Below, one piece after another: positions 1-64,000 of a stretch of DNA of 64,000 nt. Under the pieces are notes generated by a model. That model saw only the letters and a list, made by a program, of their open reading frames with translations. It did not search any database and was not told where the DNA came from. The DNA lies in contig OY740784.1 of assembly GCA_963514005.1 (NCBI GenBank), positions 86,056,001-86,120,000 on the forward strand. The letters run 5' to 3'. Position 1 is the first letter of the stretch. Every line of letters begins with the position of its first letter. The position numbers and the translations under genes are program-made. Source of the DNA: Raja brachyura (Eukaryota).

Positions 1-365
1 CAGAGCCAACATCATGGGGGACCCCTTCCTCCCCAGCAACAGACAGTTCCAACTGCTACCGTCAGGCAAACGCCTCCGTTGCCATGCTGTGAAAACGGAG
101 AGGATGAGAAGGAGTTTCTTCCCAGAGGCCATTAGGACTGTAAACTCCTATCTCACCAGGGACTAACATACTGTACCAATTTACTGTTGTGTGGTGTCTT
201 TTTAAAATTGTTCTTTTTTTCTTCCCACAAATATGAAATATGTGAATATGTGATTCTGTTACATTCTGTTTTGTAGTTTTTTTGCACAATCCGCAAGTAT
301 TGCCACTTTTCATTTCACTGCACATCTCGTATGCGTATGTGACGAATACACTGGACTCGACTTGC
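1..365 (+). mobile_element. Rex1/Babar-clade LINE 3' end
   Basis: Degenerate QLLPSGKRL..RRSFFPEAIR C-terminus, then 3' UTR and tail atgtgacgaataca followed by (cttga)-like repeats. Confidence 0.65.
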
Positions 366-529
366 TTGTACATCACAGTGAAAATGTTATGGATTGCAAG
401 TCCCACAAAGTGCGATGTAATCATGAGCACATTTTAATGATGCATGCCTATTTTATGAAAATAATTAAGAGATTTGTAACTTAATACATTATCTATTACA
501 CAATGAGAATGTTATGAGAATGATATGAG

Positions 530-1380
530 ACTTGGACAGGTTGGGGGAGTGGGCAGATGCATGGCAGATGAAGTTTAATGTGGATAAATGTGAGGTTATC
601 CACTTTGGTATCAAAAATAGGAAGGCAGATCATTATCTAAATGGTGTCAAGTTGGGAAAAGGGGAAGTACAACGGGATCTGGGGGTCCTTGTTCATCAGT
701 GTATGAAAGTAAGCATGCAGGTACAGCAGGCAGTGAAGAAAGCGAATGGCATATTGGCCTTTACAAAAAGAGTCGAGTATAGGAGCAAAGAGGTCCTTGT
801 GCAGTTGTGCAGAGCCCTAGTGAGACCACACCTGGAGTATTGTGTGCAGTTTTGGTCCCCTAATTTGAGGAAGGATATTCTTGCTATTGAGGGAGTGCAG
901 CATAGGTTTACAAGGTTAATTCCCAGGATGACGCGATTGTCATATGCTGAGAGAATGGAGCGGCTGGGCTTGTACACTCTGGAGTTTGGAAGGATGAGAG
1001 GATATCTTATTGAAACATATAAGATTGTTAAGGGTTTGGACACGCTAGAGGCAGGAAACATGTTCCCGATGTTGGGGGCGTCCAGAACCAGGGGCCACAG
1101 TTTAAGAATAAAGGGTAAGCCATTCAGAACGGAGACAAGGAAACACTTTTTCTCACACAGAGTTGTGTCTGTGTAATTCTATGCCTCAGAGGGCAGTGGA
1201 GGCTGGACCTCTGGATACTTTCAAGAGAGCTAGATAGGGCTCTTAAAGATAGCGGAGTCAGGGGATATGGGGAGAAGGCAGGAACGGGGTACTGATTGGG
1301 GATGACCAGCCATGATCACATTGAATGGCGGTGCTGTCTCGAAGGGCTGAATGACCTACTCCTGCACCTATTGTCTATTG
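530..1380 (+). mobile_element. CR1/HER1 LINE, 5'-truncated 3' end
   Basis: ORF 532-1176 has CR1 ORF2 C-terminal motifs (WQMKFNVDKCEVIHFG, LVRPHLEYCVQFWSP, TRGHSLRI); tail ctattgtctattg. Confidence 0.92.
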
Positions 1381-1589
1381 CATTTAGTCGAAGATGAGGT
1401 TAAATACAAATATTAAACAGCTCTGAAGAACTAACATGATTTTAAATTATGTTTAGCCTTTACATAATAAAAAAACTCCTATAAACTATCATCCCCATTA
1501 TCTGTTTCACAAGTGGTGACTGTGTGCTCTCCCACTCAATCTGTCAGGCTCTGCTGCAAATATGGTTTCAAATCATAACACACTGGCCC

Positions 1590-3701
1590 AAAGACTTTCC
1601 TAAACGGTGGAGGGGGGGGGGGGGCGGGGACTCAAATAGAGAAAACTAGTAGACAGTGTGTGAGGCAGGAGGCAGAGAAGGGAAGCATTCAGACCCAACA
1701 TGTAGGGGGGGGAAAGAAGATAAAAATAATAAACAGAGAATAAGAGGTGGTGGGTTTCTTAAATGTGTGAGCAGAGAGACAGAGGGATGTAAAATGAGGG
1801 TAGAAGCCATAGGGAGCAAGGTGAAAAGTAAAAGTGGCAGGCAGACAAATCCAGGGGGAAAATCAAAAAGGACCACTTTTCAACATAATTGTATAAGGGG
1901 TAAGAGTGTTGTAAAAACAAGCCTGAAGGCTTTGTGTCTCGATGCAAGGAGCATTCATAATAAGGTGGATGAGTTGAATGTGCAGATAGCCATTAATGAC
2001 TATGCTATAGTTGGGATCACAGAGACATGGCTCCAGGGTGACTAAGGCTGGGAGCTTAACATCCAGGGATATTCAATATGCAGGAGGGATAGACAGAAAG
2101 GAAAAGGATGTGGGGTAGCGTTGATGGATAGAGAGATTAACGCAATAGAAAGGAAGGACACTAGCTTGGAGGATATGGAATCGATATGGGTAAAGCTGCA
2201 AAACACTAAGGGGCAGAAAACGCTAGTGGGAGTTGTGTACAGGCCACCTAACAGCAGTAGTGGAGTTGGGGATGGCATCAAACAGGAAATTAGAAATGAG
2301 TGCAACAAAGGTAAAACAGTTATAATGGGTGACTTCAATCTACATATAGATTGGGTGAATCAAATTGGCAGGGGTGCTGAGGAAGAGGATTTCTTGGAAT
2401 GTATGCGGGATAGTTTTCTAAACCAACATGTAGAGGAACCAACGAGAGAGCAGGCTATTCTAGACTGGGTATTGAGTAATGAGGAAGGGTTAGTTAGTAG
2501 TCTTGTTGTGCGTGGCCCCTTGGGCAAGAGTGACCATAATATGGTTGAGTTCTTAATTAGGATGGAGAGTGACATAATTAATTCAGAAACAGGGTTCTGA
2601 ACTTAAGGAAAGGTAACTTTGAGGGTATGAGACGTGAATTGGCCAAGATAGACAGGCAATTGATTCTTAAAGGGTTGACGGTGGATGTGCAATGGAAGGC
2701 ATTTGAAGACTGCATGGATGAACTACAACGATTGTTCATCCCTGTTTGGCAAAATAATAAATCAGGGAAGGTAGTACATCCGTGGATAAAAAGGGAAATC
2801 AGGGATATTATCAAAACAAAAGATGAAGCATACAAATTAGCCACAAAAAGCAGCCTACCAGAGGACTGGGAGAAATACAGAGTCCAGCAGAGGAGGACAA
2901 AGGGCTTAATTAGGAAAAGGAAAATAAATTATGAAAGGAAATTCACAGAGAACATAAAAACTGACTGCAAAAGTTTTTATAGATATGTGAAGAGAAAAAG
3001 ATCAGTTAAAACAAATGTAGGTCCCTTGCAGTCAGAACGGGTGAATTGATCATGGGGAACAAGGACATGGCAGACCAATTGAATAACTACTTTGGTTCTG
3101 TCTTCACTAAGGAAGAGATAAATAATCTGCCGGAAATAGCAGGGGACCGCGGGTCAAATGAGATGGAGGAACTGAGTGAAATGCAGGTTAGCCGGGAAGT
3201 GGTGTTAGGTAAATTGAATGGATTAAAGGCCGATAAATCCGCAGGGCCAGAGTACTTAAGGAAGTAGCCCCAGAAATAGTGGATGCATTAGTGATAATTT
3301 TTCAAAACTCTTTGGATTATGGAAGAGTTCCTGAGGATTGGAGGGTAGCTAATGTAACCCCACTTTTTAAAAAGGGGGGGGGGGGGAGGAAGAAGAGAGA
3401 AAACAGGGAATTACAGACCAGTTAGTCTAACATCGGTAGTGGAGAAACTGCTAGAGTCAGTTCTTAAAGATGGGATAGCAGCACATTTGGAAAGTGGTGA
3501 AATCATTGGACAAAGTCAGCACAGATTTATGAAAGGTAAATCATGTCTGACGAATCTTATAGAATCTTTCGAGGATGTAAAAAGTAGAGTGGATAAGGGA
3601 GAACCAGTGGATGTGTTATATCTGGACTTTCAGAAGGCTTTCGACAAGGTCCCACATAAGAGATTAGTATACAAACTTAAAGCACACGGTATTGGCGGTT
3701 C
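1590..3701 (+). mobile_element. CR1/HER1 LINE, decayed ORF2 (APE endonuclease and N-terminal RT)
   Basis: Frameshifted pieces with GITETWL, GVVYRPP, IMGDFN, ILDWVLSN, SDHN (APE) and QHRFMKGKSCLTNL, YLDFQKAFDKVPH (RT); resumes at about 5849-5908. Confidence 0.92.
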
Positions 3702-5850
3702 ATAGAAACATAGAAAATAGGTGCAGGAGGCGGCCATTCGGCCCTTCGAGCCAGCATCGCCATTCATTGTGATCATGGATGATCGTCCCCTATCAATAAC
3801 CCGTGCCTGCCTTCTCCCCATATCCCTTTACTCCACTAGCCCCTAGAGCTCTATCCAACTTTCTCTTAAATCCATCCAGTGATTTGGCCTCCACTGCCCT
3901 CTGTGGCAGGGAGTTCCATAAATTCACAACTCTCTGGGTAAAAAAGTTTCGTCTCACCTCAGTCTTAAATGACCTCCCCTTTATTCCAAGACTGTGGCCG
4001 CTGGTTCAGGACTCGCCCAACATTGGGAACATTTTTCCTGCATCAAGCTTGTCCAGTCCTTTTATAATTTTATATGTTTCTATAAGATCCCCCGTCATCC
4101 TAAACTCCAGTGAATACAAGCTTAGTCTTTTCAATCTTTCCTTATATGACAGTCCCGCCATCTCAGGGATCAATCTCGTGAACCTACACGGCACTGCCTC
4201 AATCACAAGGATGTCCTTCCTCAAATTAGGAGACCAAAACTGTACACAATACTCCAGATGTGGTCTCACCGGAGCCCTATACAACTGCAGAAGAACCTCT
4301 TTACTCCTGTACTGAAATCCTCTTGTTATGAAGGCCAACATTCCATTAGCTTTCTTCACTGCCTGCTGTACCTGCACACCAACTTTCAGTGACTGGTGTA
4401 AAGGACACCCAGGTCTCACTGTACCTCCCCCTTACCTAACCCTATTGAGATAATAATCTGCCCCCTTGTTTTTGCCACCAAAGTGGATAACCTCACATTT
4501 ATCTATATTATACTGCATCTGCCCACTCACTCAACCTGTCCAGGTCCCCCTGCAACCTCCTAACATCCTCTTCACAGTTCACACAGCCACCCAGCTTTGT
4601 GTCATCTGCAAACTTGCTAGTGTTGCTACTAATTCCCTCTTCCAAATCATTAATATATATGGTAAACAGTTGCGGCCCCAACACCTAGCTTTGCGGCACT
4701 CCACTTGCCACTGCCTGCCATTCTGAAAAGGACCCGTTCACTCCTATTCTTTGCTTCCAGTCTGCCAACCAACTTTCAATCCACCCTACCCCCAATACCA
4801 TGTGCTCTAATTTTAGTCACCAGTCTCCCGTGCGGGACCTTATCAAAGGCTTTCTGAAAGTCTAGATGCACTACATCCACTGGCACCCCTTCATCCATTT
4901 TACTTGTCACATCCTCATAAAATTCCAGAAAATTAGTCAAGCAAGATTTCCCTTTCATAAATCCATGTTGACTTGGACTAATCCTTTTACTGCTATCCAA
5001 ATGCTCCATTATTACCTCTTTAATAATCGACTCCAGTATCTTTCCCACCACTGAAGTCAGGCTGACTGGTCTGTAATTCCCCGTTTTCTGTCTCGCTCCT
5101 TTCTTGAAAAGTGGGATAACATTAGCTATCCTCCAATCCACAGGAACTGATCCTGAATCTATTGAACATTGGAAAATGATCACCAATGCGTCGACTATTT
5201 CTAGAGCCACCTCCCTGAGGACCCTGGGATGCAGACCATCAGGCCCAGGGGATTTACCATCCTTCAGTCCCATTAGCCTACTAAATACTATTTCTCGCCT
5301 AATGAAAATTTATTTCAGTTTCTCTACCCCCTTAGATCCTCTGCCCTCCAGTACATCTGGGCGATTGTTTGTGTCCTGCTTAGTGAAGACAGATCCGAAG
5401 TACCTATTCAACTCTTCTGCCATTTCCTTGTTGCCCATAATTATTTCACCCGTGTCTGCCTTCAGGGACCCACATTTGACTTTGCTACACTTTTTCCCTT
5501 AACATATCTAAAGAAGCTTTTATTGTGCTTCTTTATATTCCTGGCCAGCTTCCCCTCATACTTTATCTTTTCAGCCCGTATTGCCCGTTTTGTTTCCTTC
5601 TGTTGTCCTATGAAAGTTTCCCAATCCTCTGGCTTCCAGCCATTCTTTGCTGTGTTTTACATCTTTTCTTACAGTTTTATTCTATCCCTAACTTATGTTG
5701 TCAGCCACGGTTGCCTCCTACTCCCCTTAGAATCTTTCTTCCTTTTTGGAATGAAATGATCCTGCGTCTTCCTTATTATGCCCAGAAATTCCTGCCATTG
5801 CTATTCCACCGTCATTCCTGCTAGGATCCCTTTCCAGTCTACTTTGGCCA
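3702..5850 (-). mobile_element. CR1/HER1 LINE inserted antisense into the previous CR1
   Basis: (TTCTATGT)-type tail at 3702-3720; minus-strand ORFs 4776-5273 (GPDGLHPRVL, NYRPVSLTS, LDFQKAFDKVPH) and 4006-4419. Confidence 0.92.
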
Positions 5851-7889
5851 GTATTGATGTGGATAGAGAACTGGCTGGCAGACAGAAAGCAAAGAGTAGG
5901 AGTAAACAGCCACAGGTTTCTGATGATGGGGAAGGTGATTTGGGAGTCTGAATTACAAGTCACCCAAATGGAGCTGGTGTCTGCCTCTCAGCAGAGCGGA
6001 TTGTGGTTAAAAAAAATCTCTCCAACCCCCCAACGTTAATCAGGCAACTTGTGTAGGTTTCACCTTGCAAAGACACTGTTCAGATATGGAATGTCAACTT
6101 GCCTGGCTTGTTTGCATATCGCTGAGCACACACTCCTCCCGTTTTCAACCCAATTCAGAGTTGTTTGAGTGATTTACACATATAATTGATCTCGCTGTAA
6201 TTACTGGTCCCTGGCATTTCCCTACTCCACATATTCATAGCCTTGCTGATCTGTAAGCAAAATAAGTGTCTCAATATGCCTTGGTACACGTGATAATAAA
6301 GAAACTATTGAAGTACTGGAGTAACTCAGCAGGTCAGGTGGCATCTCTGGAGAACGTGGATAGACAACATTTTGGGTTAGGATGCCTCTTCAAATTTAAC
6401 ATTTCAGGTCGAGGACATTTCTGGTGAAACATGAGCTTGGTTTCATTTTCCACAGAAGCAGCCTGGACTGTCAAATGTTTCATGTACTTTCTTTTTCAGA
6501 CAATTGAGCAACATAAAAGGCAACAATGTGCATTTGCCCAGCTCCTAAAATGTAAACTAAAGACCCCACTGGATGTCAAAGATTGAGGGGACAAATGACA
6601 GGTTTTAGGCAAGGTCACAGGACAGAGTACGTACGTTTATTGGCCAAGTATTCACATACAAGGAATTTGCCTTGGGGCTCCGCCCACAAGTAACAACATG
6701 ACATAGAATGACAGTTACGAATGACTCCAAAAACAAATTAATAATAAAGAGGGTGATGGAGATGTCTGGAGAAGCTTCGAGCTGCAATCTAGACTAGAGA
6801 TAAATGGATTGGGTGTGAAAGCAAAGAGGATGATGAAATTTAGGACAGGGGAGGGTCTGAAAGGCAAGAACGAGAGTGTGGGATTAGAAGTTCTGAAAAA
6901 GGAATGACCAGGCCATGGAATGACTTAAGATTGAGGCTGAATGTTTTAGACTGATGGAGTGGTGAGGGGGCGGGATGAAGGGGAACTTGGTCACCTGTCA
7001 CTTCTGCCTGAGCTAATGGAAGGGTTGTGGGGGGGGGGGTCAGAGTTAGTGGCAGGGGTCAAGGGGAAGAGCAAACCTGTTCTCCCTGTCTGGTCCATAT
7101 GTATCTTTTCACAATCATTGTTATCAGCAGTGCAACCACAGTGCAGTTTTTTCTGGACTATTTGCCTAGGAAGCATTTTGGGGCAGCCCAGGAATGTGGA
7201 AGTTACTATATAAATGAAAACGTCCACCATAAAGCACTGGGCTTGCTATATACAGGGTATATGAACCCTCACAAAATATAAATGTGAAACACGTTAGAGA
7301 TACAGGTCCTTCGGCCCACCGAGTCCATGCCAACCAGCAATCACCCTGTACACACTAGCGCTATCCTACACTAGGAACAATTCGCAATTTTACCAAAGCC
7401 AATTAATGTACAAAGGGCCTGTTTCCATGTTGTAGGTCTGAAGTATAGTCTAAATGTTTCTTAAACGGTGTGATAGTATCTGCTCAGCTACCTCCTCTGG
7501 CAGTGTGTTCCATATATCTACCACCCTTGGTGTATAAAGGTTGCCGCTCAGGTTCCTATTAAATCTCTCTCTGCCTGCCTGCCCCCCCCCCCCCCCCCCC
7601 CAACTTAAATCCACGTCCTCTGGTTCTTAATTCCTCTACGTTGGGTAAAAGATGGTGTATTTACCCTATCTGTTCTTCTCGTGATCTTGTACACATAAAC
7701 AAATGAAGGAAGGTATTACGTACAGAAGAATGGTGCAATCAGGGTTCGTCTGAAATGACCAGAAGCAAAATGGGCCCATTTGCAGTGAGGTATTTCAGTG
7801 TTCTAGGAGTGATGGAAGACATCACACAGGGAGCTGGAGCAAAAACTAGCACTGAGCTAAGAAATAACTCCCGCGAGGTAAGGGTAGCA

Positions 7890-8410
7890 GCCCAGGTTGT
7901 ATTTATTGATTACAGCTCGGCATATTCATTGATTATGGCTCGGCATTTAAAATAATCGTCCCCTCCAAGCTGGTTACCAAACACGCAGAACTGGGTCTCT
8001 GCGCACCCCTCTGCAATTGGATCCTCGACTTCCTCATTCACAGACCTCAGTCAGTTAGTATTGGTGGAAATGTGTCAGCCACAATAACAATCAGCACGGG
8101 AGCACCTGTTGTGGGACGTATCACTGATGGGCAAGAGTCGGAGTACAAAAGTGAGATCGACCGACTGACCAAATGGTGCCAGCACAATAACCTGGCCATT
8201 AGCACCAGCAAAACCAAGGAACTGTTCTGGACTTTGGAAGGGGGAGGATGGGGACCCACAGTCCCGTTTATATCAACGGGTCGATGGTGGAAAGGGTCAA
8301 GAGCTTCAAATTTCTGGGCGTGCATATCTCTGCCTACTATGTACTGGTGTGCTAAAGCAAAGCAAGAATTTCATTGTCCTATCAGGGACACATGACAATA
8401 AAACTTGAAC
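7890..8410 (+). mobile_element. Rex1/Babar LINE RT fragment with 3' tail
   Basis: FIDYSSA, CNWILDFL..RPQSV and WCQHNNLAISTSKTKEL motifs; tail catgacaataaa. Confidence 0.75.
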
Positions 8411-9040
8411 TCTTAATAAGGTTTGCGATTACTAGTGCTTTACTCTATTCCCACCCTGATAAGGGGGAAAGAGAGTTCTTCCAGATTTCTTTCACCCCAC
8501 CCCTGCAATCAGTCTGAAGAGAGGTCCCGACCCAACATGTCACCTTTCCAGGCTCTCTGGGAAAACTGCCTCACGCAAAGCTTGTTCAACAACTTGTCTT
8601 TCAAGGGGAAAATGTGACAGTTTTGTAAAATTCTGCAGCCAAGGAATATAAAGGATTAGAGGAGGGATGTTAGAGGAGGAAGTGCAAAAGTCACAGTGCA
8701 GTGATGTCCATGGTAGAATCTTTGTGGATTGCCTGAAGGAAGGACAGAAGCCCGACCATGCTGGAAGGATCACATTACATGTTGCTGCACTCAGCAAAGC
8801 AAATGGAGAGAGAAACCAGTAGACAAATTAGAAGCAGACACAAACAATTAGGTTAGAATTGATAATAATTACACCAAAATGGAGTGAGGCAGAGAAAATG
8901 TTTGCAGTACTTGACATTTCCCACGTCAAACAATTTCCTCAGTCTGGATATTCTTCTCACAAGAAATGAAGCATCACTCAACATACTTCTAGAGAATGAA
9001 GTCAATTTGGAAGCCAGGGATCATGAACAATTTAGTTTAG

Positions 9041-9370
9041 TGCAGGAAGGAACTGCAGATGCTGGTTTACACCGAAGATAGACACAAAATGCGAAGTAAC
9101 TCAGCGGGACAGGCAGCATCTCTGGATAGAAGGAATTGGTGACGTTTCGGGTTGAGACGCTTCTTCAGACTGAGAGTCAGAGGAGAGGAATAGAGATATG
9201 GAAGGGTAAAGTGTAAAAAAGAGAAATCAAAGGGGACAAAGCTCAAGTAAAATGTACCATGGATCATTGTCACCTTCCCCTCGGCTAACAATGACGTCTA
9301 CAAGCAGCAAAATTTAATCAGGACAGTAAAACTAGCGGAGAACTAGGATGTGAGAGGGACCGCATGGGAG
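9041..9370 (-). mobile_element. Penelope-like element 3' end/pLTR with decayed hammerhead core
   Basis: Minus strand ctgaagaagcgtctcaacccgaaacgtc (9141-9168) preceded by a pyrimidine-rich UTR; same terminus as the other copies. Confidence 0.6.
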
Positions 9371-9379
9371 ATTAGTTAA

Positions 9380-9655
9380 GCTTAAAGATACAGCACAGAA
9401 ACAGGCTCTTCGGCCCACTGAGTCCGTGCCAACCTGCGATTCCCACATGCTAACATCATCCTACACACCAGGAACACTTTACAAGTTACTGAAGCCAATT
9501 AACCTACAAACCCATATGCCTTTGGAGAGTGGCAGTAAACTGGTACCCAGAGAAAACTCATGCATGTCTCAGGGAGAAGGTACAAACAGCACCCGTTTTC
9601 ATGATCGAACCGGACAGCAGCTAAGGCAGCAACTCTACCGCTGCGCCACCGTGCC
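9380..9655 (-). mobile_element. tRNA-derived V-SINE (HE1-like)
   Basis: Head ggcacggtggcgcagcggtagagttgctgcc (A box) and gttcgatc (B box); CR1-like tail. Confidence 0.8.
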
Positions 9656-9824
9656 ATTCAAAATTCCCCATATTTTGGAAAATGTGCAGCCTTCCAAATG
9701 TAGAAAAGGAAGACTGGATTTAGATAGCACCGTTTATACCACTTCCCAAGATATTTCAAAGCATTTTACAGCCAAAGAAAAACCTAGTGTCGCCATTGTT
9801 AAAAAAGCAAGAAGTCATAATCTG

Positions 9825-10038
9825 TAGGAAGGAACTGCAGGTGCTGAATTAAGCCGAAGATAAGACACTAAATGCTGGCGTAACTCAGTGGGACAGACAG
9901 CATCTCTGGTGAGAACGAATGGTGACGTTTCGATTTGAGACCAAGAAGGGTTTGAGACACAAAGAAACGTCACCTATTCCTTCTTTCCCGAGATGCTGTC
10001 TGTCCTATTGAGTTACTCTAGCATTTTGTGTCTATCTT
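9825..10038. mobile_element. Palindromic Penelope-derived short element
   Basis: Inverted arms (gacactaaatgctggcgtaactcag / tgagttactctagcattttgtgtc); flanking 13-bp imperfect direct repeat aagtcataatctg / aagtcctcatctg. Confidence 0.7.
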
Positions 10039-10194
10039 AAGTCCTCATCTGAGCATGGCACATTCCCAGCGCAGCAACGCAACCAGAAAGGTTGATCGAG
10101 AAATACAACTGCGCAGAACAGCAAGGTAATTTGCCTCCTCTGTTTCAGAAGAACACCATGGATTATTTAACATCATAAGAATAAAGAGGTTAAA

Positions 10195-10495
10195 TTTACT
10201 TTAGACTTCGAGATACAGCATGGAAACAGGCCCTTAGGCCCAGAGTCTGCGCCGACCAATGATCACCCTGTGCACTAGCATCATCCTACACATTAGAAGT
10301 AATTTACAACTTACAGAAGCCATTTAACATACAAACCTGCACGTCTTTGGAATGTGGGAGGTAACCGGAGCACCCAGAGAAAACCCACGCAGACACAGGG
10401 AAAATGTTCAAACTCCGGACAGACGGCACCCGCAGTCAGGATCAAACCCAGGTCTCTGGCACTGTCAGGCAACTCTACCACTGCGACACCATGCT
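10195..10495 (-). mobile_element. V-SINE (HE1-like)
   Basis: Same head, body and tail as the other copies. Confidence 0.8.
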
Positions 10496-10699
10496 TCCCA
10501 TGCACAGAGTCTTTTACCCAGAGTAAGGCTATCGAGAACCGGAGTGTGGTGGATAAATGGCACAAGCTGCCAGAGGAGGTAGCTGATATACTATCACAAC
10601 ATTTAAGAAACATTTGGAAGGGTACATGGAGAGGATAGGTTTAGAGGGATATGGGGAAAATGCAGGCAGGTGAGACTAGTGTAGATGGGGCATATTGAG

Positions 10700-10795
10700 T
10701 CTGTTCCCAGTTTAACGTCCCACTGGAAAGACGGCACTTCGGACAGTGGAGCTCTCTCACTACAATATTGGCACATCAGCCTTGATCATTGAGCA
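10700..10795 (-). mobile_element. Ancient Deu-SINE (SacSINE1/AmnSINE-like) core fragment
   Basis: Minus strand ctccactgtccgaagtgccgtctttccagtgggacgttaaa resembles the Deu domain as I recall it; not checked against a database. Confidence 0.5.
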
Positions 10796-10927
10796 GTTAA
10801 AGTAGGGAAAGCAGGAAACCCATGCCAGCTTCAGGATACAGCAAACAATTCTGCGAGCTAGCAGATAATAGTGGGCACCGCCATTCCCGAGTCAGTGGGG
10901 CTGACATCAAATGACCTAACCCAGTGT

Positions 10928-11092
10928 GTGGGAAGGAACTGCATTTGCTGGTTTAAACCAAAGACAGACACAAAAAGCTGGAGTAACTCAGACTGAAGAA
11001 AGGACTCGACCCGAAACGTCACCCATTCCTCCTCTCCAGAGATACTGTTTGTCCCGCTGAGTTACTCCAGCTGTTTGTGTCTATCTTCGGTT
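10928..11092. mobile_element. Palindromic Penelope-derived element with hammerhead core
   Basis: TSD taacccagtgt (10917-10927 / 11093-11103); plus-strand core ctgaagaaaggactcgacccgaaacgtc at 10993-11020. Confidence 0.75.
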
Positions 11093-12139
11093 TAACCCAG
11101 TGTACATTGGAGGGAGGATTGCCAGGAATAAGCAAGCTTTGGTTGAGCTATTTTTTAAGCGACAAACAAACTCAACCTATTGGCAGTTTTCCAAATAGGA
11201 AGCTTTTCAAAGCCAGCCTAGTTGCCTAGACCAATCTCCAGAGTGGATTTTGTACCAGAACTTGAAAATGGCTCCATTCTGGCTGGAGCTGGTAAAAGGC
11301 AAATACTATTAATCTGTTTACCAAGGGCGGTTCTTCATCTTGTTGGGGGTTTTGAGGAGAGGGGCATACATGGCAGGGGTCAACCACTTCAATGCTGATG
11401 AGTAATCAGGGCATCATTCCTCTACTGGAGACCAGCAGACAGTGTTTATTTACACCGGCCACAGTGCAGCAATGACTGGGACATGCCAGTCGCTTCAAGC
11501 TTTTTGCCATACGACCCAAGAAAAAAAAAACCTTGGGCTGCAGCCTTTTCAATCTGGCCTGGCATGTGACAGCTGTGGGTCAACATGTGGTTAGCATACG
11601 TCCCGCGCACCAGGGGACCACGCTTGGTAACAAACTGCGACTTCAAACTCCATGAAGAGGATTCCCAGAAAGGACATCACCTGGGATCCTTCCATCTTTT
11701 CAACTTTAAATCCCAGTTGTCGGGACAGAGGGAAGTGTGGGAATGGGCCGGTGCAGCTCTCTCCGCTGTGAGTGACAAGCACCCGAGGCTGGGACATAAG
11801 CTAGTTCCGTGTCAGCTCATCACAGGCACCACATAAAGATCCTAAAGGGACTTGGCTAAGGGGCAGGCAGTGTGTGCTGGCAACATGTGCCAGCCACCTG
11901 GAAACACAAGTTGAGCTTCTCTTCCCACAGGCTCGATGAAAACAAGTTTACCCTTCCTGTTGCAGTGTGTTGGACACAATGCCTGAAACAGCAGCTGATA
12001 CTTTGAGGCAGTTCTGCTATTCCCTGCCTTACATCCTGCTCTAACAGATAACTTTCTCACAATTGACATAAAGTGCTTGAGTAATTCAGCGGGTCAGGCA
12101 GCATCTCTGGAGAGAAGGAATAAGTTAGATTTCAGGCTC

Positions 12140-12415
12140 AGAAATGATTGGGTTAACATATGATGAGTGTTTGATGGCACTGGGCCTGTGCTCGCTGCAG
12201 TTTAGATAGATGAGGGGGACCTCATTGAAACTTACCTAATAAAGGTCTGGATAGAGTGAATGTGGAGAGGATATTTCCACTAGTGGGAGAGTCAAGGACC
12301 AGAGGCCATAGCCTCAGAATGAAAGGATGTACATTTAGAAAGGAGATGAGGAGGAATTTCTTTAGTCAGAGGATGGTGAATATGTGGAATTTGTTGCTAC
12401 AGATGGCTGTGGAAC
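12140..12415 (+). mobile_element. CR1 LINE fragment
   Basis: ORF 12256: GESRTRGHSLRMKG..RRNFFSQR. Confidence 0.8.
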
Positions 12416-12958
12416 CAGCCAGTACCTGCCTACACAACTTTCTGACAATACTTCCACTGCTACGCAATATAAATTCGGAGACATTGGTCTCCGCTATCTC
12501 CGACCATGAGCTTTTTGCACGTGCAATGTCAATCCCGTAGTAAAATAATTCTTCCACTCATCAGACCTGGAGAGGGGGAGCAAGCCATCATTGACCACAC
12601 AGAGGGCTGCCCAGGAGTGTTTTGGGAAGACAACCAGAGGCAGTGGTGAGTAATTAACGGCAGGCACAGACCCACTGCCAGCCTGGGCAACATTAAGTGA
12701 TCCAAATAAAGCAACCAGTGGAGGAAAGGCCACTGAAAATACTCCCAAGCATTTTAGATCAGGTAAATGACAATTTACAGAAGCCAATTAACCTACAAAC
12801 CTGCACATCTTTGAAATGTGGGAGGAACCCGGAGCACCCAGAGAACACCCATGTGGTAACAGGGAGAATGTACAGACTCCACACACCCATAGTCAGACAG
12901 AAAATTCTGAAAATATTCTGAACATCTGTCATGGAACATCTGTAGAGGAGTTAACTAA

Positions 12959-13237
12959 TGCCCCTGTCCCACTTAGGAAACCTGAACAGAAACCTCTGGA
13001 GACTTTGCGCCCCACCCAAGGTTTCCTTGCGGTTCCCGGAGGTTTTTGTCCTCCGGCAACCACCTTCAACTAACATCGCAACCGGCTTCGACTAAAAAAT
13101 TACCGATTTTTAAAACAGAAACCACTTTCGACCATTAGGGAGACTGACAAGAACTTCCGGGAACCGCACGGAAACCTTGGGTGGGGCGCAAAGTCTCCAG
13201 AGGTTTCCATTCAGGTTTCCTAAGTGGGACAGGGGCA
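12959..13237. mobile_element. PIF/Harbinger-type MITE
   Basis: About 92-bp TIRs (tgcccctgtcccacttaggaaacc...) with about 5 mismatches; 3-bp TAA TSD at 12956-12958 and 13238-13240. Confidence 0.85.
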
Positions 13238-14519
13238 TAACATTTCAGGCCGATGGCCATTCCAATAGATGGTTAGTTACAGCTTCTGTTGAGTCTCAGT
13301 TTAATCCAAGGAATACAATGTATAAACTTTTAAAATCAAGTCTTGGTTTTTGACTGTGAGAATGCATGTCAGTTTATGAATATAAATCTGACTTCCTACG
13401 CTGTTTTATATGATAGCTTTGGTTTTTTTCCATCACGTCTGCATATACGGCGATGCAGAAGAAATCTGTTCTCACAGTGTGGTGTCTGTTTCTTGCATAC
13501 AAGATCCTGTTGTATTGAATTGACTGCTGGCTATGTGCTTTTGACAGATTTTCAAAGCTTGAATATTTCCAACTTGGATGCAGGAAATATTTCTCTCAAT
13601 TAGATCCTTCAGTTCCTCCCTATGGATTGTGATTTCAACTCATGCAAGTTAAATCAAAATGTTGGGAGTTGCTTTTAAAATACTTTCATCCAAGATCAGA
13701 GGCGACGACTCATTGCAAGGCTTAAATCAGAGTTATACTGCTGACCCAAAGAGCGAAGAGGTCAAAGATTGGAAAGGAATCAAACATTGTTGCTCAGAGC
13801 TAAATCATTGAGTCATTGCCCACCATCATTATGTTAAAACCAAATAACTGATGACAGGAGCCGTTTTACTAAGAGCAGAAAATGCTGGAAACACTCAGGA
13901 GGTCAGGCAGTTTCTGTGGAAAGAGAAACAGAGTTAACGATTTAGAAAAACAGTGAGTGTTTCTTTTTCCAAATGAAAGGTCATAAACCTGAAACCTTAA
14001 CTGTTTCTTTTTCCACAAATGATGCCGAATGTTTCCAGGATTTTCTGCCATCATTTCATTCATTGTGTAATTTGTATCTCTGCAAAGTTCAAGGAAGTAA
14101 TTTGCACACTTTATCAGTTGTTAAATAAGCACAATCCTCAAATTAAAGATCTTCAAACATCAACCTGTGGCAAATCCATTAGGTAATCCTCAAAATGTGA
14201 ATCTTTAGACAAAACACAGTAATGAGCAATTAATTGTGCATAAAATGGATTTGGTTAAAAACAATTTAATTCGGGTAATACAATTTTTTAAACTTTTTTG
14301 TACTGAGTCAACTATAGTTGTAAAGAGTAGGAAAAGATATGAGGAATGATCCCTCAATAATGATATCTCACATTTCCTTATGACATAGGAAAAGTCTGAA
14401 GAAGGGTCTTCATAAATCTACCACATTGTTTTTGCCGTCTATAAATAACGCAACTTCAGTGAATAGGTTCATGCTTACACTTTAAACGGCAAGACAGGTA
14501 AGGGACAGTATTTGCATCT

Positions 14520-14825
14520 TTAGTTTAGTTTATATACAGCACAGAAACAGGCCCTTCGGCCCATCGAGACTGCGCCGACCAGCGATCCCCACATACTAAC
14601 ACTATCCTATATGCCAGGGACAATTTACAATCTTTACCAAAGCCAATGAACCTACAAACCTGTACGTCATTGGAGTTGGGGAAGAAACCAGAGCACCCGG
14701 AGAAAACCCACGCCGGTCTCGGGGAGAACGTAAGAACTCCGTACAGACAGCACTCGTAGTTAGGATCGAACCTGGGTCTCTGGTGTTATAGGGAAGCAAC
14801 TCTACCACTGCACCACCATGCCGCC
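14520..14825 (-). mobile_element. Full-length V-SINE (HE1-like)
   Basis: A box tggtgcagtgg, B box ggttcgatcc, (taaac)n tail; starts about 44 bp past the exon 3 donor. Confidence 0.85.
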
Positions 14826-14868
14826 AGAAATTACCTCCCTTTGTACAAAACAACTCGCATTCACTCAC

Positions 14869-15017
14869 CATCGATGGTCAGTACCCGCAGCTGGAGTCCA
14901 AGGTTATGCTGGGGGCTCATCACCCAGAAGTTGCTGGTAGCAGTGATGTCAAACACCAGCCAGCCTTCCTCCGAGGTCCAAACCGTCTGAGTATCCAGCA
15001 GCAACAGATCAGTATCT
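14869..15017 (-). CDS. bmp7: BMP7-like coding exon 3 (149 bp, prodomain); not in the ORF track
   Basis: Acceptor ttttctcttgagcag|A; translated by hand as (R)[49 protein letters not shown](G), containing the BMP5-8 [13 protein letters not shown] motif; phase-1 donor G|gtgagt; phases agree with exon 2. Confidence 0.93.
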
Positions 15018-16624
15018 CTGCTCAAGAGAAAACATCGAATGGTTGAGTTTTTAAAAAGTTGGAAAACTTCTGCAAATCATTGTAAATGTATTTGTGAAAA
15101 TATAACAGATACTTATCACATAGAAAACAAAATAAAGCGTGATTGAGCCTGAAACTATAAATTACTCATGGAGTATTATTTACATCCATATGGAAACATT
15201 TCTCTGTTTACCATCAGAATATCCTTGCTTGAAAACTCAATATCTGTATACAGGAATGAAATGTTGATGCAACTTGAATTATTATTTTCCAAAGCAAAAT
15301 TCAATGACCACCATTTGCAAATTGGTTGGCAGTACTGTGGAAATTCAACTGGTGGGGGTCAATTCTCATGGGCCCACCGTAATTTCCACCTCTAACACAA
15401 AGAGGTTATTCTGCTCCCTGTGCAATGCACCTTACAAACTTTGTCGAGAAACTTAGTCCACGTTGTTGAGGGGGGTAATCATTAGTTGGGCATTTCAAGG
15501 ACAACGTGATCTTCATAGAGCAACTCTGGACTATCACCCATGGAAGCAACTCCGTACATATCCAAGAAATAAAAACAGAAGTGGCGTGTTCAGACCTTTG
15601 TGCCTGTACAATCTTCCTGCACTAAATCCACATCCCCTCAAACTTCCCCTAACCCTCTGTTATGTGGAGACATCTCGCCCACTTAACCAAGCACTACCCA
15701 CAATCTAACCAACAAATGCCCACTTTCCTAGAAAGCTCTCAACCCAGGATTTGACCGATCTAGACTCCACCACACCCCAAGACCAAACCAGAGCATGGGG
15801 GTTGTGACTGAGCACGCGATCCAGGCAGCACCAAAATTCACAGCAGGGGCCCATTGACCCAAGTCACTTGCACGGGAACACTGTTAATCCCATGCATAGT
15901 TTCCCAGTCGCAAAGATGCAAGTCTTATTCCATACGAATTATGAAGTCCTATTAAGTCTTTCCCCCCCCATTTGCAATGACTCAAAGGATTCAGGGAAAC
16001 TCCCGCATAGCGGCCATTCAACAGCATTGGCCTCAGTCTCCTTACCTCGCAGCATCTAGATGTTCAGAGTCAAGAGAACAACTGGGGATGTAGAGGAGGT
16101 TGAGGGAGAATGCACTGCCAAATAACAAACAGCTTCTTGCCAAGTCACAACCAGAACCATTGGTGCCAATTGTTGAGGTCACAGGCATGTCACACCTGCA
16201 ATCGTATGCAGAAGACAGTGGGAGGAAGCTTCATCCTAAAGGAGGATGTAACTACAGGAAGGATCACATCAGTCTGCAGCTGTATCAAACTGAAATAATC
16301 ATTCCTTTCTGTTTTAGTTGCAGAGCAAATTTGTAAGTCAGCAAACACAGAGGTCTCCAATGCAAAATACTATCAGACTCAATAGTGAACTTCAAGCAGC
16401 TCTTAGTTTATATCAAAACTGCTCATTTTTGCTGACGATCGTCCAATGTTCAGTTTCTCTTCTCTCTCCATCTCGATACATTCTTAATGCAGCCCATCCT
16501 GGGCATCTCAGAGCCCAGCTATTGGCAATATATTTTCAGACAGACGGACAGCAGAGAAACCTATCCAACCTATCCTCATGGCATCCTTGAGCCTCACCAT
16601 GGAACAAGCATTCTCATGGCCTTA

Positions 16625-16981
16625 TAGAAACATAGAAAATAGGTGCAGGAGTAGGCCATTCGGCCCTTCGAGCCTGCACCGCCATTCAATGTGATCATGG
16701 CCGATCATCCAACTCAGTATCCCGTACCTGCCTTCTCTCCATACCCCCTGATCCCTTTAGCCACAAGTGCCACATCTAACGCCCTCTTAAATATAGCCAA
16801 TGAACTGGCCTCAACTACCTTCTGTGGCAGAGAATTCCAGAGACTCACCACTCTCTGTGTAAAGAATGTTTTCCTCATCTCGGTCCTAAAGGAATTCCCC
16901 CTTATCCTTAGACTGTGACCCCTTGTTCTGGACTCCCCCAACATCAGGAACAATCTTCCAGCATCTAGCTTGTCCAACCCC
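16625..16981 (-). mobile_element. CR1 3' end, young subfamily
   Basis: GESRTRGHSLRIRG..FFTQRVVSLWNSLP; tail; nearly identical to 45017-45365. Confidence 0.9.
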
Positions 16982-17439
16982 TTCATCCCTCCATCCCTCC
17001 CCACCAGAGGAGATAGTGGAGGCAGATGCTGCAACACCATCTAAAAGACATTTGGACAGGTATATAGGCAGGAAAGGTTTAGAGACCATGGGCCAAACGC
17101 AGGCAGGTGGGATTAGTGTCGATGGGGCAACTTGGTTGGACGTTGGGCTGAAGGGCTTGTGTCTGTGCTGTATGACTATGAGCCCACCCCCCCCACCTTC
17201 TGTCCAACTATTCTTTCCTAATCCGGACAAATATTCTTTGACCTGAAATGTTAACTCTTTCTTTCGGCAAATGGTGCCTTATATGCCAACTGTTTTCTGA
17301 ATTTTATTTTTATTCAAGGTGATATCATCACTGGAAAGACTTGCATTTCTATCCCTCTTAGAAGACTGCAGAAAGCAATACCCTTTAGTACTCTTCAATT
17401 GCAGTCATTATCATAATGCAGAGAACTGCCACCAGTACA

Positions 17440-17895
17440 TAGCAGTCGAATTGCAGCCTGGTAGCGGTAGAAACCCGGGTTCGATCTCGACTATGGGTGC
17501 TCTCTGCAGGGAGTTTGTCCGTTCTCCCTATCACCATGTGGGCTTTCTCCAGGTGCTTTTGGCTTCTGTAAATTTCCCCTAATATGAAGGATAGAACTAG
17601 TGTACAGGTGATCATTGGTTGGCGCAGACCATAGATCACCCGTTCAGACAAGTTCTATGTTATCCCACTTTCTCATCCACTCCCTACGCACTAGGGGCAT
17701 TTAAAAAAATATATACAGAGGCCAATTAACCTACAAACTCACACATCTTTGGACTGTGGGAGTAAACCAGAGTACCCAGAGGAAACCCAGGGGATCACAC
17801 TGAGAACGTGCAAACTCCACACAGACAGCACCTGAGGTGAGGATCGAACCAGTCTCTGGCGCTGTGAGGCAACAGCTCTACCTGCTGTGCCGCCC
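17440..17895. mobile_element. Two V-SINEs in inverted (tail-to-tail) orientation
   Basis: Plus copy about 17440-17620 (gggttcgatc B box) and minus copy about 17680-17895. Confidence 0.65.
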
Positions 17896-19019
17896 TCTAT
17901 GTAGCTGGTTACAACACCGTGAAATGATTAGTCAGGAGCAAAGACCACTGCAATCTTTCTTTGAATGCTTGATGCATAGATAAGGAGGGGGACTAAGAGA
18001 AGAATGCTGAGAGTTTTGGATTACTCCAGGAAATGGCAGGCACGAAGGGCTGAATGGCCTACTCCTGCACCTAATTTCTATGGCCCTCTTCAGGCCTTTG
18101 GTTCAACGGCACGCGATCTAAGTTTTTGTTTTAAAAGGCTCATTGTGCACTTACTGTCGTCTCGACAAGCCCGCTGTACAAGCAACCCATGGAACAAATG
18201 CACTTGCAAAGTGAACATGAATGATATCTGGTCGAGCACTTTTCCCAGCGGCCCCCAGACCCGCTCCCAACCCTGTAATTAACCAGGTGTGTTGAAGGCA
18301 GCGGGTCAGATGCAGGTGATGCAACAAATAACTCTTTCATTTCACTTCCAACACTTTGAAGCCCCCCTTCACTTCCACGGGTTGATCCATTCAGGCAGAT
18401 TTGGCATTTGGTACAATCAGCTCAAGCATGACCTTTGTACTTAAAAAGTTTAATAACCACCCAGAATTCAAAACAAACCCTTTGGTTCAGCTAAGTCTCC
18501 TTCCACCAAAATGAAGAAGGCATAACTAACAATCATTAGGAAGAGGATTGCTTTAAATAGTTATTTTGCAACAGGATACACCATGTTTTCTGGCTCCATT
18601 CTCCCCCTCAGTGATGTGTGACGGGACAGTAAAATTCTTGCACCTTCTAAAGGGAAAGCTGGGTTTTGCTTGTAATAGAACAAAGAACACATGATTTAAT
18701 GCGAACACAATGCTGCCCATTGTGCAATCTACAAAATGCCCATTTGTTTCTCTCCAACTAAGCATGAAATTAGATTATTCATATCCTTTGAAAACATCTC
18801 AAAAGTGGATGTGTTCTATCCATGCCTGTTAGAAACATGTGCTAAGAGAATACCCCACAGCAACCCCAGCTGTTACATTGATAATCAGTGAACTTGACGA
18901 TAAACCATGCTTTGGTTGGGTAGGAAACCTCTGTAGGATTAAACAGAAGATGGGAGCACAGCGAGTGAGTCAGTCCATTTGGTTTCAAACATTTCTTCAA
19001 AAAAGTAAGGGACATGGAA

Positions 19020-19535
19020 GGGGCAGCAGAGCGATAGAGTTGCTGCCTTACAGCGGCTGAGACCCGGGTTCGACCCTGACTACGCGTGCTGATTGTATGG
19101 AGTTTGTACGTTTTCTCTGGCTGCCTCCCACATCCCAAAGACATACAGGTTTGTAGGCTGTGTAGGAAAGAACTGCAGATGCAGGTTTATATCGAAGGTA
19201 GACACAAAATGCTGGAGTAACTCAGCAGGTGAGGCAGCATCTTTGGCGGGAATGAATGGGTGATGTTTCAGGTCGCGAGCCTTCTTCAGGCTGATCTTCT
19301 TCAGTCTGAAGGGTCCCGACCCAAAACATCACCCATTCCTTCTCTCCAGAGTAACTCAGCCTGTCCTACTGAGTTACTCCAGCATTTTGTCTGCCAGGTT
19401 TGTAGGCTAATAGTCTTCAATAAAGATTGGAAATTGTCCCTAGTGTGCAAGATAGTGCTAGTGTACGGGGATCACTAGTCGGCAAAGAATCTGTGGGCCG
19501 AAGGGCCTGTTTTCGCGCTAAGTCTCAAAACTATA
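19020..19535 (+). mobile_element. V-SINE interrupted by a palindromic Penelope-derived element (19160-19394)
   Basis: Perfect 14-bp TSD caggtttgtaggct at 19146-19159 and 19395-19408. Confidence 0.85.
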
Positions 19536-19869
19536 CTAAAGACAGTTGGTCTGATGTCACAGCAATCACATCCCTACCAGCAGAGAAAAATTCTGTAACC
19601 TGAATAAACCAATTTGAAAGATTTACTACCATTAATTTAAAACAGACAAGAATGCTTAATAAAATATACTTTACTTTCTAAAATAAACCAAGTATCTATG
19701 TTAAAATATAGAAATGATAAAGTACAGTGGGCAAAGCACTTGAATTCGATTTATTGATTAAAAGGGAGATACAATAAAACTCAGATAATCTGGAATCTGA
19801 TTGTTCAGAAAGCCAAGTGTTGTGACATTTGACTCATTCATTAGCCTAGCATGATTCGAGTGTCTTTTG

Positions 19870-20040
19870 GGTGTCCCTTGATGTCTCATTTTCACACCTT
19901 ACCCTTCCTTATCTCTGTGTCTCCCTTTCCCCAGACTCTCAGTCTGAAGAAGGGTCTCGACTCGAAACATCACCCATTCCTTCCATGCAGAGATGGTGCT
20001 TACCCACTGAGTTACTCTGGCATTTTGTGTCTATCTTCGA
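19870..20040 (+). mobile_element. Penelope-like pLTR fragment with hammerhead-like core
   Basis: ctgaagaagggtctcgactcgaaacatc from 19944. Confidence 0.6.
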
Positions 20041-21749
20041 TGTGAGCGAGATGTGCAGCTTGAACCAACGGTCTGGAATGCCTAGCGTTCTGGGACCGGG
20101 GTTGGACTGAAGTCTGAGTATTTGGCGAGAGATGGAACAGGTTTGGGAAATGTGGAAATGTGGGTAGGTTTGAGACTGGAGCCTGGGTCAAGATTACTTG
20201 TATGTGCCAGCTTGTTTGATGAGCTGAAACTTGTAAACTGAAACTTAATGGAGTCTGTTTCCTACTTCCACTCATCTGGTTCACTGGAAATTTTATTATA
20301 CTGTATAATATGTAAAAACAAAGTGAAATACAACAGTGGGGAAGAAGTTTGACCTGGAACATTACACCTCAGTTGCTCTATACGGATGTACAAAGTCTGA
20401 TCCTGTGTTATTGAGAGAGACCAAGGCCTCTGCTTAAAAATCTTTAACAAAACCTTCACAAAAGCACTCAGTACAGAAAATGCGATTGGATCAATGTGAA
20501 ATAGTTATTATTTTTACATGGAGCACATGGATGCTGTAATCTTAAGCAAAAAATGTGACCAAGGAACTCAGCGGGTCAGGCAGCATCTGTGGAGGGAATG
20601 GACAAACACATTTTGGGTCGGGGCACTTTCTCAGACAGTCTGAAGGGATTGTGGGCAGAGCTGTAGCCAAGCCAAGTTGAGGTACCGTCAGTTGCACAGT
20701 GTAAAGAGGAAAAATGTATTCTCATTACAAACACAAAATATGGGCCTGCGTTTCAGACGATACCTCGGCATCACTGTGATTAAGCCGAAGCCAACTGTTA
20801 ACCACATGCTCAGCGTTTGATTTCACCACCATGCCCAACAATGCTGGAAAGTTCCTCTCAGATCTACACGTTCAACAGCAAAGCTGATCTACTCCCACTG
20901 CCCTGGCAACAGCGAGTGCTCGTCCACACCAACTCCAGCTTCTCGGGCGAAAATAATTCTTAATACAACATAATCTGATAAATCCGTGAATGATTCAGGA
21001 TTGCCCTCTCAGCGTGCACAAAAGCTCAATTGTATACAAGCACTCAAAGAGCATTTGTCAGTGTGCTCAGTCCAAAAGGGCTGCTCTTAAATCACACCTT
21101 TCACCGTCGCACCTTTGGGAGCCGTTTCCTCAAGGTTGTGCATTTCAACAAAATCTTAAACATTACAGACTACCGATATCTAGTGGAGCAAAAACCGTAC
21201 TTTAATTAAAAAAAACCTCTCTAAAGTTATGCGAGCATATTAACAGCATGAGAAAAGCTTCCCATCACCAAGTACTGGAACTGCCAGTAATGTTAATATG
21301 CAGCAGTGCTTTCTTTGAGCCATGTGCAAACAATATTGCTTTGAAATTTGATGTACCCAACTGTACCCCCCAGGCGATTCCATGCTGGGAGTTCATTCTC
21401 CAACACAAACTAATGTTGCCCCAAGTAGAATATCTGGCAAAGAACTTGAGAACTCGTTGATATATATCAGTTGTGTGTGCTTACCTGGAATAAGCTGCGC
21501 GGAGCAGCAATTGGCAACACAGAACAAATCAAAGCTGAGAGAGGTATGAAAAAACAAATGCACCAGCTAAAATGTGGTTGGAATGTTAAAGCAGCTTCTT
21601 CACGAATAGCAGGACCTACATTTTAGGCAAATTTATAAGAGTGCAATGCAACACAGCAAAGCGACCCAATGCTCAGCATCAGATGGGAGGTGGATTCTGA
21701 GTTTACACATTGGGTCTCATTCGACTGGGGAAGACGTGTTTAGAATAGG

Positions 21750-22455
21750 TTCTTAAGTGATAGGAGAAGAATTAGTTCATTCGGCCCATCAAGTCTACTA
21801 TGTCATTCAATCATGGCTGATCGGTCTTTCCTTCTCATCCCCATTCTGCTACCTTCTCCCCTGATACCCGTACTAATCAAGAATTAAATATATCCATTGA
21901 CTTGGCCTCCACAGCCTTCTGTGGCAATGAATTCCAGATTCACCACCCACTGACAAAAGAAATTCCCCCTCATTCTCTTCCTAAAGGAACAGCCTTTAAT
22001 TCTGAGGCTAGACTCTCTGGTCCTAGACTCTCCCCCCAGTGGAAACATCCTTTCCACATCCACTCTATCCAGGCCTACCACTGTTAAAATAGTTCCCAGT
22101 GCTGGGGGAGTCCAGAACCAGGGGTCAGTTCAAGAATAAGGGATAGGCCATTTAGGACTGTGATGAGGAAAAACGTTTTCACCCAGACAGTTGTGAATCT
22201 GTGGAATTCTCTGCCGCAGAAGGCAGTGGAGGCCAATTTGCTGGATGTTTTCAAGAGAGTTAGATTTAGCTCTTAGGGCTACGGGAATCAAGGGATATAG
22301 GGAAAAAGATGGAACGGGGTACTGATTTTGGATGATCAGCCATGATCATATTGAATGGCGGTGCTGGCTCGAAGGGTCGAGTGGCCTACTCCTGCGCCTA
22401 TTTTCTATGTTTGGTAAGTTACAATGAGGTTCTCCCCTCATCCTTCTAAAGTCCA
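21750..22455. mobile_element. Minus-strand CR1 3' end with a plus-strand CR1 3' end (about 22090-22410) nested in it
   Basis: Both carry CR1 3' motifs and tails; the host resumes at about 22412. Confidence 0.75.
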
Positions 22456-22824
22456 GAATATAATGGTACAGCTTTATAAAACTGGTTAGGCCACAGGGGC
22501 AATTCTGATTGTCTCACAAATGCACTGGAACGGGTGTAGAGAAGATTTTCCCAGGCAGTTGCCTGGGAATAAGTGATTCAGTTATCAGCACAGACTGAGT
22601 AGGATGGGCTTGCTTTACTTGGAGAGGAGAAAACAGGGAACTGGATAGAAGTTTAAAATAATTGAGGGACACAGATTAGGCAAATGGTAGGAAATTCTTC
22701 CCCAAACCCCAAAGGCATCTAAAACCCAAGGGGCTTTGGGTACAACTAAGTAGAGATCTGAGGAAGAACTGTTTCACCCAGAGGATTGTTGGAACGCATT
22801 GCCTGAAGGAGTGGTGGAGGCTTT

Positions 22825-23050
22825 GGACTTTGGACTTTAGAGATACTATGCAGAAACATGCCCTTGGGCACACAGAGTCCACGCCGACCAATAATGAGCA
22901 CAATAGGAACAATTCACAATTTCACCAAAACCAATTAACCTACAAACCTGTATGCCTTTAGAATGTGGGAGAAAACCGAAGCACCCGGAGAAAACCGGTT
23001 GCTAGGAGAACATAGATACTCCATACAGTGAACACCCATAGTTAGGTTTG
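22825..23050 (-). mobile_element. V-SINE fragment
   Basis: ccaattaacctacaaacctg body shared with the other copies. Confidence 0.7.
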
Positions 23051-23511
23051 AGTTAGCTGCCCCATTCACCTTATCATAGACAATTTTTCGCCCCAATGCC
23101 ATTTCCTCCCCGATCCACTTATCCCTGGACTCCTTACATATCTAGTCTTATTAATCTACTTGTTATATGAACTCAAGTGAATGTCTATGGATGTTCACTA
23201 TGAACAATCACGAAGATTTGCCTTCCTTGGAGCAAAGAGATTTCTCCTCATCTCTCCCAAATGGCCGCCACCCTCCCCATGCCGATGCTCCATAAGGGAG
23301 GATGAAGAGGATGCCTACATCTACCCTCCCAAAAACTCCATGGTTCAACCTGTCATTCTTCCAAGCTCCAGAGAGTGGAAGCCTGGCCTAATTAGTCTTT
23401 CCCCCTGTGCCACATATTACACCCTCCCCATTCCAGAGCTGTCAAGGGACTCCAGAGCCCAGCAGAAAGGATAAAGGGGAGTAGGGTGGGTTTTTTGAGA
23501 CAGGAACCAAC

Positions 23512-23701
23512 CTGTTTGCATCCTCATGCAACACCTGGTAGATGCCAATCTCGAACGTTTCATTTTCAAAGCGGCTTCTGACCCACTCCTTGTAAATGCG
23601 GAACTCTGAGGCTGTGACAGACTCCCCCTCTGGAATTTGGGACAGGTTAAATTTGTACTCTTTGTGGTGTGGCTGGTAGACAGTGTAGTCTTCTTGCTCA
23701 A
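23512..23701 (-). CDS. bmp7: BMP7-like coding exon 2 (190 bp, prodomain)
   Basis: Acceptor tcttttcctttgcag|TT; translates [64 protein letters not shown], in frame with exon 1; phase-2 donor AG|gttggt. Confidence 0.93.
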
Positions 23702-24109
23702 CTGCAAAGGAAAAGACATTAGAAATTAATAAGCAGAAGGCAACACCAACATTACATAAGGTTATACACACACACACTTTCAATAGTGTTAAGGTGAATA
23801 TTCAATGAAATAAACTTGCAGAGCAATACAATGTGGGTAACCAGAGATGAACTTTTCTGACTTAGAGGAATTCGCTTACGAATAATTAACTCTCAGGAAC
23901 ATAACCTGGGGACTCCCACAAATCCTAATCAGCACCTGCAGTGCTCACATCTGTATGGCAACAATTGCACAGAAGACCATTAGACGGCAGCCCCCATTAT
24001 ATCACTGAGCAAGGAAGAAAATATAGAAAACAACCAGCAGATGCTGGAAATCTGAAACAAAAACAGAAGATACTGCAAGCACTCGGCAGGTTAGGCAGCA
24101 GTTGGAGCT

Positions 24110-24760
24110 GGAACACTCGTGATTACTGACGGCCGATTCGCCAAATACTTGCGCTCAGTCTGTCAAGGCATTCTGGATCTCCTCGTTGCGAACCATTTTA
24201 ACTCCCCATCTCATTCCCATACTGACCTTTCTGTCCCGAGCCTCCCCCTTCGCAAATTGGAGGAACAGAATCTCTTATTCCGCTTTGTTAGCTTACATTC
24301 CAACAGTAAGAACATTGAATACTCTAAATTTTAGGTAACCTCTAACAACCCACCTCACTCCTTCCCCTTTCTCCCCCCACACTCCTCATGCCCTCCATCC
24401 CCATGGTCCACCTGGACTCGCACCTATTGTCTGCCCCTCCTTCCCCGCCGACGTACATCCCCTCCTCTGGCTTCACAATTTACAACACGTCAAATCCTTT
24501 TGTCTCATATTTCTGGCCTTTGTACAATCATCTGCCTATAACTCCATCCCCCCTTCCTCGTGTCCATCCACTATCTGCCACACTTGTCATGCCCCTCCAA
24601 CTATCTAACCCCCCCCCCCCCCCCCCACACAATCAGTCTGAAGGATCCCGACCGAAAACGTTCCCCATCCATGTTCTCCAGGGATGCTGCCTGATCTGCT
24701 AAGTTGCTTCAGCAGTTTGTGTCTTTTTTTGTACATCAGCATTCACAGTTCCTTATTTCG
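24110..24760 (+). mobile_element. Penelope-like (Neptune-type) retroelement 3' remnant: GIY-YIG C-terminus, UTR and pLTR
   Basis: ORF 24119-24334 GRFAKYLRSV...VANHFNSPSHSHTDLSV...RKLEEQNLLFRF..L..NIE resembles the C-terminal half of PLE GIY-YIG endonucleases; followed by a C-rich UTR and a decayed hammerhead core at about 24638-24662. Confidence 0.7.
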
Positions 24761-25004
24761 ACACCTCATGATCACATTTCTTTATCATTTTTCTTTTCTG
24801 TTATCATCACCCAAATCGCTAAACTAATCATAATCATATGGTCATAAAGTGATGCAGCACAGTCCACCAAGTCAGCACCAGCCTTTGCATACCCATTTAC
24901 ACTCACCCCACATACACATTACTGTTCCCGCAGCTTCCACTGCCCACCTACACAGTAAAGACAATTTGCAGCAACCCAATTAACCTATTGATTAAAATTG
25001 ATCA

Positions 25005-25152
25005 GACAGCTGCAGCTGATTCAGAACGCTGCTGCTCGAGTCCTCTAAGACCATGGAAGTGGATCACATCACTGTTTTGAGGTCTTTACACTGACTTCCA
25101 GTCTGTCAAATAATTGATTTCACAATATTACTGTTGGTTTATAAAGCACTGA
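25005..25152 (+). mobile_element. L2 LINE fragment
   Basis: LQLIQNAAARVL ... DHIT ... ILLLVYKAL. Confidence 0.7.
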
Positions 25153-25949
25153 CTTTGGTCATGCCTCCATAGTCCCCTTTGTTCAACTGCAATACTCATA
25201 CTTCTGATTTTACCTTCTCCCACTCAAATTGCAGATTAAACCTTATCATATTGAGGTCATTACCTCCTAATTCTTCCTTTTCCTTGAGTTACCTTATCAA
25301 ATCTTTTCCCTTAAAAATAAATTGTGTTTTAACTAACGCGGCCCATGTAATACAAATAGTGTTCCATAATTTATGACTTGGTTAGAGCTGACCAACTTGC
25401 ATTGGATTGAGCAGCCAATGGTCTACGCCAAAACCCCATCATCCGGCGAGAGGGCCTGAACATTGGGCCATTCACTCAAAATAAACATTAACTATTTAGT
25501 ATCTCTCCTTATCTTAACCCTTGCCTGATTAAAAACAGGCACTTTTTCCTAGGTGGCACATGGGAATTCCAGCAGATGCTGGAATCTTGAGCACAATATA
25601 AAGTGCTGGAGGAACAGAGTGGGCCAGGCAGCATCTGTGGAGGAATCATGCAGGTGACTTTTCGAATCAGGCTGAAGAAGGGTCCCGACCCAAAGCATCA
25701 CTTGTCAATTCCCTCCACAGATGCTGCCTGCCCACTCAGTCCCTCCAACAATGTGTATATTGACCTTATATGCTTGCCCTTTTAAAAGCATTGCAATCCA
25801 ACATTATCACGGACAATAAACCACATTTCTCTTTGATACTCTTACCAAATTTTACTTTTGGCAAGCCTACACACAGAAACAGAATGATGTTTTAGGTTGG
25901 AACCCTGTATCAGAATGCCAACCCCCACTGATTCTGATCAACCCGCTGA

Positions 25950-26460
25950 GTTTAGTTTAGATTAGAGATACAGCTCAGAAACAGGCTCTTCGGCCCACTA
26001 AGCCCATACCGACCAGCAATCCCTGTTCAATAGATAATAGGTGCAGGAGTACGCCATTTGGCCCTTCGAGCCAGCACCTCCATTCAATGTGATCATGGCT
26101 GATCATCCCCAATCAGTACCCCGTTCCTGCCTTCTCCCCATATTCCCCGACTCCGCTATCTTTAAGAGCCCTATCTAGCTCTCTCTTCAAAATATGCAGA
26201 GAACCGGCCTCCACCGCCCCTCTGAGGCACAGACCATCCTACACACGAGGGACCATTTACAATTTTTATCAAAGCCAATTAACCTACAAACCTGTACTTC
26301 TTTGGAGTGTGGAAGGAAACCAGAGCACCCAGAGAAAACCCACACGATCACAGGGAGAATGTACAAAGTCCGTGGAGACAGTACCTATAATCAGGATGGA
26401 AACCGGGATCTCTGGCCCTGTAAGGCAGCAAGTCTACCGCTGTGCCACCATGCTGCCCTC
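25950..26460 (-). mobile_element. V-SINE interrupted by a CR1 3' end (about 26028-26230)
   Basis: SINE tail at 25950, CR1 tail caatagataatagg at 26028, SINE body and head resume at 26231. Confidence 0.75.
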
Positions 26461-27179
26461 TCCAGTGCAGCATATTGTTTGATACACAGGCTAGGTGATA
26501 TATTAGAATCTTCACAAAAACTGCCCTTTTTTCCACAGATGCAGCCAGACCCATTAAGTATTTGCAGCAAAGGACCATTGTTGACTCTGTTTCCTCAGTC
26601 ATCTGTGTCGGCTCTGATTTGTTCTGAACCACTTCATACCTCTATAGTTTCCCTCTCCCCTGACCCAGTCTGCAGAACAGTTTTGACTGGAAACATCACT
26701 TATTTTCTCCAGAGATGTTGGCTGACCCACTGAGTTAATCCAGATGTTTATGTCCATCGTCCATGAACAGCAGTCTGACATACATGTTATTTTTTTCTGA
26801 GTGGTTCAGAGCAGAGTGGAAAACAAACAAGATCACATCCCCAAAGATCCTTTGTGGCGGTGGGCAAATTGTAGCGAGTCCACCTTTTTGCCGAGGCAGA
26901 AGTTGATAACATCAGTGCCATCCAGCCTGGGCCTCGCAGGTCAGACGGAGGAGCCGGGCCTCTCGGACCGGAGCAGCTGATGGAGCCCACTGTTGACGCC
27001 CGGGTCGGCACCATGGAGGCGTGAAGTGGGCGTCGACAGCGGTGAGCCCTAGGCAGCAGTAAAGTCTCGTGACGATGGGGGGCTCGGCAGCGGCAAAGGG
27101 GTGGGTGTATTCTATTTGGTTGCATTGAGGAACGTCTCCTTGCTCTTCTTGAGATTATTATTATTGATGCCCTTTCAAA

Positions 27180-27770
27180 GCAGATGAGAACCTCAGACCT
27201 TAATGAGGTTGAAGATTATAGCAAAAACAACATCCAGTTGGTCTGCTCAGCTTTTGAGAACGTGGCCAGGTTCACAATCAGGTCCACACACTTTCCGAGG
27301 GCTCACCCTCAAGAAGGATCTTCTAACGCCGGCCTTGGTGACTGAGATTACAAAGCCAGCAGCGGCTATGGGGGCCCCCGAGAAGGCACATATGGTCATA
27401 AGTGATAGGAGCAGAATTAGGCCATTGGCCCATCAAGTCTACTCTGCCAATTAATCTATTCCTCCCTACTAACCCCATTCTCCTGCATTCTCGCCGACAC
27501 CGATACTAATCAAGATTCTATCCACCTCCGAGTTACATCAGTGTTCTCTCTTTCAAAGTGTGCATAGAACGCATTGAGCTCGCCCGGGAATGATGCTCGC
27601 TGTCGCTTGAGCGACCAATTGCTTTCTCCATGTAGGAAGTGATGGTGTGGAAACGCGGCCTGCCACAGCTGCAGAACATCTGTCTCACCCTCCAATTTAG
27701 TGCAAAAATGTCTCTTTGCCTTTTTCATAGCCTTAGAGGACTGGGCTTCCTGCATGAATCAGCAAACTTG
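27180..27770 (-). mobile_element. Rex1/Babar LINE fragment with a short CR1 tail inserted
   Basis: KAMKKAKR..KLE..LWQ..ELNAFYAHFE motif (ORF 27510-27755). Confidence 0.6.
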
Positions 27771-28439
27771 AATGCTTGATGTGGCTCATCCAAGATTTCT
27801 GGTTTTGGTGGAAACACACTGCTCCAGTTGGTAACAACCGTGGCATATTCATCCTGGTTCACTGCCAAGTCGGTAGACTGGGTGAGTTTCAACACACTGA
27901 ACAACACATTGAATATAGAACAATACAGCACAAGAACATGCCCTTTGGCTCACTATGTCCAAGCAGAACATAATACCATGTTCACATAATTGCCTCTGTC
28001 CTCACATAGTCCATATTCCTCCATATCCATGTACCCATTGTACCTGCTTCCACCACCATACCTGACTACACGTTACAAATGCACATCACTGTCCCCTGTT
28101 AAAAGAAAACTTGCCCCACACATCTTTCAGCTTTGCTGACCAACTGACTGTCTACCCCATCACTGGCTCTCACAATTGCATATACTTCTATCAGGTCTCC
28201 CCACAGCCTCTGACATTCCAGAGGATGTAAATTGTCAAAGCAATAAAATTACAGACATTTCATAAATGTGTTAACACGCTGAGGCAACACTAATTATTCA
28301 CAAAAATATATCTTTTGCACATCATTAGAAAAAAAAAAAGCACCTCATAGATAGCTGTACGGAAAACAGATGGGGAATTGGGAGAGTGGAATTGAAGCCT
28401 TTCCCCAAAAAGATTACTGTGGGAGAGAAAGTGGTGGCA

Positions 28440-28446
28440 GATGGAG

Positions 28447-28485
<39 letters not shown>

Positions 28486-28645
28486 TGAACAAAGGAGAGG
28501 AGGGGGAGAAGAAAGGGTGTGCAGGGGAGGGGGAACAATAGAGAGGGGGGAGGAGAGGAAAGGGGGAGGAGGGGCGAGAGCCTGGAAGGAGGGAGGGAAG
28601 GAAGAGAGAGAGAGAGAGAGAGAGAGAGCGCGAGAGCGAAAGAGA
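28440..28645 (+). repeat. (GA)n microsatellites within a polypurine tract
   Basis: Two (GA)n runs bracketing G/A-rich low-complexity sequence. Confidence 0.95.
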
Positions 28646-29319
28646 GTGCATGAGCAAAAATGAGGATAGAAAATTAAGCAGCCCACAAATCTCAAGATCA
28701 AATACCAAACAAATGGCAAGTTGTCAAGATGGAATGCACATTTTAGTCTTTATCACTTTACCAGAGATTCCGTTGGATTTAAAAGATTTAACACACCCTC
28801 AATGTCTGTTCTCTTCCAAGACTAGCTTGGCGGAATGGAATTTGCCAGCTGCACAGGACAGCAAGTTACATCTGCAATTCACCTTTGAGAGCTCAAAGAA
28901 CTGTTATTCAACTACCACATCTGCCACATCAGCAGTTCTGGAAGGGCTACATTCTCCATTAACACGAAACGGCCATGCTATCCCTGGCCATGACAGCCCG
29001 ACCTCTGCTCGTCTGCAAGGGCCTCTAAACCACTGTATCTTTCGCATAAATCTTTTTTAATTGACAGCTAAAATCTCGATCTATTATTGATGTGTAGTCA
29101 CGCTGGCAAGGCGAAAGACATAAATGATTAACTATCTACATTAATAGCAGCTCATTATACCACTTGGGCTGATTTACACAGGTGCATGGGGGCGCAGAAG
29201 GAATGTGGCCCGGGGCACACCGACCCCAGGGCTGGGGCCCACAGTCTGTAACGCAAGCTGCAGGTGCAGGGAACTATTTCCACAGCAGTCTACTCATTCT
29301 TGTTCACACCAGCCTTCAA

Positions 29320-29790
29320 AATTCAAGAGAGTTTATTGTCATGTATCCCAGATAGGACAATTAAATTCTTGCTTTGCTTCAGCACAACAGAATTATAGAA
29401 GGCATGAATACGGAACAGATCAGTGTGTACATATACCATTGTATAAATATATACACACATGAATAAATAAAACAGATAAAGTGCAAATAAACAGTTAATG
29501 GGCTATTAATGTTCACAGTTTTGTTTGAGTCGAGTTCAATCGCCTGATGGCTGTGGGGAAGTAGCTATTTCTGAACCTGGACGTTGCTGTCTTCAGGCTC
29601 CTGTACCTTCTACCTGAAAGTAGCGGGGAGATGAGTGTGTGGCCAGGATGGTGTGGGTCCTTGATGATACTACCAGCCTTTTTGAGGCAGTGACTGCGAT
29701 AGATCCCCTCGATGGTAGGGAGGACAGAGCCGATGATGGACTGGGCAGTGTTTACTACTTTTTGTAGCCTTCCCTGTGCTCCACTGAAGT
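29320..29790 (-). mobile_element. Rex1/Babar LINE 3' end
   Basis: ORF 29513-29800 IIKDPHHPGH..LLSGRRYRSL..RFRNSYFPTAIRRLN; tail catgacaataaa on minus. Confidence 0.85.
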
Positions 29791-30859
29791 CAGGACGCAA
29801 CCCATCAGGTCAACAGAGCTGGTGCACAAAACCTAACGCAGCACTCTCATCGAGTTTCAACCAATAAACCCATCTTGCTGAAAGGCCAATTTTAATAATA
29901 CAAGTCATATACAACCACGTAATTAAAACATTTAGTGATGGTCTCACCTAAAACAGAGGATTGTTCAGTATAAACAGAGATCTTTTTGGTTGCATCAAGT
30001 GTGATCAACTTAAACATGGGACTCCGTCTTTCATAAAATCATTTATATTTTTATTATATTCGAACCAACCAAAAATGTCCAAAAGTCAAAATATATTAAG
30101 AAAGCCACATCATAGCCAAGTTATTGTTTACAACAGTTTTTATGGTAATGTTAGATAAATAACTCCATTGGCATCTTTACCCATGGATGCTGTTGGAAAG
30201 GCCAGAACCTACTGTACATCTATAAATGTACCTTGCTTCAAGTCATTGTTAGACCATTTCAGAGGGTAGATAGGTGTAGATATCATTGTAGGGTATAATC
30301 ACATGTTGGCCCTACCAAGTGAAGCAAATTTAGCTACGGTCTACAATAACTTGTATCCAGACCCAAAATGTCATCCATCCATGTTCTCCAGAGCTGCGAC
30401 CTGACCCAGTTACTCCAGCACTCTGTGTCCTTCCTTGTAAACCAATATCTGTAGTTTTTTTTATTTTTCCCTCTAGACTTTATTGCTCTTTGACCAACGA
30501 TCTAATCTCATTCTGTATCTAAAATCAGAGCATAAAGCAGCATAACACTTTGACAGTACTTATCCATTTATTTTTAAAGACATGTTTTGTTAATGGGCCT
30601 AGAATCACCATTAACTAAAAACGTGCATATACACTCAATAACAATGCCCATCTTGCTACTTAACAACTGCATGTTAACACCGAGTTCAAGTCAGAAGAGA
30701 CTTCTTCTTACCAAAAGGAATAGGAGAGCCACACTTCCAACACCCTGCACACTGTCCCTGAAAACCAGTCTGGTATTTATGGTCAATACTGGAGCAAGGT
30801 TTGAAGCCACAAACTTCTGACTATGGGGGAAAAAGTGCACCAATTGAGCAACAGAGAGT

Positions 30860-31280
30860 CAAAAAGCCATACATACAGTGCATAAACAGGCCCTTCAGCC
30901 CAACTTGCCCACAACAACCAACATGCCCCATCTACACTGGTCGCATCTGCCTGTGTTGGCCTATATCCCTCTAAACCCGTCCTATCCATGTATAAACAGG
31001 CATAACCATGCACCGTCCTATCCGTGCATAAACAGGCCCTTCGGCCCAACTTGCCCACACCAACCAACATGCCCATGCACTGTAACATGCCCATGCACAT
31101 GCAACATCCATGTATAAACAGGCATAAACATGCACCGTCCTATCCGTGCATAAACAGGCCCTTCGGCCCAACTTGCCCACACCAACCAACATGCCCCATC
31201 TACACTTGTCGCATCTGCCTGTGTTGGCCTATATCACTCTAAACCAGTCCTATCCATGTACCTGTCCAAATGTTTTTTAT
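30860..31280 (-). repeat. Locally triplicated CR1/SINE 3'-tail sequence
   Basis: cataaacaggcccttc(a/g)gcccaacttgcccaca occurs three times (30881, 31027, 31149). Confidence 0.85.
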
Positions 31281-31284
31281 AAAT

Positions 31285-31545
31285 GTTTAGTTTAGAGATA
31301 CAGCGCAGAAACAAGCCCTTTGGCCCATGCCAACCAGGGACAATTTTTACACTTACCAAGCCAATTCACCCACAAACCTGTACGTCTTTGGAGTGTGGGA
31401 GAAAACCGAAGATCTCGGGGGGAAAACCCACGCAAGTTACGGGGAGAACATACAAACTCCGTAGACAGCACCCGTAGTCGGGATCGAACCAGGGTCTCCG
31501 GCGCTGCATTCGCTGTAAGGCAGCAACTCTACCGCTGCGCACCGT
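31285..31545 (-). mobile_element. V-SINE (HE1-like)
   Basis: Head acggtgcgcagcggtagagttgctgcc and B box ggttcgatccc. Confidence 0.8.
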
Positions 31546-34500
31546 GATAGTACCTGCCTCCACTACCTCTTCCAGCAGCTTGTTGCATTTTCCTCCAACC
31601 TGTTGTGTAAAATAGTCGCCCTCCAGATTGCTATTAAATTCCCCTCCCCCACCCCTCACTTTAAACACGTCCTTTAGTTCTTGATTCCCCTACTCTGCAT
31701 AAAAGACCCTACTGTTCCTCTCATGAACTTATTCACTTCTATAAGATCACCTCTCATCCTTCTGCGCTCCAAGGAATAGGGTCCGAGCCTACTTAACTGC
31801 GCCCTATAGCTCAGGCCCTGGAGTCCTGGCAACATCCTCGTAATCAGTTGGGGATTGAATCCACTGAACACATCTGGTAGGCTTACGAGCAAACCTTCAG
31901 GCCACAAACAGCACTAATGTCAGCAGTCAGTAAATCCACTCTGTGTTGAAGCATTGCCTGGAATTTGTTGCACAAAAACTAGCCATTCCCGTGACACCTC
32001 ACTTGCACTCCGCAAGGATCACCAAACCCAAACTCAGTGATTGTTACTTTCTCCAGACACACACGAGCCCAAACACTTATTTAGCTTCCCGTTAAAGACA
32101 TCTCTGTTGCAGTCTCAGTGAATACAGGTTGATCACGACCTTCCCTCAGCCCACCATGAGGAAGCTGAACTTTGCCCAGAGGTGGTCTCGAGCAAGCTTT
32201 AACGAGCAGGAAAACATACCCTTTAATCACTGACCTCAAGGAATTGACTGCCTATGCAAAGCATGGTCGAGAGGGGTCTCAGGTCAGGAGATGCAGGTCC
32301 TGAAAGATGGTGCTCGACGATGTCTGGAAGTGGAGGATGTGCGGGTCGGAAAGGATAAGAATTTGCACGCGGCCACACCTTCCCCGTGTGCATCGAGAGG
32401 ATGTTGCTGTCGCTTAGCCTCTTTGTGACAGGTTTGACTTTCAGTAAGTAGGGAAGGACGCCATCTGCAAAACTGCAACAGCCTCTGGGATCTTGGTGAT
32501 TACAAACCCCTCAAGATCTCATTAAGTTTGCCTGGGACCGAGGACCCGCCCAGAAGGCCGAAGAGGAGCAAGTTTGCAACGGCAGTTGAGAGAACCAAGG
32601 CCAATCACCGCTTTGTGGCAGAAGTTTACCCCCAGCGTGCCGAGTCCATACGTGACAAGCAAGCCTGGCTCGCGTGCCGTGGAACGGGAACCTGTCCGGA
32701 AAGGCGAAGAGTGAGCCGGCAACGGCGGTCCAGAAGACCAAGGCCGATCATCTCTTCTTGGCAGAAGGTCGCCCCCGGCCTGCGGCAATCAGACCCAATA
32801 GTAGGCCCCGCTCAGCCGCCCAGAGAGGAGGGCGGTAAGAGGACCGGCTGCGGGAAGCAGAGCAGTGCCTCAACGGTGGAGTGGGCCGCTGGAGGCACTG
32901 CAACAGCCTGGGGCTCAGTTGGACCAAGCACCGCTCCAAGAGTCTGGCAGCAGCACAGAGGATACCAACGTCTACCCTTGGCCAGGCCTACCCTGCAGCG
33001 CCACAAGAACAACCAGTCATGAACCCTGCATTTACAACTGGGACTGGAAACAGATCCAAAAACTGGCAACTCTGCATAATGTCTCAGTTTACCACTGCTA
33101 TAACACAATATTGTACCTGAGATGCTTATCTGAGAGATATCCAAATGCCCATGTAAAGGGATACTTCCACTGAACTGTATGCAAAAATGAATTTCACAGT
33201 ACCTCAGCACATGTGACAATAAAGTATCATTGTGTTAATCCTGGCTTAAAAAAAGAGCAGCCCTTTTTTTGATTGGATTAATGCAAACTAAGTGCCCTGC
33301 TGTTTGTTGATTGGCCAAAGTGTTGAACCCCTGGCAGGTTAGTTTGGATTCCAGGGTAAATGTTGCATTATTCAAGTTAAGTTAGCTTCCTCTAGAAGCT
33401 TCTCCTGCAACAATGTAAGGGAGATTCTGTTATTGGTCTGTGTAACTGTCAATAATGTATTGTTGTAATTAACATGTTTGATTGGATTGCAAAGATACCA
33501 CCTGTCTGTAGTTCGGCCCCTCAAGGTTCGGGGACCTATACAAGGCAGCTGCCACGAGATCCTTTGATGATCTTCTGGAAGAGCGCTTGGGACTGTGGCA
33601 CCTTTTGGAGTGTCTCTGCTTGCATGAGGCTGAAGGGCTTGGCCAGGCAGATACAAGGATCAAACCCGTGGTGGTTTAGGTATCGCTTAGGGTAATTTGT
33701 TGTGCTGTCCAAAAATAAAGATGAGTTGGTGCAGTGCTTGAATCAGTGCTTTATTGACTGAACCAGACTGGTGGGAAGCTTAGAAGAGCTAATTTACAAT
33801 TGAACCATTGAAGCTCAATCGGTGTTCACACACATGGTCCACTCCAGTCCCGGACGGGGGAGGGGGTACCCAGTCTGCTGGCAGTAGGAGGTGGTCCAGA
33901 AATCTGAGCCATTTCACTGCAGATGATCTCTACCACCAGCTCCGAGGGGATATGGTTAAGACCCAGCCGCCCACCCTTCCCCACATCACCGGCAACTAAA
34001 GTACATTTGGAGGCCCAGGGACGGAGAGAGCACGATTCAAATCTTAGGAACCACACAATCATTTATAAACTGCTCGACTCCTCTGCTCACAAGGTTTACT
34101 GTGCATCAAAAACATTGCTGAGGTTTTGAAGCTTCCTAATCATTCCCAGTTATCCCATCCTTCTCCTTTAATCAAGCTCATGTTGGATAAACATTGAGCA
34201 GAGTCGTTGTCTGCCGTAGTGTTGCACATTTTTATTCTTTCGACCCAACATGACGGAGAAATTACCATATTTTTTGCATTAGTGTCCAAGATATATATTT
34301 TTTAAAACAATCCTTAATTTATGTTGCACCTTTTAAAATAGCACATTTAAAAATAAAAAACACACAGTGATGCCAAAATAGAGGCAGAAAGCCAAACTAT
34401 TGGGAGGGAGGTTTGAAGGAGTCTTAGAAGAGGCAGAGAGGGGGAAGAAGTGTAAAGGGAGCTTTGGATCCCAAGCAGCTGAAGGCACAGCCACTAAAGA

Positions 34501-34649
34501 GATCGAATTCAGGGGTGCGCAACGGGCAACGCTGGAGGAGCAGAGGCCATGAAGTCCACTGTACCGTATGTATGAAGCCAAGGTATAAATAGTCTGGTTT
34601 AGCTTTGACCTGCTTCCGGAGGAAGGGAAAGAGGGATGAAGATTTCAGA

Positions 34650-34970
34650 GGGCAGAGCCGCTGCCTCACAGCTTCAGAGACCTCAGTTCAATTCTGTACA
34701 CTGGGTACTGTCCATGTGAAGTTTATACGTTATTCCTGTGACTATGCGAGTTTCCTCCGGGTGCTCCAGACTCCTCCCACATCCCAAAGACATGCGGGTA
34801 GACAGTTTAGTTTAGAGAGATACAGTGCGGAAACAGGCTGTTCAACCAACCAAGTCCACACCAAACTGTGAACACCCAGTACACTAGCACTGTCCTACAC
34901 ACCAGGGGCAATTTACATCTTAACTAAAGCCAATTAAGTGGAAGTGTGGGAGAAAACTGGAGCACCCTGG
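34650..34970. mobile_element. Inverted pair of V-SINE fragments
   Basis: Plus head/body 34650-34800; minus tail 34805-34970. Confidence 0.6.
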
Positions 34971-35974
34971 GACAGTTCATTGTCGGCTGCAAAGTGTCCC
35001 GATTGTGTAGGAGAGTGGTGGAATTTTGGGAAGAAATTACAAGAGTTTGGGGAGAATAGGTTATTGGGAAAATGAGTGGTGGGGATGAGGGGAAATAGGA
35101 TTTTTATGCGAGGTGGCACAGAGACAATAGTGTCACAAGGACATATGGAACATGGCAACGGCCAGGGATTGGAGATGGCAAATGGAGACAACCAAGCAGA
35201 TCATGTGACTGGCAAGATAGCCACACACCGGCAGGAGAAGAGAACTAGTCTGTGTTAATCTTTGTTTCCCGGAAGTCATAAGAGTGTCATGGTGACCAAT
35301 GGAGCCATGACTACCCAATGTGTGAGGCTACGATAACAATTCATCCAAAATTAATCCACACACATCAGTTATGAAACAGCCTGACTCTAAAGAATCTGAC
35401 AAAGGGACCCAACATTCGTCATGTTCTCCAGAGATGCCGCCTGACCTGCTGAGTCACTCCAGCACTTTGTGTCTTTGTTTTTAAACCAACATCTGCAGTT
35501 ACTTGCATCTTCAGTTATAAAACTACGTTTCTTTTCCCTTTAAAATCAACTTGCATCAACATTTTCCCTTCCGTTTTCACTCCAATTTCAACCCACTTTG
35601 AAAACCAGGTCTTGAAAATATCCCGGAAAATTGGTTCAAAAGGAGGAGTATATAAAAAAAAAAGAAAATGTTACTGGAGTGAGGGGAAGGACAAGACGTG
35701 GCCAAGGTTTTTGCAGGTTTTGTAATTTGCTGCTGAGCGCCAGCATTCCATTCCTGGAGCTGGCCGCGTCCACGACCCACAGGCGACCCCACCAAGCTGC
35801 AACCTGACGGCAACAACAGCGACAGAAACAGGTGGTGCTCCGAAAAAAAGTGAAATTACTTTATCCACATGCTTGAAAGGGGAGCTCCTGTCAGGAGTAA
35901 GATATGTACATTTCCTTGGGGGTCCCAAATGTAACATTTTTAAATAAAGCAGCTGCTTTCTAATGGCTTTTGCC

Positions 35975-36170
35975 ATGGCTCAATTTGTAAAGCTAACGTC
36001 TCGAGACTGAAGGTTGTGGGTTCAAGCCCTGCCCCAGGAAACCGAGAGCAGAAATCCACGCCGACTAGTGGAGTGGAGTGCCCCACTGTCAGAGATGCCA
36101 TATTTTGCCTCAGAAGTTGAATTGAGTTCCTGTCAGCTCTCAGGTGGTGTAAAAAAAGGTCCTGCAGATA
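35975..36170 (+). mobile_element. Ancient Deu-SINE (SacSINE1-like)
   Basis: tRNA-like head (tggctcaattt...gggttcaagccc), then cactgtcagagatgccatatttt...ctctcaggtgg resembling the Deu domain. Confidence 0.55.
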
Positions 36171-36213
36171 TATAGGAGGCCACAGCCCCTTAAACCTGCC
36201 CTGTGATTCAATA

Positions 36214-36593
36214 CAGTAAATCCTTGTAATGACAGAGCATGAGAAGGGGGGGGGGGGGAGAAATGGTGCCCGTAATTGCCGATTATCCACTATAACCGGG
36301 TAAGGAATTTGCTCCAACTTACTAGTGGCCCTCCCGTGAAACAATGAGCTGTTTTCAAATACAAGGTTCTTTTTAACAGATAAAAATGTATTTTTGTTAC
36401 GAGTTAAAAATGCTAAAGGCACGTTGCATAATGGAGTTAACATGATTAGTCAATTGAAGTGATTGCTTGTCAATGCCAATGCCTCGTCAATTTCAATATG
36501 CTCCGCAAGGTAATTAGCAGGCTATGTTCTGACAGTCCGCTATAACAGATTATAATCCATTATAACCAGGTCTGCAATAACGAGGGTGTACTA
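36214..36593. mobile_element. Tigger/Tc1-mariner-type MITE
   Basis: Degenerate TIRs cagtaaatccttgtaatgacaga / tctgcaataacgagggtgtacta flanked by TA. Confidence 0.55.
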
Positions 36594-38664
36594 TATTAGC
36601 AAGGCTAATCCCTGCCAAGCCTCAACTTCTCCTCTGTGTCAGTTCAAAATTCCATGATCTTTTAGAAATCTAGTTCTTTAACTACCCCCCAATGGTTCAG
36701 CCGACACAACCCTCTGTAGTAGAGTATTACAGAGATTCACCATCTTTAGATGAATTTCCTGTAGAACTCACCATTAATTGACATGTAACTATATCTTTGC
36801 ATTTGAGACTCTCCAACTAGATAAAGAAGGCCGTCCCTGGCAGCTCAGTAATTTGAAGGCTCACCATTCAGATTTAATATGTAGGAAGGAACTGCCAGTG
36901 CTGGTTTAAATCAAAGATAGACACAAAAAGCTGGAGTAACTCAGCGGGACAGGCAGCATCTTTGGAGAGAAGGAATGGGCGACGTTTCGGGCTTAATTGA
37001 TACGGGCTTCATAGATAGAAAGATGGGATAAATATGGCCCCGCCCTTTTTTCAAAATCATTCCACTGGATCGCCGACTTCAGCACACAGGTCTTGGTCCT
37101 GCATTTTGGCCACGCACGTGGAGGGAGGGAGAGCGAGTGACAGAAAGGAAGAGGGAGTGGGAGATGGGAAGACGAGCGGGGGCGAGGGGGAGATAGTTTC
37201 AAACTGCAGTGTGATAGAACTTGGTGGTTTCTTTGCAAACAGAATGGAGGTGTTCAATAAAGTGATCTTGTTCTGTGTGCACGATTCCCCATTGGGCATG
37301 GGAACCCGTCACCACTGCAGCAGATAAGGTTCGGAGAGAGCACGCAAGCTATTGTCTCACACAACATGTTCAAGCATTTCCCAGGGTAGTGGCACAGGGG
37401 AAAGTGAATGGGAAGGTGTTGCACCCAGCAGGAATTCAGAGCAGGAATCAGAAACAGAGCAGATAGCAATAAAGGGTGACGCAGGGCATGAGGGACACGT
37501 CCCCCCTGAGACACCAGGAGAGGAACAGAGGGAGAACAGATATTTATTTGTGGGACTGCATTGAGAAGTGTCTTTCTGTCTGTGTCGAGCATCCATCCAT
37601 CTATCGTTTGGTTATGACTCATCCACCACTTAACAGTTCATTATATTTATTCACCAGTTTGTGCTCTTTAGGATCATTGGGCACCTTACACCATGGCTAC
37701 TGAAGCAGTGTAGCCAGCTTCTCCAGAGCGCGACTTACTTTCCAGCACCTGCAACACCTTGGATAGTTTCTACTTTCTGTACTAGATCAGGGACATCTGC
37801 TCCGAGAATGCTTTCCCAGCGTCCAAATGCAGACAAGTCATAGCAGACGTTGGCAACTGCATGACAGGGCTACTTGGCGCATTGTCAACAGCAGCTTGCA
37901 TTCACGTAATGTCTCTCACATCCCAAGACATGGGATGGCTAAATATGGCAGGTTTATTATCAGAAATTTAGCAAGGGATCGTTTTGCAAGCATTACTGTG
38001 AGGCTGGTGTCAAAGGAGCAATTTTGTTCAGCCTCCTGGAGTTGACACAACCAAGATCACATCAGTCACAAACAGCTCTGCACTGAAAAAAAATCATGCA
38101 GTGCAGCTGGCCTCAAAAAGAAAAAAACTATTTTGCACGACAAAGTTAGTGCAGTTTGACTATACCGCACTTCGTCCATAAACCACACCTCCTGGAGTTT
38201 CCCACTTCCTGTAGATGATAAGCTTGGAAAAAAATCATATATGTTAAAAAAAATTAAGAACTATGGAAAATGCAAATGGCACATGGCAGATTCTGCTAAT
38301 TAATTTAATACTTCTCTGGTAAGAACAGTTTTCCAAATATGTAAATACTGTTCAGTAATCTTGAGCTCAGTGTCAAAAGCAATTATAATCCTGATATGAT
38401 CCAGAAATTCAATGTGAAAACCAAAATGCCAAAAATCAATCATTTACTGCACATTGAAAGCAAGCAATCTCCCAAAAGAGTAGGTAACAGTGTTCCACTG
38501 TAAATTGAATAGTGTTATTCAAGGGAAACCCAAAGAAGAGTTAGAAAGAATATGAATAGACATTCACAAGCCAATAGAAATCTAAATTGAGTATAAGCGT
38601 CAGACAGTCATGATGCAGTTTTATGAAACTTTGGTTGGGCTGCATTTGGAGTATTGTGAGAAGT

Positions 38665-38950
38665 TATTTAGTTTAGTTTAGAGATACAGGGTAAAAACCT
38701 TCGGTCCACTGTCCATGCAGACCAGCGATCATCCATACATACACTAGTTCTATCCTACACACTAGGAACAATTTACACCTACAAACCTGCTTTGCAATGT
38801 AGGAGGAAACCGGATTACTTGGAGAAAACGCACGTGGTCACAGGGCGAACGTACAAACTCCATACAAACGGCACCTTAGTCAGGATCAAACTCAGCACTC
38901 TAGCGCTGTGAGGGAGCAAATGTACTGTTGCGCCACTGTGCTGCCCTGGT
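38665..38950 (-). mobile_element. V-SINE inserted in a CR1 fragment
   Basis: The CR1 catttggagtattgtg...tggtcacccc motif is split by the SINE. Confidence 0.7.
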
Positions 38951-41900
38951 CACCCCATTGCTTGAAACATCTGGAAGCTTTGGAGAGGGTGCAGACGTCT
39001 CTGGTCAAATTGGTTACATTTGCTGCAAGCCTCCACTCGCATGCCACCTTGCCCCCAACTCATTGGCCGGTATTGTGGCAAACTTGCAGCACTGATCAGG
39101 ACTGTCCTCCAACACCCCCGCTGTTCCATCTTCCGCTGCATGGTTGATGGGAAGTTGTTCTTGAACCTGAAGGCGACGGTTCTCATACTCCTGCAGCTTC
39201 CTCACGATGTGCAGCATGGAGAGGGGAGCGTGGTCAGGATCTTTGAGGTTATGAACTGTTCTCCAGGCAGCGCTTTCTGCCCCGTTGTTGAAGGGAGGTT
39301 ACGCTGTTCGGATATATACAACTGTTAACACCTAGAGCAGAGGCACTTGGCAGGATGTGGAGCCACCACCTCTTCATCAGGAAACCCACACGGTCCTCCC
39401 ACCAACACCATGTGCCCGCAAACACAGGCAGAGAAGTCACTACCGTCCTGTCGTCGTTCTGCCCCCCCCCCCCCCCCCCCCCGAGACAATACATTCAAGA
39501 CTTTAGTTAAGGACACCAATTCCTTTTTTCCTGAGATGCTGTTTTACTGAGATGCTCTGAATTACTCCAGCTTTTTAAAAAAATTATCTCTGGTTTAAAC
39601 CAGCATTTGCAGCTCTTTCCTACACATTCACGACTTTCCCTGATGTGACACTGATGTTGAGTGATTAGAGAATCCTTGTTGTTTACTCTGGATTCACCAA
39701 GTCTCCGGGAGGATGGAGCTGGGGACAACGACAGATGCGATGGGCGAGGATAGGGAACCAGGGTCTGGCCTACCATGCCCTTGAGATCGGCTGTGGGAGG
39801 CTCCCCTGGGGAACTAGGGTGGACGGGCGAGGAGAGGACATCGGTTGCTGGCCGATCATGGAAGGTGATGGCTGGAGGCCCTCTAGCCCTGAATCAGGCA
39901 CCTCATACAACTGGAGTGTAGGCTGGACTTGGAAAATGCCGCCAACCATGGCACCTCTTGCATGCCAGCTCAGTGGACCATTTCTGTACTAATTGGCGGT
40001 GGTATGGCGAGACTCTACTGGGCTGTTTGCAAGTGAGGAATTTCACTGCGCATTTGCACTTCACACATGTGACAATAAAGCATCACTGAACCATTGTCTC
40101 AGTTCCGGGTTAAAGCAGCACGCCCCACCACCCTCATTCATTCTCAATCAACAGCGGATTATCTATTAATGGTGAACATTAGAGTGAATAGTGGTTGTGG
40201 TGGAGCACACCGTATCAGCCACCTTGAAACCCAACAGTAGGCTGGGCTAAATCCTCAAATATCTCAATCATTCTCCTTTCAAATTGTTTCCTAGACCAAG
40301 AACAAACCCAAACAACCCACAAAGCTCAACAGACTTGGGTTTGTAGAAGATTACATGTCTGACCATCATGGGCATTGACCCTCCCACAGAGTGCTGCTTC
40401 AAGAAGACAGCTCATAATCCAAGACCCCCACCACCCTGGCAACACCATCATCTCACTGCTACCATTGGGAAGGTGGTACAGCGGCCTGAGAAACATTAAC
40501 TTCAAGAACGTTGCCTGTCCTTCATGAGCCTTTTGTGGATTTGTACGGGTGTCACAGGTTATTGGGGGGGGGGGGAAGGCAGGAGAATGGGGTTAGGAGA
40601 GGTTAGAATCAGCCATGATTGAATGGTGAAGTAGACTTGATGGGCCAAATGGCCTAATTCTATTCCTATTTCTTATGACCTTATGATGCATCACGTTCAG
40701 ATTTGACCAAACTGAAGCTTATTAACCATGCCATGGCCCTAGTTCTACCTCAAGCCAGGTCCTGTTCACTCATCACCTGTCCCTGCAACCTGTGTTAACC
40801 CTCCACCTATACGCAGCTTTGAGTATTGAACTTCCACAATGAAGGAATTCCCCTATATCCATGTGTAGTATGTGGTAAAATTTTGCCTAATAAGCCTCAT
40901 GTGAAATGCCTTCATGCCATTACAGGCACTATATTTCTGTAGCTTTTAAGTCATTCATAACTCTGCTATGTATGCCTTAATTCACTATATAACGGGGGCT
41001 ATTTTCCAATATAATTCACATTCACCCAAAACCTCTGTGGTTGGAGACCTCTTTGGGATCCCTCCCGCTCAGCTTATTTCGAAATCTTTCCAATGGTCCA
41101 ACCTACCACCAATTTCTTCAACACCAGTCTCGTCCACCTCTATAATCCTGTAGTCTTGTTCCTCCTCCTATACATCTGACGGCAATCACCTCACTCCATT
41201 AGCTGTCAAGACCGTAAGCTCTGTATTTCTTCCCAAAGCTTCTGCTCGTCAGCCTCCCATGGCTCCAACTTTCGAGACTGTCTTGGACCAGGTTTTATCT
41301 GCTCTCCTAGTAACCCATGTGCCCTGGTATCAGTATTCCATGTGATGAAATACATATGGAAATTCCTTGAGATGTGCTTGCAACATCTTTGGCCTATACA
41401 AAGAGGTTAGTGCCACAGCGCTGTTGCATATAAAGAATTTCTACACTCAACAATCCTGCCTCCCGGGCAGTATTAACCAGCTCAGTCTCCCTCAACAAAG
41501 GAAAAAATCTGTTGCTGCAGCACTGAGGAAGTGCACACAATTTGCACAGGGTACCAAGCTCACGTGACAGAACCCATCTTGATTTTTGTGCTACTTATGA
41601 AAAGAAACCAACAATTTTGTAGTTAACAGCATTAATGTGGCACTGAAACTCATTGATCAAAGAAATCCTAGTTTCAATCCCTGGTGGGTGTACGATGTGG
41701 GTGGCAACGGGAAAACCACAAGACACATTGTGCTGGTCCAGCACTACCTGTTGCGTCAGGAGTAACTCCCCATCAGTTATTCGCTTGTCTCCGCTTACCA
41801 GTCATTTCCTTTATGTTGCGGAGGCAAATCTAGTAAGATATGTTCACTGCCTATATCTCAAAGAATAAACGCCTGAAATCTCACTCTAAGTGGTAGGTGG

Positions 41901-42539
41901 TGCATACCAAAGCTGCATTCAAAGCAAGAGGTTAAAATAAAAAGATACAATCAAGAAAAGTCTTTTGGATGTAAAAGGGAATGGATAACACTGGCTTGGC
42001 AGCAACTAACAAAGTTAAAGCACAAACAAGGAAGTGTTGAGTAGGCAGCCCTGCTGAAAGACCAGTTTTGTTTTGTCTGCATGTATTATTTTTCATGTTC
42101 AACCGATGTGGTTATGAACAATATTTTTATATATAGGCTTTAAAGATTGGTTAGGTGTAGATATGAAAAATCTATTTATTCCGATTTTGGGGATGTGGAA
42201 AATAACAGAAGTGTATCACATTACAAAGCTAGAGTAAATAAAAGAGAAATCAGAGCTGGGAATACAGTAGAGGCCTGTTACTTCTTGTCAATTCCTCAGG
42301 ATCCAGGATGATCTGCTTCAACTCCAGCTCTGAAGTGAGAACATTTAACATGGAGTCTAAAGAAGGGCCTCTACCCAAAACATCACTCAATTTCTTCTAT
42401 CCAGAGATGCTGGCTGCTCCATGGAGTTCCCCCGCACAATTAAAGCATGGGATAGTCTTCAGCCTACCATAGTTAACCAACCAGATGCAACTAAATTTAA
42501 GGTAGCTCTTTTTTCCCCCAAAAACCCTTTTTTGCTTAA

Positions 42540-42735
42540 GTCCAAGTCAAGAGAGTTTTATTGTCATGTGTCCCAGATAGGACAATGAAATTCGTGCTTG
42601 CTGCAGCACAACAGAATATGTAAACAAAATACAGAACAGGAGATAATAGTTCAGTGTATCTATATAACAGATGATATATATACACACAATAAATAAACAG
42701 ATAAATGCAATAGGCTGTTATTGTTCAGAGTTTGG
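42540..42735 (-). mobile_element. Rex1/Babar 3' tail
   Basis: Similar to 29320-29520. Confidence 0.7.
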
Positions 42736-45016
42736 AGATTGGTGGTGGACCCTTCAGAGAGTGACAGAGAGAGAGGCCTGCTCAGAGTTGAACGGCAGGT
42801 GTCCCGGGTGCTTGCCAAGCCAGGCAAAATGGCACGGCTTTTAAGTTGCCCGGCGGGTACTTTAGGCTGCCATTGGCACCCGGGCAACCCTAAATTTCAA
42901 TCCCTGCTTTAAACTTTGACCCTTTCATCTTACACACGCTCTAGTATTAAATGTTTCCATACGGGGAAAAATTATTTACCCGATGTATGCCTCTTGTTAT
43001 TTTACATACTCCTATTGCGTCCCTCCCTACAACATCCAGCGTTCCAGAGAAAACAATCTCTCCAACCTCCAATGTCCAACTTCTCCCTGTAGCCAATACC
43101 TGTTAATCCATGCATTGTTCTGGTAAATCTCCTCTGCAAAAGTCTCCACATCCTTTCTGTAATGGAGTGACCAGAACTGCACGCAATACTCCAAATTCTG
43201 GGGCTTACGGTAACTGAAGTCCAATGTGGCATCCACTGACTCGGACACGGGTGTGGTGGGCAGGTGGATTGTTGGGAACGTAGTACTCATTGTTCATAGC
43301 TTCCTGGACAGGGCATCTCACAAGTTGTAATAATAACATTATATTTGAAAACATCCTCAAGGCGGTTCCCCTGTCCTCCTGGAGTGTTTCCACATCCCTG
43401 CCATAATGAACACCTCAATTCATGCAGGGTGGGGTGCACCACAACGTGACTGTTCATGGGAGACATGACTCACAATTACCAGGACCTTGACACCCAGGAC
43501 AACAATTCCACTGAGAAGTTGCTTGGGTTAAGGTAAGCTAGTTGACTAATACACCACCTAGGGTGTGTCTATACTTACTTTACATGTGAATCAGCAGATG
43601 AAGGACAAGTGACAGGGGAATTCACCAGACCCAAGATCTACGGAGACAGAGAGACACAGACTTGCAAGCATTGGACCACAAAGGAGAGAAGCATGATTGA
43701 TATAAACTAAATTAAGCAGATCTCACAAACCAATTTCCCTCAATAAACCACCAGCAAGGATTCATTAGTGTTATTTACATCCGGAAACTAGTCAGGGATT
43801 ATGGGAAAAACACAGGAGAATGCGGTTAAAAGGGGAAAGATAGATCCGCCATGATTGAATGGAGTAGACTTGATGGGCCAAATGGCCTAATTCTGCTCCT
43901 ATCGCTTATGAACATGTTCACAGTCACAACATTGCATTGATCTCTCTGGCCCAAGTTAGAAGCGTTTCCGTACCTCAAATCCACAACAGAAAATTAAGAT
44001 ACATTTATGGTACGTGGTATTTCTAGTGGCTGGTCAGTCATACAACATAAATAGGCCTTTCAGCCCATCTCATCCATTTTGATCACGATGCTCCATCTAA
44101 GCTGGTCCCATTTTCCAGCATTTGATCCATATCCTTCCAAACCTTTCATGTCACCTAATAATCAATTTTTTGGTCTTTGTCTAACTATTTCATACGTCTA
44201 AACCAGCTATTTCATTAAAAAGGAATACAAATCATTCAAATGAGGTTATTCACCAGCAACCAGAACTGATCTAGAAATCTATAACGCCCTCCACAAGCTC
44301 CTAGATGACAACCGCTTCTAACACACAACATTCCAACACTCCATTATACTCACCCACACTAAATGACAACAATTATAAATGGAATGAGAAAATGCCATTC
44401 CACCCATCGCTGCTGCATTTTCTATGGTTAGACTGTAATCCAATCCTTCTACAAAACTGGCCCAGCCACACGGCTTCTAGGAGGGATATTCCTGCATAAA
44501 ACTTCCTGATCCGCAATTGATGTTCTCATCTATGTTAACGGCATCTACGTGATTTATATCGATTAGCATTAATTGCAACTAGGCTGTTTACTGCAGCTGG
44601 CGATTCCCTTCAACCCACACACATGGGACCAGCCTTTGGAAGAGAGGAGGACCTGGGGCTGGATGGAGCCTGAAAAGCAGTTGCACAAAGTGGACCTTGA
44701 ATAAAGGTCTTTAAGGGAACTAATGATTAGGCCCTTGTGTAGTACGTATCCTTCACCACCTGGCTGACGGAATTTAATTTTCCCCACAGGCATTTCACCT
44801 TTAGCACCCTCTCCTCCATAAAAGCAGAAACCCTCACGGTACAAGATGGTGTCAGTCCACATTTGGCCCCATGGTGAATACTAAATCCAGACATTTTGCC
44901 GACGTTTTAAAAAGCAGATTAGCATACTTTAGACTGCTAGAGAATTCCACTGTTTGCATCAGCCTTTAAAATGTCCCTCATCCAGAAGAACAAAACTGAA
45001 ATATAATCCAGAATAT

Positions 45017-45365
45017 ATAGAAACATAGAAACATAGAAAATAGGTGCAGGAGTAGGCCATTCGGCCCTTCGAGCCTGCACCGCCATTCAATGTGATCATG
45101 GCTGATCATCCAACTCAGTATCCCGCACCTGCCTTCTCTCCATACCCCCTGATCCCTTTAGCCACAAGTGCCACATCTAACGCCCTCTTAAATATAGCCA
45201 ATGAACTGGCCTCAACTACCTTCTGTGGCAGAGAATTCCAGAGACTCACCACTCTCTGTGTAAAGAATGTTTTCCTCATTTCGGTCCTAAAGGAATTCCC
45301 CCTTATCCTTAGACTGTGACCCCTTGTTCTGGACTCCCCCAACATCGGGAACAATCTTCCAGCAT
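45017..45365 (-). mobile_element. CR1 3' end, young subfamily
   Basis: Near-identical to 16625-16981; (tagaaaca)n tail. Confidence 0.9.
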
Positions 45366-45404
45366 AATCCAAACTAATCACAATGTATTTATTTACCAGT
45401 CCTC

Positions 45405-46270
45405 AAGTCAAGTTAAGTCACATTTATTTATATAGCACATTTAAAAAACTCTCGTTGGCCAAAGTGTTTTACATTGGTACAAGGATAGTATAACAAGCAA
45501 ACTACATACATGTAGCCCTCACTCAGAGGATGTCAAGAAAGGCTTGGGAGTACAGATGGGTTTTTAGTCTCGACTTAAAGGAGTCGATGGAGGGGGCAGT
45601 TCTGATTAGAAAAGGGATGCTGTTCCACAGTCTAGGAGCTGCAACCGCAAAGGCACGGTTGCCCCTGAGCTTATGCCTAGACCGCGGGACATTCAGCAAC
45701 CCGAAGTCGGCTGATGTGAGGGACCTGGAGGTGGTGTGGTGGGTGAGCAGACTTTTAATGTAGGTGGGGGCAAGCCCATTGAGGGCTTTGTAGACATGAA
45801 GAAGGATCTTGAAATTTATTCGGAACCGCACAGGGAGCCAGTGGAGACGGCCAGGATCAGGGTGATGTGGTCTCCTTTTCAGGTGCCCGTCAGGAGTCTC
45901 ACTGCGGCGTTTTGGACCAGTTGCAGGCGGGACAGGATAGATTGGTTGATGCCAGTGTAAAGGGAGTTGCAGTAATCTAGGTGGGAGGAGATAAATGTGT
46001 GGATGATCTTTTCGAGGTCATCAAATAGGAGGAATTTTTTATTTTAGCTATCGTCCAATGCTGAAAGAAACTAGCTTTTACTACAGCATTGACTTGTTTG
46101 TCAAATTTCAGTGCCGAGTCAAATATCACGCCAAGGTTTTTGACGCGAGGTTTGAGTAGTGGGGTAAGGCTTCCAAGGCTGCCTGCTATCATTTTGATTG
46201 AGTCCGAGGGGCCGAGAAGGATGACCTCAGACTTATTCTCGTTTAGTTGGAGGAGGTTCTGGGACATCCA
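45405..46270 (-). mobile_element. L2-clade LINE 3' portion
   Basis: ORFs 45977-46267 (MSQNLLQLNENKSEVILLG, VKNLGVIFDS) and 45523-45831 (FKILLHVYKALNGLAPTYI, RAFAVAAPRLWNS); (cttga)n tail at about 45405. Confidence 0.9.
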
Positions 46271-46746
46271 ACACTTTATATCCTCGAGGATATAAAGTTC
46301 TGCAGCTTTAAAAATAAATTCCTTCCTCTTTATATATTTTTTAGAAAATTCAAATCATTAAATAATTTTCCCGTCTGGAAAGAAGAATTTGAAGTGTGCA
46401 CTGAGAGTTATGGGAGGCCTGGATTTACTGAGCTAATGCACAAGCCACGTAATGGAGCCAAATTAACAATTACGACCAAAAAACACAGACATATCCACAA
46501 TCCACAGCTGTTAATTTTGCTCTTCCCTTGTGTGCTGTAGTCCTTGCGACATGGCCACCTCCCTCATGAGAACATTCTACATAAATATTTTTTTACATAT
46601 TAAAAAAAGATGTTGGCAATTCAATCCATGAATGATATTTAAGGAGGGAAGATCAGACTGTTTTACGCCTCTTCACATCACCACCCCTGTTTTTATGGAG
46701 AAGGTGCTAAAGTGCCATGTCCAAGCTGCCAAGTATTGGGCCAAAA

Positions 46747-46950
46747 TATGTAGGAAGGAACTGCAGATGCTAGTTTGTACCAAAGATAAACACAGAATGC
46801 TGGAGTAATTCAGCAGGTCAGGCAACTTCTCTGGCAAGAAGGAATAGGTGATGTTTTGGGTCGGAATCCTTCTTCAGACTCAAACTGAAACGTTACCTAT
46901 TCCTTCTCTGCCTGACCCGTTGGGTTACTCCAGCATTTTGTGTCTATCTT
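46747..46950. mobile_element. Palindromic Penelope-derived element
   Basis: 16-bp TSD aagtattggg(c/t)caaaa at 46731-46746 and 46951-46966. Confidence 0.8.
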
Positions 46951-48519
46951 AAGTATTGGGTCAAAACTGGCATCAAAGCCAAGGCAGATCATCAAGGAGT
47001 GATGGATAAAGGTGGCAGGAGGTCACCTGGATCATGTTCCAAGTGAGATATTGGAGCATGGTCAGGTACTGAATCTGGGACACTTGTGCCAAATAATGAC
47101 ACTCTTTATGCGTCTGAGGGCTATGTAATTCTTAAATGCAGAGCAGCCCCAGGCTACATCTGTAAGAGGCAGCTGAAAACACAAGGCTTGCCACAGGTTG
47201 ACATTCATATCATGGAACTAGTTGTAGGCTGCCTGACAGCATTTGTGCCGTTAAGAACTCTTGCCTGGCAAAGATAAGAAATGGAAAGGAGAGGTTTGGA
47301 GAGAAATGGGTCAAACACGGGTAAATGGGACCAGCGTAGGTGGGCAGCATGGATGGGTTGGGCTGAAGGGCCTGATTCTGTGCTGTACAACCCTACAATA
47401 AGATTACAGCCAGGAAAACAACAGCATTTTGTAACATTCCACATCCTGTGTGGTCTGCATAAATAAATGATTTGTCATAAATCCATTTTCTAAATATTAT
47501 ATAAGGTTTAAAAATCCCTCTGTGGCAAAATACTTGAATACTTCCTCTAAATGCATAGACCACTGATCCTCCCATAGAGAACAAGAATGATTACTATGTA
47601 GATAATAGTGTAATTAATTGCAGTCATGGGTTTACTGGGTATGCAGACTCCTTGCCTCAGAAACCAGTGAAGCAGCCAATGGAAAAGAGTTAAATAATGC
47701 GTCACAAGGAAATACGATCTTGGGTACACAATGGGAAGTATGAAAGGCAACAGAAAAGGACATTTAAGATAACAACTAAACACCACAAACACTTGTGGAC
47801 TGTTCAGATAAGGCGCAGGACACCAATAATGCAAATTGAAACAAAACATTTAAAACCCCCAGGAGCAAAATATTTAACCCAGTCCAATTTAAACATTTAC
47901 AGAGTGGAAAAAAAGGTATAATTACTGCTGGATGACAATCAGAAATCAAGCAGCTAATGTTTGCAAATCACCTCCCGCCATCCATTCAATCATTCTCGCT
48001 GTGTTTTCCCACAGTATAATAATAAGGTAGCTCTTGTCATGCACAACACACATTTTCCCCCTGCAGATTTCACGGCTGTAGCAAAATTCCCCACATGCTT
48101 TGCAAACCATAAGATGGATGGAAATCAGCCTTGGTGTCAAATTATATTACTGGGTTCCAGCAGATGACAGTGGAAAACATGTTCCTCCAATCTCAAACTC
48201 AACAAATCTTATTGTCAGGTTATATATTTCACCTCTGACTGCGATACGTTTATTATGAGAAGCAGTTGCACGGCATCGTTTCTTACAAAATAAAATAGAA
48301 AATGCGGCACTCAGCAGGTCAGGCAGCATCTATGCAGGGAGAAACAATGATCAATGGTAAATTGAACATAGAATGTTATTTAAATTTCAGCTTTCCACGG
48401 TACACACATCGCACTGTACCTAGCACCCTATTCTGCTGCCTCTTCCATGCAATCCTCTAACCACTGGAACACTGCTCCTAAACCACGTCACGCCATTTTG
48501 CACCATACTGATTTAAAGT

Positions 48520-48732
48520 ACAGAAAAAAGAAACTGCAGATGCTGGTTTACAAAGAAAAAAGACAAGTGCTGGAGTAACTCAATGGGTCAGGCCACATCT
48601 CTGGACATGGATTGGTGACATTTCGGGTCAGGACTTCTGAAGAAGAGTCCCGACCCGAAACGTCACCTATCCACGTTTTCCAGAAACGCCACCTGACCCG
48701 CTGAGTTACTCCAGCACTTTGTGTCTTTTTTT
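48520..48732. mobile_element. Palindromic Penelope-derived element with hammerhead core
   Basis: TSD atttaaagt (48511-48519 / 48733-48741); core ctgaagaagagtcccgacccgaaacgtc at 48637-48664. Confidence 0.75.
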
Positions 48733-50205
48733 ATTTAAAGTGTCCTTGTTCAGTAATAATTTTGGTTTTCCATCTAAACAGTTTTTTCATCAATTTCCCT
48801 CAGTTAAATATTAAAAATACAAAAGGCATCAAAGGGTAGGGGGGGAGAGAGGAAATATGTTGCAGAGATAATGATCGTACTGAATGATGGAGTGGGCCTA
48901 ATCGGCTCCTATTTTTCAGCGTTCTCCACCTATGAAATATTAGTCTTCTAACTTGCCTGTGCACGTTTCCACATTCAATGAGTCAAAGCAAGTTCTGGAG
49001 ACCCAGCAACCATCTGCACTACATCAAAGGTCATTCATGAACAGAGAACCCTCATGGTCTCAGAGTAAACCTGCTGCATGGGAAAAGCACAGGGGCTAGC
49101 ATTTTAAAGTGCCTGTAAGAATCTCAGGTACTCCAAGGTTCTCTGTTTTTTATATATGCACACACAGAAAATCTCTCACACACACCCAAAATCTCTCACA
49201 CACACCCGTACACTGTCAGAGGGGTATACAGACACACTAACACAAGACCATCAAGGATCCTTGCCAGAAAAAGACACAAAGACGTGGGTTTCAGGGGTTA
49301 TGGGGAGAAGGCAGGAGAGTGGGGTTAAGAGGGAGAGATTGATCAGCCATGATTGAATGGTGGAATAGACTTGACGGGCCGAATGGCCTAATTCTGCTCC
49401 TATCACTTATGATCTTATGAAAGTGCTGGAGTAACTCAGCAGGTCAAGCAGCATCTCTGGAGGACAGGGATAGGTGCTGTTTCGGGTTTCAGGATTTTTG
49501 CCACACAGATGGGAATTCCACAGGAACAAGATAAAGGCCAAAGCAATTATCAAGTGTTTAGTCCTGATAAAGCCAATGGAAATTGCCTCTGGGGGAGAAA
49601 AAGGTTTCACAGTTCAGGAATGTCCGGCAGGATAGATCCAGTAGCGTACATTCATGTGGCCTTGAGAAACGTGACACTGACACACCTGCAAAGAATGCAC
49701 AATGCATCATAAAGAACACTTTCTGCACAGCTTCTATTCCTCCTCCATCATCACCGATTCCACCCACCCCTAGCTCAGACATTTATGGTCAGACGTACAT
49801 GCTCCAAGATCATTACAAATCCTCAACTCTCCGTCAGTGCAATTCCCTGCTGGGATTGTGGATTGGTGGAATAATCCCACATCTGTCAGCATGAGCAAAT
49901 TTGAATCATCACACAGATTTTACCACATTTCAACAATATTAATTTATCAACTGCATGAACTAAGTCGTACACAAATAAAATATTATAAAACACAGTATAT
50001 GGTGTTAAAACCAAAACTGCTAATTTATTTGCAATCTCAATTCCTGATTTTTGTTTAATCTGCATTTCAGAGAGCACACTTGAATGTATTCCCCTCTGAC
50101 ACCTTACAGCCCTCAAACAATCCAACATGAATAGCTAAAAACAAGAAACTGCAGATGTTGGTTTAAAAAGGAAAGGCTCAAAATTGTGGAGTAGCTTAGC
50201 AGCAT

Positions 50206-50500
50206 GGGTAGAAATCCTGGGGGGGGGGGGGGGGGGGGAGGGAAACAGGGGGCCGTGCCCCCCTCATGTTTTGAGAGGTGGGGGACAATCCCCCCGTGTT
50301 TTGTAATCCAGATTTTGAAGTTCGGTGAAAAAAATCTATTAAAAATCTCCGCTTTCCGCAAGACATTGGGGGTGGGACTGATGATCGAGGGCACCGATTG
50401 GACGAGAAATATATTGGTCAGCAGGCGGGGGGGGGGGGGGGGGTAACCATGATGATTCAGCGCAATGATTGGAGGGGTGTTTTTATAACGATTTTCGCCC
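50206..50500. mobile_element. G-rich MITE-like insert (possibly Harbinger) inside a Penelope-derived hairpin
   Basis: Imperfect termini gggtagaaatc / gattttcgccc; splits the host sequence cttagcag...gttaggcagcatc. Confidence 0.45.
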
Positions 50501-51759
50501 CAGGTTAGGCAGCATCCCTGGGGAACAAGGATAGGTGACATTTTGGGTCAGGAAAAGAGTCACGACCCAAAATGTCACCTGTCCATTTTCTCCAGGGTTG
50601 CTGCCTGACCCGCTGAGTTACTCCAGCATTTCATGTCTTTCCTCAACAAAAAAGGCTTCCTGGATTTCAAACTAATCACAAAGTGCTGGAGGAACTCAGC
50701 AGGTCAGGCAGCATCTGGGGAAGGGATAGACAGGCAATGTTCCATTCCATCCACAGATGTTGCCTGACTTGCTGAGCTGCTCCCGCACTTTGTGTTTGCT
50801 CAAGTTGCCAGCATCTGCAATTGATGTATCTTCAAGTAATCCAAGAATGGTCTGAATAGGGAGAGAAAATGATTCCAGAGTGGGGAGAGAAGAGGAAGAT
50901 TCCAGATTAAGAATAGAGTACATTAAGGCTTAAAAAACAGAAATGCCCGAGAGGTCACACTAAGCTTTGCAGGACTTCTTAATATTCATTACCTCAGCCA
51001 TTGGTACTGCTGACTAATTTGGTTTTAAAATTGCCGATTATTAATTTAGCTTTCATGGTTGGGATTTTGAAGCAGGAGATTCGTGGGATTTTTAACTAGT
51101 GCATCTTGGTTACTAGTCCAGTAAATGGACAGTTAATGCACTAGTAATTAAGAGGCACGGATTAACCTCTGTATCACCACTGCCACACCAAGAGCATTAA
51201 AGAGACATAAATGGCCTACATAAAGAAGAATTAAGTTTAAGGTTCAGAGTTTTGAAAGTGAAGCATCAGTCAGCAAGGAGAGAGATGTTAGGGTAAAATA
51301 AAGATTGTGATGATTGGAGAACTGAAAGTCAAGCATTGGCTAAATAAGTTGAAAAGAAAATGCTTCAGTGGACTGGGGTCCAGAGGTGGGCTTTGATTTA
51401 TGTTGCCAGGTGGTTATGGAATCACTGGCACAGCTTATTATGGTCACTGATCTTGTCAGTTGTTGGTGGGACTGGTTCAGATGGTAATATACATCCACAG
51501 TTTGATTCAAGATGATCATGTCAATTTTTGCAATTGTCTAGTGAATGAAGTGCCTGGTATCGGGTGGCCAGCCCAAGGTTCTCCTCCAGCACCTCAAACT
51601 ACGGAGCATCCTGGACAATACAGCTCACCCCCTCCATGTCTACCTTCAGCAACAGGTTGGTTCCACCAAGATGCAGGACAGAACGCCACAGGAGATCCTT
51701 CTACACTGTGGCTATCAAACTGTACAACTCCTCCCCCTTCAGTTGTGGGGTAGACCGAG

Positions 51760-52460
51760 TCAGACTATTGAGTATAGAAGTTGGGAGGTCATGTTGAAAT
51801 AGTAAAAGATGTCGGTGAGGCCGCATTTAGAGTATTGTGTTTGGTTCTGGGCACCATGTTATAGAGAAGATGTTGTCAAGCTGGAAAGGGTACAGAGATG
51901 TACGAGGATGTTGCCAAGACTAGAGGGTCTGATCTATAAGGAGTGGTTGAGAAGGCTGGTCCTCTATTCCTTAGAGCATGGGAGGATGAGGAGTGATCTT
52001 ATAGAGGTGTATAAGATCATGAGAGGAATTGAGAGGTCACATTGCAGTTGTAGATGACATGGGTGAGGCATGTCCCGTTGCAGTTGTACAAGACAATGGT
52101 GAAGCCGCATTTAGAGTATTGTGATCAGTTCTGGGCACCTTGTTATAGGAAAGATGGTCTCAAGCTGGAAAGGGTACAGAGATTTACGGGGATGTTGAAG
52201 CGGAAAAGATTTAATAGGAATTTGAGGGGTAACTTTTTCACACAAAGGGTGGTGGATGCATGGATCAAGCTGCCAGAGGTAGTTGATGCAGGGACTATCC
52301 CAACATTTAAGAAATAATTAGACAGGTACATGGACAGAATAGGTTTGGAAGGATATGGACCAAATGTGGTCAGGTGGGACTAGTGTATCTGGGATATATT
52401 GGCCGTTGTGGGCAAGTTGGGCCGAAGGGCTTGTTTCCACATTTATTACTCTATGACTAT
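51760..52460 (+). mobile_element. CR1 3' fragments with an internal duplication
   Basis: PHLEYC..FWAPCYR encoded twice (ORFs 51809 and 52054). Confidence 0.8.
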
Positions 52461-52539
52461 GACCCTCGTACTTTCCTTAGATATGATGATGAACCACACT
52501 GGATTTAACACAGCCTTCTCAATACATTGTCAAGGACAG

Positions 52540-52815
52540 TACAGTGGCACAGCAGATCGAGCTGCTGTCATATAATGCCTGAGAACCTGGTTCATCCCTG
52601 TGGAGTTTGCACATTCTTCCTGCGATGTGCAGGTTTCTTCTGGGTGCTCTGGTTTCCTCCCATATTCGAAAAGCGTGCAGACTTGTAGGTTAATTGACCT
52701 CTAAGTTTCCCCTAGAGTGTAGGGAATGGATGAGGAAGTTGGATCATTTAGAACTAGTGTGGAGAAGTGATCAATGGTCGACATGGACTTCGTGGGTTGA
52801 AGGGTCTTTTCAACA
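52540..52815 (+). mobile_element. V-SINE
   Basis: tRNA-like head and V body. Confidence 0.65.
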
Positions 52816-52824
52816 GCGTATTTT

Positions 52825-53350
52825 TCCAATCTAATTTGAGGAAGGATATCCTTGTGATTGAGGCAGTGCAGCGTAGGTTCACAAGATTGATCCCTGGAAT
52901 GGCGGGACTGTCATATGAGGAAAGATTGAAAAGACTCGGCTTGTGTTCACTGGAGTTTAAAAGGATGAGGGGGGGGGGTCTTATAGAAACATATAAAATC
53001 ATAAAAGGACTGGACAAGCTAGATGCAGGAAAAATGTTCCCAGTTCAGAACCAGGGGCCACAGTCTTAGAATGAAGGGGAGGCCATTTAAGAATGAGGTG
53101 AGAAAAAATGTTTTCACTCAGAGAGTTGTGAATTTATGGAATTCCCTGCCACAGGGCAGTGGAGGCCAAATCACTGGATGGATTTAAGAGAGAGTTAGAT
53201 AGAGCACTAGGGGCTAGTGGAATCAAGGGATATGGGGAGAAGGCAGGCACAGGTTATTGACGGGGACGGTCAATCATGATCACAATGAATGGCGTTGCTG
53301 GCTCGAAGGGCCGAATGGCCTCCTCCTGCACCTATTTTCTATGTTTCTAT
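52825..53350 (+). mobile_element. CR1 3' end
   Basis: NLRKDILVIEAVQRRFTRLIPG; tail ttctatgtttctat. Confidence 0.9.
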
Positions 53351-53984
53351 GATCAATTGGTCATCACTTCGTACACCAAGCATGACAAATGCATGGATTT
53401 CTTCATCTCAAAGATTAACCAGCCCAGCAATTAACCCCTCTCCTCTCACAGCTACCACTGGCGACTGGTCTTAACTCAAGACCTCCATCGCTTTGTCCTT
53501 TCTCACTGCTCCTGCTACAAACTGCTCTCCATGCTCACCTTTCCCATGAGTAATTTCAGAACACACCGACCCTCCAAACAGTGCTGCGTTTCAAATGTTT
53601 TACAGCATTTACTCTCCAAGCTTTCCTTTCAATAATAAACTGCTAACACTGTCCCTTGCAAATGGTTGTCTCGAGTAACCACTGCTCAATTGTTGAGGAG
53701 AATTGCAAAGAACAGGACCATAGCCTTCCAACATCTCCCACAGCTTCCAAACAGAGCTTCACTTTTCCTACTTAATCCCTACCACACAGATCACCTGGCA
53801 AAAGTTCTCAGTGGACCCATACTTCACTTTCAGACTGCTGACTATTGAGATAACATTTGACGAAGCCAATCTCGTCACCTCTTCTCTTGCAACACAACTA
53901 ACTTCCTTCTAGATGCAGCCATTCAATATCTGGCTGTAGACAGCATAGTCATATTGCACAGATAAGGTTGCTTGTTCCATGAAA

Positions 53985-56190
53985 CATAGTAACATTGAAA
54001 AATAGGTGCAGGAGTAGGCCATTTGGCCCTTTGAGCCAGCACCGCCATTCAATATGATCATGGCTAATCATGTAAAATCAGTACCCCTTTCCTGTTTTTT
54101 CTCCATATCTCTCGATTCCTTTAGCCGCAAGAGCTAAATCTAACTCTCTCTTGAAAACATCCAGTGAATTGGCCTCCACTGCCTTCCATGGTGGAGAATT
54201 CCACAGATTCACAACTCTCTGGATGAAGAGGTTTTCCTCAGCTCAGTCCTTAATGGCCTACCCCTTATTCTTAAACTGTGACCTCTGATTCTGAACTCCC
54301 CCAATATCGGGAACATTTTTCCTGCAGTTATAGCAAGTGAAAATCTAGCAGGCAAGCAGGATGCGTTTTCCAACCGCCCCCCATTTGAAGTCCACTATCT
54401 TCCACCGTTTCCTGCATCTAGCCTGTCCAATCCTTTAAGAAATGTATTTGTGTCGATAAGATCCCTTCTCATCCTTCTAAATTCCAGTGAATTCAAGCCC
54501 AGTCGACCCATTCTTTCATCATATGTCAGTCCTGCCATCCTGAGAATTAACCTGGTGAAGTTACACTGCACTCGCTCAATAGCAATAATGTCTTTCCTCA
54601 AATTAGACCAAAATTGCACACAATACCCCAGGTGTAGTCTCACCAGGACCCAGCACAACTGCAGTAAGACGTCCTTGCTCCTAAACTCAAATCCTCAAAC
54701 AACGAAGGCCAACATGCCATTAGCTTTCTTCACTGCCTGTTGTACCTGCATGCTTACTCTCAGTGACTGATGTACAAGCACACCCAGGTCTCGTTGCACC
54801 TCCTCTTCTCCTAATCTGACAGTATTCAGATAATAATCTGCCTTCCTGTTCTTGCCAGCAAAGTGGATAACCTCACATTTATCCACATTATACTGCATCT
54901 GCCATGCATCTGCCCACTCACCCAACCTACCCAAGTCACACTGCAGCCTCACAGCATCCTCATCGCAGCTCACACCACCACCCAGCTTTGTGTCATCCGC
55001 AAACTTGCAGATGTCACATTTAATTCCGTCGGCTAATTCGTTAATATATATTGTAAATAACTGGGGTCCCAGCACAAGCCTTGCGGCAGCCCACTAGTCA
55101 CTGCAAGCAATTCTGAAAAAGACCCATTAATTCCTACTCTTTGCTTCCTGTCTTCAAACCAGTTCGCTATCCATGTCAAAACCCTACCCCCAATACCATG
55201 TGCTCTAATTTTGCCCACTAATCTGTTCAAGAAGGAACTGCAGATGCTGGAAAATCAAAGGTGGACAAAAATGCTGGAGAAACTCAGCAGGAAACTTAGT
55301 CTGAAGAAGGGTTTCAGCCCGAATGGTTGCCTATTTCCTTCGCTCCATAGATGCTGCCTCACCCGCTGAGCTTCTCCAGCATTTATGTCTACCTTTGCAC
55401 ACTAATCTCTTGTGTGGGACCTTGTCAAAGGATTTTTGAAAGTCCAGATACACCACATCCTCAAAAAATTCCAGAAGATTAATCAAGCATGATTTCCCTT
55501 TCGTAAATCCATGCTGACTTTGACCGATTCTGTCATTACTTTCCAAATGCGCTGCTATAACATCTTTAACAATTGACTCAAGCATCTTCCCCACTACCAC
55601 GTAAGGCTAACTGGTCTATAACTTCCCATTTTCTCTCCCCCTCCTTTCTTAAAAAGTGAGGTTACATTGTCAACCCTCCAGTCGACAGGAACTGATCCAG
55701 AGTCAGGCGAACATTGGAAAATGATCACCAATGCATCCACGATTTCTAGGGCCACCTCCTCGAGTACTCTGCGATGCGGACAATCAGGGGGGTTTATCTG
55801 CCTTCAATGCCAACAGTTTACCTGACAACATTTCCTGACTAATGTGGATCCCCTTCAGTTCCACCCTCCCACTAAATACACGGTCCCCTAGTATATCTGA
55901 GATTGGTTCTGCCCTCACTAAGGAAGGCACAAATACTCGTTGAACAGTTATGCCAGTTCCTTGTTTCCCCATTGTAAATTCACCTGATTCCGATTGCAAG
56001 GGACCTACATTTGGCTTCACTAACCTTTTCCTTTTAACATATCTAAAGAAGCTTTTAGAGTCAGTTTTTATATTCCCCGCAAGCTTTCTTTCATGGTCTT
56101 TTTTCCCCCCTCTTAATTAACCCCTTTGTCCTCCTCTGTTGAGTTCTAAATTTCTCCCAGTCCTCCGGTTTTGCTGCCTCCTCTGGCTTG
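53985..56190 (-). mobile_element. CR1 LINE (decayed RT) interrupted by a Penelope-derived element
   Basis: LGPQLFTIYINEL..KFADDTKL RT motif (ORF 54695-55075), QHGFTKGKSC, 3' tail. Confidence 0.9.
55225..55393. mobile_element. Palindromic Penelope-derived element inserted in CR1
   Basis: 15-bp TSD tttgc(c/a)cactaatct at 55210-55224 and 55394-55408. Confidence 0.8.
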
Positions 56191-56509
56191 ACATCCCAGT
56201 TTAAGCGCACTGACCATCAAGCAGAGAGACCACAGACTCATCAGCTCCCCCACGATTTTACCATTCACCTACACTATGAGCAACTTAGCAGCCAATTAGC
56301 CTACCAACCTGCAAGTCTTTGGGGCGTAGGTTGAAACTGGAGTATTCAGGACACATACATGGTCAGAGAAGATAAAGCTTTGCACCGATAATGTTGGAGG
56401 TTAGGATTGTACCCAGGTCACTTGCACGGCAAGGCAGAAGCACGCGTTGTGTCACTTTTCAGATTGTCAATAGAACTCTATTCCAATGATGCTTCCTTTA
56501 AGTAACTCA

Positions 56510-57255
56510 TTGTGGTCATGACATCCAGAGAATGGATGTGGTCCATTTGTCCAACTGATCACTGTACGGTATCTTGATCAGCTGGGATAAGTGTGCCAAG
56601 GAATGGCAAATTACGTTTAAGTACAGGGTATTGCACAATTGGGAAATCAAACTGAGGTAGGCCTTTTGCAGTGAATGGCAAGGGCCTGGGGAGTGTTGTA
56701 GAACAGAGACACCTAGGAACACAAGTACATAGCTCTCTGAACGTGGTGTTGCTGGTAGACAGATTGGTGATAAAGGCTTTTGGCCCACTGGCCTTCATCA
56801 GCAAAGGCATTGAGTACAGGAATTGGGATGTTATGTTGCAGTGGCACAAGATGTTGACGGGATTATACTTGGTGTAGTGTGCTCGGATTTGGTCAGGCTG
56901 TTACAGGAAGAATGGCATAAAGAGCAAGAAAGATCAACAAGGATGCTTGAATGAATCAAGGGACAGAGTTAAAGGGAGAGGCTTGTCAAGCTAGGATAGC
57001 AGGAGGCCGAATTATCTCAGAGAGGGCTATAGAATCATGAGGGGCATAGTTAAGCTGAATGCAGCCTGTTTTTATCTCCCAGGATGAGGGAATGAACAAC
57101 TGGAGGACATGGGTTGAGGGTGCGAGGAATACGCACGTGCACACACGAGAGGTGGTAGTTGAGGCAGGTACAATAACAACATTTAGACACTTGGACAGGT
57201 ACATGGATAGGAAATATTTAGAGGGATATGGGTCAAACGCAGGAAAATGGGTACA
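56510..57255 (+). mobile_element. Older CR1 fragment
   Basis: LGSVVEQRHLGTQVHSSL..AFISKGIEYR (ORF 56671). Confidence 0.75.
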
Positions 57256-57898
57256 AATTATTAAATATCAAGCCGCATTTCATTTAACATGTTCCCACTG
57301 ATAAAACGCCCTGTCAAAGTCAATGCAAAAAGAAAACACCATCCCGATACTACCTCCACCAGTCAGAACTGTTAACTACCTGTTCTCTTAACAGCCAATT
57401 CTGCACAATAAATGTATCTTGCTTTTGCACGCTCCAAGGCAAAACAGATGTTCTGAACTACGTGCTCACAAATCCTGCCTTTGGTTTAAGAGCCTTCTAA
57501 ACCCCGGAGTGTATTATTACCATATAATAGTCCCAGACATCTTGTTCACTACATCAGTATTCCCAGATGCTTATGTTTACTGCGGATTTATTTTTTTTAA
57601 ACAAGAACTACTCAGCAAGCATCCCAGTAGCCCATCACATTTACACAAGGTTTTGTACCAAAGTAATAGGATACAGACTCACACCAAGCCTATTTCAGCC
57701 AGTCAAAAGAAAATGCAAGAATCTTCTCTGCACAAAGAATAACTAGGACACCCAGAAGCACAAGATAAGCACACAGGTTATAGGAGAAAATTTAGGCCAT
57801 TCAGCCCATCTAGTCTACCCTGCATTTTACCATGCCAGATCTATCCTTCCTTCTCAACCCCATTCTCTTGCCTTCTCCCAATAACCCCTGACACCTGT

Positions 57899-58027
57899 GT
57901 TTAAGAAGGAACTGCAGATGCTGGAAAATCGAAGGTACACAAAAATGCTGGAGAAACTCAGCGGGTGCAGTAGCATCTATAGAGCGAATGAAATAGGCAA
58001 CGTTTCGGGCCGAAACCCTTCTTCAGT
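57899..58027 (-). mobile_element. Monomeric Penelope-derived element with the best-preserved hammerhead core
   Basis: 14-bp TSD cccctgacacctgt (57885-57898 / 58028-58041) inside a CR1 tail; minus strand CTGAAGA-A-GGGT-TTCG-GCCC-GAAA-CGTT at 57999-58026. Confidence 0.8.
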
Positions 58028-59107
58028 CCCCTGACACCTGTACTAATCAAGAATCTGTCAATTTCCATCTTAGAAATATCCACTGACGGCCTCCACAGCC
58101 TTCTGCGGCAATGAATTCCACAGATTCACCAGCCTCTGAATAAAGAAATGCTTCACCATCTCCTTTGTAAAGGCCTGATCAAACAAAAGATACATTTCCT
58201 GGGGATAGAATTGTTTGGAATTTGTTCCGTTGTGGCTATTAAATTAAGTGGAATTGGTTGCCATTGGGGCACCTTCAGTTGATCTAGATCTAGATCTGAA
58301 GACAACACAAGGAGCAGGCGACTGCACAATGGAGTTGCAGAGGAGGTTCACCAGGAAGGATGGTGCCTGGAATGGAAATTTTCCATTATGGACAGATGGA
58401 TTGAGTGGGTGAAGGCAGAGACTCTCATAACATTTACGAAGCATTCAAATTAGTACTTGAACTGCCTGGGCATAGAAAGCTTGAAATTAACTTCTAACCC
58501 TACATAACAAAGCCCAGTGAACGCCAGATTGGCCTCAAAAGACGTGGAAACTCTTGCTCTATGCAAGTGTAAGTAAAATACAAGTGGATACATATTTGCA
58601 GACACCTATCACTTCACTTTAACTCACAGGAAATCAAATCTTTAAAATTAAGTGGCAAACTGCATTAAATTGTGTAGATAAACTGATGTTCATCAAGTGA
58701 ACACGCATTCTGCAAAAACATAAATTTGGATTTTGCCAGAAAAATACAAAACTATTTCCTTTCCCTGTTCTTTCCAAAAAACACCACCATTAAGCAAGGA
58801 TGTTTTGACTGCAGAGTCTTACTATTTACCCAATTGGAACCCACTTTAACAGGCATCATTTGCCAGTAGTTTTTTAACATTCTTCCGCTTTGGAACACAG
58901 TAGCTGCCTCGGTAAAGTCTCCAAACATCAGCCAAGATTTATGGCAAATAAACAGATGAGTCAAAGAATCTGATGTCAATATTATGTCAGGAAGCCCCCA
59001 AGTCTGTTGCCACACAAACCGAAGGCGGCGAGAGGTGCAGAATGGTGGCCGGCGTTACAGAGGAGAACCGTCTCCTCAAATACTTAGAGATCTGACACTT
59101 TAAAATG

Positions 59108-59202
59108 TAAGATAAACATAAAAAGATGGAGTAACTCAGCGGGACAGGCAGCATCTCGGTAGAGGAGGAATGGATGACGTTTCGGGTCGGGACCCTTCTT
59201 CA
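59108..59202 (-). mobile_element. Short Penelope-derived element
   Basis: TSD tttaaaatg (59099-59107 / 59203-59211); core truncated at the C3 position. Confidence 0.7.
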
Positions 59203-59854
59203 TTTAAAATGCATGTTTACAACTAATTACCCTTCAAAATGCGTGCCAATTAACGAAATATTACAGCTGCAACATTGAAGGGGGAGGTTTCACGCCGAAT
59301 ACCAAAAGAAATGCAGTAAAATTTACGAATGAAAATCTAGTCTCCAGTAAAGTGAAATCGGCTCGTTGACATCCAGGGAAACACGGGCAGCAGGTGCATT
59401 GCACCTCATAAATCACACGAGGCACAACTTAGGATGATGACTTTAAAATTTACAGTTAAAATAATTTCCTTTCCCGCGTTATCACAGAGTATACCCTTTC
59501 ACGATGCTGAATTCCACCAAAATTATATGCTTCTGTGGTTTTTTAAAAATTACGCTGCATTCCAGTTTATTCAAAGGAAGCCCCTAGCAACAGGGTGGGA
59601 GATATCTGAACTCCCGAAAGCACATGTCCTGACTATACCACGCCGAGATCAATAGGCACTAAAAAGTAATTCTTAGCGTTGGTATAAATGCGGGCGTGCT
59701 TATTATTCTGTTTTATGGATTTAGAGCAGAAAGCATTCATGCAGTTTTAGGGACCGATGCTACGAACTACTCTGAACTGATAACATCGCATTTAGTAAAA
59801 ATGAACGCTTTTTTCCCCGTCATGTCGGTTCTTATCAGTTCAAAAATAAAAACA

Positions 59855-60022
59855 AGAGAGCTTTCAAGAGAGAGCTAGATAGGGCTCTTAAAAATAGAGT
59901 CAGGGGATATGGGGAGAAGCAGGAACGGGGTACTGATTGTGGATAATCAGCCATGATCACATTGAATGGCGGTGCTGGCTCGAAGGGCCGAATAGCCTAC
60001 TCCTGCACCTATTGTCTATTGT
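59855..60022 (+). mobile_element. CR1 3' end
   Basis: Tail ctattgtctattg, as in the 530-1380 copy. Confidence 0.85.
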
Positions 60023-60219
60023 AATCGTTTTTTTAAAACGAGCTCTTTGCTGTTGACCTATGGGTTTAAACCAGTGTGCGTTCGGGAGAGCGGTATACAT
60101 CTCTCTGTGTGTGCATGTGCGTTTAGTAAGTTGATGTATGCGTGAGTAATTGGTGTGCATTTGTGCAACGTACATGCGAACACTGGCTGTTGAGCCAAAT
60201 TTATAACGTTTCGGCTTAC

Positions 60220-60640
60220 CTAGGTTCACGAAACTCATGACCATATCTGCCTGGTTAAGGAAAGAGCTGTCCTGCAAGCTGGCCAGCGGCGGGCTCTGCG
60301 TGGTGAACACCGGTCTGTACTGATGCGAGAAGCCTTCCTCCTCCTCGCCTCCGGTGGACATGGCATTGTACAAGTCAAGCATGAAGAGGGGCGCCGAGTT
60401 ATGCTTCCCGTGCGAGTGAGGTCTGGGCCGGTGGGGTAGCCCCAGGATGGAGAGAATCTCCCGCTGCATGTTCTTCTTCTCGTGGTGTTTGAGGCGGCGG
60501 TGCACAAAGCTCGAGTGGAGCTCGCTGTGGCTGCCCGTGTCCAGCAGCAAGCTGCCCGCCACGGACAACCACTCGACCACCAGGCAACAGCTCCACAGTA
60601 GCCCGAGCGCGACTCCCCGCTCGACTGCAAATGCTCCCAT
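60220..60640 (-). CDS. bmp7: BMP7-like (BMP5/6/7/8 subfamily) coding exon 1: signal peptide and N-terminal prodomain
   Basis: ATG in acaATGG Kozak context; hydrophobic signal peptide; motifs [40 protein letters not shown] and [24 protein letters not shown] match the BMP7/BMP6 prodomain; phase-1 donor CTA G|gtaagc at 60220/60219. Exact paralogue (BMP7 vs BMP6 vs another) is uncertain. Confidence 0.93.
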
Positions 60641-61050
60641 TGTCCGGAACAGACAGATGCAAAACTTACAACGTGAAGCAAATGAGAAAACTTTTTTTTC
60701 CTATATATTTTTAAAAGTATATATACATTTAAATAAATACACAGTGTGCCTGCACCGAGCCGGCCCCGGTGTGCTGTGTGTATCCCACACTATCTCTGCT
60801 CTTCACATGTTATCAATGAACGATTCGAACTTCGCAGCAGGTAACACTCCAAACCCCCCTCTGTTACGTCACCTGATTGACGGCCCGACAAGCGACACAA
60901 CGTTCCATCCTTTCCGCGCGCTCCATTTGCGCCCAGTGAAGGCGGGCTTTTGCAAATGGGCTCCTCCCATTCATGCCTCCCCTCTCCTCACCCTGGCTGT
61001 CCATTGCTGCAAGTGGGATATAACGTCTTATTGCCCCAAGACTTGGGCTC
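60641..61050 (-). promoter_or_regulatory. 5' UTR and putative proximal promoter of the BMP gene
   Basis: Directly upstream of the ATG, repeat-free and CpG-retaining; CRE/ATF-like TTACGTCA at 60864-60871. The TSS cannot be determined from sequence. Confidence 0.5.
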
Positions 61051-61876
61051 TCAGTTTTACAGAAAATTAGATGACTTTTTTTTCACCTGTTCCAATGCCA
61101 AAGAGATGACATCCTTATAAAGTCACCCATTGTTTGGATATTTTTTTGCTAACGGTCAAATATTCTGTTTCTTCCCCTCAGGAGAGGGAGGTTAAAAACC
61201 ATGATTTTTATTTTAATAAATAGTCTTGCGACCTTCTTATTCCAAGACTCGGTATGAATGCGTTTAGATTAGGAGTTATATTGTCATTGCGAGTCACTGC
61301 ATCCGTTTCAAGTGTAGCATTCACAATCAGGGCACTGTTTTCCAAGTTGGCCATTAACAAAATGTTATTTTAGTCGTTATCTCCTGCATTCCTTGCTTCA
61401 TGATAATAGGACAGGGTGTTTCGCCGGAAACATTCAGTTTCGCACCACTTTATTTATCTGCGGAGATCGTTTGTTTTCTGGCCAGCGAGTTGACCTCTGC
61501 AAAATTAGGTGTTTTACGTAGAGGGAATTTCATTTGCTATTTAGTTTATTATAGTCGTTTATAATTTGTTCAATTTTTTGTCACTTCCATCAACGCTTTG
61601 CACGAGTCAATTATCAAACGATTAAATGATTCTGACTGAAACCAAAAGACTGAATTATGCACGGCACTTTTACATAAACCGACTATAAGGGAATACATCG
61701 GGATGGAAACCACAGATTATTTGTAAACCATGCCGCCAATTACTTGTTTTTTAACAAGCCGGGTGGGAGCGAAGGAGCAACCATATCTGCAATGTAACAC
61801 CGGGTGGTTCCGATTACTTGTGAATTTCACACTTTATACTTGTGGTGGTATTTTCAGATGAAAATATTATTTCACA

Positions 61877-61891
61877 GGCGCCATCTGGTGT
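61877..61891 (-). promoter_or_regulatory. Candidate CTCF-binding motif
   Basis: Minus strand ACACCAGATGGCGCC closely matches the CTCF core consensus; about 1.2 kb upstream of the ATG. Confidence 0.45.
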
Positions 61892-61953
61892 TAGGGCTAT
61901 GAAAAGCAGATACCAAATAAATCAGTGCTCACTGCCGATAGAAGGCACTTCTT

Positions 61954-62272
61954 CGGGTCCTCCTCGAGATACGGCAGGGTTCCGTTCCCGTAAGGAATAT
62001 AGGTGGAATACAGGGAGGGAGTGGCGATGAATGCGAGTCCAGATGGGGCACAGTGAAGAGAATGGGGCGTACCGAAAATTTGAGAATTCAATACCGTTAG
62101 GTTGTAAGATACCCAAACGGAATATGAAGTGCAGAACTCCACCTCACCCGTATCCACCCACAAACTTGCCAGGCTTTGCTCATGCCCCTCCTCTTTTCCA
62201 GCTTTTTCCCAACTGCTCGTTCCTATGCACAGGCTGTACACAAGTCGGGTGTTCGTAACTGAGGTGGACCTG
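61954..62272. mobile_element. Tigger-like MITE
   Basis: Degenerate TIRs cgggtcctcctcgagatacg / cgtaactgaggtggacctg. Confidence 0.5.
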
Positions 62273-63004
62273 CATCAAGCTGGTTAATGCACATTGATGC
62301 ACGGCCCGACACCACATGCTGACCCGTGAATATACGTTGATCAGTTTTCATTCTCATAATAATCCGCTAGCAGACTCTTTGGAAATTCTGTACGTTCGGC
62401 ATGTGGCTCACAATTCTCGCGCTTCTTTGAAATTTACTAAGTTGACTATCGCAAGTTGACTATGTTTCTAGTGTTTTAAGAAACATTTAGACAGGTACAT
62501 GTATAGGGCAGATTTGGAGGGATATGGGCCAAACGCAGGCAGTTGGGACGAGTTTAGATGGCACATGTTGGCCGGTGTGGACACGTTGGGCCGAAGGACC
62601 TGTTTCCACACAGTATGATTATGAAGCGACGACAAGAAAATGTATTTTTCTGCTATGTATCTTAAAAAAATGAATTGAAATATTTTGTATATTTAATAAC
62701 ATCCAATGGTTTGGAAAATCTACTGGCCCGGCACAACCACAACCCAGCATGCTGGAATTACAGAGTTTTAGTAGTTCTATAAACACTAGTTTAGACACAG
62801 TGGTGTTTAAACAATGATAGGTTATATAAAGATTCTGAAGTGTTGAGTCTGAAACAAGGAGTGCTCTGAAGAAATATTTTTGTGACACTTCTCCTTGGGG
62901 GAAAATGGCTGTTCAGTTACAACCGAGTGAGAAATGGATGGGAAAGTAGACAAGGTCTGAACCCATCGAGTGGTGGATCAGTTGTTGCCTTACAGCACCA
63001 GAGA

Positions 63005-64000
63005 CAATAGGTGCAGGAGTAGGCCATTCGGCCCTTCAAGCCAGCACCACCATTCAAAGTGATCATGGCTGATCACCCCCAATCAGTACCCCCTTCCTGC
63101 CTTCTCCTCATATCCTCTGACTCCGGTATCTTTAAGAGCCCTATCTAGCTCTCTTTTGAATGTATAATTCCCTGTTTTCTCTCTCCCATCTTTCTTATAA
63201 AGTGGGATAACATTAGCTACCCTCCAATCCACAGGAACTGATGTTGAATCGAAAGAACATTGGAAAATGATCACCAATGCATCCACAATTTCTTGAGCCA
63301 CTTCCTTAAGTACCCTGGGATGCAGACCAACAGGCTGTGGGGATTTATCAGCCTTCAGTCCCATCAGTGTACCCAACACCATTTCCTGCCTAATGTGGAT
63401 TTCCTTCAGTTCCTCCGTCACCCTAGATCCTCTGGCCACTAGTACATCAGGAAGATTGTTTGTGTCCTCCTTAGTGAAGACAGATCCAAGGTACCTATTC
63501 AACTCATCTGCCATTTCCTTGTTCCCCATAATAAATTCACCTGTTTCAGTCCTCAAGGGTCCAACTTTGATCTTAACTATTTTTTTCCTCTTCACATACC
63601 TAAAGAAGCTGTTACTATCCTCCTTTATATTCTTGACTATCTTACCTTCTCATCTTTTCTCCCCGTATTGTATTTTTAGTTATCTTCTGTTGCTCTTTAA
63701 ACATTACCCAATCCTCTTGCTTCCCACTCATCTTTGCTACGTTGTAATTCTTCTCTTTTATTTTTATACTGTCCCTGACTTCCTTTGTCAGACATGGTCG
63801 CCCCTTACTCCCCTTGGAATCTTTCTTCCTCTTTGGAATGAGCTGATCCTGCACCTTCTGTATTATTCCCAAAAACACCTGCCATTGCTGTTCCACTATC
63901 ATCCCTGCTAGGGTATCTTTCCAGTCAACTTTGGCCAGCTCCTCCCTCATGGCTCCATAGTCCCCTTTGTTCAATTGTAACACTGACACCTCCGATTTAC
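63005..64000 (-). mobile_element. CR1 LINE with a large internal gap; runs off the window
   Basis: ORFs 63642-63989 and 63083-63595 (LHPRVLKEVA..WRVANVIPLYKK) fused directly to the 3' terminal segment. Confidence 0.9.

What the first reader, a model, noticed from the sequence alone, without database searches (positions are those of the whole stretch)
57899..58027. Minimal hammerhead-ribozyme core in a 129-bp retroposed unit, sense to the BMP pre-mRNA
Seen: the minus strand reads CUGAAGA-A-GGGU(UUCG)GCCC-GAAA-CGUU, which gives both conserved hammerhead boxes, a 4-bp helix II with a UUCG loop, an extra A after A9 and an NUH triplet. Helix III is reduced to the palindrome ACGU. The unit has an exact 14-bp TSD. 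Established: Penelope-like elements carry minimal type I hammerheads with a palindromic helix III that cleave as dimers. Inference: this is a non-autonomous ribozyme-bearing retroposon, transcribed in ribozyme sense within BMP intron 1. Helix I is weak (about 1-2 bp), so activity is uncertain.
Basis: partly seen in the sequence, partly recalled or inferred. Interest (0 to 1): 0.7.

Follow-up and report, generated by a model that had tools for sequence, protein, structure and literature searches.

The report
Penelope retrotransposon stub with hammerhead core
This 129-base insert is the cut-off end piece of a known kind of jumping gene (a Penelope-like element), one of about 145,000 such ribozyme-motif copies in this genome; it likely does not cut the BMP transcript, and its only notable trait is that its family's copies start at one fixed point that likely marks where the element's RNA begins.

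Summary
The motif, the 14-bp target-site duplication and the sense orientation in BMP intron 1 are real. The unit is the terminal ~130 nt (pseudo-LTR hammerhead plus optional ~35-nt tail) of a Neptune-type Penelope-like element. Near-identical ends sit behind RT/GIY-YIG ORFs, and a sister family has an intact 1221-aa element. The core pattern has 145,590 exact genomic matches against 547 controls. Minimal hammerheads in such elements are published (PMC4209133). This copy lost its native helix I 5' strand, has no intact sense partner in intron 1, and shows no two-sided helix II covariation in 160 copies, so cleavage of BMP pre-mRNA is unlikely. One extra: 37 of 86 copies start within 4 nt of the motif's 5' edge and only 1 at the predicted cut. 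The copied RNA was therefore uncut and probably began there, which would make these stubs run-off cDNAs from an internal RT start. A separate non-autonomous lineage is not shown but not excluded. This scan noted the same pile-up before, in this genome and others.

The parts
57885..57898 (.). Target-site duplication, left copy (14 bp); its last base also fits the family's terminal A (position +130)
   Evidence: site single in a host-repeat copy near 21858
57899..58027 (-). Penelope-like (Neptune-type) terminal stub, family positions +2 to +129; 3 substitutions from the subfamily majority plus a non-family A at 58027
57999..58026 (-). Minimal type I hammerhead core: CUGAAGA 58026-58020, extra A 58019, helix II 58018-58007, GAAA 58006-58003, CGUU 58002-57999; predicted cut between 57999 and 57998
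   Evidence: sequence; numbering by comparison with PMC4209133; cleavage untested
57899..57933 (-). Optional ~35-nt Penelope 'tail' between the two family 3' ends (about +92-96 and +128-131), present in this copy
   Evidence: matches the two RT start sites described in PMC11167929
58028..58041 (.). Target-site duplication, right copy; in the RNA it replaces the lost native helix I 5' strand
57765..58176 (.). Older dispersed host repeat into which the stub inserted (resembles a CR1/L2-type LINE end; name recalled, not tested)
   Evidence: both flanks match other window copies
60220..60640 (-). BMP-family exon 1 (coding part); intron 1 donor at 60219
23512..23701 (-). BMP-family exon 2

Best explanation
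The unit is the terminal ~130 bases of a Neptune-type Penelope-like retrotransposon, inserted with a 14-bp target-site duplication; it likely arose when the element's reverse transcriptase started inside the RNA at +130 and ran off the RNA's 5' end just before the hammerhead core, and this copy is likely inactive as a ribozyme. Shown: identity with the ends of ORF-bearing elements; in full-length elements the same unit lies about 35 nt before the ORF's first ATG; two fixed 3' ends; a sharp 5' pile-up at -4..+4; almost no 5' ends at the predicted cut. Inferred: the pile-up is a transcription start (the site reads TCAGTCT, matching the recalled initiator consensus YYANWYY); the template was uncut at the hammerhead; the short cDNA was joined to the target by microhomology. 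Confidence is about 0.95 for the identity, about 0.55 for the run-off step and about 0.85 for inactivity in the BMP intron.
For: Loci with 96-98% identity to the unit extend upstream into a GIY-YIG-coding ORF end (L004). Thirty long loci (L004 itself among them) carry RT/linker/GIY-YIG sequence ending ~100 nt before the core. L177, a sister family, is intact: hammerhead, 1221-aa ORF (RVT_1 E 7e-4, GIY-YIG E 2e-3, both under Pfam's cut-off), hammerhead, period 4037 bp, 13-bp TSD. 3' ends: 15 of 30 long loci stop at +92-97 and 15 at +125-128; none of 84 stops between +103 and +123. 5' ends: 37 of 86 at -4..+4, 1 of 86 at +28..+32, 20 of 86 beyond -100. Genome-wide, core plus 9 upstream bases gives 844 matches and core plus 9 downstream bases 3,454, although the upstream 9 are intact in 24 of 28 long copies against 19 of 28 downstream. 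Exact TSDs of 8 bp or more: 14 of 45 edge-starting copies, 1 of 39 others (p 5e-4), 8 of 416 shuffled controls. PMC11167929 shows internal RT initiation at two sites near the ORF start, on uncut RNA. Inactivity: helix I register probability <=0.005 and A.G at the closing pair; no second intact family core on the sense strand of intron 1; single minimal hammerheads gave no detectable cleavage in PMC4209133.
Against: No RNA 5' ends were seen; the transcription start rests on DNA ends and a recalled consensus. In D. virilis Penelope the start (nt 371) lies about 120 nt above the intron end (nt 491; PMC2377424), and the intron end is what maps to helix I (PMC4209133); here too the site follows a pyrimidine tract and CAG, like a splice acceptor. 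The share of short copies differs by subfamily (8 of 98 vs 32 of 79 keep upstream bases, p 4e-7), which could mean some stubs copy themselves. The -4..+4 bin was chosen after seeing the data. Long-copy 5' boundaries are less sure, which may lower their TSD count. The anole Poseidon hammerhead cleaves only with its protein bound (PMC11167929), so folding predictions may understate activity.
Confidence: 0.75

Rival explanations
1. The stubs are a self-propagating non-autonomous (SINE-like) family with an internal promoter, mobilised by the Penelope protein.
For: Fixed 5' and 3' ends and clean TSDs. About three quarters of intact-core copies lack the upstream bases. The focal subfamily is about 90% short against about 60% for its sister.
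Against: No replicated allele private to short copies: a loop variant that separated short from long in 63 copies did not replicate (4 of 56 vs 4 of 42, p 0.72). Divergence is equal. Stubs lack the ORF-start sequence downstream of the RT start that PMC11167929 found necessary. No shared foreign 5' flank was seen among 45 short copies (by eye).
Confidence: 0.15
2. The fixed 5' end is an RT stop or a splice-related boundary (3' splice site of a 5'-UTR intron, or a stall before the C-rich tract), not a transcription start.
For: Pyrimidine tract plus CAG directly before the core. The D. virilis intron ends at helix I (PMC4209133).
Against: A spliced template should leave a shared leader exon; the flanks differ copy by copy and the TSDs abut the edge. 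Several unrelated 3' UTRs converge on the same CAGT edge, so one stalling sequence is unlikely.
Confidence: 0.3
3. The hammerhead is active in BMP intron 1 and affects pre-mRNA processing.
For: All core nucleotides are intact and the orientation is sense. The host flank offers three pairs beyond an A.G mismatch.
Against: Native helix I strand lost; ACGU duplex only -1.7 kcal/mol; the nearest sense copy (59202) lacks C3; the fold is no better than shuffles (z 0.22); 38 of 63 relatives also have intact cores, so intactness reflects youth.
Confidence: 0.05

Closest known systems
Minimal type I hammerheads in pLTRs of metazoan Penelope-like elements (Cervera and De la Pena 2014, PMC4209133; parts 1-2 of 4 read)
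   Same: Both boxes, an extra base between 9 and 10.1, G10.1-C11.1, palindromic 15.2-16.2, mostly single dispersed copies; reported in fish Neptune and Poseidon elements.
   Different: Helix II is 4 bp and helix I 2 bp (4-5 bp in S. mansoni, 2 bp in D. virilis). There are 145,590 pattern matches here against about 4,000 (coelacanth) and 9,000 (Xenopus) reported with another descriptor. Sequence is very uniform.
Neptune-clade EN+ Penelope-like elements (Craig et al. 2021, PMC8557442; passages read)
   Same: RT, Zn-finger-like linker (CNRKRCYTC) and C-terminal GIY-YIG; partial tandems; inverted 5'-truncated copies; optional 30-40-bp tail.
   Different: Truncation is described as variable; here about half of the copies share one 5' end. 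Clade assignment rests on the linker motif, with no tree.
Anolis Poseidon PAc (Frangieh et al. 2024, PMC11167929; parts 1-2 of 4 read, supplements searched without hits)
   Same: Two internal RT start sites bounding the tail; hammerhead near the ORF start; uncut RNA as the insertion template; no reads at the cut.
   Different: Different clade; the ATG lies ~135 nt after the cut here, inside helix II there. A fixed 5' end of genomic stubs is not discussed in the parts read.
Non-LTR retrozymes (bioRxiv 10.64898/2026.07.22.740005; parts 1-3 of 5 read)
   Same: PLE-pLTR-derived, non-coding, type I hammerhead; 'monomers' are dispersed.
   Different: Defined as tandem repeats with at least two hammerhead units; this copy is single, TSD-flanked and ends at the PLE tail.

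Membership tests
EN+ Penelope-like element (Neptune type) | Parent ORF with RT and C-terminal GIY-YIG | tested here: met
   (Pfam hits below gathering cut-off; DKG, GVAMG, YIDD and LIYCIRC..YIGE motifs seen, motif names recalled)
EN+ Penelope-like element (Neptune type) | Zn-finger-like linker between RT and EN | tested here: met
   CNRKRCYTC in L004 and L177; criterion from PMC8557442
EN+ Penelope-like element (Neptune type) | Partial-tandem pLTRs carrying the hammerhead | tested here: met
   L177, L178, L179 have the unit at both ends; L168 has it before the ORF start
EN+ Penelope-like element (Neptune type) | Optional 30-40-bp tail | tested here: met
   bimodal 3' ends
EN+ Penelope-like element (Neptune type) | RT phylogeny places it in Neptune | not tested
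   no reference PLE proteins held; no tree built
Minimal type I hammerhead | Conserved core, extra base after A9, G10.1-C11.1, palindromic 15.2-16.2, NUH | tested here: met
Minimal type I hammerhead | Helix I closing the core | tested here: not met
   focal copy has A.G at 2.1/1.1; family context U.G and G-C only
Minimal type I hammerhead | Helix II covariation | tested here: inconclusive
   160 box-filtered copies: no recurrent two-sided change; closing pair U.G 92, U-A 57; H17 U 99, C 60, G 1. The recurrent changes are tolerated ones, but the sample is narrow and biased by my searches.
Minimal type I hammerhead | Self-cleavage (as dimer or protein-assisted) | not testable with these tools
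   needs bench assay; 1 of 86 5' ends at the cut
Non-LTR retrozyme | Tandem array of at least two hammerhead units | tested here: not met
   single unit between TSDs
Independent non-autonomous PLE derivative (SINE-like) | Own lineage, with alleles or transductions private to short copies | tested here: inconclusive
   no replicated private allele and equal divergence, but subfamily skew

The most novel reading that the evidence does not exclude
These stubs are the Penelope equivalent of retroviral strong-stop DNA. The RNA starts two bases before the hammerhead core, so its 5' hammerhead stays uncut; RT starts at +94 or +130 and runs off. Most such cDNAs insert as SINE-like stubs (on the order of 10^5 here). 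Long copies need a jump to the RNA's 3' end, where hammerhead cleavage would leave a ~30-nt terminal repeat. That would give the hammerhead a role and explain how pseudo-LTR tandems form; the swap of 3' UTR modules that ends at this edge would be its footprint.
Probability: 0.25. Interest if true: 0.65.

Novelty: new member of a known kind. Interest (0 to 1): 0.24.

Why it matters
As a single locus it matters little: it is a young, dead repeat in an intron. The family matters in two modest ways. It puts about 1.5 x 10^5 hammerhead cores into one vertebrate genome, so intact-looking intronic hammerheads here need no functional explanation. And its fixed 5' end, with the two fixed 3' ends, turns an open question (how Penelope-like elements copy themselves and what their hammerhead does) into direct tests with an intact element such as L177.

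Tried and rejected
Rfam: nothing at gathering score; two chance hits at E 3-8. RNA evidence: no RNA holder listed, all 24 runs kept as contigs; four runs laid on L168 show no places where molecules begin or end, and contigs cannot show starts. Loop variant UUUG as a marker of long copies: 12 of 18 long vs 9 of 45 short, but not replicated (ratios 0.28 vs 0.24; p 0.72 within the focal subfamily); rejected. Lower divergence of core positions in copies (14 of 604 vs 73 of 1688): not used, because end-trimming and subfamily variants bias it. A crossover exactly at the cut site in family L177-L179: cannot be placed finer than -3..+30. A divergent hammerhead family with another helix II: none evident among the first 100 of 4,704 matches with N7 = C/T. 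An upstream AUC as an alternative cut site: no room for helix I and no matching 15.2 base (reasoning). PDB search with BMP exon 1: no hit, so the paralogue is unnamed; BMP5/6/7/8-like is recalled. Literature: searches listed no paper whose title or abstract start describes this family or a fixed 5' end; Repbase/Dfam and most subscription papers were not searchable, and the bioRxiv retrozyme supplements (one chondrichthyan sampled) were closed.

Full report
Observation. The minus strand at 58026-57999 reads CUGAAGA-A-GGGU(UUCG)GCCC-GAAA-CGUU. The 14-mer CCCCTGACACCTGT occurs exactly twice in the window, at 57885 and 58028, and frames the 129-bp insert. Another copy of the host repeat carries the site once, so the duplication arose on insertion. 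A TGF-beta-propeptide gene runs on the minus strand, with intron 1 at 60219-23702; the motif is sense. Rfam does not detect it. Positions below count the T before CTGA as +1, so the predicted cut is +29/+30.

What it is. A genome search gave 2,118 candidates, of which 40 were scored, at 96-100% identity. Seven of the 30 fetched loci share 48-481 nt further upstream, and L004 holds a 317-aa frame ending in a GIY-YIG domain about 100 nt before the core. Searching with that end gave 30 long loci with RT motifs and a CNRKRCYTC linker, which is the Neptune/Nematis mark in PMC8557442 (passages). Walking 5' reached full-length elements. L177 has the unit, a 1221-aa frame with its first ATG about 35 nt after +130, and the unit again 4,037 bp on, within a 13-bp TSD. 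L177 is a sister family: about 87% identical over the ORF and 92% over the unit to the long copy L184, with a different 3' UTR. The focal unit differs from its subfamily majority at three internal bases and at +1. The core pattern has 145,590 exact matches against 547 controls, one per ~18.5 kb; about 60 of the first 100 are one older variant and 6 the focal variant (counted by eye).

Ends of copies. A 32-mer from the middle of the unit has 721 exact matches. I took 90 loci from the first 100 listed, leaving out 5 tandem near-duplicates, 1 second hit in one locus and 4 on contig 4. Four more were lost because my anchor was shifted one base, leaving 86; two of these aligned only upstream and were left out of the 3' and TSD counts. 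3' ends fall at +91-102 or +124-140, none between, and 15 of 30 long loci end at each. This is the optional tail that PMC11167929 ties to two internal RT start sites. 5' ends: 37 of 86 at -4..+4, 45 at -13..+4, 19 at +5..+60, 1 at +28..+32, 2 at -100..-14 and 20 beyond -100. Genome-wide counts agree: 844 matches with 9 upstream bases against 3,454 with 9 downstream bases, and 322 against 1,136 for a loop variant, while the upstream 9 are no more mutable in long copies (24 vs 19 of 28). Of 25 older-subfamily copies with a readable core (of 64 anchored), about 19 also start at this edge (by eye). Exact TSDs of 8 bp or more flank 14 of 45 edge copies, 1 of 39 others and 8 of 416 shuffled controls; 17 of 84 copies were flagged for an adjacent inverted copy.

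Mechanism. If cut RNA were the template, 5' ends would pile up at +30; they pile up about 30 nt earlier. The template was therefore uncut, as PMC11167929 found in vitro. In full-length elements the unit lies at the 5' end, just before the ORF start that the anole protein needs for initiation. The simplest reading (inferred) is a transcript starting at the A of TCAGTCT (initiator-like, consensus recalled), RT initiation at +94 or +130, run-off, and microhomology joining. The focal copy is such a product: +129 back to +2. Against this, D. virilis Penelope starts about 120 nt above the intron end that abuts its hammerhead (PMC2377424, parts 2-3 of 4; PMC4209133), and the site here also looks like a splice acceptor. 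However, no shared leader exon is seen and TSDs abut the edge. No usable RNA data were found.

Is it a non-autonomous family? Short and long copies are equally diverged (median 5.3%; 45 and 17 copies). The one allele that separated them did not replicate. But only 8 of 98 copies of the focal subfamily keep the upstream bases against 32 of 79 of the sister subfamily, so some independent copying of stubs is not excluded.

Ribozyme activity here. The native context gives a 2-bp helix I. This copy lost that strand and has A.G next to the core, then three chance pairs with the flank; pairing probability is at most 0.005 and the ACGU duplex is -1.7 kcal/mol. No second intact family core lies sense in intron 1: the copy at 59202 lacks C3, and the next intact sense core found is at 9168. 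In 160 box-filtered copies there is no recurrent two-sided helix II change; the recurrent differences are U.G/U-A at the closing pair, loop bases and U/C at H17, all tolerated. That fits past selection on master elements but is weak. In PMC4209133 single minimal hammerheads showed no cleavage and dimers little; in the retrozyme preprint 1 of 9 dimers cleaved.

Known versus new. Minimal hammerheads in fish Neptune pLTRs, truncated single copies, tails and occasional TSDs (PMC3846280, passages) are all published. PMC6155905 (passages) repeats the PLE link. The fixed 5' end was not seen in the titles, abstract starts or parts read, but Repbase/Dfam and closed supplements could hold it. I had reached that reading, which showed that earlier reports of this scan noted it in this and other skate-like genomes; those are unchecked notes, not independent support. 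No note lies near this window.

Verdict. A real but ordinary Penelope stub; new member of a known kind; interest 0.24. The strong-stop and strand-transfer reading has probability about 0.25 and interest 0.65 if true.

Noticed in passing
L177 (G000:C9:30326500-30334500, minus); also L178, L179, L181, L182: Young Neptune-type family (copies 97-99% alike over the 5' part compared) with an intact 1221-aa ORF in L177, a long Pro/Ala/Gly-rich N-terminal region, pLTRs at both ends and a 13-bp TSD; a candidate active element.
   Followed up: partly
L177 vs L184, 3' UTR: Sister families share the ORF and the sequence after the hammerhead but carry unrelated 3' UTR modules whose right boundary lies at -3..+30; several other 3' UTR types end in the same CAGT.
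   Followed up: partly
L020, just upstream of 1500: Tandem ~46-nt repeats of the hammerhead core alone, retrozyme-like and able in principle to dimerise. Two matches 42 bp apart at G000:C1:89464377 and 89464419 look similar.
   Followed up: no
window 55224-55395: Head-to-head pair of the same subfamily (inverted truncated copy plus stub), with a damaged core, antisense to BMP.
   Followed up: no
G000:C1:24180971, 55600006, 64073719: Three related matches of the form CTGAYGAT..CCGGA/CAGAGTCCAC..GGAAACG with a longer middle: possibly another hammerhead-bearing repeat family.
   Followed up: no
G000:C2:2737248-2813533: Six copies of the unit spaced about 15 kb apart: inside a large tandem duplication.
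   Followed up: no
L162/L163 (G000:C5:23.07 Mb): Two opposed ~650-bp pieces of the Penelope 5' region forming a long inverted repeat.
   Followed up: no
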